DNA of 64,000 bases from Acidimicrobiales bacterium (lineage in GTDB: Bacteria > Actinomycetota > Acidimicrobiia > Acidimicrobiales > VFJN01), in NCBI GenBank assembly GCA_035697515.1, contig DASSCS010000111.1:4557-68556 (forward strand), read 5' to 3'. Within the stretch, counting starts at the first letter, position 1; each line of letters begins with the position of its first letter. The position numbers and the translations under genes were made by a program. Below are positions 1 to 64,000 of the stretch, piece after piece. The notes under the pieces are model-generated. The model was given only the letters and a program-made list of their open reading frames with translations, was not told where the DNA came from and ran no database searches.

Positions 1-789
1 CAGCTCATCAAGAAGAAGATGAAGTCCGACCGCATGTTCGAGAGCATGAAGGCCGCGGTCGACGCCGAGCTGAACGTGATGGTGTTCATGGTGATCGGCT
101 TCCCGCACGACACCGACGAGCACATCGCCGAGAACCTCGGGTTCTTCGAGAAGATCGCCGAGATCGGCATCAACGACGCGGCGGTCGGGTTCTACATGGC
201 GCTGCCCGGCACCCAGATCTTCGACAGCCTGTACGACTCGGGGAAGATCACCCTCGACCGCGAGTACTTCCGCCACATCCTGTCGTCGACGTCGCTGTGG
301 GCGACCTCGACCTACTCGGGGCTCAGCAGGCCCAAGCTCACGTACTGGAAGTTCAGACTGATGCGGCACTTCTACCGCCAGCCGCGCCAGCTCGTGCACT
401 CGACCAGCCTGTTCACCACCGTGGTCCAGGCCCTGCGCGGCCTGCGGGGCGACCACCAGGACGAGACGAAGATGCAGAGCGCCGTGCGGAACGGCTTCAT
501 CAGCTTCGTCGACACGGTGAAGGTCAAGCCCACCCGGGGGTGGATGTCGCGCCGCCGCGAGCGCCACTTCTTCGACGAGTGGGACGCGATCTACCGCACG
601 ATCCGCGCCAGCAACCTGGCCTGCGGCGCCGCCCTGCCGGGCCCGGCCGACACCGCCGAGCTGCACGAGCGCAACGTCACCAAGCTGATCAAGGGCGCGC
701 ACGCCACCCGGCGCCGCATCCCGGTGGGGGTGGCCGTCAGCGCCGAGCCCGCGGGCACCGAGCCCGAACCCGAACCCCAGACCGTCTGA
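1..789 (+). CDS. B12-binding/radical-SAM family protein, C-terminal part (5' end lies outside the window)
   Basis: Frame 1 is open from nt 1 (QLIKKKMKSD...) to TGA 787-789. The C-terminal region (MVFMVIGFPHDTDEHI, ALPGTQIF) resembles B12-binding radical-SAM enzymes. The Cys motif would lie upstream of the window, so the family call is tentative. Confidence 0.55.
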   Translation, partial: QLIKKKMKSDRMFESMKAAVDAELNVMVFMVIGFPHDTDEHIAENLGFFEKIAEIGINDAAVGFYMALPGTQIFDSLYDSGKITLDREYFRHILSSTSLWATSTYSGLSRPKLTYWKFRLMRHFYRQPRQLVHSTSLFTTVVQALRGLRGDHQDETKMQSAVRNGFISFVDTVKVKPTRGWMSRRRERHFFDEWDAIYRTIRASNLACGAALPGPADTAELHERNVTKLIKGAHATRRRIPVGVAVSAEPAGTEPEPEPQTV

Positions 790-795
790 GCCGGT

Positions 796-2994
796 TCAGC
801 GCCGGGGCGACGCGCGCAGCACCAGCACCGCCATGTCGTCGGCCGGGGTGTCGTCGACGAACGCGACCGCCTCGGACTCGATCAGGTCGGCCAGGTCGGC
901 CGCGGACAGCCCCTTGCCCTGCAGCAGCGCCTTGACGATGCCCTCCTCGCCGAACGCCCGCCGCCCCGCGCGCCGCTCCATCAGGCCGTCGGTGTAGCAG
1001 ACCAGTGACTCACCCGGGTCGAGGTGCACCACGGTGTCGGTGAGCGACACGTCGTCGGTGACGCCCAGCAACGTGCCCGGCACGCCCACCGGGTCGGCCC
1101 GGCCGACCGACCGGCGCACCAGGGGCAGCGGGTGCCCGCCCGAGCACAGGATGATGTCGACGCCCCGGTCGGTGGGCTGGACCGCGCCGACCAGGACCGT
1201 GCAGAAGCGGGGGCTGAGCGGGAGGCGGTCGTCGTCGACCTCGTCGCGCTCGGCGGCGCTGCGCAGCAGCATCTCGTTCAGGCGGGTGAGCACCGTCGAG
1301 GGCATGACCCCGCCCATGGCCACCGAGCGGATCGTGTGCCGCACCAAGCCCGTGGTGGCGGCGGCCTCGACGCCGTGGCCGCACACGTCGCCCACCGCCA
1401 CGATCCACCAGTTGGCGTCGGCCTGGAAGGCGTCGTAGAAGTCGCCGCCCACGTCCAGTCCCTCGCCGGCCGCCCGGTAGCGGGCGCCCAGCTCGATGCC
1501 GGGGATGGTGGGCAGGCTGCCCGGCAGCAGGCTGTCCTGCAGCGCCCGGGCCACGACCGACTGCTCGTGGAACAGCCGGGCGTTGTCGACGATGACCCCC
1601 GCACGCGACGCCACGGCGGTGGCGAGGTCGATCTCGGCGGTGGTGAACGCCCGGCCCGGCCGGTTGCCGAACGCGATGGCGCCCAGCACCCGGCCCCGCG
1701 CCCGCAGCGGGAAGATGGCCACGGCGTCGACGCCCACCGCGTCGACGGCCGCCCGGTCGTCGGGGTCGTCGAACAGCGGCTTGAACGTCTCGCCCGCCCG
1801 CGACCCGCGGATGAGCGGCCGGCTGGCGGCCAGGGCGTCGCGCAGCTCGCTGACCGCGCTGACGTCGCGGGGGATGCGCTCGATCAGACGCCGCAGGTGG
1901 GCCTGCTGGTCGGGGTCGACGTGCGCGGCACCCACCATGGGCCGGGGGTTGGCGGGCGACACGTTGAGCCGGACCACCGACCAGTCGGCGATGCGGGGCA
2001 CCGACAGCCCGGTGAGCTGGTTGAGGGCCGTGTCGACCTGCAGGCTCGACGACAGGGTGGCGCTGAGGGCGTCGAGGAAGCCGAGGTGCTCCTGGGCGCG
2101 CTCGGCGGCGTCGGACAGGCGGGCCCGGTCGAGGGCCAGGGCGCACTGGGCGGCGACGTCGTGGAGGAAGTCGCGGTTGGCCTCGCCCAGCGCCAGCGCG
2201 TCGGGGAAGCCCACGCCCATGGCGCCGAACGGCCGGCCCTGGGCGTCCTTGAGCGGCACCACGACGAACGCCGGGGTGAACTCGATCTCCGGGGTGTCGA
2301 GGTCGGGGTAGCGGGCGCGGCGCTCGCCCTCGGACGACACCACCACCGTCTGGCCGGTGCGGATGACCTCCGAGGCCGGCAGCGGGGACGACAGGGGGAT
2401 GTGGCCGAACCGCTCGTCGACCGCCGGCTCCGGCAGCCCCGACGAGCCCGCCACGACGAGCTCATCGCCCGATTCGGACAGCACGTGCAGGGTGGCGCTG
2501 GTGCCCCCCAGCAACTCGACGCCCTCGTCGAGCATGGCCCGCACGATCTCGTTGGGCCGGCGCAGCCGGTTGAAGCCCTCGACCAGCCGGGCCATGCGGG
2601 CGGTGGCACCGAACGACCGGGTGGCGTCGATGAGCACGCCGGTCGCGCCGCTCCCCCGCGGCTCGTCCGGGATCATGCGGAGGATCGCCCAGCGGTCGCC
2701 GCGAGCCAGCCGCACCGGCTCCTCACGCTCCGGCCCCCCGCTCAGCACCGAGCGCAGCCGGTCGGTGACCCGCCGGCGATCGTCGGGGTGGAGCACGTCG
2801 AGCCACCCGTGATCGTGCATGGCCACGGGGCTGACCTGCAGCGCGCCGTCATCGACGCGGGCCGACACGCAGTGGCCCCGCTCGTCCCACGACAGCACCA
2901 ACGCCAGCACGCCGTCGGCCGACGCCCCGGCGCCGGGGTCGATGCCCACCGATGGCCGTGGCCCGGTGACCGCGAGTGGCGTTTCCGACGACAT
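796..2994 (-). CDS. Sensor PP2C (SpoIIE-type) serine phosphatase with PAS-like and GAF-like N-terminal domains
   Basis: 732-aa ORF. C-terminal PP2C/SpoIIE motifs are GGDFYDAF, GDVCGHGVEAA and VCYTDGL. Upstream are GAF-like segments and a PAS-like N-terminus. Composition is protein-like, unlike the overlapping ORFs. Confidence 0.8.
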   Translation of the reverse strand: MSSETPLAVTGPRPSVGIDPGAGASADGVLALVLSWDERGHCVSARVDDGALQVSPVAMHDHGWLDVLHPDDRRRVTDRLRSVLSGGPEREEPVRLARGDRWAILRMIPDEPRGSGATGVLIDATRSFGATARMARLVEGFNRLRRPNEIVRAMLDEGVELLGGTSATLHVLSESGDELVVAGSSGLPEPAVDERFGHIPLSSPLPASEVIRTGQTVVVSSEGERRARYPDLDTPEIEFTPAFVVVPLKDAQGRPFGAMGVGFPDALALGEANRDFLHDVAAQCALALDRARLSDAAERAQEHLGFLDALSATLSSSLQVDTALNQLTGLSVPRIADWSVVRLNVSPANPRPMVGAAHVDPDQQAHLRRLIERIPRDVSAVSELRDALAASRPLIRGSRAGETFKPLFDDPDDRAAVDAVGVDAVAIFPLRARGRVLGAIAFGNRPGRAFTTAEIDLATAVASRAGVIVDNARLFHEQSVVARALQDSLLPGSLPTIPGIELGARYRAAGEGLDVGGDFYDAFQADANWWIVAVGDVCGHGVEAAATTGLVRHTIRSVAMGGVMPSTVLTRLNEMLLRSAAERDEVDDDRLPLSPRFCTVLVGAVQPTDRGVDIILCSGGHPLPLVRRSVGRADPVGVPGTLLGVTDDVSLTDTVVHLDPGESLVCYTDGLMERRAGRRAFGEEGIVKALLQGKGLSAADLADLIESEAVAFVDDTPADDMAVLVLRASPRR

Positions 2995-3116
2995 GGCCGT
3001 GCAGAGTCTGACACCGATCCTGCCCGATCGCAGCAGCCGTCATGCACCGCGCGCACGATGGCGACGCCGTCACCGACCGGCGGGCGACGGGTGGGGGGAC
3101 GCGCCACACTGGCGGC

Positions 3117-3833
3117 ATGGCTTGGACCCGCTTCTCACTCGCCGGAACGGCAGGCGCCACGCTCGACGCCGACGCCGTGCGCTACGGCCCGGGACTCCCC
3201 ACCGAGAGCGAGCTCAAGCTCCTGGGCCACGTGGAGGGGCGCCGGGTGCTCGAGCTGGGGTGCGGCGCGGGGGCGGGCGCCGTGGCCCTCGCCCGGGCGG
3301 GGGCCCGGGTCGTCGCGGTCGACGACAGCGCGGCCAACCTGGGCGAGACCCGCGATCGCGCGGCGCGTGAGGGTGTGCGGGTGGAGACGCACCGCGGGCC
3401 CCTGGCCGAGCTGGCCTTCGTGCGGGCCGACACCATCGACGCCGCCGTGTCGACCTACGGCCTGGCCACCGTCGACGACCCCGACCGGGTCTTCCGCCAG
3501 GTGCACCGGGTGCTGCGCTCGGACCGGCCGTTCGTGTTCTCGCTGCCTCATCCGGCCTTCGTCATGCTCGACCCGGCCGGCGGCGAGCCCGTGCTGCGCC
3601 GCGCCTGGTGGGACACCAGCCCCGTCACGTGGTCGGTGGCCGAGGACCGCGGCGAGCCCGACCGGGTGCTCACGCTGACCGGCGTGTTCGCCAGCCTCAA
3701 CCGCGCCGGCTTCGCCGTCGACACGCTGCTCGAGCCCGCCGCCGACCGGGCCGAGGCCGGCGAGGCCTGGTCAGACGCCATGCGCTGGGTGCCGCCCACC
3801 CTCATCGTGCGGGCCCGCAAGCTGGGAGTCTGA
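3117..3833 (+). CDS. Class I SAM-dependent methyltransferase
   Basis: SAM-binding motif I is VLELGCGAGAGAVALA followed by VVAVDDS. ATG 3117 (MAWTRF) is preferred over ATG 3042, whose extra residues are R/G-rich. Start is uncertain. Confidence 0.75.
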   Translation: MAWTRFSLAGTAGATLDADAVRYGPGLPTESELKLLGHVEGRRVLELGCGAGAGAVALARAGARVVAVDDSAANLGETRDRAAREGVRVETHRGPLAELAFVRADTIDAAVSTYGLATVDDPDRVFRQVHRVLRSDRPFVFSLPHPAFVMLDPAGGEPVLRRAWWDTSPVTWSVAEDRGEPDRVLTLTGVFASLNRAGFAVDTLLEPAADRAEAGEAWSDAMRWVPPTLIVRARKLGV

Positions 3834-3859
3834 GCCCAGCCGGCTGGCGGGGGGCGGCG

Positions 3860-5245
3860 TCAGTCCGACGACCGGCGCTCCGCCCACCACGCGAGCACCC
3901 GGCGCTCGGCCTCCTCCTGGCCGAGCGGGCCCTCGTCGAGCCGGGCCTCGAGCAGCATCGACAGCGCCTCGCCCACGTGCGGGCCGGGGCGGACGCCCAA
4001 CAGCTCCATCACCCGGTTGCCGTCGATGTCGGGACGGATGGCGCTCAGCTCCTCGCGCTCGCGCAGCTCGGCGATGCGGGCCTCGAGCGCGTCCATGCGG
4101 GCCGCCAGGAGGCGGGCGCGGCGCTCGTTGCGGGTCGTGCAGTCGCACCGGGTCAGCTCGTTGAGGTCGTCGAGCAGCGGACCGGCGTCGCGGGCGTAGC
4201 GGCGCACGGCCGAGTCGCTCCACACCTCGTCGCGGTAGCCGTGGAAGCGCAGGTGCAGGAACACCAGCCGCTGCACGTCGTCGATCAGGTCGTTCGGGAA
4301 CCGCAGGGCCCGCATGCGGTCGCGGGCCATGCGGGCACCCACCACCTCGTGGTGGTGGAAGGTCACGCCCTTGGGGCCGATCGAGCGGGTCTTGGGCTTG
4401 CCCACGTCGTGCAGCAGCGCGGCGAGGCGCACCCGCAGGCGGGGCGACGTCTTGGCCACCACCGCGATGGTGTGGGCCAGCACGTCCTTGTGGCGGTGGA
4501 TCGGGTCCTGCTCGAGGCGCATGGCCAGCAGCTCGGGCAGGAACTCGTCGCACAGGCCCGTGTCGGCCAGGAACCACAGCCCCGTGCTGGGATCGTCGAC
4601 CACCAGCAGCTTGGACAGCTCGTCGCGCACCCGCTCGGCCGACACGATGTCGAGCCGTCCCCGCATGGCCGTGACCGCCTCCACGACCGCCGGGTCGGGC
4701 GCCAGGCCGTAGCCGGCGATGAACCGGGCCGCCCGCAGCATGCGCAGGGGGTCGTCGGAGAACGACACCTCGGGGGCGAGCGGCGTCCGCAGGACGCCCG
4801 CGGCCAGGTCCGCGACCCCGCCGTAGGGGTCGATCAGCTCGACGTCGGGCAGGCGCAGCGCCATGGCGTTGACGGTGAAGTCGCGGCGCGCCAGGTCCTC
4901 GGTCACGTCCTCGGCGTAGACGACGTGGGGTTTGCGGGAGTCCTCGCGGTAGGCCTCGGCCCGGTGGGTGGTGATCTCGAAGATCGTGTCGCCCTTGCGG
5001 GCCCCGATGGTGCCGAAGGCCTGGCCCTGCGACCACACCGAATCGGCCCAGCCGGCCAGCCGCGCCATGGACTCGTCCGGGCGGGCGTCGGTGGTGAGGT
5101 CGAGGTCGGAGCTGTCGTGCACGCGGTCGAGCACGAGGTCGCGCACGATGCCGCCCACGAGGTAGATCGCGTGGCCGGCCGCGGTGAACCGGTCGGCGAG
5201 CGGCCGGACGACGTCGAGGATGGGCTGCAGCCGCTCGGGGATCAC
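3860..5245 (-). CDS. cca: CCA tRNA nucleotidyltransferase / poly(A) polymerase family protein with HD domain
   Basis: Nucleotidyltransferase motif GGIVRDLVLD...DLDLTT and HD motif LLHDVGKP. It occupies the origin-proximal position held by mycobacterial pcnA/cca. Confidence 0.85.
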   Translation of the reverse strand: MIPERLQPILDVVRPLADRFTAAGHAIYLVGGIVRDLVLDRVHDSSDLDLTTDARPDESMARLAGWADSVWSQGQAFGTIGARKGDTIFEITTHRAEAYREDSRKPHVVYAEDVTEDLARRDFTVNAMALRLPDVELIDPYGGVADLAAGVLRTPLAPEVSFSDDPLRMLRAARFIAGYGLAPDPAVVEAVTAMRGRLDIVSAERVRDELSKLLVVDDPSTGLWFLADTGLCDEFLPELLAMRLEQDPIHRHKDVLAHTIAVVAKTSPRLRVRLAALLHDVGKPKTRSIGPKGVTFHHHEVVGARMARDRMRALRFPNDLIDDVQRLVFLHLRFHGYRDEVWSDSAVRRYARDAGPLLDDLNELTRCDCTTRNERRARLLAARMDALEARIAELREREELSAIRPDIDGNRVMELLGVRPGPHVGEALSMLLEARLDEGPLGQEEAERRVLAWWAERRSSD

Positions 5246-5372
5246 GGGCGCAGGCTACTGACGTCGTGCTCGGGGCCCGAAGCGGGATCGCCCGCCCGGC
5301 GGGACGGCGCAGGGGCCACGGGGCCCGGGCCCGCGCACGCGGCCAGGTCCGCCACGTCGCGCCGGACCGCGA

Positions 5373-6464
5373 TCAGTCGCCGTCGGCGGTGGCCACGCCG
5401 AAGCGGGGCGGGATGGTGGGCACGCCGCCCGGCCAGGCGTCCGCCTCGTCGGGCTCGGTCGCGGCCCGGCGGTGGGCCGTGCCCGCCGCCTCCACGACGT
5501 CGCGCCCGGGGCCGCCACCCGACGGGGGCTCGGCGTGGATGCGCTCGCCGGCCAGCGCCGCCAGCGCCGCCGCGGTCGAGTCGCGCAGGGCGTCGAGGTC
5601 GTAGCCGCCCTCGAGGAACACCAGCCGGCGCCCGGCGGGCACCAGCGCCACCAGGTCCGCCGTCAGGTCGGCGAAGTCGCCCGAGGTGAGCGCCAGGTCA
5701 GTCAGCGGGTCGGCCCGGTGGCCGTCGAAGCCGGCCGACACCAGCAGCCACGTGGCCCCCACCTCCTCCAGCAGGGGCGCCACCACCTGGTCGACGCCGG
5801 CCCGGTACAGGTCGCCCGTGGCCCCCGGCGGCAGCGGCACGTTCACGGTGCGTCCGCGGCCGTCGCCCCGGCCGGTCTCGAGCAGCGAGCCGGTGCCCGG
5901 GTACAGCGGGTGCTGGTGGAACGACACGTACGTGACCCGGGGATCGTCGTAGAACGCGTCCTGGGTGCCGTTGCCGTGGTGGGCGTCGTAGTCGACGATG
6001 ACCACCCGCTCGCCCCGGTCGGCCAGGCCCGCGGCGGCGACGGCCACGTTGTTGAACAGGCAGAACCCCATGGCCTGCGAGGGCAGGGCGTGATGCCCGG
6101 GCGGGCGCACCGCGCAGAACGCGGCGGGAGCCTCGCCCGCGTCGAGGTGGGCGACGGCGGTGAGCCCGGCGCCCGCCGCCAGCAGCGCCGCCTGCCACGA
6201 CGGGGGCGTCGCCACGGTGTCGGCATCGAGCCGGCCGCCGCCGGTGAGGCAGAAGCGCTCGAGCGCGGCCACGTAGGTACGGGTGTGCACCCGCTCGAGC
6301 TCGGTGACGGTGGCCTCGCGCGGCTCGACCCGCACCAGCTCGGTGTCGAGCCCCGACCTGTGCGCCCCCTCGTCGACCGCGACCAGCCGCTGCGGGCGCT
6401 CGGGATGCCCCAGGCCGGTGTCGTGGTCGAGGAGCTGGGGATGTGTGACGTAGAGCACGGACAT
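5373..6464 (-). CDS. Histone-deacetylase-family (AcuC/arginase-fold) Zn-dependent deacetylase
   Basis: Motifs RPPGHHA, DYDAHHGNGTQ and FLEGGYD. 363-aa ORF with an acidic, Pro-rich C-terminal tail. Confidence 0.85.
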   Translation of the reverse strand: MSVLYVTHPQLLDHDTGLGHPERPQRLVAVDEGAHRSGLDTELVRVEPREATVTELERVHTRTYVAALERFCLTGGGRLDADTVATPPSWQAALLAAGAGLTAVAHLDAGEAPAAFCAVRPPGHHALPSQAMGFCLFNNVAVAAAGLADRGERVVIVDYDAHHGNGTQDAFYDDPRVTYVSFHQHPLYPGTGSLLETGRGDGRGRTVNVPLPPGATGDLYRAGVDQVVAPLLEEVGATWLLVSAGFDGHRADPLTDLALTSGDFADLTADLVALVPAGRRLVFLEGGYDLDALRDSTAAALAALAGERIHAEPPSGGGPGRDVVEAAGTAHRRAATEPDEADAWPGGVPTIPPRFGVATADGD

Positions 6465-6699
6465 CTGCCCCCGAACGCTAACGGGGCCGGCGCTGGATGC
6501 GTAGCCCGGCTGACGCCCGGGTCGGCGAACAATCTGCGCCGGTGGCTCTGATCGCGCGGCGCAGGTTGCCTACTCTCGTAGCCATGACCCAGGCCGCCGC
6601 CGGCCGCGCCGGTGCCCCGCTCCCGGTGGCGCCTGCCTGCACGGCGACCGGCGGCGCGGGCCCGGTCCTCGTCGGCACGATGGCGACGGGGCGGCGACC

Positions 6700-7521
6700 G
6701 TGAGCCTCATGCGCAACGCCCCCGGCGGCGGCAGCCGGCTGCGGGTCCGCCCGTGGCAGGCCGACGCCCGCATCGCGCACGTCGCCCCCGCCGCCGACTA
6801 CCTGGGCCCACTCACGCCGGCCGACGTCGAGCGGGCGGTCGACCACCTGTGTCGCCAGGGGTACCGCTCGGTCATCACCTCCGCGCTGCACCGGGCCGAC
6901 CGGCGCCCCTTCCTCGACGTGGGCTTCTGCGAGACCGAACGGCTGCACCTGCTGCTCCACCCGTTCGACGACATCCCGCCGGTGTCGCCGGTCCCGGGTG
7001 TCGACCTGCGGCGAGGCCGGCGCCGCGACCACGACGAGGTCCTCGACGTCGACAGGGCCGCGTTCTCGCCCTTCTGGCGGCTCGACCGGGCCGGGCTGGA
7101 CGAGGCGCTGACCGCCACGTCGACCGTGCACTTCCAGGTCGCCCGCAGCCACGACCGGGTCGTCGGCTACTCGGTGTGCGGGCGGGCCGGCCACCGCGGC
7201 TACGTGCAGCGGCTCGCCGTCGACCCGTCGGCCCAGGGCCGCGGCGTCGGCGCGGGCCTGCTGATCGACGGCCTGCGCTGGTTGCGGCGGTGGGGCGCCC
7301 GCGACGCGCTGGTCAACACCCAGGAGGGCAACGCCCGGTCGCTGCGCCTGTACCAGCGGTCGGGCTTCGTGCTGCAGCCCGAGGGGCTGGCCGTCCTCCA
7401 CCTCGACCTGACCCCGCACGCACCGGGCCAGGCCCCGGCGCCGGCCGGCACGGTCGCCGCCGGCAGCGGCGCGGCCGGCGCCCACCCGTCCCGGACCGGC
7501 CGGACCGAGGGCCGACCGTGA
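6700..7521 (+). CDS. GNAT family N-acetyltransferase
   Basis: Acetyl-CoA-binding motif QRLAVDPSAQGRGVGAGLL and NARSLRLYQRSGF. GTG start at 6700. The stop overlaps the next gene's start (GTGA at 7518-7521). Confidence 0.8.
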   Translation: MSLMRNAPGGGSRLRVRPWQADARIAHVAPAADYLGPLTPADVERAVDHLCRQGYRSVITSALHRADRRPFLDVGFCETERLHLLLHPFDDIPPVSPVPGVDLRRGRRRDHDEVLDVDRAAFSPFWRLDRAGLDEALTATSTVHFQVARSHDRVVGYSVCGRAGHRGYVQRLAVDPSAQGRGVGAGLLIDGLRWLRRWGARDALVNTQEGNARSLRLYQRSGFVLQPEGLAVLHLDLTPHAPGQAPAPAGTVAAGSGAAGAHPSRTGRTEGRP

Positions 7522-9815
7522 CCGGCCGGGCCACCAGCCGGGCGGGCCGGCTGGTGGGCGGGCTGGTGAGCGCGCTGGCCGCGCTGGTCATGGCGTTGGT
7601 GGTCGCGGGCGTCGGCCAGGCGGCGGCCCTGCCCCGGCCCGGCTCGGCCGGCGCCGGCGTCGCCTCGGCCGCCGTGGCGCCCACCATCGAGCTCGTCCGC
7701 CAGCCCGCATACGTGCGGCCCGGCGAGCCATACGGCGTCGAGGTCCGGGTGACCGATCCGCCGGCCGGCGCCCAGGTCGCCATGGTCGTGCACGACCGGC
7801 TCCAGTCGCGCCAGCAGTTCCGCACGACCCTCACCGGTGAGCTGGGCGCGGTCGAGCAGGCGATCGACCCGCAGCCCCTGGATGCATTGCCGCGCGGGCC
7901 CGCCGGGTCGGTGACGGTGGGCTTCACGCCCGGTTCCGGCGGTCCGGGCGGATCGGGGCGCGGGGTCTACCCGGTCGAGGTGCAGGTCCGTTCCCCGAAC
8001 GGGGAGGCGGTCGCCGGCCTCGTCACCTACCTCACGTTCCTCACCGACCGGACTCCAGAGTTCCCGCCGCTGCAGGTGGGCGTGCTCGTCGACATCGGCG
8101 CGCCCCCCTCGCTGCAGCCGGACGGCTCGACCGACCTGCCGGACGGCGCGCTCGACCGTGCCCGCGCGCGCGCCCGGCTGCTGACGCAGACCCAGGCGGC
8201 CGGCGTCCGCGTCACCCTCGCGCCGCAGCCCGAGACGATCGAGGCCCTGGCCGCCTCCGGCGGGGTCGGCGCGGCGACGGTCGATGAGCTCCGCGCCGCC
8301 AGTGTCGGACGGCGGGTGATCGCCCGGCCCTTCGTCGACGTCGACCTGGCGGCGCTGCAGCGCGCCGGCTTGCTCGGCGAGGCCAACCACCAGGCCGAGG
8401 ACGGCGCCGACGTCGTGCGCGAGCGGTTCAACACCGAGCCGGTCGGCGGTATCTGGCTCTCGGGCCCCACCCTCGGCGCCCCCGCCGCCCGGCTGGCGGT
8501 CGACCTGGGGTTCGATCGCGCCGTCGTCCCCCCGTCGGCGACGGCCGACGGCGCCGGCACGACGGGTGCCGAGGCGGAAGCGGAGACCGGCGGCGACCGT
8601 CCCCCGGTGCCCCTCACCCCCGTGCGCCTCGGTGCCGACGGGCCCCAGGTCATGGTGAGCGACCCCACGCTGGCCGCCCACCTGACCGGCCAGGACGGCA
8701 TGGTGGCCGCCCACCGGTTCATCGCCGAGCTGGCGATCACGTGGCTGGAGCGGCCCGCGGACACGCGGGCGGTCCTCGTCCACCTGCCGCCAGACGCGCC
8801 GCTCGACACCGACGTCGCCGCCGCCGCCCTCGGGGCGCTCGCCGACGGGCAGGCCGCGGAGGTGGTGCCCGTCGAGCACATCTTCCGCGACGTGCCCCCA
8901 CTCGATGATGCGCCGACCTCGATCGAGCCGGCCTCCCACGACGTCGACGACCGGCTCGGCTCGATCGCCGCCTCGCTCGACACCGCCCGCGCCCGCGTCA
9001 CCGGGGTGGGCTCGGCGCTCGACGACGTCCAGGTGGGCGCGTCGCTCGACCACTCGCTGCTGCTGGCCACCGGCACCGAGACCCCCGACGACCAGCGCGC
9101 CGCCTACGTCGACCGGGTGCTCGGCGCGGCCGGCGAGCTGGCCCAGGTGGTGAGGCTGCCCGACGAGTTCCGGATCACCCTCACGACCCGCTCGAGCACC
9201 ATCCCCGTCACGCTCACGAACCTGTCCGACGACGACCTGAGCGTGCGGGTCCGGCTGGACGGCGACCAGCTCGAGTTCCCGGACGGCGACCGCTTCGACC
9301 AGGTGCTGGCGCCCGGCACCACCCGCATCGAGGTGCCGGTGCGGGTCCGCACCTCGGGCGCGTTCAGCCTCGACGTCACGGTCACCAGCCCCGACGGGAC
9401 CCTCGTCCTCGACTCGACCACGTTCGACGTGCGCTCGACCGCCATCTCGGGGGTGGGCCTGGTGCTGTCGGTGGGCGCCGGCCTGTTCCTCGCCATCTGG
9501 TGGGCCCGGCACTGGCGCCGGACCCGCCGGTCGCGCCACCTGATGCCGCCCGGGTCGGTCGGTCCCGGCGGTCCCTCCGGGGACGGGGGCGAGGGCGGGG
9601 GCGGCAGCCCCGGCGGGGACGGGGCCGCGGGCGCCGATGGCGCCGGCTGGCCTGGCGGGCGCGACCGCCCCGGCCAGGGTGTCCCATCCCACACATCGGG
9701 CACCGCGGTCGGGGCCACCACCCCGCCATCGCGGCCCTCCGCCGCCCGCCCCGGCGGGGACGACGCCTCGTACCGTCCGGCCCACATGGCCCGGCAGCGC
9801 ACCCGCAGCGGGTAG
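7518..9815 (+). CDS. Large exported, membrane-anchored conserved protein (Rv3909/DUF6049-like by size, architecture and position)
   Basis: GTG 7518 overlaps the GNAT stop. There is an N-terminal signal/TM (LVGGLVSALAALVMALVVAGVG) and a C-terminal TM (GVGLVLSVGAGLFLAIWWA) followed by a P/G-rich tail. The track ORF upstream of 7518 (from 6612) is an R/P-rich artefact. The family name is inferred, not verified. Confidence 0.7.
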   Translation: MTGRATSRAGRLVGGLVSALAALVMALVVAGVGQAAALPRPGSAGAGVASAAVAPTIELVRQPAYVRPGEPYGVEVRVTDPPAGAQVAMVVHDRLQSRQQFRTTLTGELGAVEQAIDPQPLDALPRGPAGSVTVGFTPGSGGPGGSGRGVYPVEVQVRSPNGEAVAGLVTYLTFLTDRTPEFPPLQVGVLVDIGAPPSLQPDGSTDLPDGALDRARARARLLTQTQAAGVRVTLAPQPETIEALAASGGVGAATVDELRAASVGRRVIARPFVDVDLAALQRAGLLGEANHQAEDGADVVRERFNTEPVGGIWLSGPTLGAPAARLAVDLGFDRAVVPPSATADGAGTTGAEAEAETGGDRPPVPLTPVRLGADGPQVMVSDPTLAAHLTGQDGMVAAHRFIAELAITWLERPADTRAVLVHLPPDAPLDTDVAAAALGALADGQAAEVVPVEHIFRDVPPLDDAPTSIEPASHDVDDRLGSIAASLDTARARVTGVGSALDDVQVGASLDHSLLLATGTETPDDQRAAYVDRVLGAAGELAQVVRLPDEFRITLTTRSSTIPVTLTNLSDDDLSVRVRLDGDQLEFPDGDRFDQVLAPGTTRIEVPVRVRTSGAFSLDVTVTSPDGTLVLDSTTFDVRSTAISGVGLVLSVGAGLFLAIWWARHWRRTRRSRHLMPPGSVGPGGPSGDGGEGGGGSPGGDGAAGADGAGWPGGRDRPGQGVPSHTSGTAVGATTPPSRPSAARPGGDDASYRPAHMARQRTRSG

Positions 9816-9865
9816 CACGGCGACGCGCAGGCCGGGGCGCGCGGACGCTAGTAGGGTCGCCGGCC

Positions 9866-10699
9866 ATGCCCGTCCGCATCGTCACCGACTCGTCCGCCGA
9901 CCTGAGCGCCGACGAGGTCGACCGGCTGGGGATCGAGGTCGTGCCGCTGTCGATCCGCTTCGGCGACGAGGAGTACACCGACGGCGTCGACCTCACCGTC
10001 GAGCAGTTCTACGAGAAGCTCGCCTCGTCGGCCGACCTGCCCGAGACCGCGGCCCCCGCGCCCGGCGCGTTCGAGGCGGCGTTCCGGCGCCAGGCCGAGC
10101 GCGGCGCCGACGCCGTCGTGTGCATCAACCTGTCGTCGGGGCTGTCGGCCACGTCCCAGTCGGCGCAGACCGCCGCCTCGGCCGACGAGCTCGACGTGCG
10201 CGTCGTCGACTCGCGGTCGATCACCTCGGGCCTCGGCACCCAGGTCACCCTCGCCGCCGAGTCGGCCGCCGGCGGGGCCTCGGCCGACGAGGTCGTGGCC
10301 TTGGTCGAGAGCCTGGTGGGCCGCACCCACGTCATCGGCGCGCTCGACACCCTCGACAACCTCAAGAAGGGCGGCCGCATCGGCGGCGCCCAGGCCCTGC
10401 TCGGGTCGCTGCTGTCGATCAAGCCCCTGCTCGACATCTCGTCGGGCGAGGTGGCCGAGGCCGGCAAGGCCCGCACGCGCCGCAAGGCGCTCGAGTGGCT
10501 GCGCGACCAGATCTTCGCCCTGCCCGCGGTCGAGCACCTGTGCGTGGCCCACGGCATGGCGCCGGACCTCGACGACATGCTGGCGCTGCTGGCTCCGCGC
10601 TACCCCGCCGACACCATCCGGGTGACCACGATCGGCCCCACCATCGGCACCCATGGCGGACCGCGCGTCATGGGCCTCACGTGGGTCGACCCCGCGTGA
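9866..10699 (+). CDS. DegV family (fatty-acid-binding) protein
   Basis: ATG 9866 gives the typical DegV N-terminus MPVRIVTDSSADL. The upstream part of the track ORF is R/G-rich. Confidence 0.85.
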   Translation: MPVRIVTDSSADLSADEVDRLGIEVVPLSIRFGDEEYTDGVDLTVEQFYEKLASSADLPETAAPAPGAFEAAFRRQAERGADAVVCINLSSGLSATSQSAQTAASADELDVRVVDSRSITSGLGTQVTLAAESAAGGASADEVVALVESLVGRTHVIGALDTLDNLKKGGRIGGAQALLGSLLSIKPLLDISSGEVAEAGKARTRRKALEWLRDQIFALPAVEHLCVAHGMAPDLDDMLALLAPRYPADTIRVTTIGPTIGTHGGPRVMGLTWVDPA

Positions 10700-10702
10700 G
10701 AT

Positions 10703-12370
<1,668 letters not shown>

Positions 12371-12503
12371 CCTACTCTTCCTGGCCATCGATCCCGCCGA
12401 CGACGACCGCAGCCTCGTCACCGCCGCCCAGGCCGGCGACCGCGGCGCGCTCGACGCCCTGCTGCGGCGCCACCACGAGCGGCTGTGGCGGCTGTGCCGG
12501 CGG

Positions 12504-13055
12504 GTGACCGGCGACGACACCGACGCCCAGGACGCCCTGCAGGATGCGCTCATCGCCGTCGCCCGCGGCATCCGCGGCTTCGACGGCCGGTCGAGCTTCA
12601 GCACCTGGTCGTACCGTGTGGCCACCAACGCCTGCCTCGACGAGCTACGTCGGCGACGACGACGGCCGGTCCCGACCGCTCTCGGCGGCGGCACCGCCGG
12701 CGACGGCGACGAGGGTGGCGGCGGCGCCGGGCGGGGGCTGGATCCGCTCGAGCGAGTGGGCACACCCGGCGGTCCGGTGCTGGCGGGCGGGCGCGCCGGA
12801 GTGGTGGCCGACGGCGGCATCGGGGCGGTCGACGGCCGGCTCGACGTCGACGCAGCCCTGGCCCGCGTGCCGGATCCCTACCGCGCCGCCGTCGTCCTGC
12901 GCGACGTCTGCGACCTCGACTACGCGGAGATCGCCCGTGTACTCGACATCCCGGTCGGCACCGTGCGGTCACGCATCGCCCGCGGGCGCGCCCTGCTGTC
13001 CGGCCTGCTGGGGAACCCGGCGGCCCCGTCCGATCGTCCAACCACCAGCCCATGA
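12504..13055 (+). CDS. ECF (sigma-70 family) RNA polymerase sigma factor, SigM-like position
   Basis: Region 2 (DAQDALQDALIAV, FSTWSYRVATNACLDELRRR) and region 4 (DYAEIARVLDIPVGTVRSRIARGR). GTG 12504 is the first canonical start. Recognisable region 2.1 sequence continues upstream in frame to about 12381 (see finding). Confidence 0.8.
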   Translation: MTGDDTDAQDALQDALIAVARGIRGFDGRSSFSTWSYRVATNACLDELRRRRRRPVPTALGGGTAGDGDEGGGGAGRGLDPLERVGTPGGPVLAGGRAGVVADGGIGAVDGRLDVDAALARVPDPYRAAVVLRDVCDLDYAEIARVLDIPVGTVRSRIARGRALLSGLLGNPAAPSDRPTTSP

Positions 13056-14089
13056 CTCCCGACGACCCGCGCCTCCCTCCTCCCGGCGACGCCGGCAGCG
13101 ACATGCCCGACCCCGCCGGCGGCACCCCGGGCAGCCCGGTGAGCGGTCCCGGCGACCCGAGCGCGACCGGACCGGGCGGCGACCCCGTTGCCAGCGGCCC
13201 GGGCGGGCGTGAGGGCGACGACGCCGACCCCGACGTGCTGGCGTCGGCGCTGCTCGACGGGGCGCTCGACGACGCCGACGCCGCAGCCGCCCGGCAGCGC
13301 CCCGACGTCATGGCCCGCATGGCCGAGATCGAATCGACCCGCGCCGCGCTGCGCGGTGCTCCCGTGCCGCCGCCCGACCCGGGAGTGCGGGAGCGGGCCA
13401 TCGCCGCCGCGCTGGCGGCCTTCGACGACGCCGCGTCACCCCCGGCCGCGCGCGCGCCGGTCCGCGACCTCACCGCCCGGCAGTACCGGCGTGGGCCACG
13501 GCGCCGCGGCACACCCCGCTGGCTGGGTGCCGCCGCGGCCGTCGCCGTGCTCGCCGCCGCCGCGGCCGGTCTCGCCACGCTCGGCACGAGCAGCGACAGC
13601 GACGACGTCGCGACCAGCGCTGGAGCGCCAGACGCCGGTGGCAGCGCCTCCGAGGGGGCGCAGGAGGAGTCCGGTGCGGCCGCCGATGCCCCTGCATCGG
13701 GCGGGGGCGCCGACGACGAGACCCTGGTCGAGGAGGTGCCGCCGGGCGCACCGCTCGCGGCCGGTGAGCTGGGCAGCTTCGCCTCGGCCGACGACCTGGT
13801 CGCCGACCTGCGCACGCGGGCCGCTCGGGACGCCGACAGCACCGGCGCGACCGACGGCGGCGGCGAGGCCGCGGCGTCTGCCGGGGACCTGCTCCCCGAC
13901 CTGCGCAGCGGCTGTGGCACCGACCTGCCGGGACCGCTCGAGGACGGCGACGCGGTCGTCCGGCTGTGGGGCACGGCCACGCTCCGGGGCGGACCCGTCG
14001 ACGTGCTCGTGATCCGCACCCCGGACGGCGATCGTGTGGTCGCCCTCGACGCCGGCTGCAACGTCGTGATCGACGAGCCGCTCGGCTGA
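13052..14089 (+). CDS. Anti-sigma factor (single-pass membrane protein)
   Basis: ATG 13052 overlaps the sigma factor's stop (ATGA). The cytoplasmic N-domain (LASALLDGALDDADAAAARQ) is followed by one TM (WLGAAAAVAVLAAAAAGLATLG) and an extracytoplasmic C-domain. The call rests mainly on coupling to the ECF gene. Confidence 0.65.
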   Translation: MTPDDPRLPPPGDAGSDMPDPAGGTPGSPVSGPGDPSATGPGGDPVASGPGGREGDDADPDVLASALLDGALDDADAAAARQRPDVMARMAEIESTRAALRGAPVPPPDPGVRERAIAAALAAFDDAASPPAARAPVRDLTARQYRRGPRRRGTPRWLGAAAAVAVLAAAAAGLATLGTSSDSDDVATSAGAPDAGGSASEGAQEESGAAADAPASGGGADDETLVEEVPPGAPLAAGELGSFASADDLVADLRTRAARDADSTGATDGGGEAAASAGDLLPDLRSGCGTDLPGPLEDGDAVVRLWGTATLRGGPVDVLVIRTPDGDRVVALDAGCNVVIDEPLG

Positions 14090-14193
14090 CCCTCCGCCGG
14101 GCTCCGGGCCGCCGCCGGGTGCCGGGCCCGCTCCCCGTCCGGGCATGCGTGAGGTCCGGGGCCGCGCCGTCCGCGCAAGTAGGCTTGCCCACC

Positions 14194-14574
14194 ATGGCGA
14201 ACGCCACCTCACCAGCCCGATCGGGCCGGCTGCCCGTGCCCCCGCCCCCCCAGCGTGACTGGCCCGCCCAGGCCGCCGACACCATCGAACAGGTGGTCGG
14301 CTCGGTGCGCGACAAGACCACCGGCCCGGCCATCACGGTCGCCCGCGCCGTGGTCTACGGCACCTTCGCCGCCCTCGTGGGCGCCGCGTGCCTGCTGCTG
14401 CTGATCATCGCCTCGGTGCGGATGCTCGACAGCTACCTGCCCGACGCGGTGTTCGGCGAGGAGCACATGTGGGCCGCCTACCTCATCCTCGGGCTCGTGT
14501 TCGTCATTCCCGGCGCCGTGCTGTGGCGCCGCCGCCGCAGCACCGGGGAAGAAGCGGAGCCACGGCAGGGTTGA
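14194..14574 (+). CDS. Small two-TM membrane protein, unknown function
   Basis: ATG 14194. Two hydrophobic helices (VVYGTFAALVGAACLLLLIIASV, AAYLILGLVFVIPGAVLW). No family recognised. Confidence 0.55.
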   Translation: MANATSPARSGRLPVPPPPQRDWPAQAADTIEQVVGSVRDKTTGPAITVARAVVYGTFAALVGAACLLLLIIASVRMLDSYLPDAVFGEEHMWAAYLILGLVFVIPGAVLWRRRRSTGEEAEPRQG

Positions 14575-14637
14575 GCACCACGAGGCTCCTCCCCGCCCGC
14601 ATGACGATCTTCCCCATCCAGACAGGACACAACGCAC

Positions 14638-15606
14638 GTGAGCCGCACCCGCAAGGTCATCATCATCGGCTCGGGCCCCGCAGGGCTCACCGCCGCCGTC
14701 TACGCGGCCCGGGCCAACCTCGAGCCGCTCCTGCTCGAAGGCGAGCCGTCGTCGACCAGCGACCAGCCAGGTGGGCAGCTCATGCTGACCACCGAGGTCG
14801 AGAACTACCCCGGGTTCCCCGAGGGCGTCATGGGCCCGGAGCTCATGACGCGGTTCCGCGAGCAGGCGGTGCGGTTCGGCACAGAGGTCCGCACGGAGAA
14901 GGCGTCCCGGGTCGACCTGTCGGCCCGGCCCTTCGGCGTGTGGGTCGGCGACCCCAACGCCGCCGAGCCCACCTACACGGCCGACGCCCTCATCATCTCG
15001 ACGGGCGCGCAGTCGCTCATGCTGGGCATCGAGCGCGAGTCCGAACTGATCGGCCACGGCGTGTCGACCTGCGCCACGTGCGACGGCTTCTTCTTCCGCG
15101 ACCACGACATCGCTGTGGTCGGCGGCGGCGACTCGGCACTCGAGGAGGCGATCTTCCTCACCAAGTTCGCCCGGTCGGTCACGATCGTCCACCGGCGTGA
15201 CGAGCTGCGGGCCTCGAAGATCATGCAGGAGCGGGCGTTCGCCAACGAGAAGATCCGGTTCCTGTGGAACCACACCGTCGACGCCGTGTCCGGCACGACG
15301 ACGCTCGAGAGCGTGACGGTGCGCAACGTGCTCACCGACGAGACGAGCGAGCTGCCGGTCACCGGCCTGTTCGTCGCGATCGGTCACAAGCCCAACACCG
15401 ACCTGTTCAAGGGGCAGCTCGAGATGGAGGAGTCCGGCTACCTCGTCACCGGCCTGGCCGGCGGCGCCACCACCACGAACGTCGAGGGCGTGTTCGCCTC
15501 CGGCGACGTCCAGGACCACAGGTACCGCCAGGCCATCACCGCCGCCGGATCGGGTTGCCAGGCCGCCATCGACGCCGAACGCTGGCTCGAGGCCCAGGGT
15601 TCCTGA
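14638..15606 (+). CDS. trxB: Thioredoxin-disulfide reductase
   Basis: FAD motif GSGPAGLTAA, redox-active CATCDG and NADPH motif GGGDSALEEA. Confidence 0.95.
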   Translation: MSRTRKVIIIGSGPAGLTAAVYAARANLEPLLLEGEPSSTSDQPGGQLMLTTEVENYPGFPEGVMGPELMTRFREQAVRFGTEVRTEKASRVDLSARPFGVWVGDPNAAEPTYTADALIISTGAQSLMLGIERESELIGHGVSTCATCDGFFFRDHDIAVVGGGDSALEEAIFLTKFARSVTIVHRRDELRASKIMQERAFANEKIRFLWNHTVDAVSGTTTLESVTVRNVLTDETSELPVTGLFVAIGHKPNTDLFKGQLEMEESGYLVTGLAGGATTTNVEGVFASGDVQDHRYRQAITAAGSGCQAAIDAERWLEAQGS

Positions 15607-15717
15607 GCAGGCGATACGGGTATCCGCCCGGCGGGAACATCGCCGAGCGGGACGCTGTTCAGGTCAGTAGTTCTGTCTTCTCCAGGTTCCGCTCCAGCAA
15701 GGAAGGTCACCACCCAC

Positions 15718-16047
15718 ATGGCTGCAAGCATCAGCACTCTCACCGATGCGACGTTCGACGAGACGATCGGGTCGGCCGACGAGCCCGTCGTCGTCGACTT
15801 CTGGGCCGAGTGGTGCGGGCCCTGCAAGATGATCGCCCCGATCCTCGACGAGATCGCCAACGAGCACGCCGGCAAGCTCAGCGTCGCGAAGCTCAACGTG
15901 GACGAGAACCCCGACGTCGCCCGCCGTTTCGACGTGATGAGCATCCCCACGCTCATCGTCTTCAAGGACGGCAGTGCCCAGAAGCGGCTGGTCGGGGCGA
16001 AAGGCAAGGGTCAACTTCTCGCTGAGCTGGATGAATTCCTCCCCTGA
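15718..16047 (+). CDS. trxA: Thioredoxin
   Basis: WCGPC active site ([14 protein letters not shown]). 109 aa. AAGGAAGG lies upstream of the ATG. Confidence 0.95.
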
Positions 16048-16067
16048 ACCTCACCCACAGGAGTAAT

Positions 16068-16148
16068 CCACAACCTGTGCGAAAGGTTGTGGACGACTAA
16101 ACCCCAACCTGAGGAGCATCGATCCTCCGGTTGGGGTTTAGTCTTTTT
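16068..16148. terminator. Tandem hairpins forming an intrinsic, potentially bidirectional terminator between convergent trxA and parB
   Basis: Hairpin 1 is CCACAACCT(16068-16076)/AGGTTGTGG(16084-16092). Hairpin 2 is a roughly 20-bp stem, ACTAAACCCCAACCTGAGGA...TCCTCCGGTTGGGGTTTAGT (16096-16142), with one mismatch, followed by TTTTT at 16144-16148. Confidence 0.8.
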
Positions 16149-16240
16149 CAGTCAACCTCGACCACCGGTTCACTACTCTTTGTACGCTACGTAGCGCGAT
16201 CTGGCACGCTACGTGTCGATCGCGCCGGCGGGTCCCGGGG

Positions 16241-17149
16241 TCAGGAGGCGTGGGTGGGCTGCTGGTCGCTGGGCGCCATCACCCGGTAGATGCGCTCCAG
16301 GTCTTCGAGGTCGGCGAACTCGATGACCACCCGGCCGCGCTTCGGTCCCATGTTGATCTTCACCCGGGTGTCGAGCTGTTCGGCCAGCAACTCCTCGAGC
16401 TCGAGCAGGCCCGGAGCGCGCAGCCTGCTACCCGGTGTCCCGCCCTCGGGCTCGGGGCGGGCGCCCGGGCCCTTCGGGGCGTTGTGCTGCCGGATCGCTT
16501 CCTCGGTCTCGCGCACCGTCATCCCCTCGGACACGATGCGGCGAGCAAGCGTCTCCTGGAGGGCTCGGTCCGGCGTGGCGAGCAGCGCCTTGGCGTGCCC
16601 TGCCGAGACCTGCCCGTCGGCGACCATGCGCTGGATCTGGGGCGGGAGCTGAAAGAGGCGCAGCAGGTTGGCGATGCCCGATCGGCTCTTGCCCACCCGG
16701 TGCGCGACGGCCTCCTGCGTCATGTTGAAATCCTCGATGAGCTGCTGGTAGGCAGCCGCCTCCTCGAGGGGGTTCAGATCGTCGCGGTGGAGGTTCTCGA
16801 CCAGGGCGTGCTGCAAGGTCAGCTCGTCGCTCACGTCCCGCACGATGATCGGCATGAACTGCATGCCCGCCCGCTTCGAGGCCCGCCAACGACGTTCGCC
16901 GGCGATGAGTGCGAACCGATCGGGGGCGACCTCGCGCACCAGGATCGGCTGCAGCACGCCCACCTCGCGGATCGATGCCGTCAGGGCGGCGAGCGACTCC
17001 TCGTCGAAATGGCTGCGGGGCTGGTACGGATTCGGCTCGATCTGCGTGATCGGCACCTCGCGGACCCCGGGCAGCGACGGCGGCCCGACGGTGACGTCCT
17101 GGGGGATGAGAGCGCCGAGGCCCTTACCCAGCCCGCTGCGCCGCTCCAC
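16241..17149 (-). CDS. parB: Chromosome partitioning protein ParB
   Basis: N-terminal GLGKGLGALIP, ParB box LIAGERRWRASKRAG and an HTH region. Lies downstream of parA. Confidence 0.95.
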   Translation of the reverse strand: MERRSGLGKGLGALIPQDVTVGPPSLPGVREVPITQIEPNPYQPRSHFDEESLAALTASIREVGVLQPILVREVAPDRFALIAGERRWRASKRAGMQFMPIIVRDVSDELTLQHALVENLHRDDLNPLEEAAAYQQLIEDFNMTQEAVAHRVGKSRSGIANLLRLFQLPPQIQRMVADGQVSAGHAKALLATPDRALQETLARRIVSEGMTVRETEEAIRQHNAPKGPGARPEPEGGTPGSRLRAPGLLELEELLAEQLDTRVKINMGPKRGRVVIEFADLEDLERIYRVMAPSDQQPTHAS

Positions 17150-18179
17150 CGCTCACCTCCAACGCCAGGCTCCGGTAGGCGATCGACCCCCGCGAGGTCG
17201 GATCGAACGTGATGATCGGCTGACCGAACGACGGGGCCTCGCTCAACCGCACCGTGCGGGGGACGATGCTGTTGCACACCTTGTCGCCGAAGTGATCGCG
17301 CACCTCGTGCACGACCTGGTCCGCGAGCTTGGTGCGGGCGTCGTACATGACCAGCACCATGGCGCTCAGCTCGAGGCGGGGGTTGAGATTGCGCTGTACG
17401 AGCTGAACGTTGCGCAGCAGCTGGCCGAGACCCTCGAGCGCGTAGTACTCGCACTGGATGGGCACGATGACCTCGCTGGCGGCGGCGAGGCCGTTGACGG
17501 TCAGCAGGCCCAACGAGGGCGGGCAGTCGATCAGGACGTACTCGTAGTCGTCGCGGATCGAGTCGAGCGCACGCCGTAGGCGCATCTCGCGGCTGAACGC
17601 GGGCACCAGTTCGATCTCCGCGCCGGCGAGGTCGAGCGCCGCCGGAGCGCAGAAGAGGTTCCGCACGGCTGTGGCCTCGACGCAGTCTTCGATCGGCAGG
17701 TCGTTGAGGATGACGTCATACATCGAGGCCTGAAGGTCCCGGATGTTGATGCCGAGGCCGGTGCTGGCGTTGCCTTGCGGATCGAGGTCGACCACCAGGA
17801 CCCGGTAGCCGAGCTCCGCCAGGCACGCGCCGAGGTTGACGGCCGTCGTGGTCTTGCCCACGCCGCCCTTCTGGTTGGCGATGGCGACCATGCGTGGAAG
17901 CGGGCGCTCGAACGGTGTGGGAGCGGAGTCGGGGGCAGGACGGGTGGCGTCGCCGGCCGGTTCGGGCTCGACGACTGCAGGAGAAGGCGTCATCACCTGT
18001 GCAGTCTCGTAGGGGTTCGGGGCTGTCTGATCGCCGCGCAGGTCCTCGAGCGCCGGAATGGCGTCGACCCCTGGCAGTGAGAAGCCGGATCTGCCCGAGG
18101 GCGCCCGGGCCTGAGTGGTGGCATCGGGCGTGCTCTCGGTCATCCGGCACATGTTTCCGGGCCGACGGAGTCGGGTCAA
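17124..18179 (-). CDS. parA: Chromosome partitioning ATPase ParA (Soj)
   Basis: Deviant Walker A KGGVGKTT preceded by an N-terminal extension of about 100 aa, typical of actinobacterial ParA. The true start may be one of the downstream Met codons (18152 or 18143). Confidence 0.9.
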   Translation of the reverse strand: MTRLRRPGNMCRMTESTPDATTQARAPSGRSGFSLPGVDAIPALEDLRGDQTAPNPYETAQVMTPSPAVVEPEPAGDATRPAPDSAPTPFERPLPRMVAIANQKGGVGKTTTAVNLGACLAELGYRVLVVDLDPQGNASTGLGINIRDLQASMYDVILNDLPIEDCVEATAVRNLFCAPAALDLAGAEIELVPAFSREMRLRRALDSIRDDYEYVLIDCPPSLGLLTVNGLAAASEVIVPIQCEYYALEGLGQLLRNVQLVQRNLNPRLELSAMVLVMYDARTKLADQVVHEVRDHFGDKVCNSIVPRTVRLSEAPSFGQPIITFDPTSRGSIAYRSLALEVSGGAAQRAG

Positions 18180-18200
18180 GCCCCGAACACGGCGCTGGGG

Positions 18201-18216
18201 TGTTCCACGTGGAACT
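18201..18216. other. parS: parS centromere site 1
   Basis: tGTTCCACGTGGAACt. The 14-bp palindromic core at 18202-18215 matches the ParB-binding consensus tGTTNCACGTGAAACa except for symmetric C/G changes. It lies 23 bp upstream of the longest parA start. Confidence 0.85.
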
Positions 18217-19161
18217 GCCAGCGTGCGAGCCCGACGCCGGCAGGATACATCGATAGACCCCGAGGCATGTCAAAACCACCCTCCGCGCGAAGCCAGGGGC
18301 TCTGTGCCCCCGACCGTCTGGAGTCACGCCAAGGGTTTCGGGCAGAAACCGTGCCACGGCAGGCGTTGCCGCTTGGACCGTAGGGGGACCCAGCCACGAA
18401 CTCGCGCCATCTGACTGCCGCCGAGGCCATTACGCGCACATGGGGCGATCGCGTGCGGCCAACGGCCGGTGCAGACGAGAGGTAGGAGCACTCAGTCAGC
18501 ACACGACCAACAGATCTTCGGCCTGTCGGACCCGGTGCCAGCTGTACGCGAGCGCCGCTTGCCTCCTCGACTGGGCCGGATCCGGCGGCGGGCTCCGGGT
18601 TGCGGCAAGGGAGTGACGGCTCCCGGTTGGGTGTGTCGACGTCTGACGCACCGCTTGGCGCTCGGCTACACGGCCGACGCTCCGCCGTGGTCAGAGTGCA
18701 CGTCATGGAGCGCGATGGTGCGACGAACCGTGTGCGGGAACGGGCTCAACATTCCGAAGAGCGGCACTCGCTCGCCGCGGAAGCGGTTCCGACGCCCCAG
18801 CGACGTCGACGGATGTGGACCACCTCGCTGCGCCCCACGCCGAGGTGCGGAGCATGGGGCCAGAGTCCGACGCCCAGGTGCTGTACGACGCGGCCCGAGA
18901 GAATCCGTCCCGATGCGCCGGCGCGAACACCAGCAGGTGGCTCGTGTGTGGTTCGCGATGGCTGAGGCCGTGGCGGCCGCCGACGGCGACGCGAGAGCGG
19001 CGTACCCGACGAACCGTGCCGCCACCAGGAGGTTTGAGACCGCGGGCGGCATGCAGAAGGTCAGCTTGGGCCAGCATCGTGCACCACAGCCACCAACCTC
19101 CGGGCGATCTCCTGCGACGCTGCAACGCACGCCCCCAGGGTCGCGGTCCTGGTTTTGAGCG

Positions 19162-19177
19162 TGTTCCACGTGGAACA
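19162..19177. other. parS: parS centromere site 2 (perfect 16-bp palindrome)
   Basis: TGTTCCACGTGGAACA. Confidence 0.85.
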
Positions 19178-19748
19178 TCGGTCGCACCAAGCGTCCTCGA
19201 GTCGCCGCAAGGGGGCCTCCGTCGCTGCATACGAGTTCAACTCACGGGCGGGTTCCCCTGGGCCAACCAGGTATGCATCAGGCGCGGACCCACTTCGTAG
19301 CAGGCGACAGCCAGGTGGCGCCGCCCTGAGCAGGGCTGCGGGCGCCCCTCCACGCCACCAGGCGATCGGCCGTATCAGTTCCATCCTTCGAGGGTGCGTA
19401 GCCGCCGACTGCTGCTCGCACCCCGGGCGCCGGGTGCCGCGCCCGGGGGTGGGCGGCGGGCCGACGAGCCTGCGACCACATGGACAAGGGGCCCGCCAGG
19501 CCGAGCCTGGCGGGCCCCGGCCGTCACCCACTCCACCCGATCTCGCCCCACCGCCCATCGCGGCTGAGGGGCACACTCCGACCTGGGACTCACGCCCTCC
19601 CAAGCTCCGCCTCGCGTGGTCGAGTCCGCGCCACGGAGTCACACGCACACGTGTCAGTTGCGAGCCCTTCGAGCGCCACGCTGTCGGGCTCGAAGCCGCC
19701 AGTGATCAGCCTGCGCCGCCGCCTTGTGCGACGCGGCCATGGCCTGCA

Positions 19749-19764
19749 CGTTCCACGTGGAACA
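19749..19764. other. parS: parS centromere site 3
   Basis: cGTTCCACGTGGAACA, with the identical 14-bp core. Confidence 0.85.
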
Positions 19765-20140
19765 TGTGCATCCGTCGGCAGTAGCCCGATGGCGTCCCGC
19801 CGCAGTGTTGGCCGCCGCCCGCCTGTGCCCGACACACCAGCGTTGGGCATCAGCCGGCGTGGGAAGCCACAGTCCTCGCCGGGCAACCATGCACGGCACC
19901 GCTTTGTGGCGCGAAGCCCGCGAACCCCGCCGTCACGCCACCGCCCACACGATGCGTTCCTCGAGCCCGCGGCGCTCCTGCCCGACCGCACGTCTCCGGT
20001 ACGGGCCGCTTCGCCTCCCGGTGGGCAGTCCGTTTGGCTCACAAGGAACGGCGGCTGCTGCTGCACATTCGTTGGCGATGCTGGAGCGACCACCGCGGCA
20101 GGCCGTGCGGGGCTGGTCAGCGCCCGCCGAGGGTTGCGGA

Positions 20141-20156
20141 TGTTCCACGTGGAACG
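20141..20156. other. parS: parS centromere site 4
   Basis: TGTTCCACGTGGAACg, with the identical 14-bp core. Confidence 0.85.
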
Positions 20157-20396
20157 CCGGAGCCACGCTCCGACGTGGCGCCATAGGCCCTGGTCAGAGC
20201 CACCGGAGTCGCCGCAGACGGCCCCCACTGACGGTACGCCAAACGGCCTCCGTTCCGACCGCCGGGGCAACGAGTGTCCGCCGCCAAGCTGGGGCCGCGC
20301 ACCACCTCGCTCCGCTCGCTTGCAGACAACACGGGATCCCGCCACCCGACCTGCGCCGTGCGCCGAGTGTCGGCGCCCGTCTGTCATCATCGCCAC

Positions 20397-21044
20397 ATGG
20401 CGTATCGCCAGCCACCGTCCGGGCCGCCAGACGAACGGGAGCACGAGCTCGCCGACTTGGCCGACGCCGATCTCCATCGGCAGGTTGCCGGGCTCGAGCG
20501 TGCCACTCGGAGCAACCCGTGCGTCGACGCCATCCTGGCTCGCGCCGGGGCACTCGGCCTACCCGGGTGGTATCTCGGTGCCGGCTGCATCACGAACACC
20601 GTCTGGAACCTTCTGCACGGCTTCGATCCCCGGACAGGCGTCAACGACTACGACCTCGTGTACTTCGACGACGCGGATCTCACGGCGGATGGGGAGCGCT
20701 CGATCGAGGCAGGGGCGCAGGCGCTCTTCGCCGACCTGGGCGTGCGACTCGACGTCACCAACGAAGCTCGCGTGCACCTCTGGTACGAGCGCAGGTTCGG
20801 CCGGGCCCTGGCGCCGTACCGCTCGACCGAGCACGCGATCAGCACCTGGCCCACCACCGCGTCGAGCATCGGCGTACGTCGCGACGCAGGCGGCTTCTCG
20901 GTCTGCGCGCCATTCGGGTTGCGGGACCTGTTTGCGATGGTCGTCCGCGCCAACAAGACGGTCGTGACGCGAGCCGTCTACGAGGCGAAGGTCGAGCGCT
21001 GGTCGACTGTCTGGCCGCGACTCACCGTCGTTCCCTGGGACTGA
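20397..21044 (+). CDS. Nucleotidyltransferase family protein (resembles the PF06042/DUF925 type), unknown function
   Basis: ATG 20397 (MAYRQPPS). The sequence GWYLGAGCITNTVWNLLHG...NDYDLVYFD...RLDVTNEARVHLWYE resembles this uncharacterised NTase family. It is convergent with rsmG. The family call is from memory only. Confidence 0.6.
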   Translation: MAYRQPPSGPPDEREHELADLADADLHRQVAGLERATRSNPCVDAILARAGALGLPGWYLGAGCITNTVWNLLHGFDPRTGVNDYDLVYFDDADLTADGERSIEAGAQALFADLGVRLDVTNEARVHLWYERRFGRALAPYRSTEHAISTWPTTASSIGVRRDAGGFSVCAPFGLRDLFAMVVRANKTVVTRAVYEAKVERWSTVWPRLTVVPWD

Positions 21045-21058
21045 CGCACGGCCGGCGG

Positions 21059-21751
21059 TCAGAACAGCGGCCGTTTGGCGGGAACGCCGGTGCGGCGCGG
21101 GAACTGCGCCGGGCATGTGCGTTCGAGCACAAGCGATCGGTAGCGGTAAGGGCCGGACCACACCCGCTCGGCGCGGAGGCCGACGAGCGCCAGGCCCGCC
21201 GCCGGCCACCGGGCCGCGGCGCCCGACCCCGCGCCAGCCTCGTCCGGGGCCTCACCGTCGCCCGCCGGCGGCTCGCTGACGATCAGCCGACCCCCGACGA
21301 CGAGGAACGGCGCACCGCACTCGGCGGTGACCGGTGGGGGACCGAAGCCCCGGGCCACGACGACATCGAACCGGGCCCGCAGGTCCTCCCGGCGCCCGGC
21401 GTCCTCGGCCCGAGCCCGCACCACCCGGACTCGGTCCTCCCACCCCAGTGACGACACGCTCTCGGTGAGGAACGCACAGCGGCGCTCAGCCGCGTCGAGC
21501 AGCACGACCTCGCTGGTCGGCCAGCAGGCGGCCAGCACGAGGCCCGGCACCCCGCCCCCGCTCCCCAGGTCGAGCAGGCGGCCGGGAGGCCCGGGCGCTC
21601 CCGCGGAGAACCCCCGGGCGTGCCCCACCTGGACGCGGACGGAGCCGGGCCCGAGGAACCCCAGGCTCCGGCTCCGCCGAAGAACCGCGATCAGCGGCGC
21701 GTCGTCGGTCGACGCCTCATCGGCGGGCCCACCGTTCGGCGTCGCGGTCAT
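21059..21751 (-). CDS. rsmG: 16S rRNA (guanine527-N7)-methyltransferase RsmG (GidB)
   Basis: SAM motif LLDLGSGGGVPGLVLA. ATG 21751 lies just downstream of the jag stop (21759). The longer track ORF overlaps jag and was rejected. Confidence 0.9.
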   Translation of the reverse strand: MTATPNGGPADEASTDDAPLIAVLRRSRSLGFLGPGSVRVQVGHARGFSAGAPGPPGRLLDLGSGGGVPGLVLAACWPTSEVVLLDAAERRCAFLTESVSSLGWEDRVRVVRARAEDAGRREDLRARFDVVVARGFGPPPVTAECGAPFLVVGGRLIVSEPPAGDGEAPDEAGAGSGAAARWPAAGLALVGLRAERVWSGPYRYRSLVLERTCPAQFPRRTGVPAKRPLF

Positions 21752-21758
21752 GCCCCGT

Positions 21759-22754
21759 TCAGGCCGGGCGGATGACCACCCGGCGGGCGTCGTCCTCGCC
21801 CTCCGACACCGTCGCGACGCCCTCGATGTCGTTGACGACGTCGTGCACCACCTTGCGGTCGGCCGAGCCCATGGGGTCGAGCGCCTTGGCGACACCCGAC
21901 TCCTTGACGCTCTCGGCCACGCTGGTGGCGAACCGCTCGAGCGCCTCCTTGCGCCGGGCCCGGTAGCCGGCGACGTCGACCCGCACGCGGGCGTGCGACT
22001 GGCCGACGAAGCGACGCTGCACCATGCTGCGCACGAGCTCCTGCACCGCCTGGAGGGTCACGCCCTTCTGCCCGACGAGCAGGCCCAGCTCACTGCCGTC
22101 AACGGTCGCCTCCAACGCCTGGTCCTCGGCGACGGCGACCGTCACGGTGGCATCGGAACGGCCGAACGCCGTCACGAGGTCGGTGAGGAACTCCTCGACC
22201 GCCACCTTCTGGCCCTCGAGGTCGAGCTCGCCGACCTCGGGGCGATCCGTCGACTGCGCACTCTCGCTCACCGTTGCTCCCTCTGCCGTGCGGGGCGACC
22301 GGCTGCGGCGCCTCCGCCTGCTGTTGGACGATCCGGCCTGGCCGTCTCCCGACGCCGGCTCACGGTCATCCGGCTCCGTGCCCTCCGGTCCGGACATGCC
22401 CGACCCGAGTGCCCCGGTCGAGGCCCGGGCGCCGTCGTTGCCACGCGCGTCACCGTCCCGGCCACCGGCCTTGACGCGGTCGCGCCCGGCCTGGCCCTTC
22501 GGCGCGCGGACGCGATCACCGTCCCGGCCCCGCCGGTCACCCCGACGCCGCTCGCGCCGCTCGGCCTTGGGCCGGGGGGCCGTGGGGCGAACACGCGCGC
22601 GTACCTGGGCCTCGGCGCGCAACCGGCCGAACAGGCCCTTCTGCGCGTCCTGGACGACCTCGACCTCGGCGTCCTGCTCGTCCACTCCCAACTGGTCGAG
22701 CGCGTGCTCGGTCGCTTCCTCGATCGTGCGGCCTGACGTGACAACCCATTCCAC
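21759..22754 (-). CDS. jag: Jag/KhpB-type RNA-binding protein (Jag_N, KH and R3H domains) with a long R/G/D-rich linker
   Basis: The Jag N-domain is MEWVVTSGRTIEEATEHALDQLGV. The C-terminal KH/R3H part includes DRKVVHDVVNDIEGVATVSEGE. It holds the conserved position after yidC. Confidence 0.85.
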   Translation of the reverse strand: MEWVVTSGRTIEEATEHALDQLGVDEQDAEVEVVQDAQKGLFGRLRAEAQVRARVRPTAPRPKAERRERRRGDRRGRDGDRVRAPKGQAGRDRVKAGGRDGDARGNDGARASTGALGSGMSGPEGTEPDDREPASGDGQAGSSNSRRRRRSRSPRTAEGATVSESAQSTDRPEVGELDLEGQKVAVEEFLTDLVTAFGRSDATVTVAVAEDQALEATVDGSELGLLVGQKGVTLQAVQELVRSMVQRRFVGQSHARVRVDVAGYRARRKEALERFATSVAESVKESGVAKALDPMGSADRKVVHDVVNDIEGVATVSEGEDDARRVVIRPA

Positions 22755-22760
22755 AGCGAG

Positions 22761-23855
22761 CTACTTCCTCTTCTTCTTCTTGCGAGAGCGGGGATGGGGC
22801 TTGACGCCCGACGCCCCGGCACCGGACGTGGCCTTGTCGGCAGGCGTGCCCTTCGACCGGGCCGACGATCCGTTGCTGCTGGTCTTCGGACCGGACGGCG
22901 GCGCGTCCTGCGGCCCACCCCGGGGGCCGCCGCCCTTGGGGCCACCGTCGCGGGGGGTGCGGCCCTTGCCGGCGCCACCCTTGCCGCCGCCGTCCTCACG
23001 CTTGCGGGCCTCCCGCAGCTCCGCCATGGCCTTCTGCGCCTGGACGCCGACCGAATCCTCGCCCCGGTACAACGACCGCGTGATGTAGTGCTGCTGGCCG
23101 ACCCGCCACAGCGTCGAGACGAGGAAGTAGATGCCGATGGCGGCGGGGCTGACGAACGCGAAGAACAGGTACATCACCGGGCCGATGCGCATCATCATCT
23201 GCTGCTGCGACGTGACCTCGGAGTGGGCGTTGCGCCCCATGATCTGCTTCTGCTGGTACCAGCTCAGGAAGCCGATGACGGCGATCAGCCCGACATAGGG
23301 CAGCGCGGTCACGAACCCGTCGGACAGCGCCGCCTGGGGGCTGAGCGCCAGGTCGATGCCGAACGCCCGCATCTCGGGCTTCGGCGACGTGGTCAGCGCC
23401 TGGTACAGCTCGTCGCCCGGGTGCAGGTACTTGGGCCGGAAGCCCGTCGTGATGTTGGCCGTCGGTATGAAGTCGGCCTTCACCATGCGCTGCACGCCGA
23501 CGAATGTGGCCTCGCGGGTCAGGCCCTGTACCACGTAGTAGAGGATCGAGAAGATCGGCGCTTGGACGAGCAGCGGCAGGCAGCCGCCGACCGGGTTGAT
23601 CTCGTGCTCCTTGTAGAACGCCATCAACTCTTCGTTGAGCTTCTGGCGATCGTCCTTGTACTGCACCTGCAGCTTGCGCATCTCGGGCTGGAGGCGCTGC
23701 ATCTCGATCATCGAGCGCGTGCCCTTGAGCGTGAGCGGCGTGGTGATGATCATCACGACACACGTCAGCAGCGCGATCGCGACGGCGTAGTTGGGAACGA
23801 GCGTGTAGAAGAAGTTGAGCGTGTTGGCGATCAGCTCGAAGAGGCCGTTGAGCAT
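22761..23855 (-). CDS. yidC: Membrane protein insertase YidC
   Basis: Five-TM YidC core (GGCLPLLVQAPIF, MMRIGPVMYLFFAF) plus a long basic C-terminal tail ending KKKKRK. The start overlaps the yidD stop. Confidence 0.95.
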   Translation of the reverse strand: MLNGLFELIANTLNFFYTLVPNYAVAIALLTCVVMIITTPLTLKGTRSMIEMQRLQPEMRKLQVQYKDDRQKLNEELMAFYKEHEINPVGGCLPLLVQAPIFSILYYVVQGLTREATFVGVQRMVKADFIPTANITTGFRPKYLHPGDELYQALTTSPKPEMRAFGIDLALSPQAALSDGFVTALPYVGLIAVIGFLSWYQQKQIMGRNAHSEVTSQQQMMMRIGPVMYLFFAFVSPAAIGIYFLVSTLWRVGQQHYITRSLYRGEDSVGVQAQKAMAELREARKREDGGGKGGAGKGRTPRDGGPKGGGPRGGPQDAPPSGPKTSSNGSSARSKGTPADKATSGAGASGVKPHPRSRKKKKRK

Positions 23856-24082
23856 CAGTGCTTTCCTTCAGGAACGGGATCCCAACCGTGGCCACCCCAG
23901 GGATGGCAGCGGCACAGGCGTCGAACGGTCAGTCCGGTGCCGCGCAGGGCGCCGTGCACCTCGAATGCGTCGAGGGCGTAGTTCGAGCAGGTGGGGACGA
24001 AGCGGCAGGGGGACGGCCGGCCGCCTGTGACCCTCTGGTAGAGCCTCACACCCGCGTGTAGCGCGGCGGCGGCCGGGGTCAT
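23855..24082 (-). CDS. yidD: Membrane protein insertion efficiency factor YidD
   Basis: Motif [11 protein letters not shown]...[15 protein letters not shown] overlaps the rnpA stop (ATGA). Confidence 0.9.
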
Positions 24083-24615
24083 TGGGCCGCCCCACCGGTG
24101 CCGGACGGTGTGCCGGGAGCGGACCCGCTCGCGGCCGTGATGGCCCGGCCGAGGTCGTCGCGCAGCTCGCGGTAGCTGCGGCGGGCGGCGTCGGGCCCGA
24201 CGGCCACGAGGTAGGCGCCGGTCGGCAGACCGCCGGTGCTGATGTCGAGCTCGCGCACCGCCGCCCGCAGGCGGCGCCGGACCTTGTTGCGCACCACGGC
24301 CGTGCCGACCTTGCGGCCGATCGAGTAGGCGACCCGCACCTCGCGGGGGCCGGGGAGGTGGGTCACCGTCATCGGCCCGCGCCGCGCCCGGCGTCCCTCA
24401 CGCCGCAGCGCGTCGAACGTCGCACGGTCGCCGAGCCGCCCGATCAGGCCGAGAGGCGCGCGCGGCCCCTCTGGCGCCGGTTGCGGACGATCGCCCGCCC
24501 GGCTCGGGTGCTCATGCGGTGGCGGAATCCGTGGCGGGTGGCCCGCCTCCGCTTGTTGGGCTGGAATGTGCGCTTCACCTTGTGCCTCCTCGGCCACGCG
24601 GCCTCCTCGCGTCAT
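24079..24615 (-). CDS. rnpA: Ribonuclease P protein component RnpA (start uncertain)
   Basis: The conserved core is [21 protein letters not shown]...[18 protein letters not shown]. The only canonical in-frame starts (GTG 24597, ATG 24615, ATG 24657) lie upstream of rpmH. Otherwise a CTG (24447) or ATC (24444) start at the rpmH stop would be needed. Confidence 0.75.
24444..24578 (-). CDS. rpmH: 50S ribosomal protein L34
   Basis: Hand translation of the reverse complement gives [57 protein letters not shown] lies 6 nt upstream. It is too short for the ORF track. Confidence 0.95.
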
Positions 24616-24818
24616 GAGCGGGGCCGGCGGCGGGAACCGGAACGATCGTGCGACCAACTCGACGCGCGGCGTTGGAGCACCCGCGTCGGTGCCGGGACAA
24701 CGCTAGAGGGCGAAACCCCGGCGACGCCAACCTGGGCACCCGGGACGAGCGCCGACCGTGCCCACACCATCACACCGCGCTCACGCTCGGCAAGCACCGG
24801 TCGCAGGCCCGGGCACGG

Positions 24819-25042
24819 TCGTCCACATCCAGCCCCCAGGGCGGCATCCCCACCCTGTGGACGACCCTGGTCGGCGGCAGGCGCCGGTGCTACGTTGCGT
24901 CGACCCCCGCCCCTCGGACGGGGTGCCAGAGCCGGGGAGGGCCCAACATCGACCGGCGGGTCGACGGCTCCCAGAACCCGTCGGCTACCTGGCGTCAAGT
25001 GCTTGTGCCGTCATCCACAAGTGTGGATGGTGTTGTGGATGA
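24819..25042. promoter_or_regulatory. DnaA-box cluster upstream of dnaA (dnaA promoter/autoregulation region or part of oriC)
   Basis: Five 9-mers with a TCCACA core: TCGTCCACA 24819-24827, its inverted copy 24856-24864, TCATCCACA 25011-25019, TGTGGATGG 25022-25030 and TGTGGATGA 25034-25042. Confidence 0.75.
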
Positions 25043-25073
25043 CACGCACGATCCCGGAGGACTGTGTGACGTG

Positions 25074-26564
25074 ATGAGCGATGCGCACCGCTTGTGGACG
25101 ATGTGCGCCACCCTGCTGCGTGCGCAGGTGTCCGACCCGGTGTGGCACACGGCCTTCGAGGGCGTGCGCGCGGTCGACTACGACGGCCACGCGCTGACGC
25201 TCGGCGTCACCAGCCCCCTCGCCAAGGAACGCATCGAGGGCCGCTACCTGGGGCTCGTCCGCGACGCGCTCACCGAGGCGGGCGCCCCCCACGTCGAGCT
25301 GCTGCTGCGCATCGAGCCCCCGGAACCACCGTCGCTGTGGACCGTGCCGACGCCCGTGCCCGGTGCGCCCGACGTCTCCCGCACCCCGCCCGCCCTCGAC
25401 GGCGGCCACCCGGGGAGCATCCACCTCGCCGCGCCGGGCCAGCCGGGCCAGCCGACGACAGCCACGGGGAGCGCTGGTGGCGCTGGCCGCGGCCGGGGCG
25501 AGCCCAACGGCACCGGGGCCGGCCCACCACCGGCCGGCGACATCGAGCTGAACCCCCGCTACACGTTCGAGAACTTCGTCATCGGCGGCTCCAACCGCTT
25601 CGCCCACGCGGCCGCCCAGTCGGTGGCCGAGATGCCCGCGCGCCGCTGGAACCCGCTGTTCATCTACGGCGACGCCGGCCTGGGCAAGACCCACCTGCTG
25701 CAGGCCATCGCCAGCTACGTCAACGACAACTACCCCGCCTACCGGGTGCGCTACGTCACCTCCGAGACGTTCCTCAACGAGTTCATCGAGTCGATGCAGT
25801 CGGGCAGCCGCGACGGGTTCAAGCGCCGCTACCGCGACATCGACGTGCTGCTCGTCGACGACGTCCAGTTCTTCCAGGGCAAGCAGGAGACGCTGGAGGA
25901 GTTCTTCCACACCTTCAACCACCTGCACCAGACGAACCGGCAGATCGTGCTGTCGTCCGACCGGGCGCCCGACCAGATCGGCTTCGAGGACCGCATGCGC
26001 AGCCGGTTCCAGCAGGGTCTGCTCACCGACATCCAGCCGCCCGAGCTCGAGACGCGGCTGGCCATCCTGCGCAAGAAGGCCGAGCTCGAGACCGCCCGCA
26101 TCCCGCCCGAGGTGCTCGAGTTCATCGCCACCAACATAAAGGACAACATCCGCGTGCTCGAGGGAGCGCTCATCAGGGTGTCGGCGTTCGCCAGCCTCAC
26201 CCACGAGCCCATCACGGTCGACCGCGCCACCCAGGTGCTGGCTGACCTGTTGAGCGAGAACCAGCCCCGGCCGATCACGCCCCGGCTCATCCTCGACGAG
26301 GCCTCGGCCCAGTTCGGGTTCACCGTCGACGACCTGCAGAGCAAGCACCGCCAGCGTCCCCTCGTCACCGCCCGGCAGATCGCCATGTATGTCATGCGCG
26401 AGCTGACCGAGCTGTCGTACCCCAACATCGCCCGCGAGTTCGGCGGCCGCGACCACACCACGGTCATCCACGCGGTCGAGAAGATCGGCGCCCTCATGTC
26501 GAAGGACCGCCAGATCTACGACCAGGTCACCCGCCTCATGAAAGCGGTGCGCCAGGGTGACTGA
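25074..26564 (+). CDS. dnaA: Chromosomal replication initiator protein DnaA
   Basis: Walker A GDAGLGKTHL, Walker B LLVDDVQF and a C-terminal DNA-binding domain (ITPRLILDEASAQFG...RDHTTVIHA). The start is ATG 25074 (or GTG 25071) after GGAGG. The track ORF's upstream extension covers the DnaA boxes. Confidence 0.95.
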   Translation: MSDAHRLWTMCATLLRAQVSDPVWHTAFEGVRAVDYDGHALTLGVTSPLAKERIEGRYLGLVRDALTEAGAPHVELLLRIEPPEPPSLWTVPTPVPGAPDVSRTPPALDGGHPGSIHLAAPGQPGQPTTATGSAGGAGRGRGEPNGTGAGPPPAGDIELNPRYTFENFVIGGSNRFAHAAAQSVAEMPARRWNPLFIYGDAGLGKTHLLQAIASYVNDNYPAYRVRYVTSETFLNEFIESMQSGSRDGFKRRYRDIDVLLVDDVQFFQGKQETLEEFFHTFNHLHQTNRQIVLSSDRAPDQIGFEDRMRSRFQQGLLTDIQPPELETRLAILRKKAELETARIPPEVLEFIATNIKDNIRVLEGALIRVSAFASLTHEPITVDRATQVLADLLSENQPRPITPRLILDEASAQFGFTVDDLQSKHRQRPLVTARQIAMYVMRELTELSYPNIAREFGGRDHTTVIHAVEKIGALMSKDRQIYDQVTRLMKAVRQGD

Positions 26565-26606
26565 CGACCGCCTCCGTCGCCAGGCCCGGCGGCCGCGTCA
26601 CACCGC

Positions 26607-26782
26607 GGTGGACAACTCGGTGGACGTCCTGGGGACGGCCGGCGGGCGGCGGGGGACAGGCCCGTGCGCATCCCCACCCGCATCCCGCGCGCACCCTGCC
26701 GGCTGTGGGAGCCTGGGGACGGCACGGGGACGACCATCGGCCTGCTGACCTGGGTGGACGACCCGTCGTCCACAATCCACAG
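26607..26782. promoter_or_regulatory. oriC: DnaA-box cluster in the dnaA-dnaN intergenic region (candidate oriC core)
   Basis: GGTGGACAA 26607-26615, GGTGGACGT 26619-26627, GGTGGACGA 26753-26761, TCGTCCACA 26766-26774 and AATCCACA 26774-26781. A less GC-rich stretch follows at 26786-26845. Actinobacterial oriC classically lies between dnaA and dnaN. Confidence 0.7.
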
Positions 26783-26844
26783 GCCCTACTACCACCACTG
26801 GTTCGATACATCACCTACGCACGGCAGAGAAAGAGAGCGACGGC

Positions 26845-27945
26845 GTGAAGTTCCGATGCGAGCGAGACGTCCTCGTGGAAGCCCTCGGCACGGCCGCACG
26901 GGCCACCGCCAGCCGCGGCGGTGCCCTTCCCGTCCTGGCCGGCATCCGCACCGAGTTGGCGGGCGACACCCTCACCCTGACCGGACACGACCTCGAGCTG
27001 ACGATCTCGGTCGACATCCGCGAGGGCGTCAGGGGCGCGGAGGACGGCGTGGCCGTGCTGCCCGCCCGGCTGATCTCCGACGTGGTGCGCTCGCTGCCCG
27101 CCGGCGCGGTTGAGATCGAGGTCGATGGCGAGCAGGCCCGCATCACCGCCTCGCGGTCCGAGTTCACGCTGCGGGTGTTCCCGGTCGACGAGTTCCCTCG
27201 CATCCCCGAGCCGGTGGGCGACGGCGTCACCCTCGACGCCACCGAGCTGGCCGCGGCCCTGCGGCAGGTGGTGCCGGCCGCGTCCAGCGACGACGCCCGC
27301 CCCATCCTCACCGGCGTGCTCGTCACCGCCGAGGCCGACGGCCTGCGGCTCGTGGCCACCGACTCGTACCGGCTCGCCGTGCGCGACCTGCCGGGCCAGA
27401 GCGTGCTGGCCGAGGGCCAGTCGGTGCTGGTGCCGTCGCGGGCGCTCAACGACCTGACCAAGGTGCTGTCGGGCGTGGGCGAGCTGACCCTGCGGCTCGG
27501 CGAGCGCGACGCCAGCTTCGAGGCCGGCGACGTGCGCCTGACCACGATGCTGATCGAAGGCGACTTCCCCAACTACAAGGGACTCATCCCTTCGGCCCAC
27601 CCGAACCGGCTCACGGTCAGTCGCGAGGCGCTGCTCGAGGGGTTGCGCCGCGTCAAGCTGCTGGCGCGCGAGGCCACGCCGGTGCGCCTCGGCATGACCA
27701 CCGACGGCCTCGACCTCGTCGCTGTCACCCAGGACGTGGGCCAGGCCCACGAGTCGCTCGACGCGAAGTACGAGGGCACCGAGCTGACCGTCGCGTTCAA
27801 CCCCGAATACCTCCTGCAGGGCATCGAGGTGCTGCCCGGCGACGAGGTGCTCATCGAGTCGGTCGACTCGCTCAAGCCCGCTCTGGTGAAGAGCCCCGAG
27901 CACCCCGAGTTCGTGTACCTGCTCATGCCCGTGCGGGTGAGCTGA
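26845..27945 (+). CDS. dnaN: DNA polymerase III subunit beta (sliding clamp)
   Basis: 366-aa ORF with GTG start, MKFRCERDVLVEAL..., three-domain clamp length and the conserved position after dnaA. Confidence 0.95.
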   Translation: MKFRCERDVLVEALGTAARATASRGGALPVLAGIRTELAGDTLTLTGHDLELTISVDIREGVRGAEDGVAVLPARLISDVVRSLPAGAVEIEVDGEQARITASRSEFTLRVFPVDEFPRIPEPVGDGVTLDATELAAALRQVVPAASSDDARPILTGVLVTAEADGLRLVATDSYRLAVRDLPGQSVLAEGQSVLVPSRALNDLTKVLSGVGELTLRLGERDASFEAGDVRLTTMLIEGDFPNYKGLIPSAHPNRLTVSREALLEGLRRVKLLAREATPVRLGMTTDGLDLVAVTQDVGQAHESLDAKYEGTELTVAFNPEYLLQGIEVLPGDEVLIESVDSLKPALVKSPEHPEFVYLLMPVRVS

Positions 27946-27964
27946 CGGGCGGGCACGCAGGCGC

Positions 27965-29122
27965 GTGCAGGTCCGCACCCTCTGGCTGACCGACTTCCGC
28001 AGCTACAGCTCGGCGCAACTCGACCTGGCGCCAGGCCTCACCGCGCTGGTGGGGGCCAACGGCGAGGGCAAGACCAACCTGCTCGAGGCGCTGGCCTGGC
28101 TGGCCACGCTGTCGTCGTTCCGGGGCGCGCCCAGCGACGCCCTGGTGCGCCGGGGCGCGTCGTTCGCGGTGGTGCGGGCGCTGGCCGAGCGCGAGGGCCG
28201 CGAGCTGCTCATCGAGGCCCAGATCCAGCCCAGCGGGCGCAGCCGGGTGCTCGTCAACCGCCAGCCGCTGCGCCGGGCCCGCGACCTGCTGGGCTCCCTG
28301 CGCGTGTCGGTGTTCACGCCCGACGACCTGGCGATCGTCAAGGACGGGCCGGGCGAGCGGCGCCGCTTCCTCGACGACGCGCTCGTGAGCCTGCACCCCC
28401 GCAACGACGCGCGGCGCGGCGCGGTCGACAAGGTGCTGAGGCAACGCAACGCCCTGCTGAAGCAGACGGCCGGGCGGCTCGACGAGGCGGCCGCGTTCAC
28501 GCTCGACGTGTGGGATGCCAAGCTGGCCGAGGCGAGCGCGGCCCTCGCGGCGGCGCGCCTCGACCTGCTCGACCGCATCGCGCCCGTCCTGGGCGCCACC
28601 TACGACGCGCTGGCCCGCCGTCCGGCGCGGGTGGCCGCTCGCTACGAGGCGGGCTGGCTCCCGCCGGCGGGCGCGGCGCCCGGCGTCGACGGCGAGGGCG
28701 CGGGCGGAGCGCCGGCGACGAGCCCGCCCGAGGCGGACCTGGCGGCGGCATTGGCCGCGGCCTTGGCGGCGGCCCGCAGTGACGACGTGCGCCGGGGCGT
28801 GTCGACCGTGGGGCCCCACCGTGACGAGGTGGCGCTGTCGATCGGCGGTGCCCCGGCCCGCACGCAGGCGAGCCAGGGCGAGCAGCGCACGCTGGCCCTG
28901 GCGCTGCGCCTGGCGGCGCACCATGTCGTGACCGCGGCGGTCGAGTCGCCTCCCGTGCTGCTGCTCGACGACGTCTTCAGCGAGCTCGACCCCGAGCGCA
29001 GCGCCGCCCTGCTGGCGCACCTGCCGGCGGGCCAGACGCTGCTCACCACGGCGTCGTCGCTGCCCCCCGAGGCCCGCCCCGAGCGGGTGCTCCGCATCGT
29101 CGACGGCCGGATCCGACCCTGA
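27965..29122 (+). CDS. recF: DNA replication and repair protein RecF
   Basis: Walker A GANGEGKTNLLEA, signature SQGEQRTLALALRLA and Walker B LLLDDVFSELD. Confidence 0.95.
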   Translation: MQVRTLWLTDFRSYSSAQLDLAPGLTALVGANGEGKTNLLEALAWLATLSSFRGAPSDALVRRGASFAVVRALAEREGRELLIEAQIQPSGRSRVLVNRQPLRRARDLLGSLRVSVFTPDDLAIVKDGPGERRRFLDDALVSLHPRNDARRGAVDKVLRQRNALLKQTAGRLDEAAAFTLDVWDAKLAEASAALAAARLDLLDRIAPVLGATYDALARRPARVAARYEAGWLPPAGAAPGVDGEGAGGAPATSPPEADLAAALAAALAAARSDDVRRGVSTVGPHRDEVALSIGGAPARTQASQGEQRTLALALRLAAHHVVTAAVESPPVLLLDDVFSELDPERSAALLAHLPAGQTLLTTASSLPPEARPERVLRIVDGRIRP

Positions 29123-29251
29123 CTGCGGGACACATCCGCCCGTCCGTCCGGCTCGGGCGCTGGCCATTCCGGACGGCGGCGACCAGGGCGACAGGCGAAA
29201 GCGCGCGCGGGCTCGCACCGGCCGGTGGCGCCGTCTGGTTGACTGTCGGGC

Positions 29252-29617
29252 ATGGCATGGCGGCCGCTCCCCTCCGCGCCCGCCGCCCCCGTGCGGCTGG
29301 GCGACACAATCGACCGCGTGCTGGGCCGGTTGGGGGCCCCGGCGCGGGCCGGGGTCGAGGTGGTGTTCGACCGCTGGGACGAGGTGGTCGGCCCGGCGAT
29401 GGCGGCGCGCACCCGGCCGGCCTCGATCGACGGTGAGACGCTGGTGGTGGCGTGCGACGACCCGGCGCTCACCACCCACGTGCGCTTCCTCGAGCCCCAG
29501 CTCGTGGCCCGCCTCGCCGAGCTGTCGGGCGCCCGGCACATCACCCGGGTCGAGGTGCGCGTGGCGCGCCGGAAGGGCGGCCCGCGACCGCCCCGCGGCG
29601 GCTCCCGCGGGCGCTGA
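29252..29617 (+). CDS. dciA: DUF721 domain protein (DciA-type helicase operator; Rv0004 position)
   Basis: 121 aa. It sits between recF and gyrB as Rv0004 does. DUF721-like core is VVGPAMAARTRPASIDGETLVVACDDPALTTHVRFLEPQLV. Confidence 0.75.
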   Translation: MAWRPLPSAPAAPVRLGDTIDRVLGRLGAPARAGVEVVFDRWDEVVGPAMAARTRPASIDGETLVVACDDPALTTHVRFLEPQLVARLAELSGARHITRVEVRVARRKGGPRPPRGGSRGR

Positions 29618-29768
29618 ACGCGACCCCGGGATGGCCGGGATTGTCGTACCCCTCTGATAGACTGCACGTGTTGTGAATCGGCGGTCTGACCAGGCAAAAG
29701 CTCGGGGAAACTCCCTCCCAGCGCCGGTCGACCGCCCGTAGGAAATCCACCTGACAGAAGGGCGCGCC

Positions 29769-31709
<1,941 letters not shown>

Positions 31710-31747
31710 TCGACCCGAGGCACCACCCCCGCGAGAACACGAGAGAC

Positions 31748-34246
31748 ATGGCAGACGAGACCACGCCCCCCAGTGACGGCATGAGCGACGGCGACGACAA
31801 CGGCGTCGAGCGCGGACGGCTCGCGGTCGAGCCCATCGAGATCCAGGAGGAGATGGAGCGCTCCTTCCTCGACTACGCCATGTCGGTCATCACCGCCCGG
31901 GCCCTGCCCGACGTGCGCGACGGCCTGAAGCCCGTCCATCGCCGCATCCTCTGGGGCATGCTCGACATCGGCGCCCGGCCCGACCGCACGTGGATGAAGT
32001 GCGCCCGCGTCACCGGCGACGTGATGGGCCGCTACCACCCCCACGGCGACGGCGCGATCTACGACGCACTGGTGCGCATGGCCCAGGACTTCTCGCTGCG
32101 CCACCCGCTGGTGGCCGGTCACGGCAACTTCGGGTCGCCCGACTTCGGGCCCGCCGCCAGCCGCTACACCGAGTGCCGGCTCGACCCGCTGGCCATGGTG
32201 ATGCTGCAGGACATCGAGGAAGACACCGTCGACTTCGTCGACAACTACTCGGGCGAGTTCCAGGTGCCCGAGGTGCTGCCGGCCCGGTTCCCCAACCTGC
32301 TGGTCAATGGCAGCGAGGGCATCGCCGTCGGCATGGCCACCAAGATCCCGCCCCACAACCTGGGCGAGGCGATCGACGCGGTCGTGCACCTGCTCGACAA
32401 CCCCGACGCCACCCCCGACGACCTCATGCAGTTCGTCAAGGGGCCCGACTTCCCGACCGGCGGGCTGATCATGGGCCGGGCCGGCATCATGGACGCCTAC
32501 CGCACCGGCAAGGGCTCGATCCGCCTGCGGGCGCGCACCGAGATCGTCGAGGGCACCGGCCGCCAGCGTGACCGCATCGTCGTGACCGAGATGCCCTACC
32601 AGACGTCGATCTCGGCCACGGCCAGCAAGATCAAGGACCTGGTCGAGGCGCGGACCATCGACGGCATCGCGGACGTCAACGACGAGTCCGCCGGCGGCAA
32701 CACGCGCCTGGTCATCGAGCTCAAGAAGGACGCGCCCGCCCTCGTCATCCTCAACAACCTGTACAAGCACACGCCGCTGCAGATCAACTTCGCGGTCAAC
32801 ACGGTGGCGCTGGTCGACGGCGTGCCCCGCACGCTCAACCTGGTGCAGATGCTGCAGGCCTACATCGACCACCAGGTCGAGGTCATCCGCCGGCGTAGCC
32901 AGTTCCGGCTCGACAAGGCCAACAAGCGGGCCCACCTGGTCGAGGGGCTGCTCAAGGCCATCAACATGATCGACGAGGTCATCGCCCTCATCCGGGGGTC
33001 CGAGGACCGTGCCGCGGCGCGGGTCGGGCTCATGGCCGAGCCGTTCGAGTTCTCCATCGACCAGGCCGAGCACATCCTCGACATGCGCCTCGGCCAGCTG
33101 ACCCGGCTGGCCCGCATCGACCTCGAGGCCGAGCTCGAGGCGCTGCGGGGCACCATCGCCGAGCTCGAGGCGATCCTGGCCGACGAGTCCCGCCTGTTCA
33201 CGGTCATCAAGGACGAGCTGGTTGACGTCAGGGAGCGCTTCGCCGACGAGCGCCGGTCCGAGATCACCTACGACATCGGCGACATCGACATCGAGGACCT
33301 CATCGACGACGAGGAGCTCGTCGTCACCATGTCGCAGCGGGGCTACGTCAAGACCGTCCCCTCCGACACGTTCCGGGCCCAGGGCCGGGGCGGCCGCGGC
33401 ATCGCCGGCACCAAGCTGCGCGACGACGACTACGTCACCCACATCCTCACCACCACCGCGCACGCGTACCTGCTGTTCTTCTCGAACCGCGGCCGGGTCT
33501 ACCGGCTCAAGGCCCACGAGATCCCCCGCAAGGACCGCACGGCCCGGGGCACTGCCATCGTCAACCTGCTGCCGCTGCAGCCCGGCGAGCGCATCCAGGC
33601 GATCATCGACACGCGCGACTACGAGACCAACCGGTTCCTGTTCTTCGCCACCCGCAAGGGCCAGGTCAAGAAGACCAAGTTCAACGAGTACGACTCGTCG
33701 CTGCGCAGCGGCCTCATCGCCATCAACCTGCGCGACGACGACGAGTTGGTGAAGGTCATCCCCACCAACGGCGGCGACGACATCTTCATGGTGGCCCGCT
33801 CGGGCATGACCATCCGCTTCTCCGAGGACGACGTGCGGGCCATGGGCCGGGCGGCGGCCGGCGTGCGGGGCATGAAGTTGCGGGCCGACGACGAGGTCGT
33901 CTCGTGCGACGTGGCCCGCGACGACGTCGCCCTGCTGGTGGTCACCGACGCCGGCTACGGCAAGCGCACCCAGCTCGACCGTTTCAACACCCAGGGCCGC
34001 GGTGGACAAGGCGTGCGGGGCATCAAGCTCACGGCCAAGAAGGGCATCGTCGTCGCCGCGTTCATGGTGGGCATCGACGACGAGATCTTCGTGATCGCCT
34101 CCGCGGGCACCATCATCCGCATGGCGGTCCGCGACGTGTCGTCTCAGGGCCGTGACGCCACCGGCGTGCGTGTGATGAACCTCGATACCGGGCAGACGGT
34201 CGCCGCCGTCGCCCCGGTGCTCGGCCCCGACGACGTCGACGACTGA
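31748..34246 (+). CDS. gyrA: DNA gyrase subunit A
   Basis: [11 protein letters not shown], the catalytic Tyr region [10 protein letters not shown] and C-terminal beta-pinwheel repeats. ATG 31748. The upstream part of the track ORF overlaps gyrB out of frame. Confidence 0.95.
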
Positions 34247-34370
34247 CGTCTGACGGTGCCCGGCCGGCGGTCGCGCCGGCGTCCACCCCGATCCTCGCTC
34301 CGGCGGGCTCGCGCTTCCCCTCAGCATCCACACGTGATGCGCGCCCACGCGGGCGCGGGGAGGTGCACCC

Positions 34371-35021
34371 ATGGTGCAGGCACACCGGGGCGACGATCGC
34401 GGCCAGGCCCTGCCGCTCGCCGCCGCCATGCTGGCCGTCGTGACCGTCGCCCTCGTCGGCCTGGTCCCGGTCGGGCTGGCCGTGCGCGAGCACGCCGCGG
34501 CACGCACGGCCGCCGACGCGGCGGCGCTGGCCGGGGCGGTCGAGGGCGAGCAGGCGGCCAACGACCTCGCCGCCGCCAACGGGGGTGACCTGGTCGCGTT
34601 CCGGCGCACAGGCGACGAGGTGGTGGTACGGGTGCGCGTGGGCGACGCCGCCGCCGACGCCCGGGCGCGGGCGACCACCCGGGCGGCCCCGCCCGCGACC
34701 GGACCCGGCGCCGTCGCGCGCGGCCGCGCGGGGCTGGCGCCCGCCATGCTGGCCGCCCTGGCGCGGGCCGACGGCCTGCTCGGGTACCCCGTGCCCGTCA
34801 TCTCGGGCCTGCGCACGCGGGCCGAGCAGCAGGCGCTCTGGGACCGCCGGCACACGAACCCCTATCCGGTCGCCCGGCCTGGCACGTCCGACCACGAGCG
34901 CGGGCTGGCCGTTGACGTCAGCCGCTCGTCGGTGGCCGAACTGGTGGCCGTCGCCCCTGCTGCCGGGCTGTGCCAGCCACTTCCCGAGAGCGACCCGGTG
35001 CACTTCGTGGTGTGCAGATGA
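34371..35021 (+). CDS. Fusion protein: TadE-like (Rv3654c-type) pseudopilin-like N-domain plus M15/VanY-type D-Ala-D-Ala carboxypeptidase C-domain
   Basis: The N-terminal TM plus AARTAADAAALAGAVEGEQAANDLAAANGGDLV...VVVRVRV resembles the helicase/secretion-neighbourhood TadE-like family. The C-domain has M15 motifs SGLRTRAEQ, SDHERGLAVDV and DPVHF. GGGGAGG lies before ATG 34371. Confidence 0.7.
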   Translation: MVQAHRGDDRGQALPLAAAMLAVVTVALVGLVPVGLAVREHAAARTAADAAALAGAVEGEQAANDLAAANGGDLVAFRRTGDEVVVRVRVGDAAADARARATTRAAPPATGPGAVARGRAGLAPAMLAALARADGLLGYPVPVISGLRTRAEQQALWDRRHTNPYPVARPGTSDHERGLAVDVSRSSVAELVAVAPAAGLCQPLPESDPVHFVVCR

Positions 35022-35079
35022 GGGGGCTGGCACTGAGACTGATGTCAGTCTGGTCGCGGGGTGCCGTAGACTCCCGACG

Positions 35080-36252
35080 ATGCCGGCTGACGCGCCTGGA
35101 GTCACGACCGACGAGGACTCCCGACCGAGCGGGGGCGGCGCCTCTGGCGACCCGTCGTCGACGACGACCGGTGCATCGGCGAGCCCTGAGGCCGGCGATC
35201 AGGCCTCCCCCCCGGCACCGGACGGCACCGGCGGCAACGGCGGATCGCCCGGAGGCACGGGCACGGCGCCGACCGGTGGCACGACCCACCAGGGCGAACG
35301 CTCCGCGGCGGGCATCACCGAGCGAGGCGAGTCGTCGGCAGCGGGCACTTCCCAACGCGGCGAGCGGTCAGCGTCAGGCCGCACCGACCTGGGCGAGCGC
35401 CCCTCACCCCGGGCCGCCGAGTGGGGCGAGGACGCCGTGTCCGGACCGGCCGCACCGGAGCGGACGACGACGCGTCCGGGCGGCGACGGGGCGACCGGCG
35501 AGCTCACCATGCCGACGCCGGCAGCCCCGCCGGGCGCGGCACCCACGCCGGGCACGGCACCCATGCCGGGACCCGTGCCCGTTCCCGCCGGCCTCCCGCC
35601 CGGCGCCGAGCCGCCACCCGCGCCCGTGCTCGTGCCGCCGCCGTCGCGCCTGCGCGCGCTGCGCCGCGGCCGGCACGCCTTGGGGCGCCCCGATCGTGCC
35701 GCGCGCCGTGGCCTGCGCGTCAACCAGCGCCTCTGGTCGATCAGCCCCTGGTCGGTGTTCAAGGTCTCGGCGCTGTTCTACCTGTGCCTGGCCCTCATCG
35801 TCGTGGTGGCCGGCACCCTGCTCTACAACGCCGGCCGCTCGGTGGGGACGATCGACCAGTTCGAGAGCTTCGTGACCCGCATGGGCGCGTACGGCGAGTG
35901 CGTCCCGACGGCCGAGGTGCCGAAGGACGCGGTGTTCGAGACCGACGACAAGTGCGACGAGGGCGAGGTACTCGTCGGCGGGTTCGCGGTCGACGACGGC
36001 ACGCTCTTCCGGGCGGCAGCCATCGGCGCGGGCATCCTGGTGGTCGCCGGGTCCATCGGCAACGTGCTGCTCACCGTGCTGCTGAACCTGCTCAACGAGC
36101 TCACCGGGGGCGTGCGCCACACAATCATCCGCGAGCCGGTGCCCCGCCCATCGGGCCCCGGCCCGGGCCGCCAGGGTGGGGCTGGGCGCCGGCCGCCGGC
36201 GGCCGCGGGCCGTCCGGGAAGCGGTTCGCCCCCGCGCCAGTTGCAGCGATAG
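35080..36252 (+). CDS. DUF3566-type membrane protein (Rv0007 position) with a long disordered N-terminus
   Basis: Conserved C-terminal core WSISPWSVFKVSALFYLCLALIVVVAGTLLYN...GNVLLTVLLNLLNELTGG. It holds the conserved position between gyrA and tRNA-Ile. ATG 35080. Confidence 0.8.
   Translation: MPADAPGVTTDEDSRPSGGGASGDPSSTTTGASASPEAGDQASPPAPDGTGGNGGSPGGTGTAPTGGTTHQGERSAAGITERGESSAAGTSQRGERSASGRTDLGERPSPRAAEWGEDAVSGPAAPERTTTRPGGDGATGELTMPTPAAPPGAAPTPGTAPMPGPVPVPAGLPPGAEPPPAPVLVPPPSRLRALRRGRHALGRPDRAARRGLRVNQRLWSISPWSVFKVSALFYLCLALIVVVAGTLLYNAGRSVGTIDQFESFVTRMGAYGECVPTAEVPKDAVFETDDKCDEGEVLVGGFAVDDGTLFRAAAIGAGILVVAGSIGNVLLTVLLNLLNELTGGVRHTIIREPVPRPSGPGPGRQGGAGRRPPAAAGRPGSGSPPRQLQR
35293..35424 (+). 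repeat. Four degenerate 33-nt (11-aa) tandem repeats inside the DUF3566 gene
   Basis: GGCGA(A/G) recurs at 35293, 35326, 35359 and 35392, exactly 33 nt apart. The units encode GERSAAGITER, GESSAAGTSQR, GERSASGRTDL and GERPSPRAAEW. Confidence 0.7.
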
Positions 36253-36267
36253 TGTCAACCGCTCAGC

Positions 36268-36341
<74 letters not shown>

Positions 36342-36408
36342 CGTCTCGCTGTCCGTCCGCCAGCCCGCCAGCCGGGGTCGGGCTCCCGCCTACCACCTGA
36401 GGTCGCCC

Positions 36409-36546
36409 ATGGCCCTGCTCCGACGTGCACTCGCGGCTGTGGGCATCGCGGGCGTCATCGCCGTGGTGCTGCGGCTGCGCGGCTCGGGGGGCACGCCGCC
36501 TCAGACGGGGGGCTGGCGCGAGCTCAGCGGCCCCGACCTGCGGTAG
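36409..36546 (+). CDS. Candidate 45-aa small membrane protein
   Basis: ATG 36409 lies 6 nt after GAGG. The product is MALLRRALAAVGIAGVIAVVLRLRGSGGTPPQTGGWRELSGPDLR, with one TM. Third codon positions are mostly G/C. TAG 36544-36546 ends 2 nt before the next gene's ATG. It is below the ORF-track size cut-off. Confidence 0.45.
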   Translation: MALLRRALAAVGIAGVIAVVLRLRGSGGTPPQTGGWRELSGPDLR

Positions 36547-36548
36547 CG

Positions 36549-37529
36549 ATGCTGCGCGTCCTCGTCTGCGGTGCCGGCGCGGTGGGCGCCCGTGCCGCCC
36601 GCCACCTGGTGGCCGACGCCGGTACCGGCCGCGTGCTCGTGCACGACGCCGACCGCAAGCGCCAGGCCGCGGTCGTGGCCTCGCTGGGCGACCGCGCCGA
36701 GGGCGTGGGAGAGCCCGACCCGGCCGACGCCGACATCGTGCTGCTGGCCGCGCCCTCGCCCCGGCAGGTGCCCGTGGCCCGCGCCGCGGTGTCGGCCGGC
36801 CGCCACGTCGTGTCGGTGGCCGACGGTGTGGGCGCGGTCGAGCGCCTGCTCGACCTGCACGCCGAGGCTCGGGAGCGGGGCGTGGTGGTGGCCGTCGGCG
36901 CGGGCTTCGGGCCGGGGCTGTCGTGCGTGCTGGCCAAGCACGCGGCCGGCGAGCTCGACCAGGTCGACGAGGTGCACGTCGCCCACCACGGCACGGGTGG
37001 CCCGGCGTGCGCGCGCCAGCACCACCACGCGCTGCGGGGCGTGGGGCTCGACTGGCGCGACCACTCGTGGCGCCGCCGCCCGGCGGGCTCGGGGCGCGAG
37101 CTGTGCTTCTTCCCCGATCCCATCGGCGGCTCCGACTGCTACCGGGCGGCCCTCCCCGACGCGCTGCTGCTGGTGCCGGCCTTCCCCGGCGTCGGCCGGG
37201 TGACCGCCCGCCTGGCGGCGACCCGCCGCGACCGGATGACCGCGGGCCTGCCCATGCTGCGCCGCCCACACGCCGAGGGGCGTATCGGCGGCCTGCGTGT
37301 CGAGGTGCGGGGCCGGCGCGGCCAGGTGCGCGACACCGTGGTGCTCGGTGCGGTCGACCGCCCGGCGGTGGCGGCGGGCACGGTGGCGGCGGTGACGGTG
37401 CGCTGGCTGGCCGCCGGGCGCACGCTCACGACGGGCGCGGGCGGGCTGGCGACGCTGGTCGAGCCGCTGCCGTTCCTCCACGAGCTGGGGCGCTCGGGCG
37501 TGCGGGCCGCGGCGTTCGAGGGCGTGTGA
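36549..37529 (+). CDS. Saccharopine-dehydrogenase-like NAD(P)-binding protein
   Basis: Rossmann N-terminus MLRVLVCGAGAVGARAARHLV. The family call is from general resemblance only. Confidence 0.6.
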   Translation: MLRVLVCGAGAVGARAARHLVADAGTGRVLVHDADRKRQAAVVASLGDRAEGVGEPDPADADIVLLAAPSPRQVPVARAAVSAGRHVVSVADGVGAVERLLDLHAEARERGVVVAVGAGFGPGLSCVLAKHAAGELDQVDEVHVAHHGTGGPACARQHHHALRGVGLDWRDHSWRRRPAGSGRELCFFPDPIGGSDCYRAALPDALLLVPAFPGVGRVTARLAATRRDRMTAGLPMLRRPHAEGRIGGLRVEVRGRRGQVRDTVVLGAVDRPAVAAGTVAAVTVRWLAAGRTLTTGAGGLATLVEPLPFLHELGRSGVRAAAFEGV

Positions 37530-37582
37530 CCGGCCGGTCCCCGGCGCCCCGCCGGCGGCGGTTGCGGCTAGCGTCCCACGCC

Positions 37583-38197
37583 GTGTTTCGCCGCCGCTCG
37601 CCTGCCGCTGTCCTGCTCGTGGTGTCGCTCGTCGCCCTGACCGGGGCGTGCAGCGCGAGCGCCGAGGACGGCTCATCGTCGCCCGAGGGCGACGACGCCC
37701 GGACCACCAGCGGCGGCGAGCTGATCGGTCCGGCGGCCGAGGGCATCGACGGAGTGCAGGCGTACCGCATCGACAGCCACACCCACACCGAGGAGAACCT
37801 GACCTATCAGCCCAGCCCGCCCACGGGGGGCGAGCACTTCCCCGTGCCGGCCACCTGCGGGTTCTACGAGACCGACCCGCCGACAGACGAGCTGATCGTG
37901 CACGACCTCGAGCACGGCGCCATCTGGGTCGCCTTCGACCCCGACCTGGCCGACGCCCAGGTCACGACGCTGAGCGCGCTGGTCGCCCAGCAGGCCAAGG
38001 TCATCGCCACGCCGCGCGCCGACCTGTCCAGCCCCGTCGTGGTATCGGCCTGGGGGCGCCAGCTGGCCCTGGACGGCGTGGACGACCCGCGGCTCGTGCA
38101 GTTCATCACCACGTATCGCAACAGCCCGAACGCGCCCGAGCCGAGCTCCGCCTGCCAGGGGGCGGGCACGCCCGCGGTGCCCTCGCCCATGGCCTGA
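37583..38197 (+). CDS. DUF3105 domain lipoprotein
   Basis: GTG 37583 and lipobox LVALTGAC. Core is PPTGGEHFPVPATCGFY...LEHGAIWVAFDP...VVVSAWGRQL. Confidence 0.7.
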   Translation: MFRRRSPAAVLLVVSLVALTGACSASAEDGSSSPEGDDARTTSGGELIGPAAEGIDGVQAYRIDSHTHTEENLTYQPSPPTGGEHFPVPATCGFYETDPPTDELIVHDLEHGAIWVAFDPDLADAQVTTLSALVAQQAKVIATPRADLSSPVVVSAWGRQLALDGVDDPRLVQFITTYRNSPNAPEPSSACQGAGTPAVPSPMA

Positions 38198-38219
38198 GGC
38201 GACCGGCCGGCCCGGCCGG

Positions 38220-39005
38220 TCAGAAGGTGATCTGGGCCCGCCAGCGCTCGAGCAGCGAGCGATCGCCGAACACGCCGAACCGCGGGGTGCCGTCGGGGTC
38301 CTCGGCGTCGTCGAGGTTCCGCCGGTTCCACAGCAGCAGCAGCAGATCCGAGGCCGTCGCCCGCACGGCGACATCGCCCTTGGCGTGGCTCCGCTCGACC
38401 TCCAGTCGCTCGTGGCCGAGCGTGATCAGCCACTCGCCGCCGCCGACGTCGTCGAGGCCCGGGTCGGTGGCGTGCAGGTGCACGGTCTCGCCCGCGTCGC
38501 CCAGCCCGGCGGTGCCCCGCCAGGGCAGCAGCACCGTGAACAGCTCGTCGACGCCGTCGACCGCCAGCGCCGTGGCGACCGGCGTGGTGCGGCCCACGGC
38601 CGCCTCGGCGTCGAAGCGGTGGAGCGCCGCCTCGACGGCCATGCGCCGAGGCCAGAAGCTGGCCGGCTGTTCGCCGGCCCAGGTGCTCACCGAGGCGTCG
38701 GGGTCGTCGTCGTCGCCCGCGGCCGCCAAAGCGTCCAGCAGCTCGGCCAGCCCGGCCCGCGCCCAGTCGGCGACGGCGGCGCCCGCGGGCGCCCGCTCGA
38801 CCTCGCCGCCCGCCCCTGCGGTCAGCCATCCCGCCGTCCAGCGGTGGACGCGCCCGATGTGCCCGACCAGCCGCTCGCACGTCCAGCCCGGGCAGGTGGG
38901 GACGGGGCGGTCGAGGGCCTGGGCCCCGGTGAAGATCAACAGGTCGGTGTCGACCTTGATCGAGGCCAGGTAGGAAGCTCGGTCCATGCCCCCATCTTGG
39001 GTCAC
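38220..39005 (-). CDS. Mycothiol-dependent maleylpyruvate isomerase family (DinB-fold) protein
   Basis: N-terminal motif PVPTCPGWTCERLVGHIGRVHRW is typical of the TIGR03083-type family. Confidence 0.7.
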   Translation of the reverse strand: MTQDGGMDRASYLASIKVDTDLLIFTGAQALDRPVPTCPGWTCERLVGHIGRVHRWTAGWLTAGAGGEVERAPAGAAVADWARAGLAELLDALAAAGDDDDPDASVSTWAGEQPASFWPRRMAVEAALHRFDAEAAVGRTTPVATALAVDGVDELFTVLLPWRGTAGLGDAGETVHLHATDPGLDDVGGGEWLITLGHERLEVERSHAKGDVAVRATASDLLLLLWNRRNLDDAEDPDGTPRFGVFGDRSLLERWRAQITF

Positions 39006-39013
39006 AATCGCTG

Positions 39014-39997
39014 GTGATGATCGTCGATTGTGCGCTCTACACGGCCGGTCGCCGCCGGCCGGGGCAGCTGAGGCTCGAGGACGCCCTCGAATCGTGCCGG
39101 GCGGGCGACGACACCTTCGTGTGGATCGGGCTGCACGAGCCGACGCAGGACGAGTTCGACCGCGTGTCGGCCGAGTTCGAGCTGCACCCGCTGGCGGTCG
39201 AGGACGCCATCAAGGCCCACCAGCGCTCGAAGCTCGAGCACTACGGCGACTGCCTCTTCCTCGTGTTCAAGACCGCCCGCTACGACGACGAGGCCGAGGC
39301 GATCGAGTTCGCCGAGATCCTGATGTTCGCCGGCGACCGCTTCGTCATCACGGTGCGTCATGGCACGGCGAGCGCCCTGACGCCCGTGCGCCGGGAGCTC
39401 GAGGCCGACCCCGACCGGCTGGCGCTCGGGCCGATCGCCGTGGTGCACGCCATCCTCGACCGCGTGGTCGACGACTACCGGCCCGTGCTCGACGGCCTCG
39501 ATCACGACATCGTCGAGATCGAGGGCCAGGTGTTCTCGCCCGAGCGCGGCGACCCGGCCATGCGGATCTACAAGCTCCGGCGCCAGGTGCTCGACATGTA
39601 CCGCAACGTCGAGCCGCTGATCGAGCCGCTCGAGCGGTTGCAGACGGGCAAGCATCCCTTCGGCGCCGCCGAGGTCGAGCTGGGGCCGTACTTCCGCGAC
39701 ATCCACGACCACCTGCGGCGCGAGGTGGCCCGCATCGAGATCCAGCGCGACCTGCTGTCGGAGGTGCTCAACGTCAATCTGACCCGTGTCTCGGTGCAGC
39801 AGAACGAGGACATGCGCCGCATCTCCGGCTGGGTCGCCATCGCCGCGGTGCCGACCATGCTGGCCGGCCTGTGGGGCATGAACTTCGAGCACATGCCCGA
39901 GCTCGACGAGTGGTGGGGCTACCCGCTGGCGCTTCTGATCATGGCCGGCACGGCGCTGTTCCTGTTCCGCTGGCTGCGCCGTCGCCACTGGATCTGA
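39014..39997 (+). CDS. corA: Magnesium/cobalt transporter CorA
   Basis: GMN motif (LWGMNFEHMPEL) before two C-terminal TMs. 327 aa. Confidence 0.9.
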   Translation: MMIVDCALYTAGRRRPGQLRLEDALESCRAGDDTFVWIGLHEPTQDEFDRVSAEFELHPLAVEDAIKAHQRSKLEHYGDCLFLVFKTARYDDEAEAIEFAEILMFAGDRFVITVRHGTASALTPVRRELEADPDRLALGPIAVVHAILDRVVDDYRPVLDGLDHDIVEIEGQVFSPERGDPAMRIYKLRRQVLDMYRNVEPLIEPLERLQTGKHPFGAAEVELGPYFRDIHDHLRREVARIEIQRDLLSEVLNVNLTRVSVQQNEDMRRISGWVAIAAVPTMLAGLWGMNFEHMPELDEWWGYPLALLIMAGTALFLFRWLRRRHWI

Positions 39998-40180
39998 CGC
40001 CCGTTTCGCACTGGCCGACCCGCCGTCCCTCGGTCGTCCCGGGGCCCGCGGGCGGTGCTCGCCGCCGGCCCGGCCGTGCGTCGGCGACTGACCCGAACGG
40101 CCGGCTGGCCGAGGGTGGGTGGCGGGTACGACGCACCGGACCTACCCTCGGCCCCCGGGACCGGCGGAGGAGGCGGAGCC

Positions 40181-41377
40181 ATGGGCGATCTCGACGCGGC
40201 GGACGTGCGACGGGCGGTGGCGGCCATCGCCGAGGGGTTCGCCGCGCAGCGCGGCGAGCGCCAGCAGCGCGTGGGCCTCGAGCCGGCCGACCTCGACGCA
40301 CTCGCCGGTGCGGGGCTGCAACGCACCGGGCTGCCGGCCGAACGGGGCGGGCTGTGGCAGGACCTCGCCACCTCGACCCGCCCGATCTGCGAGATCTACC
40401 GGGCGCTCGCCCGCGGTGACTCGTCGCTGGCCCTGACCACCTCGATGCACCCGGCGGTCCTGGCGTTCTGGCTGGCGACGCCCGAGGTGCCCGAGCCCGA
40501 CGCCGCCGCCTGGCGCCGCCAGCGCGGGGCGATCTTCGACACGGTCGAGACCGGCGCGTGGTGGGGCACCATCACCTCCGAGCCGGGCAGCGGTGGCGAC
40601 GTGACCCGGTCGCGGTCGACGGCGCGACGCGCCGTCGGAACCGCAGCCGAAGGCGGGCGCGGGCCGACGGACGAGGCGACCTGGCGCCTCAGCGGGCAGA
40701 AGCACTTCGGCAGCGGCACGGGCGTGACGTCCTACATGCTCACGACCGCGGTGCCCGAGGGCGACGATGAGCCCGACTGGTTCTACGTGCCCATGGTCGG
40801 TGAGCCGCTCGACGGCAGTGCAGGCATCACGCTGGTGGCGCCCTGGGACGGCCATGGCATGGTCGCCACGCAGAGCCACGCGCTGGCCTTCGACGACGTC
40901 CCCGCCGTCCGCTCGGCCTGGCCGGGACACCTGTCCGACCTCATCGCCGGCGCGGCGCCGTTCTTCGGCCTGTTGTTCACCGCCGTCGTGCTCGGCATCG
41001 TCGACGAGGCCGTGGCCACGGCACGGGCCCAGCTGGCGCCCCGGGCCGACAGCCTGCGCCCGTACGAGCAGGTCGAGTGGTCGCAGGCCGAGCTCGACGC
41101 CTGGACCATGGCCCAGGTGTTCGAGGGCGGGCTCCGGGCCATCGAGTCGGGCCGGCCGGCGCAGGGCGCCGCGCTGCGCACCAAGGTGGCCGCTGCCCAG
41201 CTCGCCGAGTCGTGCACGGCCCGGCTCTGCAGGGTGATCGGCGGCGGCACGTTCGCCCGCCGTTCGCCGTTCGGCCATTGGTTCGAGGACGTGCGGGCGC
41301 TGGGGTTCCTGCGCCCCCCGTGGGCGCTCGCGACCGACGGCCTGATCGCCGACTCCTGGGAGCCGACCACCGGCTGA
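40181..41377 (+). CDS. Acyl-CoA dehydrogenase family protein
   Basis: ATG 40181 after GGAGGAGG. ACAD-like middle and C-terminal domains (WRLSGQKHFGSGTG..., FARRSPFGHWFEDVRALGF). Substrate is unknown. Confidence 0.7.
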   Translation: MGDLDAADVRRAVAAIAEGFAAQRGERQQRVGLEPADLDALAGAGLQRTGLPAERGGLWQDLATSTRPICEIYRALARGDSSLALTTSMHPAVLAFWLATPEVPEPDAAAWRRQRGAIFDTVETGAWWGTITSEPGSGGDVTRSRSTARRAVGTAAEGGRGPTDEATWRLSGQKHFGSGTGVTSYMLTTAVPEGDDEPDWFYVPMVGEPLDGSAGITLVAPWDGHGMVATQSHALAFDDVPAVRSAWPGHLSDLIAGAAPFFGLLFTAVVLGIVDEAVATARAQLAPRADSLRPYEQVEWSQAELDAWTMAQVFEGGLRAIESGRPAQGAALRTKVAAAQLAESCTARLCRVIGGGTFARRSPFGHWFEDVRALGFLRPPWALATDGLIADSWEPTTG

Positions 41378-41430
41378 TGCCGCGCGCGGCACCGGTGGCA
41401 CCGCGATCCCGGCCCGGCGGCCGGGCGGCG

Positions 41431-42294
41431 TCAGGTCCGCAGCAGGCCCAGCAACTCGTCGTGGAGCAGCCCGTTGGTGGCGAGGCCGCTCCCCCCGGCG
41501 GCGCCCGGGCGGCCGTCGAGGCTGGTGAACCGGCCCCCTGCCTCGGCCAGGATGACGGGCATGGGGGCCACGTCGTACAGCTCCACCGTCGGGTCGGCCA
41601 TGGCGTCGGCACGGCCGGTCGCCACCAGCGCGTAGCCGTAGCCGTCGCCCCAGGTGCGCAGGTGGCAACCGGCGTGCTTGACCGCCAGCAGGGCGCGGTC
41701 GTCCCAGTGCGTGTAGCCGCTGGCGGTCAGGTACGAGCCGTCGAGTGCGGCGGTGGTGCTGACCCGGGCGGGCGTGCCGTCCATCCAGCAGCCCAGACCC
41801 CGCCCGGCGTACACCGCCTGGCCGAGCGCCGGCAGCACGATGACGCCGAGCGCCGGCCCGTGCTCGTCGTCGAGGGCCAGCAAGGTCGAGTAGAGCGGCA
41901 CGCCGCGGGTGAACGCCTTGGTGCCGTCGATGGGGTCGACGATCCACCGCCGGCCGGACGTGCCCCGGCTCTCGGGCTCCTCCTCGCCGAGGATGCCGTC
42001 GGCGGGGAAGCGCTCGGCCAGGCGCTCGCGCACCAGGCGCTCGGCGGCGCGGTCGGCGGCCGTGACCGGCGTGCCGTCGGCCTTGCTGTCGACGGCGAGG
42101 TCGGCGGCCTGGAACCAGCGCAGCGTGGCCTCGCCGGCGGCGCGCGCCACGTCGACCGCGACCTCGAGCAGCGCCCGGTCGACCGGCGGCGCGGCCGCGG
42201 GCGGGAGCGGCCCGCCGCCCACCGCGGGAGGACCGGGCGTCCCCGAGGGTCCAGCGGGCTCGGCCGGCTCGGCAGGTTCTGCGGGGAGGGTCAT
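41431..42294 (-). CDS. Inositol monophosphatase family protein (HisN/SuhB-like)
   Basis: Motifs ILGEE, WIVDPIDGTKAF and YDVAP. ATG 42294. The upstream track-ORF extension was rejected. Confidence 0.8.
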   Translation of the reverse strand: MTLPAEPAEPAEPAGPSGTPGPPAVGGGPLPPAAAPPVDRALLEVAVDVARAAGEATLRWFQAADLAVDSKADGTPVTAADRAAERLVRERLAERFPADGILGEEEPESRGTSGRRWIVDPIDGTKAFTRGVPLYSTLLALDDEHGPALGVIVLPALGQAVYAGRGLGCWMDGTPARVSTTAALDGSYLTASGYTHWDDRALLAVKHAGCHLRTWGDGYGYALVATGRADAMADPTVELYDVAPMPVILAEAGGRFTSLDGRPGAAGGSGLATNGLLHDELLGLLRT

Positions 42295-42367
42295 CCGGCC
42301 ATGGTGGCAGCCACGTCCCGCGCCCGGCGAGGCGGGCCGCCGAGCCGAGGTCAACCCCGGGCCGAGC

Positions 42368-42802
42368 TCAGGTCGTGGGGGCGAGCACGAAGAACAGGCG
42401 GGCCTGGCAGCAGGCCTTGCCGCCCACCGTCGCCGTGGCTGCGCCCCAGCCACCCCGGGCCGACAGCTTCTCGAGCTCGACCGTGAGCGTCATCTCGTCG
42501 CCGGGCCGCACCTGTCGGCGCCAGCGGACGCCCTCGACGCCCCCGAACAGCGGCAGCGAGCCTGCGTAGCGGTCGAGCGACAGGATGGCGATGGCGCCTG
42601 CCTGGGCCAGCGCCTCGAGCTGGATCACGCCGGGGACCACGGGGTTGCCCGGGAAGTGGCCGGCGAGGAAGGCCTCGTCGCCCGTCACCCGGTAGCGGGC
42701 CACGATCCGCTCGCCGGGCGCCAGGTCGTCGACCGCGTCGACGAACCGGAACGGCGGCCGGTGGGGCAGCAGGGCGACGGGGTCGCCGGTGCCCCCGGTC
42801 AA
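42368..42802 (-). CDS. fabZ: 3-hydroxyacyl-ACP dehydratase FabZ
   Basis: LLPHRPPFRFVD and GHFPGNPVVPGVIQLEALAQ. TTG start 42802 overlaps the fabI stop (TTGA). Confidence 0.85.
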   Translation of the reverse strand: MTGGTGDPVALLPHRPPFRFVDAVDDLAPGERIVARYRVTGDEAFLAGHFPGNPVVPGVIQLEALAQAGAIAILSLDRYAGSLPLFGGVEGVRWRRQVRPGDEMTLTVELEKLSARGGWGAATATVGGKACCQARLFFVLAPTT

Positions 42803-43617
42803 GGATCGGCCGCCAGGGCGTCCAGCGACGCCCGCGCCTCGGCGGACGACAGGGCCACCGCGTGGGCGCCGCCGTCGACGTGGACGATCTCGCCGGTGGT
42901 GGCCGGGAACCAGTCCGACAGCAGGGCCACGCACGCCCGGGCGACCGGCTCGGGGTCGCGCACGTCCCAGCCGAGCGGCGCCCGCTTGCCCCACGCATCC
43001 TCCATGGCGGCGAAGTGGGGGATCGAGCGGGCGGCCAGCGTGCGGAGGGGCCCGGCCGCCACCAGGTTCACCCGGACGCCCCGGGCACCGACGTCACGGG
43101 CCAGGTAGCGGTTGGTGGCCTCGAGCGCCGCCTTCGCCACGCCCATCCAGTCGTAGGCGGGCCAGGCCTGGGTGGCGTCGAAGTCGAGGCCCACCACCGA
43201 CCCCCCGTCGGGCATGAGCGGCAGCAGCGTCTGGGTGAGCGACTTGAGCGAGTAGGCCGACACGTGCAGCGCGGTGGCCACGTCGTCCCAGCCGGCGGTG
43301 AGCACGCCGTCGTCCTGCCCCAGGCAGGCTTCGGGGGCGAAGCCGATGGCGTGCAGGGCCCCGTCGACCTTGCCCCACCTGGTGCCCAGCTCCTCCGCGA
43401 GGGCGGCGTGCTGGGCCGGGTCGGTGACGTCGAGCTCGACGACGTCGGCGGGGCCCGGCAGCGTGCGGGCCACCCGCTGGGTCAGGCGCATGCCCCGCCC
43501 GAACGAGGTCAGCACCAGCTCGGCGCCCTGCTCCTGGGCCAGGCGGGCCACCGATGCCGCGATCGAGTCCTTGGTGAGCACACCGGTGACCACCAGCTTC
43601 TTGCCGTCGAGCAGCAT
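42799..43617 (-). CDS. fabI: Enoyl-ACP reductase (NADH), FabI/InhA type
   Basis: N-terminal GKKLVVTGVLTKDSIA, SDR-like fold, 272 aa, in a FAS-II gene context. Confidence 0.85.
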   Translation of the reverse strand: MLLDGKKLVVTGVLTKDSIAASVARLAQEQGAELVLTSFGRGMRLTQRVARTLPGPADVVELDVTDPAQHAALAEELGTRWGKVDGALHAIGFAPEACLGQDDGVLTAGWDDVATALHVSAYSLKSLTQTLLPLMPDGGSVVGLDFDATQAWPAYDWMGVAKAALEATNRYLARDVGARGVRVNLVAAGPLRTLAARSIPHFAAMEDAWGKRAPLGWDVRDPEPVARACVALLSDWFPATTGEIVHVDGGAHAVALSSAEARASLDALAADP

Positions 43618-43633
43618 CGTCGGATCCTTGGAG

Positions 43634-45034
43634 CTAGAGGGGGATGTTGTCGTGGCGCCGGGGGCGCAGCCGTTCGCGCTTGGCCGCCAGCGCGGCCAGC
43701 GCCCCGGCCACAGCCCGGCGCGTGTCGGCCGGGTCGATCACCTCGTCGACGTACCCGCGGTCGAGCGCGGCGGCGGGGGACAGGTGCACGGTGGCGTAGT
43801 CGGACTCGAGGGCCGCCCGGCGAGCCTCGCGCTCGGGCCCCTCGGGAACGCCGTCGAGCTCGCGGCGCCCCAGGATCTCGATGGCGGCCTTGGCGCCCAT
43901 CACCGCGATCTCGGCGCTGGGCCAGGCCAGGGCGCAGTCGTTGCCCATCGACTTGCAGTCCATGACGATGAAGGCGCCGCCGTAGGCCTTGCGCAGCACC
44001 ACGCACACCCGGGGCACGGTGGCCTCGGCGTAGGCGAAGGCCAGCTTGGCGCCGTGGCGGATCATGCCCCGCCACTCCTGGTCGCGGCCGGGGCGAAACC
44101 CGGGCGTGTCGACGAGCGTGACGAGGGGCAGGTTGAACCCGTCGCACAGGCGCACGAACGCGCCACCCTTCTGCGACCCCTCGATGTCGAGGGCGCCGGC
44201 GAGCTGGCTGGGCTGGTTGGCCAAGATGCCGACGGGCATGCCGGCGATGTGGGCCAGCCCGGTCACCACGCTGGGGCCGAAGCGGGACCGAAGCTCGAGG
44301 AACGCCCTGTCGTCGACCAGGTCGGTGATGACGTGGCGTACGTCGTAGCTGACCCGGCCGCTGGCGGGCACGGCCGCGGCGGCGGCGTCGGTGGGCCGGT
44401 CGACGGGATCGGCGCCGGCGACCGGGCGGGGCACCTCGCCGTTGTTCGCGGGCAGCAGGTCGAGCAGGTCGGCGACCACGTCGAACGCGGCGTCGAGGTC
44501 GGCGACCACCACGTCGGCCACGCCGGTGCGGCTGCCGTGCACCCACGACCCGCCGATCAGGTCGGCGTCGAGCACCTCGGATCCGGTGATGCGGGCCGAG
44601 GTGGCGGGCGCGTTGACGAACGCCTGGGCTCGCGCGGTCATGACCACGATGTCGGCCAGCCCCAGCAGCAGCGCCGGCCCGCCCAGGCAGGGCCCGTCGA
44701 CCACGAGCACGGTGGGCACCAGGCCCGAGGCGCCGGCGAGTGCCCGGGCGGCCTCGCCCCAGCCGTGCAGCGCGGCCATGCCGCTCTGCGCGCCCAGCCC
44801 CACCTGTCCCAGCACGCCCACGACCGGCACGCCCGCCTCGACGCCGAGCGCCAGTGCGCGGGTGATGACGGCGGTGTCGGCGTCGTGCAGGGTCGAGGGG
44901 CTGCCTCGGAACCAGGCGACGGTGACCGGCGACGGCAGCCACGGCGCGGCGCCGACCCCGGCCTCGATGGTGCCGGGGCGTCCCCGGCCGATGGGCAGCC
45001 GGGGCGCGGGCGTGCTGGCAACGGTGGCGACCAT
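43634..45034 (-). CDS. accD6: Acyl-CoA carboxylase carboxyltransferase (beta) subunit, AccD6-like
   Basis: Two carboxyltransferase halves (GGSWVHGSRTGVADVV..., LVDTPGFRPGRDQEWRGMIRHGAKL, LRKAYGGAFIVM). It follows fabF as in the mycobacterial fabD-acpM-kasA-kasB-accD6 operon. ATG 45034 shares one nt with the fabF stop. Confidence 0.85.
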   Translation of the reverse strand: MVATVASTPAPRLPIGRGRPGTIEAGVGAAPWLPSPVTVAWFRGSPSTLHDADTAVITRALALGVEAGVPVVGVLGQVGLGAQSGMAALHGWGEAARALAGASGLVPTVLVVDGPCLGGPALLLGLADIVVMTARAQAFVNAPATSARITGSEVLDADLIGGSWVHGSRTGVADVVVADLDAAFDVVADLLDLLPANNGEVPRPVAGADPVDRPTDAAAAAVPASGRVSYDVRHVITDLVDDRAFLELRSRFGPSVVTGLAHIAGMPVGILANQPSQLAGALDIEGSQKGGAFVRLCDGFNLPLVTLVDTPGFRPGRDQEWRGMIRHGAKLAFAYAEATVPRVCVVLRKAYGGAFIVMDCKSMGNDCALAWPSAEIAVMGAKAAIEILGRRELDGVPEGPEREARRAALESDYATVHLSPAAALDRGYVDEVIDPADTRRAVAGALAALAAKRERLRPRRHDNIPL

Positions 45035-46296
45035 CAGACGGGGGCGAGCACCAGGGCGACGTTGTGGCCGCCGAACGCGAAGGAGGTCGACACGGCGGGG
45101 GTGCGCTCGATGGTGCGGGGCTCCCCGGCCACCACGTCGACCGGCAGCGTGGTGTGGCGGTGGTTGGCGGTGGGCGGGACCAGCCCCCGGTCGACCGAGC
45201 GCAGGGTGGCCACGGCCTCGACCGCACCGGCGGCCCCGATGAGGTGCCCGGTGACGCCCTTGATCGAGGTGACCGGCAGCGCGCCCGCCCCGAACACCTT
45301 GGCGATGGCGACGGCCTCGGCGCTGTCGTTGTGGGGCGTCGAGGTTCCGTGCGCGTTCACGTGGCCGATGACCGAGGGGTCCAGGCCGGCGTCGGCGAGG
45401 GCCATCTCGATGGCCGCCACGGCGCCCGAGCCGTCCTCGACGGGCGCGGTGATGTGGTGGGCGTCGCACGTCATCCCGTAGCCGGCGACCTCGCCGAGGA
45501 GGGCGGCGCCGCGGGCGACCGCCGCCTCGTACGACTCGAGCACCACGAACGCCGCGCCCTCGCCCATCACGAAGCCGTCGCGGTCGTCGTCGAAGGGCCG
45601 CGACGCGCGGGCGGGGTCGTCGCTCCTGCTCAATGCCCCCATGCGGGCGAAGGCAGCCATCGTGACCGGGGTGATGCAGGCCTCGGTGCCGCCGGCCACC
45701 ACCACGTCGGCCATGCCGTCGCGCACCAGGCGGACCCCGTCGCCGATGGCGTGGGCGCCGGTGGCGCAGGCGGTCGAGACCGCGGTGTTGGGCCCGGTGA
45801 ACTTGTGGCGGATGCCCACCAACGCCGCGGTGGCGTTGGCCATCATCATGGGCACGAGGAACGGGCCGACCTTGCCGGGGCCCTTCTCGGCGTACCCGAC
45901 GACCTGGTCCTCGAGCGTGCGGATGCCGCCGATACCGGAGCCGGCAACGACGCCGCACCGCACCGGGTCGACGCCGAAGGGGCCACTCTCCGTCGCCTGG
46001 GCGATGGCGTCGTCGGCCGCGGCGATGCCCAGCAGCGACGTGCGGTCGGTGCGCCGCACCTCCTTGGGGCCCACGTAGTCGACGGGGTCGAAGCCGGCGA
46101 CCTCGCAGGCGAAGTCGACCGAGTGCGCCGACGCGTCGAACAGCGTGACCGGCGCCGCGGCCGACCGGGCCGCGAGCAGCCCGTCCCACAGCGCGTCCAC
46201 CGTCAGGCCGGCGGGCGTCTTGACCCCCATGCCGGTGACGACCACCCGCGGGCGGCCCCGGTGGTCGAGCGCGCCCGGCGTGCCGGTCACCCTCAC
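45034..46296 (-). CDS. fabF: Beta-ketoacyl-ACP synthase II (KasA/FabF)
   Basis: Active-site Cys VSTACATGAH, and His motifs HGTSTP and GHLIGAAG. GTG start overlaps the acpP stop (GTGA). Confidence 0.95.
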   Translation of the reverse strand: MRVTGTPGALDHRGRPRVVVTGMGVKTPAGLTVDALWDGLLAARSAAAPVTLFDASAHSVDFACEVAGFDPVDYVGPKEVRRTDRTSLLGIAAADDAIAQATESGPFGVDPVRCGVVAGSGIGGIRTLEDQVVGYAEKGPGKVGPFLVPMMMANATAALVGIRHKFTGPNTAVSTACATGAHAIGDGVRLVRDGMADVVVAGGTEACITPVTMAAFARMGALSRSDDPARASRPFDDDRDGFVMGEGAAFVVLESYEAAVARGAALLGEVAGYGMTCDAHHITAPVEDGSGAVAAIEMALADAGLDPSVIGHVNAHGTSTPHNDSAEAVAIAKVFGAGALPVTSIKGVTGHLIGAAGAVEAVATLRSVDRGLVPPTANHRHTTLPVDVVAGEPRTIERTPAVSTSFAFGGHNVALVLAPV

Positions 46297-46544
46297 GTCC
46301 TCGCGGCGCTGGCTGCCAGGATCAGGTCGACGGCGTTGCCGACCGTGGTCACGTCGCCGAGGTCGTCCTCGTCGATGGTGACGTCGAGCGAGTCCTCGAG
46401 CTGCATGACCAGCTCGACCAGGTCAAGGCTGTCGGCGTCGAGGTCGTCGGCGAACGATGCGTCCTCGGTCACCTGGTCGGCCTGCACCGAGAGCACCTCG
46501 ACGGCGGCCTTGGTGAGGGCGTCGAGAGCGGTTGCACGGTCCAT
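46293..46544 (-). CDS. acpP: Acyl carrier protein
   Basis: Phosphopantetheine site DLDADSLDLVEL. 83 aa. Strong AAGGAG upstream. Confidence 0.95.
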   Translation of the reverse strand: MDRATALDALTKAAVEVLSVQADQVTEDASFADDLDADSLDLVELVMQLEDSLDVTIDEDDLGDVTTVGNAVDLILAASAART

Positions 46545-46608
46545 CGGGGAATCTCCTTGGGGGTCTGGCTGGTGGTGATCTGGGAGGTCGCGGGCCTGAC
46601 GGTGGAGG

Positions 46609-47355
46609 TCAGCGACCCATGCCGACGCCGCCGTCGACCGGGACGACCGCGCCCGTCATGAACGATGCCTCATCGCTGCAGAGGAAGGCGACCACCGCCG
46701 CCACCTCGTCGGGCGTCCCGAATCGTGCCATGGGAACGACGGCCGCGAGAGCCTGACGGCGCTGCTCGGGCAGCGCGTCGGTCATGGCGGTGGTGACCGG
46801 GCCGGGCTCGACCACGTTGACGGTGATGTTGCGGGTGGCCACCTCGCGGGCGATCGAACGGCTCAGGCCAACCAGGCCCGCCTTGGCCGCCGCGTAGTTG
46901 GCCTGTCCCGGCGAGCCGGTGGCGGCCGTGATCGACGACACGTTGACAATGCGGCCGAAGCGGGCCCTGATCATGGGCCGCAGGGCGCGGCGGACCGCGT
47001 GGAACGGACCGGTGAGGTCGGTGTCGAGCGTGTGGGCCCAGTCGTCGTCGCTCAGCTGCACGGCCAGGCGGTCGCGGTTGGCGCCCGCGGCGTTGACCAG
47101 CAGCTCGACGGGGCCCCAGGCGTCCTCGATCGCCGAGAACGCGGCATCGACCACCGCGACCTGCGTGACGTCGGCGTGCACGGTCATGGCGCTGCCGCCC
47201 GCCTGCTCGATCTCGTCGCGCACCTTGTCGGCCGCGCCCGCCGAGGCTCCGTAGCCGACGGCGACCCGGTGGCCGGCGGCGGCCAGGGCGCGGGCGCACG
47301 CCGAGCCGATGCCGCCCGACGCACCGGTCACGAATGCCACACGGTTGGTCATCAT
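46609..47355 (-). CDS. fabG: 3-oxoacyl-ACP reductase FabG
   Basis: VTGASGGIGS and catalytic YAAAKAG. ATG 47355 overlaps the fabH stop (ATGA). The longer track ORF is an out-of-gene extension. Confidence 0.9.
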   Translation of the reverse strand: MMTNRVAFVTGASGGIGSACARALAAAGHRVAVGYGASAGAADKVRDEIEQAGGSAMTVHADVTQVAVVDAAFSAIEDAWGPVELLVNAAGANRDRLAVQLSDDDWAHTLDTDLTGPFHAVRRALRPMIRARFGRIVNVSSITAATGSPGQANYAAAKAGLVGLSRSIAREVATRNITVNVVEPGPVTTAMTDALPEQRRQALAAVVPMARFGTPDEVAAVVAFLCSDEASFMTGAVVPVDGGVGMGR

Positions 47356-48437
47356 TGGTCCTTCGCGAACGGTGCCGTGGCGGACCAGCGCCAGAGCACC
47401 GTGCCGACGGTGATGCCGGCGCCGAACCCGCTCATCAGCACGAGGTCGCCGTCCGCCACCGTACCGGCATCCACCGCCTCGGCGAGCGCGATCGGGATCG
47501 ACGCCGCCGAGGTGTTGCCGAAGCGGTCGATGTTCGACCAGGTACGCTCGGCCGCCAGACCCGTGCGGGCCAGGACGGCGTCGACGATGCGGGTGTTGGC
47601 CTGGTGGGGCACGAACAGTGCGACGTCGTCGGCAGTGCAGCCGGCGCGGGCGAGCGTGCGGCCGATCGAGGCCTCGACGCCGCGCACCGCCCGGCGGAAC
47701 ACCTCGCGGCCGTCCATGCGCAGGTGGTGGTCGCCGGCGGCGACCGTCTCCGCGCTGGCGGGGCGGGCGCTGCCCCCGGCGGCCACCACCAGCAGGTCGA
47801 CGCCGGCGGGGTCGCCCACCAGGTCGCACGCGACGAGTCCGGGCGCGGTGGCGCCGGTGGGCCCGCCGCCGCCCACCGGCCCGACCGGCCCGCCGGTCAG
47901 CACCACGGCGCCGGCGCCGTCGCCGAAGAGCACGGCCGTCGACCGGTCGTCGGCGTCGACGATGCTGGACATGGTGTCGGCCCCCACGACGAGCGTGGTG
48001 CGCGCCACGCCGGCCGAGGTCAGCCCCGCGGCGGTGACCAGGCCGTAGACGAACCCGGCGCAGGCGGCGTTGATGTCGAAGGCGCCCGCGGTGCTGCCCA
48101 GCGCGGCGGCCAGCTGCGCGGCGGTCGCGGGTATGGGCGTCTCGGGCGTGGCGGTGGCCACCACCACGGCGTCGAGGGCGGACGCGGCGACGCCGGCCCG
48201 GGCGAGCGCCTGGCGGGCGGCGGCCAGCGCCAGCGGCCCGGTCGACTCGCCCGGACCGGCCCAGCGCCGCTCGCGGATGCCCGAGCGCTCGACGATCCAC
48301 TCGTCGGAGGTGTCGAGGTACCGGGCCAGGTCGTGGTTCGTGATCCGGCGCCGGGGCACCGCGGTGCCCCACCCGGCCACCCGGACGCCGCCCGTGGCGG
48401 CGAGGGCGGGGGCGATCTGCTCGGTCGTGGTCAGCAC
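47352..48437 (-). CDS. fabH: Beta-ketoacyl-ACP synthase III FabH
   Basis: Catalytic Cys INAACAGF, plus HQANTRI and GNTSAASIP. Confidence 0.95.
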   Translation of the reverse strand: MLTTTEQIAPALAATGGVRVAGWGTAVPRRRITNHDLARYLDTSDEWIVERSGIRERRWAGPGESTGPLALAAARQALARAGVAASALDAVVVATATPETPIPATAAQLAAALGSTAGAFDINAACAGFVYGLVTAAGLTSAGVARTTLVVGADTMSSIVDADDRSTAVLFGDGAGAVVLTGGPVGPVGGGGPTGATAPGLVACDLVGDPAGVDLLVVAAGGSARPASAETVAAGDHHLRMDGREVFRRAVRGVEASIGRTLARAGCTADDVALFVPHQANTRIVDAVLARTGLAAERTWSNIDRFGNTSAASIPIALAEAVDAGTVADGDLVLMSGFGAGITVGTVLWRWSATAPFAKDQ

Positions 48438-48438
48438 G

Positions 48439-48729
48439 TCAGCCGACGACCCTGACCCAGGCCAGGGGCTGATCGGCGCGCACCCGCTCGCCGGGCAGGG
48501 CCAGCAGGCCCATCAGGAACCCGGTGTGGGCGCTGGTGACGGTGACCGAGCCGCCGGTCACCTCGATCGAGCCGACCACCTGGCCGGCATGCACGATCTC
48601 GCCCTCGGCGGTGACGACGTCGGGGGGCGCGGTGTGGAAGACCCCGGCAGTGGGCGCGGCGATCAGTCGCTCGGGCACGTGCACCTCCTCGGCGCAGACG
48701 GCGGAGACGTCGGTCTCGACGGCGGTCAT
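48439..48729 (-). CDS. Biotinyl/lipoyl-domain (BCCP-like) protein lacking the modifiable lysine
   Basis: The 96-aa product aligns by eye to the E. coli BCCP C-domain (APTAGVFH vs SPMVGTFY; AGQVVGSIEVTGGSVTVTSAHTG vs [23 protein letters not shown]). EAMKM is replaced by EVTGG and the protein contains no Lys. ATG 48729 overlaps the fabD stop (ATGA), and its stop lies 1 nt before the fabH GTG. Confidence 0.7.
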   Translation of the reverse strand: MTAVETDVSAVCAEEVHVPERLIAAPTAGVFHTAPPDVVTAEGEIVHAGQVVGSIEVTGGSVTVTSAHTGFLMGLLALPGERVRADQPLAWVRVVG

Positions 48730-49661
48730 CGGGTGGCTCCGGTGGGGGCGAGGGCCTCGGTCAGCGGCGCGAGGTCGTCGGGGGTCGACACGTTGAGGAC
48801 CGCCACGTCGGGCACGGTGCGCTTGGCCAGCCCGGCCAGCACCCTCCCGGGGCCGATCTCGACGAAGGTGGTGGCGCCCAGCCCGGCGAGCGTGAGCTGC
48901 GACTCGCGCCAGCGCACCGGCTCGACCAGGTGGCGGGCCAGCCGGTCGGGCCAGCCCTCGGCGCCGGCATGGGCGGCGGCGTCGGTGTTGGCGACGACGG
49001 GCGCGCTGGCAGCGTGGAAGGTGATGCCGGCCAGCGTGGCGGCCAGGTCGTCGGCCGCCTCGGCGAGCAGCGGGGTGTGGAAGGCATGGCCCACGTCGAG
49101 CGGCATGACCCGGCGCACCCCTGCGGCGCGAGCCCGCTCGGCGGCGGCGTCGAGCCCGTCGGGCGTGCCGGCGATGACCACCTGGCCGGGGGCGTTGTCG
49201 TTGGCGATCCACACGTCGCGCCCGCCGGCGCACACGCCGGCGGCGACGTCGAGGTCGGTGCCCACCAGCGCCGCCATGCGACCAGGCCGGGCATCGGCCG
49301 ACAGCTGGCTCAGGTCGGCCCGGCGGGCGGCCAGGCGGTAGCCGTCGGCGTGCTCGACGGCACCCGCGGCGAGGAGCGCCGTGATCTGGCCCAGCGAGTG
49401 GCCGGCGAAGGCCACCGGCGGCTGGCCGACGGCGTCCGCCACGGCCCGCCAGGCGATCAGCGAGGTGAGCAGCACCGCGAGCTGGCTGGCGCCGGTGGTC
49501 GACAGCTCGTCGGCGTCGGCCTCGAGCAGCAGCCGTTCCAGGTCACGACCGGTGGCGGCCTCGGCGTCGGCAACGACCTGCCAGGCGGGGTGTCCGACCC
49601 AGGGCCGGCCGGCGGCTGGCGTGGCGGCACCTTGACCAGGGAAGATCGCGGCGTAGGGCAC
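48726..49661 (-). CDS. fabD: Malonyl-CoA:ACP transacylase FabD
   Basis: FPGQGA and active-site GHSLGQ. GTG start 49661. Confidence 0.95.
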   Translation of the reverse strand: MPYAAIFPGQGAATPAAGRPWVGHPAWQVVADAEAATGRDLERLLLEADADELSTTGASQLAVLLTSLIAWRAVADAVGQPPVAFAGHSLGQITALLAAGAVEHADGYRLAARRADLSQLSADARPGRMAALVGTDLDVAAGVCAGGRDVWIANDNAPGQVVIAGTPDGLDAAAERARAAGVRRVMPLDVGHAFHTPLLAEAADDLAATLAGITFHAASAPVVANTDAAAHAGAEGWPDRLARHLVEPVRWRESQLTLAGLGATTFVEIGPGRVLAGLAKRTVPDVAVLNVSTPDDLAPLTEALAPTGATR

Positions 49662-49809
49662 GGGGTAGAGGCCTCCAGCGGGGGTGGGGTCGGGTGGGGA
49701 CGAAGATCAGACCCGCCTCGGCACCGATGGTTACACGGATCCGTGGAATGCTTCTACGCCCGTGGCACATTTAACGGTCCCGTCTCGGGGCCGACCCGAA
49801 CGGGGAACA

Positions 49810-50604
49810 ATGGCGAGCGAAAAGGACCCGACCGAGGCCGCCGCGACCCCTCCGGGTCCTGCCGCGCCCCGTTACCGGGCGCCCGACCTGGCCGCCGAGG
49901 TGGGCATCAGTGTCCAGCTGCTGCGCTCGTACCAGTCCAAGGGCCTGGTGCCCCCGCCCCGGCACGAGGGCCGGGTGGCCTGGTACGGGCCGCACCACCG
50001 CGAGCGCCTGCTCCACATCCGCCACCTCAAGGATCGGGGCTTCTCGCTGCGGATGATCGCCGAGGCCCTGGACGAGAGCCCCGAGGCGCCGGTCGCCCTG
50101 GTCGAGGAGCGCGAGGTGCTGCGGCTGACCGAGGTGGCCGAACGCAGCGGCGTGCCCGTCGAGGTGCTGCGGGCGCTCGAGGCCTCGGGCCTGCTGCGGC
50201 CCCACCACCTCGAGGACGGCGACCGCTACAGCGACGCGGACGTGCGCTTCGTGCGGAACGTGCTGACGCTGCTGGGCGTGGGCCTGTCGCTCGACGACCT
50301 CATGCGCATCGCCCGCCAGCAGCTCGAGACGTCCGACGCGCTCGGCCGCGACGTGATGGACGCCTGGTCGCAGCTCGTGGGCACCCGGCTGCGCCGCACC
50401 CGGCCCGGCGCCGACGGCCGCGACCACGCCGCCCGGGTGGCGGCCTCCATCAGGGCGCTCGCCGCGATCGTGGGCCAGCTCGTCGCCTACCGGGTCGAGC
50501 GGGCGGTGCTCGACGCCGCCCACGCCGAGATCGAGGCCGAGGGCTCCGAGGCCGAGCGCGAGGCCCTCGCCCGCACCCTCGGCGCGCGCCCCTCGACCCC
50601 GTGA
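49810..50604 (+). CDS. MerR family transcriptional regulator with two tandem MerR-type HTH modules
   Basis: HTH 1 is YRAPDLAAEVGISVQLLRSYQSKGLV...HHRERLLHIRHLKDRGFSL. HTH 2 is LRLTEVAERSGVPVEVLRALEASGLL...YSDADVRFVRNVLTLLGVGLSL. It is divergent from fabD. Confidence 0.8.
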   Translation: MASEKDPTEAAATPPGPAAPRYRAPDLAAEVGISVQLLRSYQSKGLVPPPRHEGRVAWYGPHHRERLLHIRHLKDRGFSLRMIAEALDESPEAPVALVEEREVLRLTEVAERSGVPVEVLRALEASGLLRPHHLEDGDRYSDADVRFVRNVLTLLGVGLSLDDLMRIARQQLETSDALGRDVMDAWSQLVGTRLRRTRPGADGRDHAARVAASIRALAAIVGQLVAYRVERAVLDAAHAEIEAEGSEAEREALARTLGARPSTP

Positions 50605-50652
50605 CCCACGGCCGGTGGGGGAGCCGGCCGCGATGCGTGACAGCATCGCGGC

Positions 50653-51615
50653 GTGAGTGACCTCCGCGGCCCGTTCGAGCCCCGGCGGCTCGAGGCGCTG
50701 GTGGCGGCCACGTCTCCGACGGTGGCGCTCGACGACGGCGCGTCGGGGTGCACGATCTGGCTCAAGCTCGAGTACCTGCTTCCCAGCGGCTCGACCAAGG
50801 ACCGGCTGGCCGCCCACGTGCTCAGCCTGGCGGTGGCCGACGGGCGGGTGCACGCCGGCACGACGGTGGTCGAGGCGTCGAGCGGGTCGACGTCGATCGC
50901 CTTCGCCATGGCCTGCGCCGCGCTCGGCGTGCGCTTCCTGGCGGTGATGCCCGAGGGCGTGTCCAACGAGCGGCTGCTCATCATCCGTCGTTACGGGGGC
51001 GAGTTCGCCCTGGTCCCCGGCGAGGCGGGCGTGGCAGGCGCCATCGCCGAGACCGAGCGGCTGGGGGCCGCCGACCCCGACGTGTTCCTGCCCCGCCAGT
51101 TCACCAACCCCGACAACGCGGCCGCGCACGAGCTGCGCACGGGTCCCGAGCTGCTCGCCGCCGTCGAGGCCGGAGGAGCGTCGCTCGACGGGTTCGTCGC
51201 CGCCGTGGGCACCGCCGGCACGCTCATGGGCGTGGGGCGGGTGGTGCGGCGGGCCGACCCGTCGGCGGCGGTGGCCCGGGTGGTCGTGGCCGGCGAGACG
51301 GTCGACGCCGAGCAGGGCGGGCCCGCCTGCCTCGGCATTCCCGGGGTGGTCGACTGCCTGTCGGGCCTGCTCGACGAGGCCGAGCTGGGCGGCCACCCCG
51401 CCGTCGTCGTGCCCCGGTCCGAGGCGATGGACGCCACACGGGAGCTGGCGCGCCGCGGCTTCGCGGTCGGCCCGTCCAGCGGGCTGAACCTGGCCGGCGC
51501 GCGCCGGCTGGCCTGCGAGCTGGGCCCCGGGCACCACGTCGCCACCGTGTGCTGCGACCGCATGGAGCGCTACTTCTCGACCGACCTGTTCGACGACCTG
51601 CGCGCTCGCTCCTGA
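50653..51615 (+). CDS. PLP-dependent cysteine synthase family protein (CysK/CysM-like)
   Basis: PLP-lysine motif PSGSTKDRLA and ASSGSTSIAFA. 320 aa. Confidence 0.75.
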   Translation: MSDLRGPFEPRRLEALVAATSPTVALDDGASGCTIWLKLEYLLPSGSTKDRLAAHVLSLAVADGRVHAGTTVVEASSGSTSIAFAMACAALGVRFLAVMPEGVSNERLLIIRRYGGEFALVPGEAGVAGAIAETERLGAADPDVFLPRQFTNPDNAAAHELRTGPELLAAVEAGGASLDGFVAAVGTAGTLMGVGRVVRRADPSAAVARVVVAGETVDAEQGGPACLGIPGVVDCLSGLLDEAELGGHPAVVVPRSEAMDATRELARRGFAVGPSSGLNLAGARRLACELGPGHHVATVCCDRMERYFSTDLFDDLRARS

Positions 51616-51692
51616 CCGACGGGAACCTGTTCTTGCACAGTCGGTGCAGGCTTGGCACCCTGTGGCACCGGTCACTGAGGGGGAGAGCCACC

Positions 51693-52958
51693 ATGGACGA
51701 GGTGACGGCACGGGCCGAGGCGTCCGGCGAGGTCGAGATCGGCGGCACGGTCGAGCCCGACTTCGAGGGCGTGCTCGAGGCGTTCGCCGCCAACTTCACC
51801 GAGCACGGCGAGGTGGGGGCCGGCTTCTCCCTGGTGGTCGACGGCCGGACGGTGGTCGACCTGTGGGGCGGCGTGGCCGACAACACCACCGGTGCGCCCT
51901 ACGGTGCGGACACGCTGCAGCTGGTCTTCTCGACCACCAAGGGCGCCACCGCCATCTGCGCCAACCTGCTGGCCCAGCGGGGCGACCTCGACATCGACGC
52001 CCCCGTGGCCAGCTACTGGCCCGAGTTCGCCGGCGCCGGCAAGGGCCACATCCCCGTGCGCTGGCTGCTGTGCCACAAGTCCGGCCTCCCGTACATCGAC
52101 GCGCCCCTCGGCCTCGACGAGGTGCTGGCCTGGGACCCGGCCGTCGAGGGCCTGGCCGCCATGGGGCCGCTCTGGGAGCCGGGCACCGCGCACGGCTACC
52201 ACGCCGTCACCTACGGCTGGCTCGTGGGCGAGGTCGTGCGCCGCATCACCGGCAAGTCGCTGGGCAAATTCTTCGCCGACGAGGTCGCGGGCCCCCTGGG
52301 CCTCGAGTTCTGGATCGGCCTGCCCGCCGACCAGCAGGCCCGGGTGGCGCCGCTGACCAACCACGGGCCCCGGTTCGGTCCCGGGGCGGCCGCCGGTGGC
52401 AGCGGCCGCAAGGACAGCGGCCTCGGCTCGCTGGCCGAGACGATCGAGCAGTTGCTGGGGCCCGGCTCGATGCTGGTCTCGGCACTGGGTGGCTCGACGG
52501 CGCTGCCGTTCACCGCCGACGGCACCTTCAACCTGCCCGAGGTGCGGGCGGCCGAGCTCCCGGCCGCCAACGGCGTCACCAACGCCCGGTCCCTGGCCCG
52601 CATGTACGCGGCCACGATCGGCGCGGTCGAGGGCTCGGACACGGGCCCGCTGCTCACCGACGACCAGGTCGCGGCCGCGTCCACCACGCAGACCACCGGC
52701 CCGGACCAGGTGCTGATGTTCGAGACCACGTTCGGCCTCGGGTTCATGACCTCGTCGCCGTTCTCGCCCTACGGCGGGCCCCGCTCGTTCGGGCACGCGG
52801 GCGCCGGCGGGTCGGTGGGGTTCGCCGACCCGGAGCACGGCCTGGGCTTCGGCTACGTCATGAACCGCACCATGACCAACCTGTCGGGCGACCCTCGCAG
52901 CCGCGGCCTGGTGGCGGCCGTGTACGACGCCATAGGGGCCGACCCCGCGTTCGTGTAG
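51693..52958 (+). CDS. Serine hydrolase, class C beta-lactamase/esterase family
   Basis: SxxK motif FSTTKGAT, and HAGAGGS near the C-terminus. ATG 51693 after GAGGGGGAG. Confidence 0.8.
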   Translation: MDEVTARAEASGEVEIGGTVEPDFEGVLEAFAANFTEHGEVGAGFSLVVDGRTVVDLWGGVADNTTGAPYGADTLQLVFSTTKGATAICANLLAQRGDLDIDAPVASYWPEFAGAGKGHIPVRWLLCHKSGLPYIDAPLGLDEVLAWDPAVEGLAAMGPLWEPGTAHGYHAVTYGWLVGEVVRRITGKSLGKFFADEVAGPLGLEFWIGLPADQQARVAPLTNHGPRFGPGAAAGGSGRKDSGLGSLAETIEQLLGPGSMLVSALGGSTALPFTADGTFNLPEVRAAELPAANGVTNARSLARMYAATIGAVEGSDTGPLLTDDQVAAASTTQTTGPDQVLMFETTFGLGFMTSSPFSPYGGPRSFGHAGAGGSVGFADPEHGLGFGYVMNRTMTNLSGDPRSRGLVAAVYDAIGADPAFV

Positions 52959-53149
52959 CGCTGTCCAGCGTCGGTCGGGTGGCAGATGGACGCCGCCACC
53001 GGCCGCACCGCGGGCCGGTGCTGCCCGTCCTCCGGTGACCCGGAGCGGCCGCCGGCATCCCTCGGGGGGATGCCCCCACGCCCCCCCACCTGTCGGGGGG
53101 TGACCCCGATGGCCTGGTCACGGGGCCGTCGTACCGTTGGCAGTGTCAT

Positions 53150-53414
53150 ACCGGGAAGGCGATGCGACGGACCGACAGGGTCGTCGACGACAGTCGCACA
53201 GTGCGTTCGGCGGGAACCGGCGGCGCTGTGAGGGTGGCGGGCCCGCGGCCCGTGGCGGCATCGGTCACGGCGGCGCATCGCCCTCCCGGGTGACCTTCCC
53301 TGTGAGACTCCGGTGCATCGGTTCAACGGCGCACCGCTGCACCGGAGGTCGAAGGGAAGCACCAGGACAGGGAAGTAGCAGGCAGCGCCCGGACAGCGTC
53401 GTCCGGGCCTTGCC
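53150..53414 (+). promoter_or_regulatory. Highly structured candidate leader or RNA element upstream of prfC (family unknown)
   Basis: There are three helical domains read directly from the sequence. First, a long-range helix 53151-53166/53274-53289 (9 + 6 bp with one mismatch) encloses about 107 nt. Second, a two-part stem pairs 53295-53300/53354-53359 and 53306-53317/53338-53350 (12 bp with one bulge). Third, a hairpin GCCCGGAC/GTCCGGGC at 53387-53408 is extended by GGCA/TGCC. No convincing ORF on either strand. Confidence 0.35.
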
Positions 53415-53465
53415 CGCGGCGATAGCGCTGTTCAGGTCAACGACGCCGTAACCTGGTCAATCGCC

Positions 53466-55049
53466 ATGTCTTCCGTCGCCGACCTCGCCGCGCTCCGACG
53501 CACGTTCGCCATCATCAGCCATCCCGACGCGGGCAAGACCACCCTCACCGAGAAGTTCCTGCTCTACGGCGGGGCGGTGCAGGAGGCCGGCCAGGTCAAG
53601 GCCCGGGGTGAGCGGCGCCGCGCCCGGTCCGACTGGATGGAGCTCGAGCAGAAGCGCGGCATCTCCATCACCTCCGCGGTCCTGCAGTTCCCGTACCGCG
53701 ACGACGTGCTGAACCTGCTGGACACGCCCGGCCACCGCGACTTCTCCGAGGACACCTACCGGGTGCTCGCCGCCGTCGACGCCGCGGTCATGGTGCTCGA
53801 CGCGGCCAAGGGCATCGAGGCCCAGACGCTCAAGCTGTTCGAGGTGTGCCGGGCACGCAACGTGCCCCTGCTCACGTTCGTCAACAAGTGGGACCGGCCC
53901 GGTCGCGACGGCCTCGAGCTGCTCGACGAGATCGAGAAGCGGCTCGACCTCCACCCCGTGCCCGTCACCTGGCCGGTCGGCTACGCGGGCGACTTCCGGG
54001 GCCTGATCGACCGGCCCACGGGCCGGTTCGTGCGCTTCGGGCGCACCGCCCACGGCTCTGCCGAGGCCACGGAGGAGGTCGTCGACGCCGAGCGGGCCGC
54101 GGCCCAGGAGGGTGACGCCTGGCTGACCGCCCGCGACGAGGTGGCCCTGCTCGACGAGCTGGCCGGCTCCGTCGACCCCGAGCTGTTCCTCGCCGGTGAG
54201 CAGTCGCCGGTGTTCGTGGGCTCGGCCATCACCAACTTCGGGGTGGGCCTGCTGCTCGACGGCATCGTCGACCTGGCCCCCGCGCCCTCGGCCCGGTTCG
54301 ATGTCGACGGGGCCGCGCGCAAGCTCGACGACCCGTTCTCGGGCCAGGTGTTCAAGGTGCAGGCCAACATGGACAAGGCGCACCGCGACCGGGTGGCCTT
54401 CGTGCGGGTGTGCTCGGGTCGGTTCGAGCGGGGGATGGTGGTGACGCACCAGCCCACCGGCAGGCCGTTCGCGACCAAGTACGCCCACTCGGTCTTCGGG
54501 CAGGAGCGCGAGACGCTCGACGAGGCCTTCCCCGGCGACATCGTCGCCCTCGTCAACGCCACCGACGTGCGGGTGGGCGACACCCTCTACGTCGACGCAC
54601 CCGTCGAGTTCCCCCGCCTGCCCGAGTTCGCCCCCGAGCACTTCGTCACCGTCCGGGCTCGCGACACGGGCCGGTTCAAGCAGTTCCGCAAGGGCGTGGC
54701 GCAGCTCGACGAGGAGGGTGTGGTGCAGGTGCTGCGCGACGCCGAGCTGGGCGATCAGGCGCCCGTCCTCGCCGCGGTCGGGCCCATGCAGCTCGAGGTG
54801 GCGAGCTGGCGTCTCGAGCACGAGTTCGGCGCCGCCACCGACATGTCGCCCACGCCCTACACCATCGCCCGCCGCACCGACGACGCGTCGGCGCCCGCGC
54901 TGCGGGGCATGCCGGGCGTGCGGGTGCTGGCCCGGGCGGGCGGCACGCTGTACGCGCTGTTCGAGAGCCCGTACTGGCTGGCCCGGGTCGAGGGCGACCA
55001 CCCCGAGCTCACCCTCGACCGCCTCGTCGCCGAAGGCACCGCCGGCTGA
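53466..55049 (+). CDS. prfC: Peptide chain release factor 3
   Basis: GTPase motifs HPDAGKTTLTEK, DTPGHRDF and NKWD. 527 aa, a typical RF3 length. Confidence 0.95.
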   Translation: MSSVADLAALRRTFAIISHPDAGKTTLTEKFLLYGGAVQEAGQVKARGERRRARSDWMELEQKRGISITSAVLQFPYRDDVLNLLDTPGHRDFSEDTYRVLAAVDAAVMVLDAAKGIEAQTLKLFEVCRARNVPLLTFVNKWDRPGRDGLELLDEIEKRLDLHPVPVTWPVGYAGDFRGLIDRPTGRFVRFGRTAHGSAEATEEVVDAERAAAQEGDAWLTARDEVALLDELAGSVDPELFLAGEQSPVFVGSAITNFGVGLLLDGIVDLAPAPSARFDVDGAARKLDDPFSGQVFKVQANMDKAHRDRVAFVRVCSGRFERGMVVTHQPTGRPFATKYAHSVFGQERETLDEAFPGDIVALVNATDVRVGDTLYVDAPVEFPRLPEFAPEHFVTVRARDTGRFKQFRKGVAQLDEEGVVQVLRDAELGDQAPVLAAVGPMQLEVASWRLEHEFGAATDMSPTPYTIARRTDDASAPALRGMPGVRVLARAGGTLYALFESPYWLARVEGDHPELTLDRLVAEGTAG

Positions 55050-55082
55050 CGCCCGGTCTCCCGCTCCGCCCCGGGCCCGCCG

Positions 55083-56579
55083 CTACGAGCAGGTGGTGCC
55101 GTCGTCGGGGATGTCGAGGTCGATCAGGTAGTCCGTGGCGATGTCGTCGACGCACGGCACGCCGTTGCCCACCACCGTGTGGCCGTCGCCCTCGTAGGTG
55201 AGCAGCACGCCCGACTCGAGCCGCTCGGCGGCGCGCACGCCGGCCTCGTACGGCGTGGCGGGGTCGTTGGTGGTCGAGACGACCAGGATGGGTGGCGCGT
55301 CGGGGGCGGTGACGGGCGTGAGCGGCACCTCCGCGACCGGCCACATGGCGCAGCGCACGTAGTCGTTGACGATGGGTTCGGCGAAGTGGGGCGACTCGTC
55401 TGCGGCCCTCGCCCCCTCGGCCAGCAGCTCGTCGGGCGTCTCGGGCCACTCGAAGTCGAGGCAGTTCACCGCGAAGTACACGTCGAAGTCGGCCACGCCG
55501 ATGTACTGGTCGGTCAGGCTCACCATCGCCGTGCCGTCGCCGTCGAGCGCGTCGGCCACCGCGTCGGACAGGTCGGGCCACAGGTCCTCGCTGTAGAGGG
55601 GTAGGGCCAGCCCGGTGGACAGTTCGCCGGGCCCCAGGTCGCGGGGCTGGGCGGGGATCGGCTCCTCCTCGACGGCCGCCTGCAGCTCCTCGATGGCGGC
55701 GACGGCGTCGGGACCGACGGGGCAGGACGAATCGGCGTCGCAGTCGTCGGCGTAGGCCTGCAGGGCGACCTCGAACCCGGCGGCCTGCGACACCGCGCCC
55801 GCGATGCCGTCGGGCCCGAGGTCGACGATGCCGTCGATGATCATGGCCCGCACCCGGTCGGGGAACAGCTCGGCCAGCACCTGGCCGATGGCCGAGCCGT
55901 AGCTGAAGCCAAGGTAGTTGAGCTGCTCGTCGCCCATGGCGGCCCGCACGGCGTCGATGTCGCGGGCGACGTTCTCGGTGCCCAGGTGGGGGAGCAGGTC
56001 GCCGGCGGCGGCCTCGCAGCCGTCGATGTACTCCTGGCTGACCGCGAGCAGCTCGGCGGTGTCCTCGGGCGAGTCGATCGAGTAGTCGACGCCGTACAGC
56101 TCGGTCATGTCGCCGCCGCAGTCGATGCGGCTGGCGCCGAGGCCCCGCGGGTCGACGCCGACGATGTCGAACCGCTCGAGGATCTCGTCGGGCAACAGGA
56201 ACCCCATGGTGACGGCGAAGTCGGCTGCGGTGCCGCCTGGCCCGCCCGGGTTGACGAACAGGGCGCCGATGCGGTCGCCGCGGGCCGGCACGCGCGAGAT
56301 GCTGAGCGTCAGCGTGTCGCCCGCCGGGTCGGCGTAGTCGACGGGGACCTCCAGCTCGGCGCAGTCCGCGCTGCCGCACGCGACCCAGTCGATGCTGCCG
56401 ACGGCGTCCCCGTCGTCCGGCGTGTCGGTGTCGCCTCCCCTGGTCTCGGACGGGTCGTCGGACTCGTCCGCGCCCGCGGAGAAGGCCGACTCGTCGGCCT
56501 CGCTGGCGCAGGCGGTGAGGAGCAGGAGGGCGGTGAGGGTGACGAGCCCGGCGGCCCGGAGCGTGGAGCGGCGGATCAC
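55083..56579 (-). CDS. Exported alpha/beta hydrolase lipoprotein (tripeptidyl-aminopeptidase/TAP-like)
   Basis: Lipobox LLLLTACAS and nucleophile elbow GFSYGS. The conserved C-terminal Cys pair region is typical of Streptomyces-type tripeptidyl aminopeptidases. Confidence 0.75.
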   Translation of the reverse strand: MIRRSTLRAAGLVTLTALLLLTACASEADESAFSAGADESDDPSETRGGDTDTPDDGDAVGSIDWVACGSADCAELEVPVDYADPAGDTLTLSISRVPARGDRIGALFVNPGGPGGTAADFAVTMGFLLPDEILERFDIVGVDPRGLGASRIDCGGDMTELYGVDYSIDSPEDTAELLAVSQEYIDGCEAAAGDLLPHLGTENVARDIDAVRAAMGDEQLNYLGFSYGSAIGQVLAELFPDRVRAMIIDGIVDLGPDGIAGAVSQAAGFEVALQAYADDCDADSSCPVGPDAVAAIEELQAAVEEEPIPAQPRDLGPGELSTGLALPLYSEDLWPDLSDAVADALDGDGTAMVSLTDQYIGVADFDVYFAVNCLDFEWPETPDELLAEGARAADESPHFAEPIVNDYVRCAMWPVAEVPLTPVTAPDAPPILVVSTTNDPATPYEAGVRAAERLESGVLLTYEGDGHTVVGNGVPCVDDIATDYLIDLDIPDDGTTCS

Positions 56580-56588
56580 GCGTCGACG

Positions 56589-57386
56589 CTAACCGGACGA
56601 GTCGTCGGCAGAGGCGCGGTCGAACAACCATTCCCGCAGGGGGACGCCAGAGTCGACGACCGCGGCGGCGTTCTCGCGCCCGACGTAGCGCAGGTGCCAC
56701 GGCTCGAACTCGTAGCAGGTGACGGCGGTGGCACCGTCGGGATAGCTGATGACGAACCCGTACTCGTGGGCGTGCTCGGCGAGCCACCGGCCCGCGGGCG
56801 TGGCGGCGAAGTCGGCCGTCAACTCACCGACCCCCGGCTCGAGCACGTCGATGGCGGTGCCGAGCTGGTGCTCGCTGTGCCCTGGCCGGGCGGTGCTCAA
56901 GGAAGCTGCCTCCTCGCCGTCGGCCGCGACCCGGCTGTCGAACAGGTTCTGCTGGTACGAGTAGCTGCGGTAGCCGGAGATGATGACGATGGGGGTGCCG
57001 TTGGCCTCGGTGGCGGCGCGCAGCGCGGCCAGGTCCTCGACGATGGCGGCCCGCACCTGGTCACGGGACTCGAACCCGGCCTCCGTAGCGTCGACCAGGT
57101 CGCCGGGCACGTAATCGGCGGGCAGGCGGTGAGTGGGGTCGATGATGGTGGTGGCCCAGTCATCGCCGGGATCGACCTCGACGATCTCGCCCTCGCCGCA
57201 CTCGGGCGGGGGAGGGGCGGTGGTGGTGGTGACCGGACCGGGATCGGACGTGGTGACGAGGGCGTTGGCCCGCGTCGGGTGCAGGTCGGCCGACGTCGTC
57301 TGGGTCGCATCCCAGGTGACCCAGAGGCCCGCGGCGGAGGCGACGAGGACAGTGGTGAGTGCGAGGCCGACGAGCCATCCTTTCAT
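56589..57386 (-). CDS. M15B (VanY-type) D-alanyl-D-alanine carboxypeptidase, membrane-anchored
   Basis: N-terminal TM plus motifs SGYRSYSYQ, SEHQLGTAIDV and EPWHLRY. Confidence 0.85.
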   Translation of the reverse strand: MKGWLVGLALTTVLVASAAGLWVTWDATQTTSADLHPTRANALVTTSDPGPVTTTTAPPPPECGEGEIVEVDPGDDWATTIIDPTHRLPADYVPGDLVDATEAGFESRDQVRAAIVEDLAALRAATEANGTPIVIISGYRSYSYQQNLFDSRVAADGEEAASLSTARPGHSEHQLGTAIDVLEPGVGELTADFAATPAGRWLAEHAHEYGFVISYPDGATAVTCYEFEPWHLRYVGRENAAAVVDSGVPLREWLFDRASADDSSG

Positions 57387-57520
57387 CCCGACGGAAACCT
57401 AGGGCGTGCGCCATCGGCGTGCTCGTGCACCACCCGGCCAGTTCGTGTCGCCACGCAGTGCGCTGCCACCAACGCGTTCGCGCCCGCCGCGACGTGCCCG
57501 GTACGCTGACCGATCACCGC

Positions 57521-57597
57521 GGGGACGTAGCTCAGTTGGCTAGAGCACCTGCTTTGCAAGCAGGGGGTCGTGGGTTCGAGTCCCATCGTCTCCACCA
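57521..57597 (+). tRNA. tRNA-Ala (anticodon TGC), CCA encoded
   Basis: Acceptor GGGGACG/CGTCTCC with the G3:U70 identity pair, anticodon loop TTTGCAA and T-arm GTGGGTTCGAGTCCCAT, followed by ACCA. Confidence 0.95.
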
Positions 57598-57619
57598 CCG
57601 TGACCAGGGCGTCAACGGT
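57551..57619 (+). repeat. Left copy of the island-bounding direct repeat (3' half of tRNA-Ala plus about 22 bp downstream)
   Basis: 57551-57597 is identical (47/47) to 63520-63566. Similarity continues imperfectly: GTGACCAGGGCgTCAaCGG vs GTGACCAGGGCaTCAgCGG. Confidence 0.85.
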
Positions 57620-57654
57620 CGCCCGGGTCGGTGTCGGCGTCGCCCGACGGACCA

Positions 57655-58720
57655 GGGGAGCCATTCGGGGAGCCAATCCCGCTGTGCAACTGACGCTGAG
57701 CCGTTACGCCTGGGTCTTGGTCTTCTGGCGTAGGCGTTCGTAGGGAGTCTGGCCGCCGAGGCTGCCGTGGGGTCGGTGGAAGTTGTAGTAGTCCTCCCAT
57801 TCCTGGAGCTTGTTGTTGAAGACCTGTGCGTCGTCGATGACGGCGCCGTCGAGGAGTCGGTAGAACTCCTCGGCGTCGATGCGGTGGGATCTCTCGACCT
57901 TGCCGTTGAGTCGGGGGGTGCGGGGCTTGATGTAGCGGTGGCCGACACCCTTGTCGAGCAGGTGGTAGTGGAACGACGAGCCGAACTCGGTCCCGTTGTC
58001 GGTCTGGATCTCCTGGACCTGGAACGGGAGCTTCTCGAGCACGTAGTCGGCGAACTGGATCGCCGCCTTCTGATTCAGCCGCGGGTAGATCCGCAGGACC
58101 CGCAGCCGGGTGCAGTCGTCGACGGCGGTGAACCGGTAGTGCTTGCGCCGGCGGTCGCCGCCGATGGGGGCGATGAACTTCACGTCGATCTGGACCTGGT
58201 GGCCCGGGAGCTGCTTTTCGTAGCGCTTCCAGCGGCGGTCGAGGCGTTTGTAGCGCTGGGAGGCCGGGAGCCGGTTGAGGTCGAGGCGCTTGAGGATCCG
58301 CCACACGCCCGAGGGGCTGATGGTCAGGTCGTGGTAGCGGGCCAGGTACATGGAGATCTTGGCCGGCCCGAAGTGGTAGTTCTGCAGCAGGTAGAGGATC
58401 TTGCCGACCACGTCGACATGGGTGGCGTTGGGACTGGTCTTGGGACGGTGGGAGCGATCCTTGAGCCCCTCGGGCCCCAGCTCGTCGTAGCGGCGCTTCC
58501 ACACGTAGAAGTTCTGGCGGCTGATGCCGTAGTAGCGGCAGGTCATGGCCACGTTGCCCGTGACCTCCTCCGCGTGCCGCAAGATCGCCAAGCGGCGCCG
58601 CACCTGGCGATCCTCGATCGTGGTACTCATCCGGTCTCCGTAAGCGTCGGAGACCCAGGTGTCAACGATCTCTGTCAGTTCTAGAGTGTTCCGCATCGCG
58701 GCTCTGCCGAATTTGGCTCT
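57655..58720 (-). mobile_element. IS481-family insertion sequence (boundaries approximate)
   Basis: One DDE transposase gene is flanked by imperfect inverted repeats. The left end is GGGGAGCCATTCGGGGAGCC...AACTGAC (57655-57690). The reverse complement of the right end (58671-58719) is GAGCCAAATTCGGCAGAGCC...AACTGAC. No clear target-site duplication was seen. Confidence 0.6.
57704..58630 (-). CDS. IS481 family DDE transposase
   Basis: An N-terminal HTH region (CRYYGISRQNFYVWKRRY) is followed by an rve-type integrase core containing QIDVKF, TDNGTEF and NGKVERSH. ATG 58630 (MSTTIEDRQ) is preferred over the longer track ORF. Confidence 0.85.
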   Translation of the reverse strand: MSTTIEDRQVRRRLAILRHAEEVTGNVAMTCRYYGISRQNFYVWKRRYDELGPEGLKDRSHRPKTSPNATHVDVVGKILYLLQNYHFGPAKISMYLARYHDLTISPSGVWRILKRLDLNRLPASQRYKRLDRRWKRYEKQLPGHQVQIDVKFIAPIGGDRRRKHYRFTAVDDCTRLRVLRIYPRLNQKAAIQFADYVLEKLPFQVQEIQTDNGTEFGSSFHYHLLDKGVGHRYIKPRTPRLNGKVERSHRIDAEEFYRLLDGAVIDDAQVFNNKLQEWEDYYNFHRPHGSLGGQTPYERLRQKTKTQA

Positions 58721-58898
58721 TGAGGCGCCGGCCTGCGGGCGGCGCCACGGGCGCCGTCCTCGGCCGGAGACCCCAACGCACTCGGGCATGACGTGTTGAG
58801 GTCGTCGAGCCGGTCCTACCGGTCGGCGGCAGCGGAGGGTCGGGAGGGGCAGCCACGCTGGCTGCCCCGCCCGTCATGTCCAATCGTCGCTGGCTGTC

Positions 58899-58927
58899 GG
58901 CGACGGTGACGGAATGCCACCGTCGCC
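58899..58927 (-). terminator. Hairpin downstream of the M28 peptidase gene
   Basis: Perfect 10-bp stem GGCGACGGTG/CACCGTCGCC with a 9-nt loop, 29 nt after the stop. A second 9-bp hairpin (GGGGCAGCC/GGCTGCCCC) lies at 58846-58868. No U-tract, so function is uncertain. Confidence 0.4.
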
Positions 58928-58955
58928 CGATGCGAATCGCCGATCCGCTACACCG

Positions 58956-60596
58956 TCACCGCTTGAAGTGTGCGCCGAGGCGTTCACCGGTCGCGACCAT
59001 CGCCTGGTCCGACGCTCTGCCGGTGCCGCTGACCGAGCTGGTGGACATGGCGTAGAGGAGCACCGCGTGCGCCACCGCGTCGGACATCTCCTCGAGCGCC
59101 AGGGTGTTGATGTTGGTGATCACACCGAGGTACTCCAGAGCGCCGCCGTACGCCTCGTTCAGGGCTTCGTACAGGTCGGCGTCGGCGCCGTCGCTGATCG
59201 GGTCCATGCTGTCGCAGGCCTGGTGGTAGCACGGGTCGTACGCCACGACCTCGCCGTCGAACGTCGCCAGGCCGCCGTAGAGGGCCACCTGATCGACGGT
59301 CTTATTGTCCTCCGCTCCGGTGAACAGGCCACCCGCCGGGATCCCGGCGGAGATGAACGCGTCGTAGTCGGACCGACCGTCGAACGCCGTGGGCTCGGAC
59401 GCCAGACCCTGCGAGGCGAAGTACTCCTCGAAGACGCCTTCGATGGCGTGGCTGCCGGCGGGACCCCTGATCCCGAACGCCGAGCCGTCACCGTCGTACA
59501 CGAAGCGTGCGTAGTTCGGCGAGCCGATCATGTCGAAGTTGAGGTACAGCTCGATGTCCTTGGCCTCCGCCTTGGTGAGGCTGTCGACGTAGAACTGCGA
59601 GCCGATCAGGCCAGCCTCCTCCGCACCCCACCAGGCGAAGCGGATGGTGTTGCGCGGCTCGATACCGAGCTCGGCGATCTGCAGCGCGAGCTCCAGCAGC
59701 GTCCCCGAGCCCGTGCCGTTGTCCTCGATGCCGGGACCGGCCGGCACGGAGTCGAGGTGCGCCCCGGCCATGACGACGCGGTCGTCGCGCCCGGTCGGCG
59801 TCTCGGCGATCAGGTTCGACGTGGGCACGTCGAGCTCGATCAGCGTCTCGGTCAAGAGGTGAACGACGACCTCGCCCTCGTCGAGAAGCGCGGCGAGCTC
59901 GTTGCCGATCTCGAACGAGGTGCCGATGACCGGAAGGTCGTCGGTGAAGGCATCCCCGAGCGTGCCCGCCAGCGTCTCGGTGCGCCCCTCTTGTCCCTCG
60001 TTGAAGATGATCACGCCGACCGCACCGGCCTCGAAGGCGTTGTGGGCCTTGACCGAGAAGTCACACGTCCCGCGCTGGATCAGCGCGATGTTGCCTTCGA
60101 CGAAGCCAACGAAGTCAGTCGCCTCGCAGCCACTGGTCGACGTGCTCGCCGCGGCCCCTGGTGGCAGGACCAGGTCGACCGCCTGGAGCGTCGCGGTGAC
60201 GTCCCCGCTGCCCGAGTAGTCCATCGTGATGAAGTCCTCGCCGGGAACGTATGTCACCGGGTCGGGGGACACCCGCTCGAACTCGGGGGTGACCAGCTCC
60301 TGGAACGAGTTGAACAAGAAGTCCTGCCGGGTCACCTCATACCCTGCTGCTACGAGCAGGTCCTCGATGTAGTCGACCGAGGCGTCGTAGCCGGGGGTTC
60401 CGCTGGCGCGGGTGTCGCCGTTGTTGTCGGCGATCTTCTGCAGCTCCGCCAGATGATCCATGATCGCGTCGGCGGTGACCGCCTCCCGCAACTCTGTCGT
60501 GTCTGTCGGCACGGAGCCGCCCGCAGGCGCGACCAAGCTCGACAGCACGATCGTCGTAGTGACGGCAGCGAAGACAGCCCTTCCGGGTTTGAGCAC
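58956..60596 (-). CDS. Secreted M28-family aminopeptidase with PA domain
   Basis: M28 metal-ligand motifs HLDSVPAGPGIEDNGTGSG and WWGAEEAGLIGS, plus an inserted PA-like domain. GTG 60596 gives the signal peptide VLKPGRAVFAAVTTTIVLSSLVAPAGG. ATG 60689 is an alternative start. Confidence 0.85.
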   Translation of the reverse strand: MLKPGRAVFAAVTTTIVLSSLVAPAGGSVPTDTTELREAVTADAIMDHLAELQKIADNNGDTRASGTPGYDASVDYIEDLLVAAGYEVTRQDFLFNSFQELVTPEFERVSPDPVTYVPGEDFITMDYSGSGDVTATLQAVDLVLPPGAAASTSTSGCEATDFVGFVEGNIALIQRGTCDFSVKAHNAFEAGAVGVIIFNEGQEGRTETLAGTLGDAFTDDLPVIGTSFEIGNELAALLDEGEVVVHLLTETLIELDVPTSNLIAETPTGRDDRVVMAGAHLDSVPAGPGIEDNGTGSGTLLELALQIAELGIEPRNTIRFAWWGAEEAGLIGSQFYVDSLTKAEAKDIELYLNFDMIGSPNYARFVYDGDGSAFGIRGPAGSHAIEGVFEEYFASQGLASEPTAFDGRSDYDAFISAGIPAGGLFTGAEDNKTVDQVALYGGLATFDGEVVAYDPCYHQACDSMDPISDGADADLYEALNEAYGGALEYLGVITNINTLALEEMSDAVAHAVLLYAMSTSSVSGTGRASDQAMVATGERLGAHFKR

Positions 60597-61232
60597 CTTC
60601 GATCCCCTTCCCCTCGCGACAGCCACCGAACGCGGCAGACCGTCACCTGGCGTACCCGGCCATATTTGTGCATCGAATGCGAATGTCAAGTTGCGCCTGA
60701 CCCGTCTTCGGGACGCAGAGGTCGTGCCACTCGTGTGCCAGATCGTGAAGCCAGCCGAGCACTCCAGCGGTCACCAGCGGTCACTTCTGAGCCATCCACC
60801 TGCTCCCAAGCTGGCCCAGCCCACACCCGAGACCGCCTAGCGATCTTTGGAGCTGGTTGTCGAGGGCCGCGGGATCAGGCAGATCTGGCCCCTGGCGGGA
60901 GTCTGACCGAGACTCAACGTCGCGCGACTTCGCCCCGACCCCACCACCGGTGTTAGGAGTCTCACGGTTGGTCGAGCAGCGTTTGAACTCTGCCAGCGCT
61001 TCCTTGCATCCATCCACCAGTCGGCGCCAGTCTCGTCCATCGCCGCACACCCAGCTGCCCGCAGCGACCGAGCCAAGCCAGGATGGCCCACCCGGCCCAG
61101 ACTCAGTATGCGCTCGCAGCGACCCAGACGGGGAAACACCACTAGGCCGTTGCCCGGGCAGCCCTCACCGCTCCCGCCTCGGCCGACCCCTCTGGAGCTG
61201 GCTGACCCTCCGACCGCCGCAGAGGTGCCGCC

Positions 61233-61943
61233 GTGACTGACAAGACCGTCGCATTCGTGTTGCATCCGGGTCTGACCCCGCTGGACCTCATTGGACCGCT
61301 GCAGGTCATGAGCGCCCTGGAGGCTGTAGAGGAGATGTTCGGCGTCGAGTCCCGGCACCACGTCGTGGTCGTCGCGGAAAAACTCGACGCGGTGCCCACC
61401 CACACTCCGGTGCGGGTCGCGGCCACGTCCACCTTGGACGAGGTACCCGAACCGGATGTCGTCGTCGTCCCCGGCGGCGGTGCACCCACACTCCGTCAAC
61501 TGGCCAATCCCGTACTACTTGACTACCTGCGCCAGGTTGATCGCCGCGCCGATCTGGTCGGGTCCGTGTGCACCGGAGCGCTGCTGCTGGCGGGCGCTGG
61601 CCTTCTGGAGGGACGTCGCGCCACAACACATTGGGCGTATCACCGGTTCCTCGACCGCTTGGGGGCGACGTACGTGCCGGAGCGGTGGGTGGAGGACGAC
61701 CGGTACCTGACGGGTGCCGGCGTGTCGGCGGGAATCGACATGGCTCTGCGGTTGGCGGCCAGGCTCACCAACGATGACCTCGCCCGGATGGTTCAGCTGG
61801 GCATCGAGTACGACCCGCATCCGCCCCACGGCGGCATCGATTGGACCAGCGTCGATCGGGACATGCTCGCGGCGCGGGTCGAGGGGTTCGCGAACGACGC
61901 GCTGGCCGACCACCGGACGATGCTGGCCCGTCTGCTGGGCTGA
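61233..61943 (+). CDS. DJ-1/PfpI family protein (type-1 glutamine-amidotransferase-like fold)
   Basis: Nucleophile-elbow Cys GSVCTGALLLAGAG, followed by ATTHW and GVSAGIDMAL. GTG start. Confidence 0.8.
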   Translation: MTDKTVAFVLHPGLTPLDLIGPLQVMSALEAVEEMFGVESRHHVVVVAEKLDAVPTHTPVRVAATSTLDEVPEPDVVVVPGGGAPTLRQLANPVLLDYLRQVDRRADLVGSVCTGALLLAGAGLLEGRRATTHWAYHRFLDRLGATYVPERWVEDDRYLTGAGVSAGIDMALRLAARLTNDDLARMVQLGIEYDPHPPHGGIDWTSVDRDMLAARVEGFANDALADHRTMLARLLG

Positions 61944-62077
61944 CCCGCCGGGGGCCCACGATGCCAAGGCCGAGGACGGCCGGCTGGAGACCTGTACCCC
62001 CGGGGTGGAGATGTTGGGAGCCTTACGTGACCCTTGACCAACAGCCCGAGACACGTCGCGGCGCAAGTGGCGTCCAG

Positions 62078-62788
62078 ATGGAGGTGCCCCCGTTCTTCCA
62101 GCCCTACGCCACCGTGTTCGTTTCGTTGGTGCCGATCGTCATCGTGGTACTGCGCGTTGCGCGTGTCTCGAACTTCGAGACCACGACAGCCCGCGGCGTA
62201 CTGGAGTCACTCAGCCTTGTCCAGATCGTCGCGGGCACGCTGCTCCCGCTCGTACCGACGGTCCTATTCGTCAGTGCTTTGGCACTATCCGTGTACGCGT
62301 TCCGTGAGCGAACTCCGCTTGCTCGCGCCAGCCGCGTGGTAGCTCCACTCGTCGCCCTGTTCTGCATTGCGCTGTTCCCATGGGGAATCCTCGCCCTTCT
62401 CGTCGCTGTGACCCTCGTGGTTGTGGCGATCGAATGGGGGATCGCCCGCCACCGGTCGACGCGCTTCCTCGCGTCCTTCAACCTGAACTGGTTTCTCGCA
62501 GTGGGTGTCCTACTGATCGTCGGACAACTGTTCGTCTACGGCACGATGTGGCTCCCGGCCGATCGAATCCACCGGCGCGGTGGTGCGACCACCGTCGGGT
62601 ACGTCCTCGACTCGGGCATCGTCTGGACCACCGTCCTCGTCGACTCAAATCGGACCATCCGGCGAGTTCCGACCGACTCGATTCAGCGTCGAGTCGTTTG
62701 CCAGCTGAAGGACTCGGACATCGATGGCGAAGAGTCCCTGCTTGATCTCATGCTCAACCGGCGTCGGCAGCCGTATCCCGAGTGTTGA
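62078..62788 (+). CDS. Orphan polytopic membrane protein (about 5 TM plus a soluble C-domain of about 75 aa)
   Basis: Hydrophobic segments include VFVSLVPIVIVVL, IVAGTLLPLVPTVLFVSALALSV, PLVALFCIALFPWGILALLVAVTLVVVAI and FLAVGVLLIVGQLFVYG. No family recognised. Start ATG 62078 is uncertain. Confidence 0.55.
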   Translation: MEVPPFFQPYATVFVSLVPIVIVVLRVARVSNFETTTARGVLESLSLVQIVAGTLLPLVPTVLFVSALALSVYAFRERTPLARASRVVAPLVALFCIALFPWGILALLVAVTLVVVAIEWGIARHRSTRFLASFNLNWFLAVGVLLIVGQLFVYGTMWLPADRIHRRGGATTVGYVLDSGIVWTTVLVDSNRTIRRVPTDSIQRRVVCQLKDSDIDGEESLLDLMLNRRRQPYPEC

Positions 62789-63098
62789 GGGCCGACTACA
62801 GGAAGGACCGTTCCAGACGCGTCGCCGAGTGTCCGCCGACCAGTGGGGAGCCGATGGGGCAGCTCAACCCGATCGCGCGCTTGGCGAGTTGGATGGGACG
62901 GTCACGAACGGCTGACCCATATCGGCAGGTCACGCTGGACGGCGGCGGACGGTGGCGAGCGGTCTGGAGTGCATGACGCGCAGGCGGTCAGAGCAGGGCA
63001 CCACCCCGTTGCTCTCACCGTTGCTATCGGCGGCACGGGTGACCAGCACCGACACCGAATCCCATCACCTCCACTAGTCGTCCGAAGGCGACGCCCCG

Positions 63099-63329
63099 CT
63101 ACGTTGCCTCATCCCGCAGCCGCGCCCGGACGCTGGCGATTACCACTGCCACGGATGTACGGCGCGCGTCCGCGAGATCCTCGATAAGGAATCCGACCAG
63201 GTATGCGTACGCCGTCGCCGCGTCCTCTAATGAGTCGAACGCCTCGACCGCCATGCGCTCGGCCCCAGGATCTTCTCGCAGGAGTCCATGCACGACGCTG
63301 AGGGCAAGACCTGCTCGCTTCGGGTCCAC
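63099..63329 (-). CDS. Hypothetical small acidic, helix-rich protein (76 aa)
   Basis: Protein-like composition (MDPKRAGLALSVVHGLLREDPGAERMAVEAFDSLEDAATAYAYLVGFLIEDLADARR...). No family recognised, and it may not be expressed. Confidence 0.35.
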   Translation of the reverse strand: MDPKRAGLALSVVHGLLREDPGAERMAVEAFDSLEDAATAYAYLVGFLIEDLADARRTSVAVVIASVRARLRDEAT

Positions 63330-63519
63330 CGCGAGATCGTGTCAGATCGCCTGTCTCCGCCAGCCCCACCGTGTGGAGCCGGCTCACGCACCGGGGAGCC
63401 AGTAGGGGAGCCAAACTGGCCTGATCCGGTGCGTACCGGCCCGGACGGCCCCGATCGCCAGACCCCTTCCCACCTGGACTCTGGTTGTCTCGCACGCACC
63501 GCCACGAACACTCCGGAGT

Positions 63520-63589
63520 GCTTTGCAAGCAGGGGGTCGTGGGTTCGAGTCCCATCGTCTCCACCAGGCGTGACCAGGGCATCAGCGGG
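63520..63589 (+). repeat. Right copy of the direct repeat: orphan 3' half of tRNA-Ala (anticodon loop to CCA) plus flank
   Basis: 63520-63566 is identical to 57551-57597. No D-arm or 5' acceptor strand lies upstream, so it is a tRNA fragment (an att-site remnant), not a gene. Confidence 0.85.
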
Positions 63590-63707
63590 TTCGGTGGTGG
63601 TGTCGTTCAAGGCCGGGAAATCCTGCCGGTCGTGTCGAGAGTTGGGTTTCTGCTCCGTCCCAGTGTGAACGCGGCCAATGGGGCCGCTGTCACACGAGGA
63701 GCACACC

Positions 63708-64000
63708 ATGGCCAAGGACCTGACGCTCAAGCATCACCGAGGCGCGCCGAGCGACGTCGCCGAGATCCTGAAGAAGCCGATCAGCCAGGAGATGCTCAAC
63801 CGGGACCTCGCCCGTCTGGCGTACGTCGCCAAGGACGGCACCCCGAGGGTTGTCCCGATCGCGTTCACCTGGAACGGCACCGATGTCGTCATGTGCACCA
63901 CGACGAACGCCCCAAAGCTGGCGTCGCTGAGGCGGAACCCCGCGGTGGCCCTCACAATCGACACCGAGGTGCACCCACCGAAGATCCTGCTGCTCCGGGG
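63708..64000 (+). CDS. Pyridoxamine 5'-phosphate oxidase family (PPOX-class, probably F420-dependent) protein, 3' end outside the window
   Basis: ATG 63708 after GAGGAG. MAKDLTLKHHRGAPSDVAEILKKPISQEMLNRDLARLAYVAKDGTPRVVPIAFTWNG...LRRNPAVALTID is typical of the split-barrel PPOX family. The frame is open to the window end and is absent from the ORF track. Confidence 0.65.
   Translation, partial: MAKDLTLKHHRGAPSDVAEILKKPISQEMLNRDLARLAYVAKDGTPRVVPIAFTWNGTDVVMCTTTNAPKLASLRRNPAVALTIDTEVHPPKILLLR

Follow-up and report, generated by a model that had tools for sequence, protein, structure and literature searches.

What does a stretch of more than 2 kb that carries four parS-like palindromes and no recognizable gene do directly upstream of a chromosomal parA? 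We examined this question in a 64,000-nucleotide (64-kb) stretch of DNA from an uncultured Acidimicrobiia lineage, referred to here as the window. Judging from the sequence and its comparison with relatives, the region is very probably the chromosome's origin-proximal centromere, a parS array beside parAB in which the DNA between the sites is tolerated filler. The element is of a familiar type, but laid out over an unusually long gene-free stretch.

Chromosomal parS is a 14-16 bp inverted repeat with the consensus tGTTNCACGTGAAACa. The palindrome GTTCCACGTGGAAC occurs in the 64-kb window in four exact copies (18202-18215, 19163-19176, 19750-19763 and 20142-20155), all inside 1.95 kb, with no further copy at up to two mismatches, and a scan of the same 64 kb for the 16-mer TGTTCCACGTGGAACA at up to three mismatches returned the same four sites and no fifth. 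Only 0.28 copies of the 14-mer and 0.13 of the 16-mer would be expected, and for neither did any of 100 window shuffles reach four. The initial annotation, which listed these four palindromes as the only ones in 64 kb and one of them as a perfect 16-mer, therefore agrees with the exact scan, the sole perfect 16-mer TGTTCCACGTGGAACA being that at 19162-19177. The 14-bp core fits GTTNCACGTGNAAC, and the 16-mers show 0-1 mismatch to TGTTCCACGTGGAACA. Each specified position of the parS consensus is matched except position 12 of the 16-mer, where the textbook A is replaced by a G that mirrors the C permitted at position 5. The combinations CG, TA, CA and TG at positions 5 and 12 are all present in relatives, and the consensus for the clade can be written (G)(A/G)T-GTTCCACGTGGAAC-A(T/C)(C). 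Half-sites of the forms GTTCCAC and GTTTCAC are both bound by the ParBs of several species (PMC7022226).

The genes around the array (Table 1) follow the order trxB-trxA-parB-parA-[spacer]-NTP_transf_6-rsmG-jag-yidC-dnaA, and rsmG normally lies directly upstream of parA, an order kept in most of 80 relatives. ParB contains the arginine patch GERRWRA, within LIAGERRWRA, a type of motif whose role in CTP binding has been described (PMC7022226). Five DnaA boxes lie at 24819-25101, overlapping a gap without coding signal (24454-25067), with two more near 26.6-26.8 kb. The parS array is 4.7-6.9 kb from the DnaA-box cluster and dnaA, and so about 5-7 kb from the likely origin. Together with the Pfam assignments of parA and parB, this bears out the annotated position of the sites beside parAB and near the origin. 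The array combines an inverted repeat, clustering, linkage to parAB and the origin, a cognate ParB with a helix-turn-helix (HTH) and arginine patch, and conservation of the sites among relatives. The spacer was also considered as oriC itself and rejected on DnaA-box counts, as it holds one weak, 1-mismatch box against the five at 24819-25101.

Table 1. Features of the parAB-rsmG region and the nearby DnaA-box cluster (window coordinates).
Feature	Position	Strand	Details
parB	16241..17149	-	ParB_N 1e-34, HTH_ParB 3e-38, ParB_C 1e-9 (Pfam)
parA, AAA_31/CbiA ParA ATPase	17124..18179	-	Pfam; ~95-residue N-terminal extension
Non-coding spacer	18180..20396	.	2,217 bp, four parS sites
Conserved non-coding block beside parA	18180..18290	-	site 1 + GTATCCTGCC / TTTTGACA
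parS site 1, TGTTCCACGTGGAACT	18201..18216	.	promoter-proximal; 23 bp upstream of TTGACC/TTG at 18179
parS site 2, TGTTCCACGTGGAACA	19162..19177	.	perfect 16-mer
Hairpin	19488..19518	.	perfect 14-bp G+C-rich stem, 3-nt loop; -39 to -43 kcal/mol, z about -4.5 to -4.9
parS site 3, CGTTCCACGTGGAACA	19749..19764	.	
parS site 4, TGTTCCACGTGGAACG	20141..20156	.	start 255 bp upstream of nucleotidyltransferase ATG
Inverted copy of rsmG 3' end	20237..20265	+	26/29 nt; partner 21052-21080
PF06042 (NTP_transf_6) nucleotidyltransferase	20397..21044	+	Pfam 3e-52; start ATG 20397
rsmG (gidB)	21059..21895	-	Pfam
DnaA-box cluster upstream of dnaA	24819..25101	.	likely oriC or dnaA promoter region

The edges of the spacer can be given with different degrees of certainty. 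At the distal end the next credible gene is that for the PF06042 nucleotidyltransferase. At the parA end the TTG at 18179 may be part of a -35-like TTGACC, in which case the true start of parA may be ATG 18152 or 18143; the JGI start in the orthologue L098 is M10, that is, ATG 18152. The parA reading frame survives the indels in an alignment with L001 and L002, and the arrangement TTGACC-17 nt-AAACAT-7 nt-ATG before parA is conserved at the DNA level. If translation begins at ATG 18143, TTGACC and AAACAT would serve as -35 and -10 of a leaderless parA transcript. These promoter-like elements lie below the threshold of a consensus promoter scan and were recognized from their conservation only. 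Site 1 lies 23-60 bp upstream of parA whichever start applies, with 36 nt from the start of the site to the parA TTG, as is also the case in L001, L002, L095 and L098. From 18180 to ~18290 the window is 80-90% identical to L095 and L098, after which identity drops abruptly to random level, and this block probably comprises the promoter and 5' region of parAB.

Several lines of evidence agree with the earlier description of the stretch as gene-free. The GC frame plot is flat from ~18050 to 20400 (all three phases at 0.65-0.79, against 0.85-0.99 in the flanking genes), and the longest uncalled gap of a GC3-based gene caller falls here (17892-20429; 2,538 bp, against 904 bp for the runner-up), 2.8 times any other non-coding stretch of the window. 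Six-frame Pfam searches of the spacer gave nothing at E<=1 except one sub-threshold SPOR match (13.6 bits), and tblastx of the spacer against relatives returned only the low-complexity noise of G+C-rich translations. A consensus promoter and terminator scan found nothing, and Rfam gave no match at the gathering score. The recurring FHVE, STWN and PRGT peptides are the parS palindrome in translation, as had been proposed for the FHVEH-type peptides. A fall in G+C was likewise real, at 69-71% for the spacer against ~73-74% for the window, albeit smaller than hand counts of individual lines (62% and 68% against 78%) had implied. The spacer shows neither the codon periodicity, domain homology or 3-periodic substitution expected of a gene or pseudogene, nor the known family or conserved sequence or structure expected of a structured RNA.

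Comparison with relatives indicates what has been kept. The NTP_transf_6 gene is absent from all 80 GTDB parA loci sampled and found only in L095-L099; this distribution marks it as an insertion specific to the clade, situated between rsmG and the parS spacer. The relatives that bear it represent four lineages, and both full-length spacers among them (1.95-2.2 kb) carry four sites: L095 and L098 share the window's layout, L096 and L097 show whichever parts their contigs cover, and in one lineage besides L095 and L098 the spacer spans at least 2.0 kb. The distance of the first site from parA is constant, and so is that of the last site from the nucleotidyltransferase gene, the position of site 4 (250-263 bp upstream of the latter) being kept in L095, L096, L097 and L098. 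For site 3, each of the five clade sequences shows a site at the aligned position, with one core substitution in the L097 copy, and the counterpart of site 2 in L096 has one core mismatch (GTTCCACGTGCAAC); these single core mismatches in L096 and L097 imply that not every site is indispensable. Alignment of the parA-upstream region thus finds conservation only in the parS sites, ~110 bp beside parA and a shorter stretch beside the nucleotidyltransferase gene, and not in the interior. The parS sites are under purifying selection, and the long spacer has probably been passed down vertically in the clade.

The interior itself changes about as fast as third codon positions do and has many indels. 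Against the close relative L097, 9.1% of spacer sites differ, with 17 indel events in 823 nt, compared with 7.9% of third positions and zero indels in the nucleotidyltransferase gene. Spacer substitutions in this pair show no 3-periodicity (30/19/26 by phase, p=0.29), whereas those in the adjacent gene do (6/5/17, p=0.009). Permissive global nucleotide alignments give ~71-73% identity even for unalignable pairs, so shuffle-controlled scores and column identities were used instead for interior comparisons. By these measures the interior has ~53% identity per alignment column with L096, and its global alignment score with L095 equals that of shuffled sequence (z=1.7); it is conserved with neither L095 nor L098. 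The suggestion from L095 that the interior evolves faster than synonymous sites was rejected, since the rates are comparable against L097; the L095 interior is unalignable because indels and substitutions erase alignability at larger distance. The interior (~18290-20130, sites aside) is best read as unconstrained filler, and of the options first put forward, decayed DNA in which only the parS sites are maintained fits best, given that the sites and the parA and nucleotidyltransferase flanks are conserved and the rest is neutral-like.

The same slot is used throughout the class. Across 80 Acidimicrobiia loci, 145 parS sites lie within 3 kb upstream of parA and six elsewhere, a ~126-fold difference in density, and that interval contains one or more sites in 67 of the 80 loci. 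In sister lineages (L086-L089 and L092), whose ParA is 80-84% identical, rsmG-parA spacers of only ~240-260 bp hold 4-6 sites, the sites being 35-140 bp apart and some only 35-38 bp; spacer length is evidently not needed for centromere function. At the other extreme, in 12 of 67 loci parA is separated from rsmG or jag by 1 kb or more of DNA without periodicity. One of these belongs to a cultured organism, Aquihabitans sp. G128 (NZ_CP077604.1), whose ~2.6 kb spacer has a pair of parS sites at either end and gave no Pfam match. Our literature search on parS in Acidimicrobiia returned nothing relevant.

These observations, together with established ParABS biology, enable us to propose a model for the locus. 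CTP-bound ParB dimers would be loaded at the individual sites, form closed clamps there and move by sliding onto the flanking DNA, and four loading points 0.4-1 kb apart would generate one continuous ParB zone that covers the spacer and extends into parAB, the nucleotidyltransferase gene and rsmG. ParA, and probably SMC too, would act on this zone, resulting in segregation of the origin region. Site 1 immediately precedes the promoter-like elements of parA, and ParB occupancy there probably feeds back on parAB expression. In this model, the ~2 kb of inter-site DNA would be tolerated filler as opposed to a functional module, and the nucleotidyltransferase gene would have been acquired by the ancestor of the clade, at the rsmG end. 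Several observations sit less easily with this model. Bacterial deletion bias is expected to shrink neutral DNA, yet spacers of 1.95-2.2 kb have survived among lineages 16-36% diverged at four-fold degenerate sites; the window and L095 spacers match in length within 8 bp despite their unalignable interiors; and long gene-free spacers between rsmG and parA recur independently in the class, which hints at a lineage tendency that filler leaves unexplained. Individual sites can also erode, as the core mismatches in L096 and L097 show.

It is possible, although we rather doubt it, that the spacer is what decay has left of genes or mobile DNA formerly situated between rsmG and parA, possibly brought in together with the nucleotidyltransferase gene, and that only parS has been under selection. 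This is a claim about origin and is compatible with the centromere reading. The clade-specific insertion of the nucleotidyltransferase gene and the apparently neutral evolution of the interior are consistent with it, as is the 29-nt inverted copy of the rsmG 3' end that, with its partner, brackets that gene and indicates that the locus has been rearranged. The copy is partly recognizable in L097 and L096 and more weakly in L098. A larger decayed inverted rsmG copy in the spacer was considered and rejected, as only this 29-nt 3'-end relic is detectable. Against such a descent, the spacer contains no protein-family relic in six frames, no tandem or terminal repeats, and no similarity to plasmids or, beyond the rsmG relic, to other parts of the window. 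The four sites extend across the whole 2 kb, a spacing that a single insertion cannot explain, and outgroups that lack the nucleotidyltransferase gene (L001, L002 and L084) already have spacers of 1.3-1.5 kb. A mobile-element origin was rejected for want of plasmid matches, terminal repeats or repeat copies elsewhere in the window.

We consider it unlikely that the gene-free length is itself selected, the ~2 kb serving as a runway for ParB loading and sliding or as an insulator, with length and site number kept while the sequence drifts. Under this explanation ParB clamps and RNA polymerase would be kept apart and neighboring genes shielded from silencing. That the window, L095 and L098 have all retained four sites and a spacer of 1.95-2.2 kb despite unalignable interiors argues for it, as do the near-identical distance from site 1 to site 4 in the window and L095 (1,940 and 1,937 bp), the standing of the gap as the window's largest non-coding stretch, and the long spacers upstream of parA in other Acidimicrobiia, Aquihabitans sp. 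G128 among them. Set against these are the sister lineages of similar ParA identity with compact arrays, and L098, whose spacer is ~270 bp shorter than that of the window, so that length is only loosely fixed. The comparison covers just a few lineages, so the 8-bp match in length could be chance. Furthermore, a single parS site suffices for normal segregation in Corynebacterium glutamicum (PMC7083940). The wider claim that a subset of Acidimicrobiia has such a kilobase-scale gene-free runway, with the window's clade and Aquihabitans sp. G128 as independent cases, is equally improbable in our view; its purposes may include separating ParB clamps from transcription or tuning the size of the partition complex. 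The dedicated platform for ParB suggested by the initial annotation is a conjecture, weakened by the compact sister arrays and kept alive by the persistent 1.95-2.2 kb and the recurrence in the class.

The initial annotation had also raised a long non-coding RNA, and we regard an unrecognized RNA of this kind, or a small or atypical protein, as very improbable. A strong hairpin at 19488-19518, the single instance in the window, might suggest one, as might the few short conserved islands (for example CCCTGGTCAG at 20188-20197) and two JGI-called ORFs without Pfam matches in the L099 assembly. However, the same sequence is uncalled in L098, in whose orthologous 1,977 bp JGI calls no gene; the hairpin has no counterpart in L096 by alignment; Rfam gives no match to the spacer even at E<=1; and GC3 periodicity is absent, substitutions lack 3-periodicity, indels are frequent and the interior cannot be aligned between lineages of the same layout. 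That the palindromes are operators of another DNA-binding protein, or the spacer a replication origin, with no ParB centromere present, is barely tenable: other dimeric regulators might in principle recognize CACGTG-centered palindromes and the region is near dnaA, but the motif fits the parS consensus save for a G at position 12 that is seen in many relatives' sites, it tracks parA in 67 of 80 loci, and the DnaA boxes cluster at 24.8-25.1 kb.

The centromere reading places the array among known systems. In other bacteria parS sites are often found within or next to genes and dispersed across tens of kilobases, and Livny et al. (2007) reportedly surveyed origin-proximal chromosomal clusters of them. 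Like other chromosomal ParABS centromeres, that of the window has several redundant sites of the same 16-bp palindrome family, clustered within a few kilobases of parAB and the origin, and a cognate ParB with an HTH and a GERRxRA CTP patch. It is unlike them in that both half-sites read GTTCCAC, giving full symmetry with G for A at position 12, and in that all sites detected in the window share one gene-free 2.2 kb interval. C. glutamicum offers another actinobacterial cluster of 16-bp sites: its parS1-10 are identical, have ParB propagation zones around groups of sites, and range over 35 kb of DNA that also contains genes, at a distance of 73 kb from oriC (PMC7083940), whereas the window's four sites occupy a single non-coding interval upstream of parA, ~5 kb from the DnaA-box cluster. 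Nine of those ten sites are intergenic (PMC7083940), so intergenic position alone is not unusual, and the premise that parS usually lies inside or beside genes needs softening. In Pseudomonas aeruginosa the intergenic parS3 and parS4 repress adjacent promoters (reviewed in PMC7022226), an example of parS in a promoter region where ParB binding can modulate a neighboring gene; in the window the promoter belongs to parAB, and its position would mean autoregulation. The compact sister arrays share the motif, the rsmG-parA slot and a count of 4-6 sites, and differ from the window in spacing (35-140 bp within ~250 bp, against 392-961 bp between neighbors in 2.2 kb) and in lacking the nucleotidyltransferase gene that the window has at the rsmG end.

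For an uncultured Acidimicrobiia lineage, the locus offers a clean centromere validated by comparison with relatives, within a class where parS is concentrated almost wholly in the rsmG-parA slot. Its sole unusual aspect is the amount of unconstrained, gene-free DNA between the sites, which is ~2 kb in several species and recurs in the class. The cultured Aquihabitans sp. G128, with its similar spacer, makes the question of length testable. If the length is selected, it would bear on the balance of ParB clamp sliding, transcription and partition-complex size; if it is not, the locus would be a tidy case of neutral DNA sheltered between selected sites.

Every sequence-level criterion that we could test identifies the feature as a chromosomal parS centromere, and the parS identity proposed in the initial annotation is borne out by motif count, linkage to parAB, origin proximity and conservation. 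A search of the whole window recovered exactly four copies of the 14-mer GTTCCACGTGGAAC, confirming both the palindromes first reported and the lack of others, with nothing further at up to two mismatches; chance predicts 0.28 matches, and none of 100 dinucleotide-preserving shuffles reached four. The 16-mer TGTTCCACGTGGAACA, allowing three mismatches, returned only the same four places in the window, its sole perfect copy lying at 19162-19177. Likewise, the FHVE, STWN and PRGT peptides that recur in the spacer ORFs are the palindrome in translation, as had been supposed for the first of them. The adjacent ParB contains the ParB_N, HTH_ParB and ParB_C domains together with the arginine patch LIAGERRWRA; the equivalent GERRFRA motif of Spo0J makes up the CTP catalytic center (PMC7022226).

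Positions of genes and other features in the window
Feature	Coordinates	Strand	Basis
trxB	14638-15606	plus	Pfam
parB	16241-17149	minus	Pfam
parA	17124-18179	minus	Pfam
parS sites 1 to 4	starts 18202, 19163, 19750, 20142		exact 14-mer match
PF06042 (NTP_transf_6) nucleotidyltransferase	20397-21044	plus	Pfam
rsmG	21059-21895	minus	Pfam
jag, yidC	beyond rsmG	both minus	Pfam
dnaA	beyond jag and yidC		Pfam gene order
tRNA genes (the only Rfam gathering-score matches)	36268-36341, 57521-57594		Rfam

A ParA scan of GTDB species representatives yielded 80 loci with a top ParA identity of 83%, nearly all carrying the label of Acidimicrobiia or of one of its subordinate taxa. Across these loci, 145 GTTNCACGTGNAAC sites fall within 3 kb upstream of parA versus 6 in the other 1.16 Mb, making them 126 times denser near parA, and 67 of the 80 carry at least one site in this interval. 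Across the class, then, the centromere sits in the rsmG-parA slot. Core bases 4 and 11 vary among relatives' sites (CG, TA, CA and TG combinations all occur), which makes the symmetric GTTCCAC half-site an ordinary variant; GTTCCAC and GTTTCAC half-sites are both bound by ParBs of several species (PMC7022226). In sister lineages the motif is packed very differently from the window, in tight arrays whose sites start at regular intervals of 35-38 bp (L092 526-671; L087 115-187; L086 477-512). The closest described actinobacterial case is Corynebacterium glutamicum, where nine of ten identical sites are intergenic and the cluster extends across 35 kb of gene-containing DNA (PMC7083940), whereas in the window all sites sit within a single gene-free 2.2 kb interval immediately upstream of parA.

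The claim that this stretch is gene-free holds. Between ~18050 and 20400 the GC frame plot is flat, with third positions in the flanking genes reaching 0.85-0.99, and a GC3-based gene caller left its longest gap in the window at 17892-20429 (2,538 bp; the runner-up is 904 bp). Six-frame translation of the spacer with stops masked matched no Pfam family at E<=1 save one sub-threshold SPOR match (13.6 bits), and neither the gathering score nor an E<=1 cutoff produced an Rfam match to the spacer. It contains no tandem repeats, nor any long repeats except the parS sites themselves, and its G+C content is 69-71% compared with ~73-74% for the window. A hairpin at 19488-19518, with a perfect 14-bp G+C-rich stem and a 3-nt loop (-39 to -43 kcal/mol), is unique in the window, lacks a T-tract and is not conserved in the clade member L096. 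The spacer is not oriC, as it holds just one weak DnaA box; the cluster of boxes, at 24819-25101, precedes the dnaA portion that shows coding signal, and two more boxes lie near 26.6-26.8 kb. The distance to oriC is ~5-7 kb. The listed dnaA ORF (24648-26564) acquires coding signal only at ~25068, and the region upstream of this signal (24454-25101) contains five DnaA boxes, TCGTCCACA three times and TCATCCACA twice, so the upstream part is probably oriC or the dnaA promoter, not coding sequence.

Contigs from the window's own clade were located by a metagenome scan with the ParA N-terminus, a nucleotidyltransferase orthologue search and contig look-ups. L095 (nucleotidyltransferase 80.5% identical) has four parS sites in a 2,225 bp spacer; L098 and L099 (81%) have four in 1,977 bp, counted from the parA start as called, and in them the gene order trxB-trxA-parB-parA-spacer-nucleotidyltransferase-rsmG-jag is complete. 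Three sites are seen in L096 (85%), whose contig ends within a spacer of at least 1,996 bp, and the 820 bp of spacer covered in L097 (95%) include sites 3 and 4. The L098 and L096 spacers received no JGI gene calls; that of L099 received two overlapping ORFs lacking Pfam matches, which points to spurious calls because the L098 sequence is identical. In both the window and L095, 36 nt separate the start of site 1 from the parA TTG, and L098 has a site in the same place; the nucleotidyltransferase ATG lies 250-263 nt beyond the start of site 4. The middle two sites change position with indels. A further element, CCCTGGTCAG (20188-20197, ~35 nt beyond site 4), is identical across the five clade sequences amid drifted surroundings and may be a nucleotidyltransferase promoter element or a protein-binding site.

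Against its closest relative, L097, the window's spacer differs at 9.1% of sites, with 17 indel events in 823 nt and no 3-periodicity of substitutions (30/19/26 by phase, p=0.29). In the adjacent gene 4.3% of sites differ, without indels, and third positions account for 17 of the 28 changes (7.9% of third positions, p=0.009). L096 can still be aligned across the spacer (~53% identical columns). With L095 and L098 only ~110 bp beside parA (80-90% identity), a short stretch by the nucleotidyltransferase start and the parS sites align; the interior global alignment score against L095 is no different from shuffles (z=1.7), and four-fold degenerate sites in flanking genes are still 64-84% identical. 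From this pattern, the interior is orthologous and vertically inherited, with its sequence unconstrained, which is strong evidence against any conserved product, whether RNA or protein; the suggestion of an unrecognized long non-coding RNA thus finds no support, either here or in Rfam. Over these distances the parS cores remain perfect except for two single-base lapses, at L096 886 (GTTCCACGTGCAAC) and in L097 site 3, aligned to window 19751 (GCTCCACGTGGAAC), indicating purifying selection with some redundancy, the lapses being evidence of erosion within a redundant array. The option that only the parS sites are maintained is accordingly supported, as sites and short flanks align and the interior drifts.

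The nucleotidyltransferase gene seems to have been inserted in the ancestor of the clade, being absent from all 80 GTDB loci in a protein-query search and bracketed by an inverted copy of the rsmG 3' end. The inverted repeat (20237-20265/21052-21080, 26 of 29 nt) has as its right arm the last rsmG codons, the stop and 8 nt downstream, and as its left arm a relic copy, suggesting arrival via rearrangement at the rsmG 3' end.

Does spacer length matter? Most likely the spacer is tolerated filler between selected sites, a reading we place first on weighing compact relatives, the shorter L098 spacer and single-site sufficiency against the persistence of length. A gene-free runway under selection is a live minority reading, and the "dedicated platform" initially proposed is unproven. 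Lineages with complete spacers have kept four sites and a length of 1.95-2.2 kb, and sites 1 and 4 lie 1,940 bp apart in the window versus 1,937 bp in L095. In 12 of 67 class members, non-periodic DNA of 1 kb or more separates parA from rsmG or jag, and the complete genome of Aquihabitans sp. G128 has ~2.6 kb there, bounded by a parS pair at each end and free of Pfam matches. However, relatives of similar ParA identity fit 4-6 sites within ~250 bp, some at the tight spacing described, the L098 spacer is ~270 bp shorter than the window's, and C. glutamicum segregates normally with one parS site (PMC7083940). The Aquihabitans gene-free rsmG-parA spacer (NZ_CP077604.1, locus L008) carries its pairs at 7422/7485 and 9649/9720, with a 99-nt unit repeated four times (95% matches) mid-spacer at 8361-8755.

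Beside site 1, reading toward parA, ~22 bp are followed by TTGACC, 17 nt, AAACAT, 7 nt and ATG (18143-18179, minus strand), near-invariant in the DNA of the window, L095, L098 and the outgroup loci L001 and L002. Judged by this conservation, TTGACC/AAACAT resembles a promoter, with parA starting leaderless at 18143, and the parA "TTG start codon" may really be a -35 element; a generic promoter scan did not flag the arrangement, and the JGI parA start in L098 corresponds to the window ATG at 18152. The ~95-residue ParA N-terminal extension (17892-18179) lacks the strong GC3 bias of the remaining gene and is still conserved as protein in L001 and L002, with in-frame indels. Given this promoter-like arrangement, ParB on site 1 may autoregulate parAB.

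The sequence itself shows four selected parS sites, canonical ParB and ParA, origin proximity and a non-coding, neutrally drifting interior. By analogy with established ParABS biology, CTP-bound ParB would load at each parS, close its clamp and slide, and the four loading points would generate a single ParB zone across the spacer and its neighbors, which ParA and SMC would then use.
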